26,304 bases of DNA from a bacterium. Its GTDB lineage: Bacteria > UBA9089 > UBA9088. Positions within the stretch are counted from its first letter, which is position 1. Every line of letters begins with the position of its first letter. The stretch covers positions 1-26,304 of the forward strand of contig DNCM01000130.1 in the NCBI GenBank assembly GCA_003498085.1. Reading direction: 5' to 3'. The notes beneath the pieces were generated by a model. The model made no database searches, was not told the DNA's origin, and saw nothing but the letters and a program-made list of their open reading frames with translations. Positions 1 through 26,304 of this stretch are shown piece by piece. The position numbers and the translations under genes are program-made.

Positions 1-2
1 TG

Positions 3-1991
3 GTCGTCTTATCGATTGGTTTTCGTCCTGATAAAGAGATGAAGGCTCTAGCTAAGAGACTTAGCATAAGACTGAATCCCTTTGGCTTTGCAAAGACTCA
101 TGAATTTTCACCCATCGAGACATCACAACCAGGGATATTTGTCGCTGGAGCGTTCCAGGGTCCAAAGGATATTCCTGAGACGGTGATGCAAGCCTCTGGT
201 GCGGCAGCAAAGGCTGGAGGTCTGATCTCAGAAGCCCGAGGGAGTTTGATCACTAAGCGAGAGTATCCACCAGAGATTGATGTCACTGGGCAGGAGCCAC
301 GGATTGGAGTCTTTGTCTGCCACTGTGGGATAAACATTGCTGGGGTGGTCGATGTTTCTTTAGTCGCTGAATATGCCCAAGGATTACCCAATGTCACCTA
401 TGTTGAAAGGAATCTCTATACTTGCTCCGAGGATACACAGCGCAAGATTGTTGAGGTGATCAAGGAGCACAATCTAAATCGTGTAGTCGTTGCCGCCTGT
501 ACCCCAAGGACCCACGAGCCTCTCTTTCGCGATACCATTCGTCAGGCAGGTTTAAATCCATATCTCTTTGAGATGGCAAACATCCGGGATCAGTGCTCCT
601 GGGTCCATATGAACGATAAAGATGCGGTTACCCAAAAGGCAAAAGATCTGGTTCGAATTGCGGTGACTAAGTCACATCTCCTTGAACCCCTTTATGGAAA
701 GACCTTAAAGGTAAATCACAATGCCTTAGTAATAGGCGGAGGGGCTTCAGGGATGAGGGCTGCCCTTGACCTGGCAGATTCTGGATTTAAGGTGCATCTG
801 GTTGAGAAAGAAGGAGAGCTTGGGGGTAATCTAAGGCATATTCATTATTTACTTGATGGCGGCGATCCAAATGAGATGCTCAAGGATTTGATAGACCAGG
901 TGAACCAATCTCAGAATATCAAACTCTATCTTGGTGCCTCAATTTCAAAGATAGATGGGTCCTTTGGTAATTTTAAATCAGAGATTAGGAGTAAGAACCT
1001 GGGGACGACCAAAGAGATTGAACATGGGATTGTTATTGTGGCAACCGGTGCAGAGGAATACAAGCCAGAAGAATATCTCTATGGAGAGGACCATCGGGTA
1101 ATCACTCAGCGGGAACTAGAAGAGAGATTAGCCACCAGTCCTCAAATCTTGGGTCTTAATTCTGTAGTAATGATTCAGTGTGTTGGATCACGAGAGAAAG
1201 ATCGTCCTTATTGTTCAAGGATCTGTTGTAGTCAAGCTATAAAGAATGCCTTAAAGCTAAAAGAGACCTCCCCTCAGACAAACATCTACATCCTATATAG
1301 GGACATAAGGAGCTATGGGTTTAAGGAGACTTACTACACAGAGGCGAGGGAGAAAGGGATAATATTCATTTGTTATCATGAGGATAAAAAGCCAGAAGTT
1401 TATTCTACCGAGGATGGACTGAAGGTCAAGGTCATGGACATTCTGCTTGGTAGAGATCTTTTAATTGAGCCAGACTTACTCGTCCTTTCACCAGCCATCA
1501 TCCCCAATCCAGGGAATAAAGACTTTGCCCAGCTGTTCAAAGTTCCCTTAGACCAGAATGGTTTCTTCTTAGAAGCTCATATGAAACTTAGGCCAGTGGA
1601 CTTTGCTACCGAAGGTATATACATGGCTGGTTTGTGTCACTCGCCTAAGGATATCTCAGAGTCAATCTCACAGGCAAGTAGTGCAGCTGGTCGCGCAGCA
1701 ACCATCCTTTCAAAGGAAGAGATTACTCTTGATGCTGTTATCTCTTTTGTCGTTGATGAGAACTGTGATGGTTGTGCTTACTGTATTGACCCTTGTCCAT
1801 ATAAGGCTATAACTCTGCTTGAATATATGCGTGACGGGGCCATCAAGAAGACGGTTGAGGTGGATGAGGCTAAATGCAAAGGCTGTGGGGTCTGTATGGC
1901 TACCTGTCCTAAGATGGGAATTTATGTGAGACACTTTAGGCCTGAAATGCTTGCGGCCATGGTTGAAACTGCTTTGGAGCCAGTCTCTTGA
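3..1991 (+). CDS. hdrA: Heterodisulfide reductase subunit A-like FAD/Fe-S protein, multi-module, 5'-truncated by the window edge
   Basis: The frame is open from position 3 (VVLSIGFRPDKEMK...), so the ATG at 39 is internal. Motifs: FVAGAFQGPKDIPETV (end of a preceding HdrA module), GVFVCHCGINI, VVAACTP, NIRDQCSWVH, Rossmann VIGGGASG, MIQCVGSR..YCSRICC, and two C-terminal CxxCxxCxxxCP ferredoxin motifs. Confidence 0.92.
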   Translation, partial: VVLSIGFRPDKEMKALAKRLSIRLNPFGFAKTHEFSPIETSQPGIFVAGAFQGPKDIPETVMQASGAAAKAGGLISEARGSLITKREYPPEIDVTGQEPRIGVFVCHCGINIAGVVDVSLVAEYAQGLPNVTYVERNLYTCSEDTQRKIVEVIKEHNLNRVVVAACTPRTHEPLFRDTIRQAGLNPYLFEMANIRDQCSWVHMNDKDAVTQKAKDLVRIAVTKSHLLEPLYGKTLKVNHNALVIGGGASGMRAALDLADSGFKVHLVEKEGELGGNLRHIHYLLDGGDPNEMLKDLIDQVNQSQNIKLYLGASISKIDGSFGNFKSEIRSKNLGTTKEIEHGIVIVATGAEEYKPEEYLYGEDHRVITQRELEERLATSPQILGLNSVVMIQCVGSREKDRPYCSRICCSQAIKNALKLKETSPQTNIYILYRDIRSYGFKETYYTEAREKGIIFICYHEDKKPEVYSTEDGLKVKVMDILLGRDLLIEPDLLVLSPAIIPNPGNKDFAQLFKVPLDQNGFFLEAHMKLRPVDFATEGIYMAGLCHSPKDISESISQASSAAGRAATILSKEEITLDAVISFVVDENCDGCAYCIDPCPYKAITLLEYMRDGAIKKTVEVDEAKCKGCGVCMATCPKMGIYVRHFRPEMLAAMVETALEPVS

Positions 1992-2003
1992 AGGAGATAT
2001 TCT

Positions 2004-2420
2004 ATGTCGGATGAATTTGAACCTTTGATCTTGACTTTCTGTTGCAACTGGTGTAGCTATGCCGGTGCAGACTTAGCTGGTGTGGGAAGAATTCAGTATC
2101 CCCCAAATATCCGGATCATCAGGGTGATGTGTTCGGGCATGATCCATCCAAACCTGATAATAAATGCCTTAACCAAGGGGGCTGATGGGGTGCTTGTCTG
2201 TGGTTGCCATCTCGGTGACTGCCACTATCTCGAAGGAAACCTTAAGGCCCAAGCCAGATCTGATGCTATTTGGCTTATACTTGAGGACTTTGGTATTGAA
2301 CCCGAACGTTTCCGGCTGGAGTGGGTCTCGGCTTCAGAAGGACAGAAGTTTGCCCAGGTGGCTTTGGAGATGACCGAAACGATAAAACGACTCGGACCAA
2401 ACCCCTTTAGGAATTTATAA
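2004..2420 (+). CDS. mvhD: MvhD/FlpD-type hydrogenase iron-sulfur subunit ([2Fe-2S])
   Basis: FCCNWCSYAGADLAG, IRVMCSG, DGVLVCGCHLGDCHY, RFRLEWVSASEG. SD AAGGAG upstream; lies directly after hdrA. Confidence 0.93.
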   Translation: MSDEFEPLILTFCCNWCSYAGADLAGVGRIQYPPNIRIIRVMCSGMIHPNLIINALTKGADGVLVCGCHLGDCHYLEGNLKAQARSDAIWLILEDFGIEPERFRLEWVSASEGQKFAQVALEMTETIKRLGPNPFRNL

Positions 2421-2598
2421 AAATCACTGTAACCTACCCATAAGTCTGTAGAGACAAGTCCTGTCTAGGTTTTCTACACTCATTTTATCCAATAAAGGAA
2501 AAAATTTGCCGATGATATAGTAGAAATAGAGCTTAGATGGAGAAGATGTAAGTTGGATGGATATAAAAGAATCCTAAGGAAGTTTCAACAAATAATCC

Positions 2599-2628
2599 TT
2601 GCTTAACCACTCTATCTTTTTATATCAT
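2599..2628 (+). promoter_or_regulatory. Putative sigma70 promoter for gyrA
   Basis: TTGCTT (2599-2604)-N18-TATCAT (2623-2628), 11 nt before the gyrA ATG; no SD. Confidence 0.4.
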
Positions 2629-2639
2629 TTAATCAAGAA

Positions 2640-5045
2640 ATGGCCGAGATTGTAGAGTCTTATATTGAAAATGAAATGAGGGCTTCCTACCTCGACTATG
2701 CCATGTCGGTAATCGTTGGAAGGGCACTTCCTGATGTTCGTGATGGTCTTAAACCTGTTCACAGAAGAATCCTATATGCAATGTCTGAACTTGACCTTGG
2801 AGCAGAAAAGCCTTACAAAAAGTCTGCAAGGATTGTTGGTGAAGTTTTGGGGAAGTATCATCCACATGGAGATCAGGCAGTATATGATGCCTTGGTAAGG
2901 ATGGCCCAGGATTTCTCAATAAGATATCCACTTGTCGATGGACAGGGAAATTTTGGTTCAATTGATGGTGACCCACCTGCTGCAATGAGATATACAGAAG
3001 TTCGATCTTTCCCCATTACCCAAACCTTACTTCAAGACATAGAAGATGAAACCGTTGATTTTTCCCCAAACTTTGATGAGAGCTTGAAAGAACCTGTTGT
3101 TTTGCCATCTGTCCTTCCAAACCTCCTCGTAAATGGTTCATCTGGTATTGCAGTTGGCATGGCAACTAATATTCCGCCACATAACCTCTCTGAGGTGATA
3201 TCTACAATAATCGCAACCATTGATAATCCAGAAATTACTATCGATGAACTTATGAATATCATGCCAGGTCCCGACTTCCCCACAGGTGGATATATCGTTG
3301 GTACATCCGGAATAAAGTCTGCATATGAGAATGGCCAAGGGATTATCATAATAAGGGGGAAAGCAGTGATTGAAAAGCAGGAGACAGGAAGGGAGAGGAT
3401 AGTAATAACAGAGATCCCATATCAGGTCAATAAAAGAAATCTTATTGAGAGAATAGTTGAATTAAACAAGGAAAAGCCGTTGGGAGTTTCTGAGTTGAGG
3501 GATGAGTCTTCTAGGGATGGAATAAGAATTGCTTTGGAGGTAAAAAAGGATGAAAACCCGCAGGTTATTCTAAACAAGCTATATAAGCATACACAACTTC
3601 AGACAAGTTTTGGAATCATCTTCCTTGCCATAAATGAAAAGCAACCAGAGGTGATGAATCTAAAAAGACTCATTGATCTATATATTGAACATAGAAATGA
3701 AGTAATCACAAAGAGGTCACAATATCGGTTAAGAATTACAGAGGATAGACTTCACATCCTTGAGGGACTTAAGATTGCTCAGAAGAATATCGATGAAATA
3801 ATAAAGATAATAAGGGGTGCAAAAGATACGAAAGAGGCGAGGAAGGCGATAATTACAAAATTTTTGCTTTCAGAAAAACAGGCACAGGCAATACTTGACA
3901 TGCAACTTAAGGCACTTACAAGGCTTGAAGCAGGAAAGATAGAGAAGGAATATCTTGAACTTATAAAAAAGGCCGAATATCTTAAAAACCTCCTTTCTTC
4001 CCATAGAAAAATATTGGAGGTTATAAAGGATGAATTGCTGGAAATAAACAAAAAATTTGGTGATGAGAGAAGGACTGTGATTATTCCAGAGGAAGAAGAG
4101 TTTAGAATGGAGGATTTGATAAAAGAGGAGGATGTTGTAATTACTGTTTCATATTTTGGCTATATCAAAAGGATTCCTGTAAGCGTATATAAAAAACAGC
4201 ATCGTGGAGGAATTGGAATTACTGGTGTTGAATTAAGAGAGGAGGATTTTGCAAGTAGGCTTTTTATTGTATCAACCCATGATTTTCTCTTAATAACAAC
4301 AAACAAAGGTAGATTGTACTGGCTTAAGGTCTATAACATTCCAGAGGGAGGAAGAATTAGTCGTGGAAAACCAATAATCAATCTTATACCTGTTGGAAGT
4401 GATGAAAAAATCTCTGGAGTCATTCCTGTCCGTGAATTTAAAGATGGGTATATCATTATGGCAACAAGGAATGGGAAGATAAAGAAGACAGCAATTTCGG
4501 AATTTTCAAACCCAAGGCAAAAAGGGATAATTGCAATGGATGTAAAAGATGGTGACAGCCTTATTTCCTGCTCTCTAACAAGCGGAGAAGATGAGATTGT
4601 TCTTTCATCAAAGAAGGGGAAAGCACTAAAATTTAATGAAAAAGACATAAGGGCTATGGGGAGGACAGCGAGTGGTGTTATTGGGATGAGATTTGATAAA
4701 GGAGATTTTCTTGTCGGAATGGGGGTTGTAAAGGAGGGGAAAAGCCTCCTTACAATTACAGAAAATGGCTATGGAAAAAGAAGCAATTTTTCACTTTATC
4801 CTTTGAAAAAAAGGGGAGGAAGAGGTGTTCTTGACATAAAGACCGATGAGAGAAATGGGGATGTCGTTTCAATACTTGAAGTTTCCGATACCGATGAGAT
4901 TGTTGTAATAACATCTAGTGGTATGGTCATAAGACTTTCTGTCTCATCCATTCGTCAGATTGGAAGGAATACGAAGGGCGTTTCTATTGTCAGGTTAAAA
5001 AATAACGATAAAGTTGTTGCGTGCGATATTCTCGTTGGTGAGTGA
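2640..5045 (+). CDS. gyrA: DNA gyrase subunit A
   Basis: [33 protein letters not shown], catalytic AAMRYTE, GyrA-box-like QHRGGIG and C-terminal beta-pinwheel repeats. Confidence 0.96.
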
Positions 5046-5049
5046 TTAA

Positions 5050-5077
5050 GGATTTTGAGATTTGGAAATTGGGATTT
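5050..5077. repeat. Imperfect 7-bp tandem repeat
   Basis: GGATTTT GAGATTT GGAAATT GGGATTT between the gyrA stop and the small ORF at 5103. Confidence 0.55.
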
Positions 5078-5102
5078 TAACTGTTTTTATAGGGGGTGAA
5101 GA

Positions 5103-5345
5103 ATGGAGATATTAGGAGTTTGCATGGCTGTAATGAGCCTTTGTCTTACAGCAATAGGTATAACCGGTGTTTATGTTTGGAAAGCTAATGGTAAGATTCA
5201 AGTCCAAATAATGCAAGGTTTAGAAAGAATTGAACAAGGGATCGAAAAAATTGAGGAGAGTCAAAAGGAGATAGCACAGATGCTTTTTAACCAAACAAAG
5301 ATATTAGAAAAGATTGAGGGGAAAATTCCCTCTTCTACTGGTTAA
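5103..5345 (+). CDS. Small hypothetical membrane protein (N-terminal TM helix plus coiled coil), 80 aa
   Basis: SD-like GGGGGTGA; hydrophobic residues 3-25, then the heptad pattern LERIEQGIEKIEESQKEI. Confidence 0.7.
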   Translation: MEILGVCMAVMSLCLTAIGITGVYVWKANGKIQVQIMQGLERIEQGIEKIEESQKEIAQMLFNQTKILEKIEGKIPSSTG

Positions 5346-5371
5346 TGTGAAGAAAGGGGTATTTTATCTAG

Positions 5372-5854
5372 CTAAAATATACTTTTTCCATTAGAGTCGA
5401 TTCCAACATAAAGTGGGAAATCTTCTATCTCCAACTTATAAACTGCCTCACATCCAAACTCTGGATAGGCAACAACCTCGGCTTTTTTAACAAAATTTTT
5501 ATAATATGCCCCTGCACCACCAACTGCAACAAAATATACAACTCGGTATAATTTAATTGCTTCAATTACCTCTTTTGATCTCGGTCCTTTTCCAATCATC
5601 CCTGCAAGTCCTTGGGAAAGTAGAAAAGGTGTCCATTCGTCCATTCTACTAGATGTTGTTGGGCCACAAGAACCTATAATCTCACCTGGTCTTGTTGGCG
5701 TTGGTCCTGTATAGTAAATAACTTGATCTTTAACATCGAATGGAAAGCCGCGCTTGTGCACTTTGTCCCTTGCGGTGTAAATTGTTCCGGAAAGAAAAAC
5801 CCTATCTCCTGCTTTCAAATCATACAAAAGCCCTCTTTCTTCTGGTATCTTCAT
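5372..5854 (-). CDS. Class I Fe-S fumarate hydratase/tartrate dehydratase, beta subunit
   Basis: LKAGDRVFLSGTIYTARD, GPTTSSRMD, MIGKG, GGAG motifs; 4-nt overlap with the alpha subunit. Confidence 0.9.
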   Translation of the reverse strand: MKIPEERGLLYDLKAGDRVFLSGTIYTARDKVHKRGFPFDVKDQVIYYTGPTPTRPGEIIGSCGPTTSSRMDEWTPFLLSQGLAGMIGKGPRSKEVIEAIKLYRVVYFVAVGGAGAYYKNFVKKAEVVAYPEFGCEAVYKLEIEDFPLYVGIDSNGKSIF

Positions 5855-6681
5855 AAGATTGCTTTTTTATACCGTGTGGCATAACATCCGATATTTATTG
5901 CCATTGGAAGAGAACCAATATGACAAGGATGAGTTTCAATACGAACAGCAAGTGCTGTTGTCTTTCCAGAAAGACCTCCGGGTCCAATTCCAAGCCTGTT
6001 TATTCTAGAAAGAAGACTATTTTCTAGCTCTGCTATTTCTTTGTCAGGATTGAGAAATTCCCTAGTCAAAGCTTTTTTTGAAAGAAAGCAAGATCTTTCC
6101 ATATCACCGCCAATACCAATGCCAACAATGATTGGAGGGCAGGCATAGGGTGCTTTATCTTTAATGTAATCAACAACAATATCCGGTATCTTTTCTTGCT
6201 CATGGGGTTTTAGCATAAAAACACCTCCTTGATTTTCACTTCCAGCACCCTTTGCAATAAGAAGAATTTTTATATTATCTTCATTTACAAATTCTGTATA
6301 AACAATCGCAGGGGTATTATCGCCTGTATTTGTCCTATTAAATGGAGAAAAAACAATGGATGCCCTGAGACAACCCTCTTTATATCCCTTCTTTACTCCT
6401 TCTTGTACTGCAGAATAAATGTCAAAATCAATAATAAGTTCCCTTCCTATCTCCAAAAAAACAGAAACAACCCCTGTGTCCTGGCAAATAGGAATCTTTT
6501 TATCATGAGCAATCCTTGCGTTTTCAATAAGGATAGAAAGGACCTCTCTTGGCCTTTCATCAGTTTCATTCTCTCTTGCCCTAATGAGTGCTTTAACAAT
6601 AGATAACGGAAGGTTGTAATTTGCCTCCTTGCAGAGTAGGACTACTGTATCAACGAACTTTTCTTTTTCTATCTTTTTCAA
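5851..6681 (-). CDS. Class I Fe-S fumarate hydratase/tartrate dehydratase, alpha subunit
   Basis: PICQDTG, GAGSEN, ACPP, HPCHIGSLP, NIGCYATR. The likely start is TTG at 6681 after SD AAGGA; the ORF track start of 6705 lies further inside exbD. Confidence 0.9.
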   Translation of the reverse strand: MKKIEKEKFVDTVVLLCKEANYNLPLSIVKALIRARENETDERPREVLSILIENARIAHDKKIPICQDTGVVSVFLEIGRELIIDFDIYSAVQEGVKKGYKEGCLRASIVFSPFNRTNTGDNTPAIVYTEFVNEDNIKILLIAKGAGSENQGGVFMLKPHEQEKIPDIVVDYIKDKAPYACPPIIVGIGIGGDMERSCFLSKKALTREFLNPDKEIAELENSLLSRINRLGIGPGGLSGKTTALAVRIETHPCHIGSLPMAINIGCYATRYKKAIL

Positions 6682-7078
6682 TTTCCTTTTCTGTTGCAAT
6701 AGCAATCCTTTCTGCCCCTGCCCTCTTTGCTATATCCATAATAGCAACTGCATCACCCAAAGAAATCGTTTTATCTCCCCTTATGATGACAAGTTTATCC
6801 TCTTTTTCCATAAGGGATTTTCTCAAGTATTCCAAAAGTAAAGCCTCCTTAACAAGATTGTCATTAATGGACACATTCTTTTCTTTATCGATTGTTACAA
6901 CAATTGCCTCTGGATTTGGAGTCCCCATGATTGTTGAAGGAAGACTGACTTTTATCCCTTGATACATAAGAAATGGTGTTGCAATCATAAATACTATTAA
7001 AAGAACAAGAAAGACATCTGTAAGGGGCGTTATGTTTATTTCAGATATAACCTTGTCTTCTTCTAAAAGCTCTGCCAT
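6650..7078 (-). CDS. ExbD/TolR family biopolymer transport protein
   Basis: EINITPLTDVFLVLLIVFMI TM helix with the conserved Asp; C-terminal VIIRGDKTISLGDAVAIMD. Confidence 0.9.
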   Translation of the reverse strand: MAELLEEDKVISEINITPLTDVFLVLLIVFMIATPFLMYQGIKVSLPSTIMGTPNPEAIVVTIDKEKNVSINDNLVKEALLLEYLRKSLMEKEDKLVIIRGDKTISLGDAVAIMDIAKRAGAERIAIATEKEIEKDRKRKVR

Positions 7079-7085
7079 TTTATTA

Positions 7086-7730
7086 TTACCATCCCTTTCT
7101 GTCTCCCATCAAATCAACCAACCTTTGTGAATACATATGGAGTTCATGGATTATCTCGGATGCCTTTATTTGAAAGTAGTTATAAGAAACAACACCCATC
7201 ACTCCAACAATAAGACCTCCTGCTGTTGCAATTAAAGCCTCCGCAATACCACCTGCAACGACATTCATCCCAGAAGCCCCTGTTGCCGCAATACCCATAA
7301 ATGCCCTCATGATTCCAATTACAGTCCCGAATAGTCCAACAAATGGTGCAATACTTCCAATTGTTCCAAGAATCCATACATTCTTTCTCATCTTCTTAAA
7401 TTCACTATCTTGTGCCCTCCTTATTGCATCCAAAAACTCCTCTTTGCTTCTGTCGTGCTTGAGGAGACCAGCCTTAAATATCCTTCCAAGCTGCCCTCCT
7501 GTAATATCACAGATAGTAATAGCCTCCATTATCCCACCTTTAATAACGATATCCTCAATCCTAAAGATGAATTCCTCTGCATCTTGGGCAAGTCTCCTTG
7601 TTCCAAAACAAAGCCTTCTCCATTTATCTATGGCTATCCAGACACCAACAAAAGAACAAATACCTAAAGGAATCATGGCAATTCCCCCTTTCTTTATAAA
7701 TTCCCATAAAGAAACACCTTCAAATTCCAT
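7086..7730 (-). CDS. MotA/TolQ/ExbB proton channel family protein
   Basis: LGTIGSIAPFVGLFGTVIGIMRAF and GIAEALIATAGGL; directly upstream of the exbD/tolR gene. Confidence 0.9.
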   Translation of the reverse strand: MEFEGVSLWEFIKKGGIAMIPLGICSFVGVWIAIDKWRRLCFGTRRLAQDAEEFIFRIEDIVIKGGIMEAITICDITGGQLGRIFKAGLLKHDRSKEEFLDAIRRAQDSEFKKMRKNVWILGTIGSIAPFVGLFGTVIGIMRAFMGIAATGASGMNVVAGGIAEALIATAGGLIVGVMGVVSYNYFQIKASEIIHELHMYSQRLVDLMGDRKGW

Positions 7731-7747
7731 AGCCTAAAAATTATATC

Positions 7748-8458
7748 TTAAGACAAATTTAATTGTCTAGTTTTTTCATAATAAACCTTTATACCTTTAA
7801 GGGTAAGGTCTTCATCTACCTTAAAATGATCGGTGAATAAACTACTTATATTTCCTGTAAGTATTACATCTGCCTTACCAATCTCTTTTTTTATCATCTT
7901 TGCTATTCCCTCTATCTGGGCAATCGCGCCATAGAATATCCCAGATCGTAATGCTTGTTCTGTATCATTACCAATTAAAAAATCTGGTTTTTTAATCTCT
8001 ATAGGTTCAAGCAATGCCGCCTTTTTCCATAGGAATGAAGCAGAAGTTTCAATCCCAGGCAGGATACAACCACCGATATAATACCCATTCTTATCAACGA
8101 CATCAAAAACCGTTGCTGTTCCAAGATCAACGATGATCATTGGAGGTCTATAAAAATAAAGACCAGCCAAAACATTCGCAATCCTATCCTGACCTATCTT
8201 GTTCTTATTTTTGATAGTTGTCTTTATATCTCCGATAGATACAAATAAAGGTTTAATCCCGAAATTTCTTGATATTTCAATAAACTTTTGGTTTTCCTTT
8301 GGCACAACAGATGATATACAGATTGCAGAAGGTTTTATCTTTTTAAATATATTTTCAGGAGATATACCTGTTGGAATATTTTCTCTAAAAGTAATTTTGT
8401 CCTCCAAAAAAAGCCCAAACTTCGTCCAAGTATTTCCAATATCAATACACAAGAGCAT
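7748..8458 (-). CDS. coaX: Type III pantothenate kinase
   Basis: IDIGNT, SSVVP, GQDR, VDLGTAT, GGCILPG. Start placed at ATG 8458; the ORF track gives 8473. Confidence 0.93.
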   Translation of the reverse strand: MLLCIDIGNTWTKFGLFLEDKITFRENIPTGISPENIFKKIKPSAICISSVVPKENQKFIEISRNFGIKPLFVSIGDIKTTIKNKNKIGQDRIANVLAGLYFYRPPMIIVDLGTATVFDVVDKNGYYIGGCILPGIETSASFLWKKAALLEPIEIKKPDFLIGNDTEQALRSGIFYGAIAQIEGIAKMIKKEIGKADVILTGNISSLFTDHFKVDEDLTLKGIKVYYEKTRQLNLS

Positions 8459-9059
8459 TCTCTGAAATTTCAATGGCCCTTTCCTTTATTTCAGGAATAA
8501 AACTATCAAGTTTATCTAATGTCAAATAGAGCATTTCCATTTGGCCAAGAACCGAAAAAAATATCCCTTCTTTGTCTACTTCTTTTTTTAACTCATTTTT
8601 TATAGATGTCGCACAGTTTGGAAGGTCCTTAATATCAACATTTACATTTATTCCAACACCAACAATTACCCAATTTATATATGAAAGGCTTGAGCTTGAT
8701 TCTATAAGGATGCCACAGAGTTTTTTATCATTTATGTAAAGGTCGTTCGGGAATTTTATCAAAGGAATAAGCCCTGTTTTTTCCTCTATCCCTTTACTTA
8801 TTGCAAGAGCGTTTGCAATGGAAAAAATTGACATTTTGGAAACCAAAAGGTTATAAGGAAATAAAATCACGGAAAACCACAGTCCACCAAAGGGAGATTC
8901 CCATCTGTCACCCTTTCTTCCCCTTCCATCTGTCTGAACATCGGAAATGACAACCTCACCGCTATTACAACCCACAGCAATGAGACTCCTTGCAACATCA
9001 TTTGTTGACCCGATTATATCAAAATGGTGGATTTTATTTAATAAAAACCCTGCTCGCAC
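8442..9059 (-). CDS. birA: Biotin-[acetyl-CoA carboxylase] ligase, catalytic domain only
   Basis: STND, QTDGRGRKG..WESP, KFPNDL..KKLCGILIE, GVGINV. No N-terminal HTH and no C-terminal domain. Confidence 0.88.
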   Translation of the reverse strand: MRAGFLLNKIHHFDIIGSTNDVARSLIAVGCNSGEVVISDVQTDGRGRKGDRWESPFGGLWFSVILFPYNLLVSKMSIFSIANALAISKGIEEKTGLIPLIKFPNDLYINDKKLCGILIESSSSLSYINWVIVGVGINVNVDIKDLPNCATSIKNELKKEVDKEGIFFSVLGQMEMLYLTLDKLDSFIPEIKERAIEISENALVY

Positions 9060-10509
9060 TACTTTCTGCTTCCTTTAAAGAGGATTCGGCATTATATAGT
9101 AGTTCTTTATAATCTATTACTGAGCTATGAAATTTTGTTACTCCAACAACTATAGGAAGATTTATCTGGGATAAGACCTCCATTTTTATCCTTCCTATAA
9201 AGCTTAAAATATCCTTGTCTTGAAATGCATGAATAAGGATATAAAACTTACTATCTTTACTTGCCACAATATCCTCCTTTCTTGTTTGAAAGTTTACTAT
9301 GATTCCAAGTCTTTGCAAAAGAGAGGGTTCAGGGCTTACTATATCTGGCTTAAGAATAGCAATATAAAATGTATCGTTTATCCTCTTTGCCCTTTCCATC
9401 TCCCTTCTTACCGCCTCCTCAAAATAGTAATAATTAAAAAGTGTTGTTAGTTTATCTGTAACAAGAAGTCTATCTATCTCTCTAGAAAGTCTTGTATTAT
9501 CTATAAAGAGGGATGATATACTTGCAATTATCCTTAAAAATCTTTGCTCCTCAAGGCTAAATACCCTTTCTTTTTTACATCCGACAAGAAAGATTCCCAT
9601 TTTTTCACTTTTTATCATTAAAGGAAGAGAAACAAGGGATAAAATTCCCATTTTACGATATGGAGTAAGGGGGGGCCTATCATCTTTTTCAATGTTTTCA
9701 ATCGCACAAAGCCTTCCATTAAGTATAACTTCATCCATCCATTCTTTTGTCTTTTCAGAGCCTCCAATAAGGTCATCACCTGCAACAACCTTAAGCCTTC
9801 TTCCTTCCATAGCAGCGATAAGGTTTATATCGGTCTTAAGGTATGAAGAAACAGAATGTAGAATAGAAGAAAGCCCCTCAGTTAGGGTCTGAGTCTTATC
9901 TATTTGGAGTGAAATTTTATAAATCTCTTCAAACTCCCTTTTTTCCTTTTCTATCTTGTTCAACCTTTCCTGCATCTGTGCCTGCAACAGAGCAACCCTT
10001 CTTGCTTCATATTCAACATCCCTTTCAGCAAAGCGCACCTCTTGGGCAATATAAGAGGAAAATCCCCATACACCAAGGAATAAAAGGGTTTTCATGATGA
10101 ATGGAATCCATTCCTTGGAGGGATCTCCAACAAAAAATAGAATATAGATAAGAACTATTCCAAATGTAAAAGAAAGAGAAAAGGATTGTTTGTAATAGCA
10201 TGCAGAAAATGCAATAGGGGCAAAATAGAAAAGAACAAATGGACTTTGTATTCCACCTGTTGAATAAACGATGGCTGTTATAAAAGAAATATCAAGGATG
10301 CTCTCGGAGTAATAAACCTTGCTTAATTTTATTTTTGAAATGATGTATCCAGCTAATAAATTGTATATTCCAAGGATAAGGATTGGGAAAAGAATCTCAG
10401 GTTTTTCTTTCCATTCTAAGTACTTTATCTCAAGAACAAGGATAGCTAAAACCCATATGAACCACCTCACCTTATTTGCTATCCAAAAGATTCTCTCTAC
10501 AAAAGTCAT
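9034..10509 (-). CDS. Membrane protein with GAF and strongly degenerate GGDEF domain (RxxD retained)
   Basis: About 5-6 N-terminal TM helices with D..ITAIVYSTGG..SPF, a coiled coil, a GAF domain (LVSLPL..KSEKMG), then TDKLTTLFNY. The GGDEF motif is replaced by ASKDSKF; RKED is at 9271-9282. Confidence 0.8.
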   Translation of the reverse strand: MTFVERIFWIANKVRWFIWVLAILVLEIKYLEWKEKPEILFPILILGIYNLLAGYIISKIKLSKVYYSESILDISFITAIVYSTGGIQSPFVLFYFAPIAFSACYYKQSFSLSFTFGIVLIYILFFVGDPSKEWIPFIMKTLLFLGVWGFSSYIAQEVRFAERDVEYEARRVALLQAQMQERLNKIEKEKREFEEIYKISLQIDKTQTLTEGLSSILHSVSSYLKTDINLIAAMEGRRLKVVAGDDLIGGSEKTKEWMDEVILNGRLCAIENIEKDDRPPLTPYRKMGILSLVSLPLMIKSEKMGIFLVGCKKERVFSLEEQRFLRIIASISSLFIDNTRLSREIDRLLVTDKLTTLFNYYYFEEAVRREMERAKRINDTFYIAILKPDIVSPEPSLLQRLGIIVNFQTRKEDIVASKDSKFYILIHAFQDKDILSFIGRIKMEVLSQINLPIVVGVTKFHSSVIDYKELLYNAESSLKEAESSASRVFIK

Positions 10510-12083
10510 TTTTTACTCCAGGCAATAACCCTGTTTCCTCCTTGTTCCTTTGCCAAATTTAGTGTTTTATCCGCATAAAGAAGTAGCCCATCGGGTTTTT
10601 TTTCATCCTGTGGAAATGAAGAAATTCCAATGCTTACTGTAATATGCTCTACTCCTTCGATAAAGGTTTTGTTAGATATAGTATTCCTTATCCTTTCTGC
10701 AACCATTATCCCTTCATTCTTATTTGCCTCAGGGAGTATAATTACAAAATTTTCTTCATAAAACCTTGCTAAGAAATCCATTGTTCTTAAACAGCCTGAA
10801 AGAGTAATGGCAATTTCTGAAAGGAGCTGGTTTCCAATGTGCCTTCCGTACTTTTCATTGATTTCGCGAAAATTATCTATATCTATCATGAGGATAGAAA
10901 GTGGAATGGAAATGCGGCTGGCCTTACTGAGCTCTTTTCTAAATATTTCTAAGAAATACCTGTAATTATAAAGCCCAGTCAATCCGTCTGTTATTGCCAT
11001 CCTTTCTATCTCTTCTCTAAGGTAACTGTTTTTTATAGAAAGGCTCGTTCTACATCCAATCAATAGAAGAAACCTTAAATGGTCATCTTCATTAAATTCC
11101 TTGGGATAGGATGAAGCACATATGAATACACCAAGAGGTTCGCCATCAATAATAAGTGGAATACCCATGCAAGAGAACGGACTACCTTTAAAAACTTCTG
11201 GATCATACTTCGAAAGGTCATTTATGATCAAAGGCTCCTTCTTTGCCATAATTCTTCCTGGAAGCTCTTCTCCTATTCTTAACCTATTTTTGAAGAACAA
11301 TTTTCCTCCCTGGCCTATTTTTGCAACAAGCCTTAAATATTCATTATTTTTTTCAAGAAGCCAAATTCCTGCTATATCGATGGCTAAAAAACTTGTGGTT
11401 GCATCGCAAACAGCTTCAAGTTGTTCCTTCAAGCTACTTCCTGTTGGAATTTTTATAGAAATATTATAAACCTCTTGTAAAACTTTATTTTTTTTCTGAA
11501 TTTGAACTACATTATGGTGAAATGCCTTAAGGATATATTTAAGCTTTTCCTTTTCAATCTCAAGCGCCTCCCCTTGATGGATAATTTCTAAACTTAAAAA
11601 TACACTCATTCCACAAACAGCAAAGAAAATGGGAATTTTTAAAGAAAGCATAGAAATGATCTCCTGGGGTGATGCATTTGACAGAAGGGAAACAAAAATA
11701 TAAAGAATACTTATTCCAGTTACAACAAAAAATGTTCTGTAAGGTGAGTAATATACTCCTGCAAACATGATTACAATAAGAAAGAACACCCAGAAAGGAC
11801 TGTTTTGGCCTCCAGTAAGTGCCACTATTCCTGTAATAACTGCAGTATCAATAACAGTTTCTGCATAACATATCTTGGATGTCTTTTCCCAGATTTCATG
11901 CAGTGAAAGGAATTTTGCAATTATGTTATAAATTGCAGTTATTACTAAAAGAAGGTATATATTTATCCAGTTTTCTTCGGGAACAACAGAAAACTGAAGG
12001 CCGAGCAAAATTAAGGTAATGATTAACCATCTAATCTTGTTTGATATCTCGAGTACCTTTTGTGGAAATACTAAATCTTTCAT
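10506..12083 (-). CDS. Membrane protein with GAF and degenerate GGDEF domain (RxxD retained)
   Basis: Same TM module (TGGQNSPF), GAF (CMGIPLIIDGEPLGV), TDGLTGLYNYRYF, IDIDNF. RTMD is at 10776-10787 and the active-site motif reads YEENF (10746-10760). Confidence 0.85.
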   Translation of the reverse strand: MKDLVFPQKVLEISNKIRWLIITLILLGLQFSVVPEENWINIYLLLVITAIYNIIAKFLSLHEIWEKTSKICYAETVIDTAVITGIVALTGGQNSPFWVFFLIVIMFAGVYYSPYRTFFVVTGISILYIFVSLLSNASPQEIISMLSLKIPIFFAVCGMSVFLSLEIIHQGEALEIEKEKLKYILKAFHHNVVQIQKKNKVLQEVYNISIKIPTGSSLKEQLEAVCDATTSFLAIDIAGIWLLEKNNEYLRLVAKIGQGGKLFFKNRLRIGEELPGRIMAKKEPLIINDLSKYDPEVFKGSPFSCMGIPLIIDGEPLGVFICASSYPKEFNEDDHLRFLLLIGCRTSLSIKNSYLREEIERMAITDGLTGLYNYRYFLEIFRKELSKASRISIPLSILMIDIDNFREINEKYGRHIGNQLLSEIAITLSGCLRTMDFLARFYEENFVIILPEANKNEGIMVAERIRNTISNKTFIEGVEHITVSIGISSFPQDEKKPDGLLLYADKTLNLAKEQGGNRVIAWSKK

Positions 12084-12090
12084 TATATCA

Positions 12091-13026
12091 TTACTCCAAA
12101 ATCATCTTAAGTAAAGCCATCCTTATATAGAGTCCATTCTCTGCTTGTTTAAAATAGACAGCCCTTGGGTCAAGATCAATGTCGCTTGGAAGCTCACTTG
12201 TTCTTGGTAACGGATGAAGGATTTTTGTATCTGGTTTAAGTGACAATAGTATTTCCTTATCAACAACATAGGAACCAACTACTGCATTGTATGCCTCCTT
12301 ATTTCTAAACCTTTCTTTTTGAAGTCTTGTTACATAAAGGACATCAAGAATACTCGAAATATCATAAAGATTACAGTTTTCTTTGAAAAAAATATCTTTT
12401 TCTCTTAAGTAGACGGTAATGTCGGATGGTATCCGAAGTGGCTCTGGAGAGATAAAATAAAACTCTATATTTTCCTGATTAGCAAGTAGCCAAACTAAAG
12501 AATGAATGGTTCTACTATATAAAAGATCTCCTAGTAATCCAACTTTCAGGTTGTTTATCCTCCCAAGCTCTTTTTTGATTGTGTATAAATCTAAAAGTGC
12601 TTGTGTTGGATGCTGACCAGGACCATCGCCAGCGTTTATAATAGGGACAGGGGAAACCAAGGATGCCCTTTTTGCAGAACCCTCTTCGTAATGTCTCAAA
12701 ACAATGAGATCGGAGAAACTAGCAACAACCCTTATTGTATCTTCCAGTGTTTCTCCCTTTACCATAGAGGAAAAGTGTGGTGCGTCCTCTGTTGATATAA
12801 TCTCGCCACCAAGTCTTTTCATTGCAGATTCAAAAGAAAGTCTTGTTCTAGTCGATGGTTCATAAAAAAGGGTTGCTAAAATTTTTTTTCTAGGTGTATG
12901 GGAAAGAAGAAGGGAGCTATCACCTGTCTCATCTAACCTTTCCATCCTTTCTGTAAGAGAAAATACCTCTTCTAATAATTCTTTTTTCCTAAATTGTTGA
13001 ACTTCAACAATATGATTAAGTTTCAT
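12091..13026 (-). CDS. pyrB: Aspartate carbamoyltransferase catalytic subunit
   Basis: FYEPSTRTRLSFE, NAGDG..QHPTQALLD, YVTRLQKER, HPLPR. Start is 13026 or 13044. Confidence 0.95.
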   Translation of the reverse strand: MKLNHIVEVQQFRKKELLEEVFSLTERMERLDETGDSSLLLSHTPRKKILATLFYEPSTRTRLSFESAMKRLGGEIISTEDAPHFSSMVKGETLEDTIRVVASFSDLIVLRHYEEGSAKRASLVSPVPIINAGDGPGQHPTQALLDLYTIKKELGRINNLKVGLLGDLLYSRTIHSLVWLLANQENIEFYFISPEPLRIPSDITVYLREKDIFFKENCNLYDISSILDVLYVTRLQKERFRNKEAYNAVVGSYVVDKEILLSLKPDTKILHPLPRTSELPSDIDLDPRAVYFKQAENGLYIRMALLKMILE

Positions 13027-13071
13027 TTTTAAATGATAAGTCATTTTTCATCAAAAAATCAAGAAAAAATA

Positions 13072-13100
13072 TTGACAAAATTTTTAGATATTTTTATTAT
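13072..13100 (+). promoter_or_regulatory. sigma70 promoter upstream of hisI
   Basis: TTGACA (13072-13077)-N17-TATTAT (13095-13100) in the divergent AT-rich spacer. Confidence 0.65.
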
Positions 13101-13228
13101 TTAAACTCTAAAGATTGAATGTTGGCTGAAGAATTAATGTTTTCTTTAACTTTCTTTATTCAATTTTGATTATAAAAAACTTTATATTTTTAGAGTAAAA
13201 AATTGAAGAGGAAACAGACAAAAAGAAG

Positions 13229-13534
13229 ATGAATCTTGTTTTTAAAGATGGGCTTATACCTGCAGTCATTGTTGATGATAGCACAGACGAAGTTCTTATG
13301 CTTGCATATATGAATGAGGAGTCTTTGAAAAAGACTATTTCAGAAAGAAAGACATGGTTCTATAGTAGATCAAGAAAAAAACTTTGGCTTAAAGGAGAAA
13401 CCTCTGGCAATTTTCAGGATGTTATAAGCATATCTTGCGATTGCGATAGGGATTGCTTGCTTATTAGGGTAAAACAACATGGGGTTGCCTGCCATACCGG
13501 AGCAAAATCATGCTTTTTTGAAAAGATATTGTGA
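13229..13534 (+). CDS. hisI: Phosphoribosyl-AMP cyclohydrolase
   Basis: [48 protein letters not shown]. Confidence 0.95.
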
Positions 13535-13818
13535 AAGAAAGCAAAATTCTTTATGAGTTGTTTGATGTTATTCTAGATAGAAAAATAAATCCAAAAGATG
13601 GTTCTTATACGGCAAAACTATTTTCTGAAGGCAAGAAAAAGATACATAGTAAATTAAAGGAGGAATTGGAAGAGATAATTGCTGATTCAGAGAAGGACAA
13701 TAGGGACGGGATAATCTATGAAACAGCAGATCTTTTATATCACCTTATTGTCCTCCTTGCTCTCCACAATATAAATCCCGACGATATTTTCTCTGAGCTT
13801 AAAAAAAGAAGAAAGTAG
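13531..13818 (+). CDS. hisE: Phosphoribosyl-ATP diphosphatase
   Basis: [25 protein letters not shown]; GTGA overlap with hisI. Confidence 0.92.
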
Positions 13819-13848
13819 TTGACGAGGTTTTTTCTAAGTAAATATAAT
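13819..13848 (+). promoter_or_regulatory. sigma70 promoter for rplM-rpsI
   Basis: TTGACG (13819-13824)-N18-TATAAT (13843-13848), 8 nt before the rplM ATG. Confidence 0.65.
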
Positions 13849-13856
13849 TATTTCTA

Positions 13857-14285
13857 ATGAAGACATTTATGGCAAAAAAGGAAGATGTAGAGAGAAGGTG
13901 GTTTGTTCTTGATGCAAAGGATAAAATTCTTGGAAGGCTTGCAACAAGGGTAGCAACAATCCTTTTGGGGAAATCTAAACCAGAAATAACACCACATGTT
14001 GACCAAGGAGATCATGTTATTGTTCTAAATGCAGACAAGGTTAAAGTAACAGGGAAAAAGATGACCGATAAGCTATATAGAAAACATTCTGGTTATCCTG
14101 GTGGTCTTAAAACACTGAGCCTAAGTGAACTTATGGCAAAAAACCCTTGTAGGGTTATTGAGCATGCAGTATGGGGGATGCTTCCAAAGAATAGCATGGG
14201 AAGGAGGATGATAAGAAGGTTTAAAGTATATGTAGGTTCTGAACATCCCCATTTTGGGCAAAAACCAGAGGTTTTAGAGGTATAA
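13857..14285 (+). CDS. rplM: 50S ribosomal protein L13
   Basis: WFVLDAKDKILGRLAT, TPHVDQGD, HSGYPGGLK, GMLPKN. Confidence 0.97.
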   Translation: MKTFMAKKEDVERRWFVLDAKDKILGRLATRVATILLGKSKPEITPHVDQGDHVIVLNADKVKVTGKKMTDKLYRKHSGYPGGLKTLSLSELMAKNPCRVIEHAVWGMLPKNSMGRRMIRRFKVYVGSEHPHFGQKPEVLEV

Positions 14286-14678
14286 ATGGAACAGATTCAA
14301 GCAACGGGAAAAAGAAAGGAAGCATGTGCGAGGGTAATATTGAGAGAGGGAGATGGAAAGTTCATAATAAACAAAAGGGATTTTTATGAGTATTTTGGTG
14401 GAAGGGCAAAATCTTATGAACCATTTATCTTTGCCCCATTTTATATTACCCAGACCCAAGGAAAATTCGATTGTTTAGTGAATGTATCTGGCGGCGGAAC
14501 ATCTGGACAAGCGGGTGCAATAAGGTATGGCATTGCAAAGGCACTGGTGAAAAAGAATGAAGAACTGAAGCAGGTACTTAATAAAGCTGGACTTCTAAAA
14601 AGGGATACTAGGATTCATGAGCGTAAGAAATATGGACTCTATGGAAGAAGAAGGAGATTCCAATTTAGCAAGAGATAA
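14286..14678 (+). CDS. rpsI: 30S ribosomal protein S9
   Basis: ATGKRKEACARV, GGGTSGQAGAIR, ERKKYG..FQFSKR. Confidence 0.97.
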   Translation: MEQIQATGKRKEACARVILREGDGKFIINKRDFYEYFGGRAKSYEPFIFAPFYITQTQGKFDCLVNVSGGGTSGQAGAIRYGIAKALVKKNEELKQVLNKAGLLKRDTRIHERKKYGLYGRRRRFQFSKR

Positions 14679-14760
14679 TGGGGATTACAGTAATAGAAAT
14701 TGGGGTAGCAAATCAAGAGAATTAAAACCCCTTCCTATGATTCTTACATAATCTTTTCTG

Positions 14761-17100
14761 ATGAAGTATCCATTCGAAGAGATAGAGAAAAAGTATCAAG
14801 AAATTTGGGAAAATGATGGTTTTTTTGAAAAAAAGAAGGGTGAAAAGCATTATCTTCTTGAGATGTTTCCATACCCGTCGGGAAAAATTCATATGGGCCA
14901 TGTCCGAAATTATGTAATCGGTGATGTTGTTGCAAGGTATAAGACAATGAAAGGATTTAATGTCCTTCATCCAATGGGATGGGATGCATTCGGCCTTCCT
15001 GCAGAAAATGCCGCAATAGAAAAAGGGGTTCATCCTGTAAAGTGGACAGAAGAAAATATTAGCTGTATGAAGAACCAGCTTAAAAAACTTGGTCTTTCTT
15101 ATGATTGGAATAAAGAGATAACGACCTGCAGTCCCAACTACTACAGATGGAATCAATGGCTATTCTTGAAATTCTTTGAGATGGGTCTTGCCTATCAGAA
15201 AACTGCAGATGTCAATTGGTGTCCAAAGTGCCAAACTGTTTTGGCAAATGAGCAGGTTTTAGATGGAGCTTGCTGGAGGTGTGAGGCAAAAATTACATCG
15301 AAGAGCCTTAAACAATGGTTTTTTAAGATTACAGAATATGCGGATGAAATGCTTGACCATAAGCTTGGAAAATGGCCAGAGAATGTTTTGGTTATGCAAA
15401 AAAACTGGATTGGAAAAAGCAAGGGAATCGAGATATTTTTTAAAGAAAAAAAAACAGGAAAGACAATTCCAGTGTTTACAACAAGACCGGATACAATCTT
15501 TGGAGCAACCTATCTTACACTGGCTCCCCAATACCCATTGGTAGATGAGCTAATTGAAGATGCGCCAAATTTTTCCGAAATAAAGGAGTTTATAGAAAAA
15601 GCAAAGATTAGAGTCTCTCCTGATGAGCTTGAGAAGGAGGGAATATTTACAGGAAGGTTCGCAATAAACCCAGTAAATAACGAAGAGGTTCCAATTTGGA
15701 TTGCGAACTATGTCTTAATGGAGTATGGAACAGGGGCAATTATGGCAGTGCCTGCTCACGACCAAAGGGATTTTGATTTTGCAAAGAAATATGGACTTCC
15801 GATAAAAATAGTAATCAGCAATCAGGAATTAGGAATAAAAGATCATAGGATTGATAGAGCGTATGAGGGTGAAGGGGTTTTAGTAAATTCTGGAATGTTT
15901 GATGGGATGGAAAGCGAAAGAGCAAAGGAGGCAATATCAGATTGGATGGAAGAAATAGGTATAGGAGTAAGGAAAATAAACTATAAACTTAAAGATTGGC
16001 TTATATCTCGCCAGAGATACTGGGGATGTCCAATTCCCATTATCTATTGCAGTGAATGTGACACTGTCCCTGTACCCGAAGATGAACTACCCGTTGTCCT
16101 TCCTTTGGATACAAAACCAGGTCAGAACCTTTGGGAGATAGAAGAATTTGTGAATTGCAAGTGTCCAAAATGTAGGCAACCTGCCAAAAGGGAAACTGAC
16201 ACGATGGATACATTCGTTGACTCCTCTTGGTATTTCCTAAGATTTATCACTCCGTCCTGTGAGACAAAGCTTGTATTGAAGGAGGAGGCAGATTATTGGA
16301 TGCCTGTTGATCAATATATCGGCGGGGTTGAACATGCTATTTTGCACCTTATGTATGCAAGGTTTTTTACAAAGGTAATGAGAGATTTAGGGCTTATATC
16401 AGTGGATGAGCCATTTACAAACCTTTTAGCACAGGGAATGGTCATTAAAGATGGAGCAAAGATGTCGAAGTCTAAAGGAAATATTGTCGACCCAGATAGT
16501 ATCATAGAGAGATATGGTGCTGATACCTTAAGGCTTTTTATACTCTTTGCCGCACCGCCAGAGGGTGAACTTGTATGGAACGATAAAGGCATTGAAGGGT
16601 GCTTCAGGTTTCTAAATAGGGTTTATAGGTTAAAGGATAAGGTAGAAGAAAGAGACCATAAAGAAGATAGACTTTATATACCTATCAATAAAACAATAAA
16701 GGCTGTAACGGATGACCTAGAAAGGTTTTCTTTTAATACTGCTATTGCAAGACTTATGGAATTTGTTAATGAAATAAAGAATAATATTCCAAAAGGTATA
16801 TTTGAAAAATTTCTTTTACTTCTTTTTCCATTTGCACCACACATTACATCCTTTCTTTGGGAAAAAGGAAAGATTTCTGATTCTCCTTGGCCACCCTATG
16901 ATGAAGATGTAATTAAGGAAAAAGAAATAACTATAATTATACAGATAAATGGAAAACTTAGGGGAAAGATCACCGCCCCTTATGATTTAGAGGCTGAAGA
17001 GATAAAGAAAAGGGCAGTTTTGAGTGTAAGTGACAAGCTTAAGACATCGCCAAAAAATATAATTTTTGTTCCAAATAAACTTGTAAATATTGTTTTATAA
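14761..17100 (+). CDS. leuS: Leucine--tRNA ligase
   Basis: MFPYPSG.IHMGHVRNY, FTTRPDT, GTGAIMAVPAHDQRD, DWLISRQRYWG, GGVEHA, KMSKSKGN. Confidence 0.97.
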   Translation: MKYPFEEIEKKYQEIWENDGFFEKKKGEKHYLLEMFPYPSGKIHMGHVRNYVIGDVVARYKTMKGFNVLHPMGWDAFGLPAENAAIEKGVHPVKWTEENISCMKNQLKKLGLSYDWNKEITTCSPNYYRWNQWLFLKFFEMGLAYQKTADVNWCPKCQTVLANEQVLDGACWRCEAKITSKSLKQWFFKITEYADEMLDHKLGKWPENVLVMQKNWIGKSKGIEIFFKEKKTGKTIPVFTTRPDTIFGATYLTLAPQYPLVDELIEDAPNFSEIKEFIEKAKIRVSPDELEKEGIFTGRFAINPVNNEEVPIWIANYVLMEYGTGAIMAVPAHDQRDFDFAKKYGLPIKIVISNQELGIKDHRIDRAYEGEGVLVNSGMFDGMESERAKEAISDWMEEIGIGVRKINYKLKDWLISRQRYWGCPIPIIYCSECDTVPVPEDELPVVLPLDTKPGQNLWEIEEFVNCKCPKCRQPAKRETDTMDTFVDSSWYFLRFITPSCETKLVLKEEADYWMPVDQYIGGVEHAILHLMYARFFTKVMRDLGLISVDEPFTNLLAQGMVIKDGAKMSKSKGNIVDPDSIIERYGADTLRLFILFAAPPEGELVWNDKGIEGCFRFLNRVYRLKDKVEERDHKEDRLYIPINKTIKAVTDDLERFSFNTAIARLMEFVNEIKNNIPKGIFEKFLLLLFPFAPHITSFLWEKGKISDSPWPPYDEDVIKEKEITIIIQINGKLRGKITAPYDLEAEEIKKRAVLSVSDKLKTSPKNIIFVPNKLVNIVL
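15813..15836. repeat. Imperfect 7-bp tandem repeat inside leuS
   Basis: AATCAGC AATCAGG AATTAGG AAT, read in frame as ISNQELGI. Confidence 0.5.
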
Positions 17101-17111
17101 ATTCGAAGTAG

Positions 17112-18017
17112 ATGAAGAAAGCTAAAATCATTGCAACAGGAAGTTATGTTCCAAAAAAAGTTTTAACAAACCAAAGTCTCGAAGAGATAGTTGATACATC
17201 AGATGATTGGATCATCCAGAGGACTGGTATAAAGGAGAGAAGAATTGCTGAGGAAGAAACAGCGGTAGATTTGGCATATCTTGCGGTAAAGGATATGGAT
17301 TATCATGATATTGATCTTGTAATTGTTTCAACTTCAACCCCAGATTATACCTTTCCGTCAACTGCCTGCTTGGTTTCTGAAAGGCTTTCACTTTCTAATG
17401 TTGCCTGTTTTGACATATCTGCTGCCTGCACAGGCTTTCTCTATGCTTTAGAATGCGGAAGGTTCTTTATAGAAAGTGGAAAATATAAAAAAGCACTAAT
17501 AATTGCAACAGAAAAGACATCTAAGATTATAGATTGGAAAGATAGATCAACCTGTGTTTTGTTTGGGGATGGAGCTGGAGCTTGTATCCTTGCACCTTCT
17601 TATTCATCTGGGATAACCGGAAGCTATTTTAATTCAAATGGGAAATTGGGGGATATCCTTAAAGTTGACCACTATATCAAAATGGAGGGACAAGAAGTGT
17701 TTAAATATGCAATTATCTATATGACTGAGGCAATACAAAGAGTTTTAGAAAGTACAAGCTTAAAAATAGATGACATCGACCTATTTATTCCTCACCAAGC
17801 AAATATTAGGATAATAAACTTAATGGGTAAAAGATTAGACATTCCACAAGAAAAGACCTACATTAATCTTGAAAAATATGGTAATGTAGTCTCTGCTTCG
17901 TCTGCAATCGCCTTGGATGAGGCAGTAAAAGAGGGGAAAGTAAAAGAGGGAGATATCATCCTTATGGTTGCAATTGGTGGTGGTTTTACTTGGGGTGCAA
18001 TGGTTATTAAATGGTAG
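17112..18017 (+). CDS. fabH: 3-oxoacyl-ACP synthase III
   Basis: DTSDDWIIQRTGI, FDISAACTGF (Cys), LFGDGAGA, IPHQANIRI (His), YGN (Asn). Confidence 0.95.
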   Translation: MKKAKIIATGSYVPKKVLTNQSLEEIVDTSDDWIIQRTGIKERRIAEEETAVDLAYLAVKDMDYHDIDLVIVSTSTPDYTFPSTACLVSERLSLSNVACFDISAACTGFLYALECGRFFIESGKYKKALIIATEKTSKIIDWKDRSTCVLFGDGAGACILAPSYSSGITGSYFNSNGKLGDILKVDHYIKMEGQEVFKYAIIYMTEAIQRVLESTSLKIDDIDLFIPHQANIRIINLMGKRLDIPQEKTYINLEKYGNVVSASSAIALDEAVKEGKVKEGDIILMVAIGGGFTWGAMVIKW

Positions 18018-18112
18018 GAATTTTTAGAAATTGGATTTCTACCATATGGTATTCTTTCGCATTAAAGGAAAGTATAGCTTAAAAATGTGATTAAAATCAA
18101 ACAAAAATTTTG

Positions 18113-18142
18113 TTGACATAAATTCTATTTTAAGGTTATATT
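18113..18142 (+). promoter_or_regulatory. sigma70 promoter for clpX-lon
   Basis: TTGACA (18113-18118)-N18-TATATT (18137-18142), 7 nt before the clpX ATG. Confidence 0.6.
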
Positions 18143-18149
18143 TTATTTT

Positions 18150-19373
18150 ATGTATCGCTATGGTGATAAAGATAATCTTATTTGCTCATTCTGCGGAAGA
18201 CCAAAGGATGAAGTTGGAAGACTCATAGCAGGCCCAGGTATTTATATCTGTAATGAGTGTGTCAAATTATGTAATAAGATAATAGATGAGGAGGCACTAA
18301 AAGAAAGAGTAAAAGGTTTTTTCCTTGCCAAGCCAAAGGATATAAAAAACTCCCTCGATAAATATGTAATCGGTCAAGAAAGGGCAAAGAAGGCTTTATC
18401 TGTTGCTGTTTATAATCACTATAAAAGAATAACTGCAAGAATGAAAGATGATGACGTTGAGATTGAAAAAACTAATATCTTGCTTATTGGTCCAACAGGC
18501 TCAGGAAAAACACTTTTAGCACAAACTCTCGCAAAAATTCTAAATGTTCCATTTGCCATAGCAGATGCAACAACCTTAACAGAGGCAGGATATGTTGGAG
18601 ATGATGTTGAAAATATACTCTTAAGGCTCATTCAAGTTGCAAATGGTGATATAAAAAGAGCCGAAAAAGGTATTATATACATTGATGAGATAGACAAAAT
18701 AGCAAGAAAAAGTCGGGATTCTCCATCTATTACAAGGGATGTTTCTGGAGAGGGTGTCCAACAAGCACTCCTTAAAATTTTAGAGGGAACAGTAGCCTAT
18801 GTTCCACCGCAAGGTGGAAGAAAACATCCGCATCAGGAGCTTATTCCAATAGATACAAGCAAGATATTGTTTATCTGTGGCGGTGCATTTATTGGTCTTG
18901 AAGATATCATCAGAGAGAGACTTACAAAAGTATCTATTGGTTTCGGAAAGATGTTAAAAAAGGAAAAAAGTAGTGATTTTTACCTTTCTCAACTTATCCC
19001 AGATGACCTATTAAAATATGGACTTATTCCTGAATTTATAGGAAGATTACCTTTGGCTACATATCTTGACCCCTTAAGCCTCGATGATATGGTGGAGATA
19101 TTAAAAGAACCAAAGAATGCCTTAATAAAGCAGTATAAAAAGCTATTTTCCTTTGAAAAAGTAAAGCTTATATTCACCGAGTCTGGTATTTTGGAAATAG
19201 CATCTCTTGCTATTAGTAGAAAAACGGGGGCAAGGGCTTTGCGCTCTATTATGGAGGAGATAATGCTTGACCTAATGTATGAAATGCCATCAACAAAGCT
19301 TAAAAAATATGTAATTGATGACCACTTCGTCAAAGAAAAAACATTACGGGTTCCAGCAGAAAAAACTGCTTAA
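18150..19373 (+). CDS. clpX: ATP-dependent Clp protease ATP-binding subunit ClpX
   Basis: C4 zinc finger (CSFC..ICNEC), [39 protein letters not shown] loop. Confidence 0.97.
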
Positions 19374-19377
19374 AAGT

Positions 19378-19405
19378 TTATGAATTATAAATTAGAATTT
19401 AGGAG
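19378..19405. repeat. Imperfect 7-bp tandem repeat
   Basis: TTATGAA TTATAAA TTAGAAT TTAGGAG between clpX and lon. Confidence 0.55.
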
Positions 19406-19425
19406 GTTTAAGTTTATCGATTCCA

Positions 19426-21702
19426 TTGCCAAGAGAAATGGTATATAAAGATATACCTCTCGTTCCTCTGAGGGAGATTGTTTTATTTCCCGATGTGATT
19501 ACCTCTTTTTTTATTGGAAGGGAAAGGTCTATTTTTGCGATAGATAGGGCTATGTTGAATGATAAATTGATTGCATTTGTTGCTCAAAAAAAGGAAGATA
19601 TAGATGAGCCATCTTTAGACGACCTCTATCTTGTAGGCGTCCTCTCCGAAATTCTTCAGGTATTAAAGCTTCCGGATGGAAGGGTAAAGATATTGGTCGA
19701 AGGAATCTCTAGGTTTAAGATAAAAGCTATAAAAGAAGAAAACTGTTTTTTAGCAGATGGAGAGGAATTAAGGGAAAGTTATAAGAAAAACGAAAAGATA
19801 GAAGCACTAAGTCGTTATATCCTTGACAACTTAAAAAAATATATCAATCTAAGAGAGGGACAAGAAGATATTTTCTCTTCCCTATTAAAACTTGATAGCC
19901 CTATTAAATTAGGTAATATGGCGACTTATAATCTTAGTATAAACCTTAGAGAAAAACAAAGAATTCTTGAGATTACATCACTTGAGGAAAGGCTTAAAGA
20001 GATTGGAAATCTTATTTTAAAGGAAGTAGAGATACAAACCATTGAGAGAGAACTGGAAGATAAGATAAAGCAAGAAATGGAAAAAAAAGAGAAAGAGTAT
20101 TACCTTTCTGAAAAAATAAGGGTCCTTCAAAATGAGCTTTATAGTAAAAAAGGCAAAGATGTTGAACAATTTTTTTCCTCGATAAAAAAACTTCCAGAGG
20201 ATGTAAAAGAAAGAGTTTATTACGAATATGAAAGGTTCAGAAATATGCCTTCTTATATGGCAGAAAGAGAGGTTTTGAGAAATTGGCTTGATTGGGTTGT
20301 ATCCCTTCCTTGGAATGAAAAGACAGAAGAGAAGCAAGACATAAAATCTGCAAAGGCCCTTTTAGATAATGGTCATTTTGGTCTTTCATCGGTGAAACAA
20401 AGGGTTCTTGAGTTTTTGGCTATAAGGAAAATGACAAATAGAACAAGTGGTTCAATACTTTGTTTTATTGGACCAACCGGGGTTGGAAAGACATCCATTG
20501 CCAATTCTATAGCGGATGTTTTAAATAGGAAGTTTGCCCAGATGTCTTTGAGTGGTCTTCGTGATGAGGCAGAGATTAAGGGTCATAGGATGACTTATGT
20601 TGCAGCTATGCCAGGAAAAATAATCCAGCTTATAAGGAGGACAAAAAGCAAAAACCCTGTTTTTCTCCTTGATGAGATTGATAAGGTAGATTTTAGAACA
20701 AACTATGGAACAAGCCTTCTTGATGTCCTTTCGGGGGAGAACAAAAATTTCTTAGACTATTATATCGACATTCCATTTGACCTTTCAGAAGTTATATTCA
20801 TAACAACTGGAAATACAATAGAAAATATCCCTTCTTTTCTTCTTGATAGGATGGAGGTGATTGAATTTCCATCGTATACCTTGGATGAGAAATTCCATAT
20901 TGCAAAGAGGTATTTAATTCCAAGGGAAATCGAGGCACATGGCCTCTCTTCTTTCCTTTCATTTTCAGACAGATCAATCAAAACAATGACTACATCATAC
21001 ACAAGAGAAGGTGGGGTAAGAAATTTAAAGAAATGCATAGAAATGGTATGCAGAAAGTCGGCATTCGATGTTGTGTGTAAAAATAGAAAAATAAAGATCT
21101 CATCGTCAAACTTAAGGAGATTTATAGGAAAACCTATTCATAGGGAAACAATGATTTCATCGAATGGGATAGGATGTACATATTCTCTTGCATGGACAGA
21201 ACAGGGCGGTGAGATCCTGACAACAGAGGCATTATGTATTCCTGGAGAAGGGAGGTTATTTTTTACAGGAAAGCTTGGAATGGTGATGAAAGAACAAGGG
21301 GAAGCAGTTCTTTCATATATCAGGTCTCGCACAAAAGAGTTTGATCTTTCTCCTTCTTTCTACAAAGATTATGATATTCACATACACCTTCCTTGGGGTG
21401 CAATAGAAAAAGATGGTCCATCTGCCGGTGTTGCGATAGGGTGTAGTGTGATTTCATCATTGACAAATAAGCCACTAAAAGGGATATTTGCTATGACAGG
21501 AGAGGTTACCCTATCTGGAAAAATACTTCCTGTTTTTGGAATAAGGGAAAAGCTTTTGGCAGCTCTTAGGGTAGGGATAAAAAAGGTTTTTATCCCAAAG
21601 GAAAATTACATTGATTTAGACGAGCTTCCTAAAAGGATAAAAAAGGAATTAGAGATTATTCTTGTTGAAGATATGGATGAGGTTTTAAGCTATGTTTTTT
21701 AA
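19426..21702 (+). CDS. lon: Lon protease (endopeptidase La)
   Basis: PLVPLRE N-domain, Walker A GPTGVGKT, Walker B LLDEIDK, KDGPSAG (Ser), GIREK (Lys). Start is uncertain (TTG 19426 or ATG 19438). Confidence 0.93.
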   Translation: MPREMVYKDIPLVPLREIVLFPDVITSFFIGRERSIFAIDRAMLNDKLIAFVAQKKEDIDEPSLDDLYLVGVLSEILQVLKLPDGRVKILVEGISRFKIKAIKEENCFLADGEELRESYKKNEKIEALSRYILDNLKKYINLREGQEDIFSSLLKLDSPIKLGNMATYNLSINLREKQRILEITSLEERLKEIGNLILKEVEIQTIERELEDKIKQEMEKKEKEYYLSEKIRVLQNELYSKKGKDVEQFFSSIKKLPEDVKERVYYEYERFRNMPSYMAEREVLRNWLDWVVSLPWNEKTEEKQDIKSAKALLDNGHFGLSSVKQRVLEFLAIRKMTNRTSGSILCFIGPTGVGKTSIANSIADVLNRKFAQMSLSGLRDEAEIKGHRMTYVAAMPGKIIQLIRRTKSKNPVFLLDEIDKVDFRTNYGTSLLDVLSGENKNFLDYYIDIPFDLSEVIFITTGNTIENIPSFLLDRMEVIEFPSYTLDEKFHIAKRYLIPREIEAHGLSSFLSFSDRSIKTMTTSYTREGGVRNLKKCIEMVCRKSAFDVVCKNRKIKISSSNLRRFIGKPIHRETMISSNGIGCTYSLAWTEQGGEILTTEALCIPGEGRLFFTGKLGMVMKEQGEAVLSYIRSRTKEFDLSPSFYKDYDIHIHLPWGAIEKDGPSAGVAIGCSVISSLTNKPLKGIFAMTGEVTLSGKILPVFGIREKLLAALRVGIKKVFIPKENYIDLDELPKRIKKELEIILVEDMDEVLSYVF

Positions 21703-22369
21703 GGTACTTTTTATTTTATTTTTATTTGCCAATATTTCTTATTCGACCATAACAACGGGGATAATTCTTACACCAACAGGGAATGTAAAAAAGCAGAATA
21801 AAAAAATAGGCTTTGATCTCGGGTTTGTCTATTACATAGGAGATATTATAAAAAAAGAAGAAAAAAAGGAAATAACATATTTAAACCCTATTAAATCCTT
21901 CTATTTCTTCTGTGACTCCAAATTGTCCCCTATCAATGGAATTTCTGGAGGAGGAAGTGGATTTGTTATTTTGAAAGGTTCCCAGCCAGAAGTGGAGCAC
22001 AAGATGGGCGGCGGTGGTGATATTGGTAAAACCGATGCGTTTGGATTTCTTTATATTGCAGGAAGTAAGCAATTTAAGAAAAATACCCTTTCTTGCGGCT
22101 TTTTATATGGACCAATACATAGTATTTTTAATCCCATTATCCAAGATAGGGATAAACATATCAAAGAAAATAGATCTTATTTCCTTTCCTTTAAAACACA
22201 TATATTTAAAAGGGATTTTGGAATCGAGGCAATTAAGCCTGTTCGTTCATCTTATATCCTTTTCAATACATCCATTGAGAAATTTTTAGGATTTTCTTTT
22301 TCCTTTCTTTATGGAAAAGATATTTCTTCCTTTATTGGCTACTTTGGAATAAGGCTTAATGTATACTAG
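21692..22369 (+). CDS. Secreted hypothetical protein, possible outer-membrane beta-barrel
   Basis: Signal peptide MFFKVLFILFLFANISYS, alternating aromatic/hydrophobic strands and C-terminal FGIRLNVY; overlaps the lon stop. Confidence 0.65.
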   Translation: MFFKVLFILFLFANISYSTITTGIILTPTGNVKKQNKKIGFDLGFVYYIGDIIKKEEKKEITYLNPIKSFYFFCDSKLSPINGISGGGSGFVILKGSQPEVEHKMGGGGDIGKTDAFGFLYIAGSKQFKKNTLSCGFLYGPIHSIFNPIIQDRDKHIKENRSYFLSFKTHIFKRDFGIEAIKPVRSSYILFNTSIEKFLGFSFSFLYGKDISSFIGYFGIRLNVY

Positions 22370-22409
22370 ATTAAATTATTGTGATTTTTTGTAAAGCTGT
22401 AAAGGCAAG

Positions 22410-22434
22410 TTTTTAGGTTTTTGCACCCTAAAAA
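22410..22434 (+). terminator. Hairpin after the clpX-lon-hypothetical operon
   Basis: TTTTTAGG (22410-22417) / CCTAAAAA (22427-22434) with a 9-nt loop; the stem is weak and AT-rich. Confidence 0.35.
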
Positions 22435-22457
22435 TAAATTTTAAATAAAAATTTTTC

Positions 22458-22487
22458 TTGACAAAAAATAGAAAAATAGAATATCTT
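22458..22487 (+). promoter_or_regulatory. Putative sigma70 promoter
   Basis: TTGACA (22458-22463)-N18-TATCTT (22482-22487). Confidence 0.5.
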
Positions 22488-22536
22488 CTTTAGTAGAGAA
22501 TTTTTTTATTTTTAGATTAGAGCAAAAAAAAGCTCT

Positions 22537-22563
22537 TAAGTTTTTTCCTTTTTTTGCCGATAT
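22537..22563 (+). promoter_or_regulatory. sigma28 (FliA/SigD)-type promoter
   Basis: TAAG (22537-22540)-N15-GCCGATAT (22556-22563); matches the TAAA-N15-GCCGATA(A/T) consensus with canonical spacing. Confidence 0.6.
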
Positions 22564-22711
22564 ATTAAAAAAGGAGTATGGCAGAAAAAAGAAGTAATAT
22601 GGTTTGGGAGGGGAGAGAGATGAATTTTATTGTTTATTAATATTTAAAGGAGTAAAGAATGAACTTGGTGGTGGGAAAAGAAGGGAAAATTAGGGGTGTA
22701 GTTTAAGGTAA

Positions 22712-22742
22712 AAAAACTGGTAAAAAACCAGTTTTTATTTTT
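22712..22742 (+). terminator. Intrinsic terminator-like hairpin
   Basis: AAAAACTGG (22712-22720) / CCAGTTTTT (22728-22736) with a 7-nt loop, followed by ATTTTT. Confidence 0.6.
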
Positions 22743-22841
22743 ATAAAAAGATGGTGAGAGAAAAAAGGAGGAAGATGATTTTTTTTAAAAAAATCGAAAA
22801 AATGTACCTACTACATTATTAACATAACTTTAACAAGAGCC

Positions 22842-22918
22842 AAATGGGAAAACATAAGTAGAGACTAAAGATGCTTAAAGAAAAAATTAGCTTGATGGAA
22901 CAAGGGGTGATAAGATGA
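22842..22918 (+). pseudogene. Decayed 3' remnant of a paralog of the 23413-23862 coiled-coil gene
   Basis: AAATGGGAAAA (22842-22852 = 23788-23798, KWEN) and AAAGATGCTTAA (22867-22878 = 23835-23846, KMLK) are collinear, with 22 nt less spacing and a frameshift between them. Confidence 0.5.
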
Positions 22919-23097
22919 CCTGGTCCCAGATTATTGTTCAAGGGGCTATATTTGCAACATTAAAAGATATAACTGAACTGCACAGAGAAGCTAATAATCT
23001 TATTGCCTCAGAATCAGAAAAAACAAGAGAATTGATAGAAAAAATCCATAGCAGTACAATGCTTGTTTTGGGAAGAATGGAAAGGAAGATAAGTTGA
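22915..23097 (+). CDS. Small hypothetical coiled-coil protein, 60 aa
   Basis: SD-like GGGGTGA; helical ESEKTRELIEKI..LGRMERKI; the TGA overlaps the next ATG. Confidence 0.6.
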   Translation: MTWSQIIVQGAIFATLKDITELHREANNLIASESEKTRELIEKIHSSTMLVLGRMERKIS

Positions 23098-23165
23098 TGG
23101 AGCCGGGTAGTTTGAAGAAGAAACTCGGGGTTCTTGCAGGTGGAGTATGCTTTTTTGTTGTTTCT
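23097..23165 (+). repeat. 69-bp direct repeat, copy 1 (copy 2 at 23862-23930)
   Basis: 61/69 nt identical by hand alignment; the copies are 765 bp apart. Confidence 0.9.
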
Positions 23166-23186
23166 TCTGTGTTTTTGGGAAAATAA
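23097..23186 (+). pseudogene. Signal-peptide-only stub (29 aa) paralogous to the N-terminus of the giant surface protein
   Basis: MEPGSLKKKLGVLAGGVCFFVVSSVFLGK* versus MEPSSFKKKLKVLAGGVCLFVISGIF; not in the ORF track. Confidence 0.75.
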
Positions 23187-23190
23187 GATA

Positions 23191-23373
23191 ATGTCGTATT
23201 TTGAGTTCTTAGGAGCACTTGTTACAGGGGCAGGAACTCTGGCTTCTATTCTTGGTATTATACTAGGCATCTTCTTTGCAATATGGATGAAACAGGAGAA
23301 GAAGGCTGTACATGATTTATTGATTAAGCGTGCTAGTGAAAGACATGTGGAGGTAATGGCAAAATTAGGATGA
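23191..23373 (+). CDS. Small hypothetical membrane protein, 60 aa
   Basis: MSYFEFLGALVTGAGTLASILGIILGIFFAIW followed by a charged helix. ATG 23191 is preferred over the ORF-track start 23134, which lies inside the stub. Confidence 0.65.
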   Translation: MSYFEFLGALVTGAGTLASILGIILGIFFAIWMKQEKKAVHDLLIKRASERHVEVMAKLG

Positions 23374-23412
23374 GAGGGATATTTATTGTTTCTTGTGGAG
23401 TGAGGTTTTAAA

Positions 23413-23862
23413 ATGGATGTTTCAAAAATAGCTGAAGCAGTTGCGAATATTTTGTTTCCAAAGTTGAATGAAATCTCAGCAAGAATGGATGAAGTTGAGA
23501 AAAGGATAGAAAGGCTTGATGGAAGGATGGATGAATTCTCAGGAAGAATGTCTGCTATGGAACAAAGAATGACTTCTTTTGAACAACAACTTATTTATAT
23601 TCATCAAAGGATAGACGAGACGAATAAAAGAATAGATGAAACTGATAAAAGGATTGATACGATGTGGGCTGATGTGATTAAGAGGTTTGATGATATGATT
23701 AGAAGGTTTGATGAGACAAATAGAAGGATAGATGAAACAAACCAGAGGATAGATAGACTTTCTGAAAGAGCAATAATCCCTAAAGAAAAATGGGAAAATA
23801 TTGAGATAAGGGTTTTAAGGCTTGAGGAAGATATAAAGATGCTTAAGGAGAAAAAAGGTTAA
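23413..23862 (+). CDS. Hypothetical soluble coiled-coil protein with RIDETN-type heptads, 149 aa
   Basis: SD GAGGT; RIDETNK RIDETDK and RFDETNR RIDETNQ heptads; the TAA overlaps the ATG of the next gene. Confidence 0.8.
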   Translation: MDVSKIAEAVANILFPKLNEISARMDEVEKRIERLDGRMDEFSGRMSAMEQRMTSFEQQLIYIHQRIDETNKRIDETDKRIDTMWADVIKRFDDMIRRFDETNRRIDETNQRIDRLSERAIIPKEKWENIEIRVLRLEEDIKMLKEKKG

Positions 23863-26304
23863 TGGAGCCGAGTAGTTTTAAGAAGAAACTCAAGGTTCTT
23901 GCAGGTGGAGTATGTCTTTTTGTTATTTCCGGGATATTTGCGCCGAGGGAGGCTTCTGGCCTTGAAATTGAATCAATAACCCCAGGTAGTGGAACAGTTG
24001 GAATTACGGTAACAATAAAAGGAACACATACAGATGCGGGATTTTATGGGAATCCTATATGGGGAACTTTTGGAACGACCTATCCGGCACAGAATTGGAC
24101 AGAGGTTCGAAATGACCCTGATGAGTCGACATTTACCTATACCTTTAATGTTGATACCCAATCTTATGGGACTAAAGTACTAACTGCAAGTGAATATGAT
24201 GGCAGTAATATAGCCACCACAACCTTTTTTATCCTTCCAAACATCTATTCTTGCGAGCTACCATCAGGCCCTGTCGGATATCCTGTTACTATTATGGGAA
24301 ATGGCTTTGGAACAACTACCATCAGGATTGATTTTGGGAGAAGCCAAACAATAACTACAGCCTCTGGCAATAACAATGGGACATTTTCACTAACATTTAT
24401 AGTTGATACCCAGACATATGGCACAAAGATAATTACTGCCTATAATGCTGATAATTTGTCAATTGTTGACACAACAACATTTTTTATAACAAGCAAAATA
24501 TACTATCTTTCCCCAACATCAGGGACATTTGGGACAACTGTAACTGTTTTGGGTTCGGGTTATGGAGAGCAAAATTCAACTGTTACAATACATTTTGGGC
24601 TAACCCAGACTATTACATCTGTAGTTATAGGTAATGTTAATGGAACATTTTCAGCAACATTTAATGTAGATACCCAGCCTGGAGGCTCTAATGTTATAAC
24701 TGCAACAGGTATTTCAGATTATGGAATACCCCTTGCAACAACTGTTTTTGTTGTTTTGCCTGAGATTCTTTCTGTCTCTCCAGAGAGGGGAACAGTTTCT
24801 TCAATTGTAACTGTTGAGGGAAGGGGGTATAGAGAAACTGTAACAATAGATTTTGGAACACATTACACAATAACATCAACGCAAGCAAGTTCTTATGGAA
24901 CATTCTGCATAACATTTATTGTAAGCACACAGTTTTATGGGACAAAGCCGATAACTGCAAGGTGGTTGGATTATGGGATAATAAGGCCTGCTGTAACAAG
25001 TGCATTTATCATTATTGGAAGGATTACACTTAGAGAGCCTTCCTCTGGTGTTGTTGGCTCTCCGGTAACAATTACTGGAAATGGATTTGATGGAACAGGG
25101 ACAGTCATAAGAATAGATTTTGGGACACAAGAGACAATTACAAGCGTGGTTATGAGTAATGATAATGGAACATTCTCTATAACATTTCTTGTAAATACCC
25201 AGCCTTATGACACAAGGGTAATTACAGTATATGGACCAACTGATAATTATGATACAACCATATTTTTTATAAGACCAAAGATAAATATAGTTTCTCCACC
25301 ATTGGGAATTGTTGGAACATCAGTAACTGTGGAAGGGGTGGGGTATGGTACTCAAACTTTTTGTAGAGTTGGATTTGGAATTACCTCCGTCATTAGATTA
25401 GATGATGTAGGAGTATTACAAAAAAAGACTTCAGACAATGGAACATTCTCTGCCTACTTTTATGTTAATACTCAGCCAGGAGGCACAACTGTAATTACTC
25501 TTTATCATCAACTTGATCTTTCTATTCGAGCCACCTCTACCTTCTTTATTACCTCAAAAATCATCACAGTTGATCCACTTTCAGGAAAGGTTGGGGAGGT
25601 GGTTACTGTTATTGGTAATGGATATGGTTTGGGGACAACTGTGAGGATAGAATTTGGGACAACAGTAACAATTACAACAACAACTACAGATAAACATGGA
25701 ACATTTTCAACGACATTCATCGTAGATACCCAACCTGGAAATACAAGGGTAATAACTGCAAGGGATTTAGGTCCAAACCCATCTTTGGTTGCAACATCCG
25801 TATTCAATGTCCAGGGAAAGATTGCAAAAGTATTTCCACTAAGCGGTAAACCAGGAGATACTGTTACGATTGAAGGGTGGGGTTACGATGGAACAATTAC
25901 CGTTGATTTTGGAACATCCTATACAATTACAACAACTTACATAGAAAATAGTGGCACATTTACCATAACATTCATCGTGAATACCCAACCTTACGGTTCA
26001 AAGGCAATCACTGTAAGTGATATAGATACTACTGGTATTTCTAGCCTTGATATTGTTACTTGGTTTAAAGTTGTTGGGAAGGTAATACTTGTCTCTCCTC
26101 AAAGTGGAGTTGTCGGCTCCTATGTAACCATCGAAGGATGTGGCTATGGGACGAATACGACAATAAGGATTGATTTTGGGACACAACAAACAATTACAAC
26201 AACGGTTTCTGATGATATTGATGGAACATTTTCAACAACATTTATAATTGATACACAGCCTTATGATACAAGGGTAATTACAGTATATGGACCAACTGAT
26301 AATT
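23862..26304 (+). CDS. Giant secreted protein with tandem Ig-like (IPT/TIG-like) repeats, 3'-truncated at the window end (>=814 aa)
   Basis: Translated by hand with no stop to the end of the window. A Sec signal peptide (basic N-region, hydrophobic core, ..REASG) is followed by nine units of about 85-92 aa, consensus SPxSGxVGxxVTIxGxGY..IDFGTxxTITT..NGTFSxTFxVDTQPYGTKVIT..TxFxI. Confidence 0.88.
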   Translation, partial: MEPSSFKKKLKVLAGGVCLFVISGIFAPREASGLEIESITPGSGTVGITVTIKGTHTDAGFYGNPIWGTFGTTYPAQNWTEVRNDPDESTFTYTFNVDTQSYGTKVLTASEYDGSNIATTTFFILPNIYSCELPSGPVGYPVTIMGNGFGTTTIRIDFGRSQTITTASGNNNGTFSLTFIVDTQTYGTKIITAYNADNLSIVDTTTFFITSKIYYLSPTSGTFGTTVTVLGSGYGEQNSTVTIHFGLTQTITSVVIGNVNGTFSATFNVDTQPGGSNVITATGISDYGIPLATTVFVVLPEILSVSPERGTVSSIVTVEGRGYRETVTIDFGTHYTITSTQASSYGTFCITFIVSTQFYGTKPITARWLDYGIIRPAVTSAFIIIGRITLREPSSGVVGSPVTITGNGFDGTGTVIRIDFGTQETITSVVMSNDNGTFSITFLVNTQPYDTRVITVYGPTDNYDTTIFFIRPKINIVSPPLGIVGTSVTVEGVGYGTQTFCRVGFGITSVIRLDDVGVLQKKTSDNGTFSAYFYVNTQPGGTTVITLYHQLDLSIRATSTFFITSKIITVDPLSGKVGEVVTVIGNGYGLGTTVRIEFGTTVTITTTTTDKHGTFSTTFIVDTQPGNTRVITARDLGPNPSLVATSVFNVQGKIAKVFPLSGKPGDTVTIEGWGYDGTITVDFGTSYTITTTYIENSGTFTITFIVNTQPYGSKAITVSDIDTTGISSLDIVTWFKVVGKVILVSPQSGVVGSYVTIEGCGYGTNTTIRIDFGTQQTITTTVSDDIDGTFSTTFIIDTQPYDTRVITVYGPTDN
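25200..25248 (+). repeat. 49-bp intragenic direct repeat (second copy at 26256-26304)
   Basis: 48/49 nt identical, encoding QPYDTRVITVYGPTDN in units 5 and 9. Confidence 0.92.

Follow-up and report, generated by a model that had tools for sequence, protein, structure and literature searches.

Degenerate membrane GGDEF paralogues that lost the active site and retained the I-site in a Desantisbacteria-like lineage

The window analysed here is a stretch of 26,304 nt (contig DNCM01000130.1, assembly GCA_003498085.1, forward strand; GTDB Bacteria; UBA9089; UBA9088). It encodes two neighbouring paralogues, A and B, and a third degenerate paralogue, C, with the same I-site, was found on another contig. 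All three derive from a membrane diguanylate cyclase that combined a PilS-like six-helix membrane domain (6TM), a signalling helix, a GAF domain and a GGDEF domain, and all appear to have lost its catalytic activity. To judge by their sequences, the best reading for A and B is reception of c-di-GMP through the I-site of the dead GGDEF domains, which we consider somewhat better than an even bet.

Locus and domain architecture

Both genes lie on the minus strand, A at 10506..12083 (525 amino acids; ORF and Pfam) and B at 9034..10509 (491 amino acids), where an earlier note on this DNA had placed two ATGA-coupled paralogous ORFs. The TGA stop of A and the ATG of B overlap as ATGA, with GGAG 7 nt upstream. 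Pfam identified the genes around them, on the same strand, as pyrB (aspartate carbamoyltransferase, 12091..13044; 7 nt upstream of A), birA (biotin-protein ligase of 205 amino acids, 8442..9059) and coaX (type III pantothenate kinase, 7748..8473; E 7e-47). The end of B overlaps the start of birA by 26 nt; B is probably co-transcribed with birA-coaX and also coupled to them in translation. Pfam bore out the earlier list of neighbours in full (pyrB, birA, coaX, exbB, exbD, and the fumarase alpha and beta genes), and no polysaccharide genes were found among them, as had been remarked. A promoter and terminator scan of positions 5000-13400 gave counts not above those of shuffles, and Rfam matched neither a c-di-GMP riboswitch nor any other family over the window.

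A and B are 30% identical across 409 amino acids (BLASTP, E 2e-47). They have the common membrane motifs described earlier, D..IT..TGGxxSPF and NKIRW or NKVRW, which a translation check placed at 12027-12041 (NKIRW) and 11793-11816 (TGGQNSPF) in A, and at 10462-10476 (NKVRW) and 10237-10260 (TGGIQSPF) in B. The membrane module occupies residues 9-160 of A (11604..12059) and, according to the model helices, residues 3-160 of B (10030..10503). Against the Pfam model 6TM_PilS (PF25323, cut-off 27 bits) full-length A scored 21.7 bits, below the cut-off, and residues 1-165 of B, scanned alone, scored 28.4 bits; the same model was matched by 20 of 26 N-terminal fragments of the family (best E 9.8e-10). 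Matches to the NCBIfam RegB/ActS models were weak (E about 1e-4, far under cut-offs). A GAF domain (Pfam GAF_2) follows at residues 217-342 of A (11058..11435; E 5.2e-11) and 212-336 of B (9502..9876; E 2.5e-7, with GAF structures matched at Z 19-20).

The C-terminal domain of A, residues 363-518 (10530..10997), is a full GGDEF domain by Pfam (PF00990, E 6.5e-38, 130.5 bits, cut-off 23.8 bits), although its active site is degenerate. B matched only within the first 38 positions of this model (positions 3-38) at 16.7 bits, below the cut-off, and failed sequence-level membership. The AlphaFold model of B (pLDDT 87), however, contains six transmembrane helices, a helix at residues 134-205, the GAF domain and a GGDEF fold. 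The helix (9895..10110; DSSP on the model) is continuous, joining TM6 to a cytoplasmic signalling helix or coiled coil. Model residues 348-491 (9037..9468) align with PleD (1w25) at Z 19.9 and rmsd 1.8 Å over 144 residues (VIA-align), and the fold matches 3ign with a TM score of 0.80 (Foldseek). As modelled, the C-terminal domain of B is thus a GGDEF/nucleotidyl-cyclase palm fold despite its sub-cut-off sequence score. In both proteins a long helix lies between membrane module and GAF domain, and the order of transmembrane domain, coiled coil, GAF and GGDEF given in the earlier note is correct.

Loss of the active site and retention of the I-site

The GG[D/E]EF signature is absent from both proteins. 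In the alignment of A with PleD, YEENF (10746..10760) falls on GGEEF 368-372, with Y and E in place of the two glycines and N in place of the fourth-position Glu, and the last residue of GRHIGN (10830..10847) falls on the guanine-contacting D344. Of the PleD substrate residues, the Asn (N335) and Lys (K442) positions are kept in A and two are changed (D344N and R446G); A also retains D401, D403, N409 and K512. B has lost nine substrate-loop residues, so that the whole FKxxNDxxGHxxG substrate-binding loop is gone (deletion site at 9322..9354), and one residue of the motif, whose remnant is KDSKF (9244..9258); across B and C, 9-11 loop residues and one motif residue are missing. The earlier note had called both active sites dead-looking, which is borne out: A lost its active site by substitution, and B and C lost theirs by deletion. 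The change of GD to GN, which the note had counted as a further sign of a dead site, was rejected as such, because two proteins of the same genome (L008 and L009) and outgroup proteins have GN with an intact GGDEF or GGEEF. As to a possible Hypr-GGDEF (cGAMP) role for GN, the residue described for such enzymes at this position is Ser rather than Asn.

The I-site of A consists of R433 and D436, in RTMD (10776..10787), and of R464 (10692..10694), which align with PleD R359, D362 and R390, the residues that contact c-di-GMP at the inhibitory site of PleD. The triad of B is R410 and D413, in RKED (9271..9282), with R440 (9190..9192). In both proteins the distal arginine stands 30-31 residues downstream of RxxD (R410+30 in B). 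In A the RxxD precedes what was the GGDEF motif by five residues, and RKED of B occupies the same alignment column, so the earlier claim that RxxD persists at the I-site position holds for both. The nine-residue loop deletion of B and the distal arginines of A and B had gone unmentioned in that note.

An RxxD is expected by chance somewhere in about 500 amino acids; the position and conservation of this one exceed chance. The RTMD and R464 of A are invariant among 23 relatives, and the triad is invariant across 42 aligned sequences. Among 18 degenerate relatives 12 of the 143 GGDEF-domain columns are invariant, R410 and R440 among them, and D413 is held in 16. Across the B and C stems the substrate-binding positions have all been lost, while both I-site arginines stayed invariant. 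Two D-type relatives, belonging to a fourth type found elsewhere, have RGKED and RGTTD, one residue out of register, which tells against the receptor reading. Orthologues conserve the complete I-site down to 31-40% identity, and every A-type relative has all three residues. RxxD is ancestral to the whole clade, active members included, and part of its persistence could therefore be inheritance, which also counts against the receptor reading.

Relatives, stepwise decay and linkage to birA

The closest active counterparts of A and B are 6TM_PilS-GAF-GGDEF cyclases of the same phylum (P0011-P0021, P0129), which share with them the architecture, the transmembrane motifs and the I-site, and fall into one clade with them (SH-aLRT 99 against the outgroup). 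In these proteins, named 'sensor domain-containing diguanylate cyclases', RYGGEEF, GD and the substrate loop are all intact, whereas in A, B and C they are not. A-type proteins of the window's lineage form a series from GGEEF with GN through GEEEF to YEENF; orthologues of A are 55-63% identical to it, the closest ones have GEEEF, and a basal A-type relative (P0010) retains GGEEF. This decay could also mean that A is still losing its function and is not specialising, a further point against the receptor reading. B forms a monophyletic, long-stemmed clade (SH-aLRT 100) spanning two families, and has thus persisted since an ancient duplication. The stems of B and C are long (branch 0.68; mean identity 44% in the GGDEF domain), and both types are restricted to the window's order within the Desantisbacteria-like phylum, other families of which have one intact GGEEF copy. 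Some paralogues may be dispensable, as the reading frame is interrupted by a stop in one copy of C (G023) and in one of D (G020); this too tells against the receptor reading. A-type and some B-type relatives bear the public name 'diguanylate cyclase', a label that, from the sequences, is very probably wrong for A, B and C in the window's lineage.

B lies directly upstream of birA in all seven readable loci (six genomes and one metagenome contig). Beyond this linkage, the analysis turned up neither an output domain nor a conserved partner for A or B, again a point against the receptor reading. A and B lie next to each other in the window's family alone, where all four genomes show the arrangement. 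This adjacency, the ATGA overlap with its internal Shine-Dalgarno sequence, and the common transmembrane and helix modules, which could pair, are what speaks for an obligate A/B pair, the heterodimeric c-di-GMP receptor that the earlier note had proposed. In the sister family and on contig L003, however, birA is preceded by B alone; three sister-family genomes (78-87% complete) yielded no A-type copy; on L017, in one relative, an A-type gene is immediately upstream of birA and B is missing from between the two; and the further types C and D exist elsewhere. The data do not require A-B pairing, the obligate heterodimer is not supported, and we regard it as unlikely.

c-di-GMP reception and competing readings

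On sequence evidence the genome makes and degrades c-di-GMP: it encodes one canonical GGEEF cyclase, two GGDEF proteins with GN, one EAL and six HD-GYP domains. No PilZ was found in it, and only 2 of 25 genomes of the phylum have one, which makes A, B and C the best candidates for reading c-di-GMP in Desantisbacteria-like organisms. In the receptor reading, A and B would be parallel dimers held by the long helix, and c-di-GMP from the intact cyclases would bind RxxD and the distal arginine of the dead GGDEF domains. Binding would fix these domains, and the change would travel through the GAF domain and the helix continuous with TM6 to the 6TM domain, which would then act on a membrane partner. 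Alternatively, the direction may be the opposite, a membrane or GAF signal gating access to the I-site.

Reception by a dead GGDEF domain has precedents. YdaK of Bacillus subtilis and PopA of Caulobacter have a dead active site and bind c-di-GMP through an intact RxxD; the former is membrane-anchored, encoded in an EPS operon and without a GAF domain, and the latter is soluble with receiver domains. Both lack the PilS-like 6TM domain and the birA-coaX surroundings of A and B. Closer in layout is PelD, the receptor of the Pel polysaccharide synthase in Pseudomonas aeruginosa and Bacillus cereus, in which a membrane anchor is likewise followed by GAF and then by a degenerate GGDEF, a likeness the earlier note had drawn correctly (PMC7112168). 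PelD binds c-di-GMP with RxxD and a distal arginine (R367/D370/R402; PMC7112168), and the same three positions are occupied in A and B. Their membrane domain, being PilS-like 6TM, is nevertheless different, and their family was derived independently, from an active cyclase lineage. Membership of A and B in PelD was rejected: no PelD model in Pfam matches at E up to 1; the 50 best fold matches of B are canonical GGDEF domains and do not include PelD; no PelG was found in the genome; and the context (pyrB, birA, coaX, exbBD, fumarase) is not that of pel.

A and B could instead sense a membrane signal or a GAF ligand with a dead GGDEF domain that binds no nucleotide, RxxD and the distal arginine being structural or historical leftovers. 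The ancestry of RxxD in the whole clade fits this, but the survival of both I-site arginines among the few invariant columns after the long B and C stems, when every substrate-binding position was lost, makes it distinctly unlikely. The membrane domain itself recalls those of RegB and PilS. RegB has R31 and Q38 in TM1 and the quinone-site motif GGXXNPF (PMC3000548), which the invariant TM1 Arg and the GGxxSxF between TM3 and TM4 of the A/B family resemble. The match is partial, as the family has Ser at the critical Asn and no Gln at R+7, and the output of A and B is GAF and a dead GGDEF, not a kinase. The genome has two UbiA-type prenyltransferases, which decides nothing on quinone sensing.

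Catalysis by GGDEF proteins needs two active half-sites, and a dead partner would be dominant-negative. A and B might accordingly have no output of their own and act by pairing, through the transmembrane domain and helix, with an active cyclase paralogue that they inhibit or localise; that P0010, with its GGEEF, and the B-type protein P0124 come from one metagenome sample speaks for this. In the window's family, however, the only paralogue with a matching transmembrane domain, A, is itself dead, the sister family yielded no A-type copy, and the intact cyclases left in the genome have architectures other than 6TM-GAF-GGDEF, so we find such a role quite improbable.

A might also bind GTP at its altered active site and act as a sensor in the manner of the GEDEF domain in CC3396 (PdeA) of Caulobacter. 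That domain binds GTP but does not catalyse (PMC4823724); Glu has replaced its second Gly, and the GEEEF of the orthologues closest to A shows the same replacement. In spite of the retained D401, D403, N409 and K512 we find this role most improbable, since A has degenerated further (YEENF, D344N, R446G) and lacks an EAL, which GEDEF regulates in CC3396, or any other enzymatic output domain to regulate.

A receptor with a dead GGDEF domain and an I-site is, as a kind, fairly ordinary; what is new here is paralogue C, the taxonomic limits, the stepwise decay and the birA linkage. The A/B/C family offers a clean natural series from cyclase to receptor, in which old duplicates lost the loop by deletion and the I-site was kept throughout. 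A further observation comes from the same genome and 13 others of the phylum, where one polypeptide unites a PocR sensor and a complete beta-ketoacyl-ACP synthase with a dead GGDEF domain whose RKED I-site is intact; a literature search for such a GGDEF-ketoacyl-synthase fusion found nothing relevant. The birA product is the biotin ligase by which acetyl-CoA carboxylase is activated, and synthesis of CoA and of the ACP cofactor starts with the step encoded by coaX. The fixed place of B before birA-coaX and this fusion prompt the conjecture, a long shot, that c-di-GMP acts directly on membrane lipid and cofactor metabolism via dead GGDEF domains, with A, B and C sensing the state of the membrane and linking the messenger to the supply of fatty acids; linkage and fusion hint at an unusual metabolic output. 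If the receptor reading is true, A, B and C would be the principal c-di-GMP receptors of a PilZ-poor phylum.

Active sites destroyed and I-site retained in A and B

The window carries two neighbouring minus-strand genes, A (10506-12083, an ORF of 525 aa) and B (9034-10509, 491 aa), whose coordinates match exactly those proposed in an earlier note. As that note had stated, they are coupled by ATGA (the TGA stop of A overlaps the ATG of B, with GGAG 7 nt upstream) and are paralogs, as a BLASTP comparison showed, in which the two share 30% identity over 409 aa (E 2e-47). Pfam searches matched the GAF and GGDEF models in A, the latter in full; in B the GAF domain was matched, and the GGDEF match was limited to the first 38 positions and lay below the cut-off. 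Full-length A and B match the PilS-like 6TM domain weakly; the N-terminus of B scanned alone passes the 6TM_PilS model (28.4 bits against a 27-bit cut-off), which is matched by 20 of the 26 N-termini of the family. Besides six membrane helices and a continuous helix (aa 134-205), the AlphaFold model of B (pLDDT 87) shows the GAF domain, another long helix and a GGDEF fold, the last confirmed by comparison with PleD (Z 19.9, rmsd 1.8 Å over 144 residues) and 3ign (TM 0.80). The 6TM_PilS-GAF-GGDEF architecture is widespread and is annotated as cyclase. The membrane domain of the family, with its invariant Arg in TM1 and its GGxxSxF, comparable to the quinone-site motif GGXXNPF of RegB (PMC3000548), resembles those of PilS and RegB. 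Since Ser stands in place of the critical Asn, the likeness is a lead only.

HMMER alignment of A to PleD, with all motif coordinates confirmed by translation, places YEENF at GGEEF (PleD 368-372), the N of GRHIGN at D344, RTMD at R359 to D362 and R464 at R390; the position of PleD R446 is Gly in A. In B, alignments show nine residues gone across the FKxxNDxxGHxxG substrate loop and one missing inside the GGEEF motif, leaving KDSKF. B retains RKED and R440, thirty residues past the first Arg. Both proteins thus look catalytically dead and both keep RxxD, as had been proposed, together with the distal Arg of the I-site. A lone RxxD in a protein of such size is a chance expectation; it is the register and the conservation that carry weight. 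PelD depends on its residues at these three I-site positions both to bind c-di-GMP and to function (PMC7112168). The active sites of A and B are destroyed, and the fold and the conserved I-site triad are retained.

Relatives and the decay series

The closest A orthologs (58-63% identical to A) have RFGEEEF with GN, the relative P0010 (about 55%) has RFGGEEF with GN, and Desantisbacteria-labelled A-type proteins (37-41%) have the canonical RYGGEEF with GD. YEENF of the window is the most decayed state of this A-type series. The earlier note had asked whether orthologs conserve RxxD and not GGDEF. The first part stood: none of the 23 aligned A-type sequences departs from R433, D436 and R464, and of 18 degenerate B-, C- and D-type proteins all keep R410 and 16 keep D413, the other two being the D-type proteins, in which one residue is inserted. 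Only 12 of 143 GGDEF-domain columns are invariant in these 18 proteins (mean identity 44%), R410 and R440 included. The second part held for B, C and D, which are degenerate, and for the closest A orthologs with GEEEF, but not for P0010 and the farther A-type proteins, which keep GGEEF. Two loci of the window's own genome (L008, contig 126; L009, contig 12) and the outgroup proteins P0131 and P0142 have intact GGDEF/GGEEF but Asn for the guanine-contacting Asp (PleD D344).

In a maximum-likelihood tree, near A, far A and B form one clade against the outgroups (SH-aLRT 99); each is monophyletic, the stem of B is long (0.68), and support for the branching order of the three is too low to resolve it (82). 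Genes A and B are old and intact. B-type proteins are rare: a word-indexed search gave six, and the sole additions from an exhaustive search through 1.84 billion representatives were two more distant degenerate relatives, P0128 (a C-type ortholog) and P0130 (a D-type fragment of 315 aa). In a survey of 25 species genomes of the phylum, B and C are confined to the window's family and its sister family, two families of one order, and the A-type copy is single in two further families and absent from four. The D type is represented by one genome of the sister family, G020, and by the metagenome fragment P0130. P0127, named Candidatus Desantisbacteria at NCBI, is 87-90% identical to sister-family B proteins, which suggests that the phylum is Desantisbacteria.

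The window's own genome encodes a third full-length paralog, C (contig 73, 2849-4327, plus strand; locus L050, 2849-4327; 492 aa), 34-36% identical to B. It has the 6TM and GAF domains and a dead GGDEF with RADD and ERIK and a deleted substrate loop; Pfam detects the GAF domain alone. C is flanked by leuA and the gene of a YfhO-like membrane protein, and each of the two families of the order has orthologs of it (50-67% identity). The C copy of genome G023 (L049, contig 191) and the D copy of G020 (contig 32) contain an in-frame TAA, either decay of redundant paralogs or assembly error.

Gene context and the pairing of A and B

The neighbours named earlier were all found, in the order pyrB, A, B, birA, coaX, exbB, exbD, fumarase alpha and fumarase beta; these genes share the minus strand and are separated by small gaps or overlap slightly. 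At every locus with downstream sequence, birA lies directly downstream of B: in the window's family (four genomes), in the sister family (two) and on one JGI contig. The B-birA-coaX linkage is the sole conserved lead to the output. Read from a GTG within the 3' end of B, the birA of the window (8442-9059) can encode no more than 205 aa, and it has no BPL_C match; its orthologs have 234-247 aa and a weak BPL_C match. exbB-exbD follow coaX here, and far or basal A-type genes at loci L005 and L016 adjoin genes for TonB, ExbB, a TonB-dependent receptor and a FecCD-type ABC transporter; a recurrent link to TonB-dependent uptake is possible.

The earlier proposal that A and B form a heterodimer fits this distribution poorly. 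A and B are adjacent throughout the window's family (four genomes, in one at a contig end) and nowhere else; JGI contig L003 has ftsK and then B without A, the A-type gene of that sample sitting elsewhere; and at L017 the gene immediately before birA-coaX is an A-type gene, not B. An obligate pair is therefore improbable.

A candidate receptor and its possible output

The enzymes of the messenger are present in the window's genome (1.5 Mb, 95% complete), which encodes one canonical GAF-GGEEF cyclase, one EAL domain and six HD-GYP-type domains, besides two GGDEF proteins with GN and further degenerate GGDEF domains; neither PilZ nor PelG was found in it. Only 2 of the 25 genomes surveyed across the phylum gave a PilZ hit, one of these hits having two stop codons. 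Since turnover enzymes are present without the commonest receptor, the I-site proteins are natural receptor candidates. We consider it on balance probable that c-di-GMP would be bound by the triad of the dead GGDEF domains, that the proteins would dimerise through the long helix, and that binding would be relayed to, or gated by, the PilS-like membrane domain. A and B may work in the same way as PelD, YdaK and PopA. Membership of PelD itself was rejected: no PelD model matched, the fold is far nearer to canonical GGDEF structures, and a pel context is lacking.

That the dead domains, with their conserved triad, bind no nucleotide at all seems unlikely. Slightly less credible still is that A and B are dominant-negative partners of an active cyclase, a reading that loses weight because the two families retain no active paralog whose membrane module matches. 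A role in GTP sensing, as in the GEDEF domain of CC3396 (PMC4823724), is plausible for the GEEEF orthologs of A, less so for YEENF, and for A of the window very improbable.

The same genome also encodes, as a single plus-strand ORF of 772 aa (contig 89, G000:C89:7315-9630; L011, 919-3237; L051), a PocR sensor fused to a dead GGDEF, in which RKED persists and KEDEF stands in place of GGEEF, and to a complete beta-ketoacyl-ACP synthase. In 14 of the 25 genomes, from six of the eight families, there are full-length orthologs in a single frame (46-74% identity), accompanied by a separate FabF of about 415 aa; the four orthologs that were aligned all conserve the junction and RKED. A literature search found no paper on a GGDEF-beta-ketoacyl-ACP synthase fusion. 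Together with B-birA-coaX, this protein speculatively suggests that c-di-GMP is tied to fatty-acid synthesis. The interest of the A/B family lies in its stepwise decay series, its three to four paralogs, its PilZ-poor background and its fixed linkage to birA.
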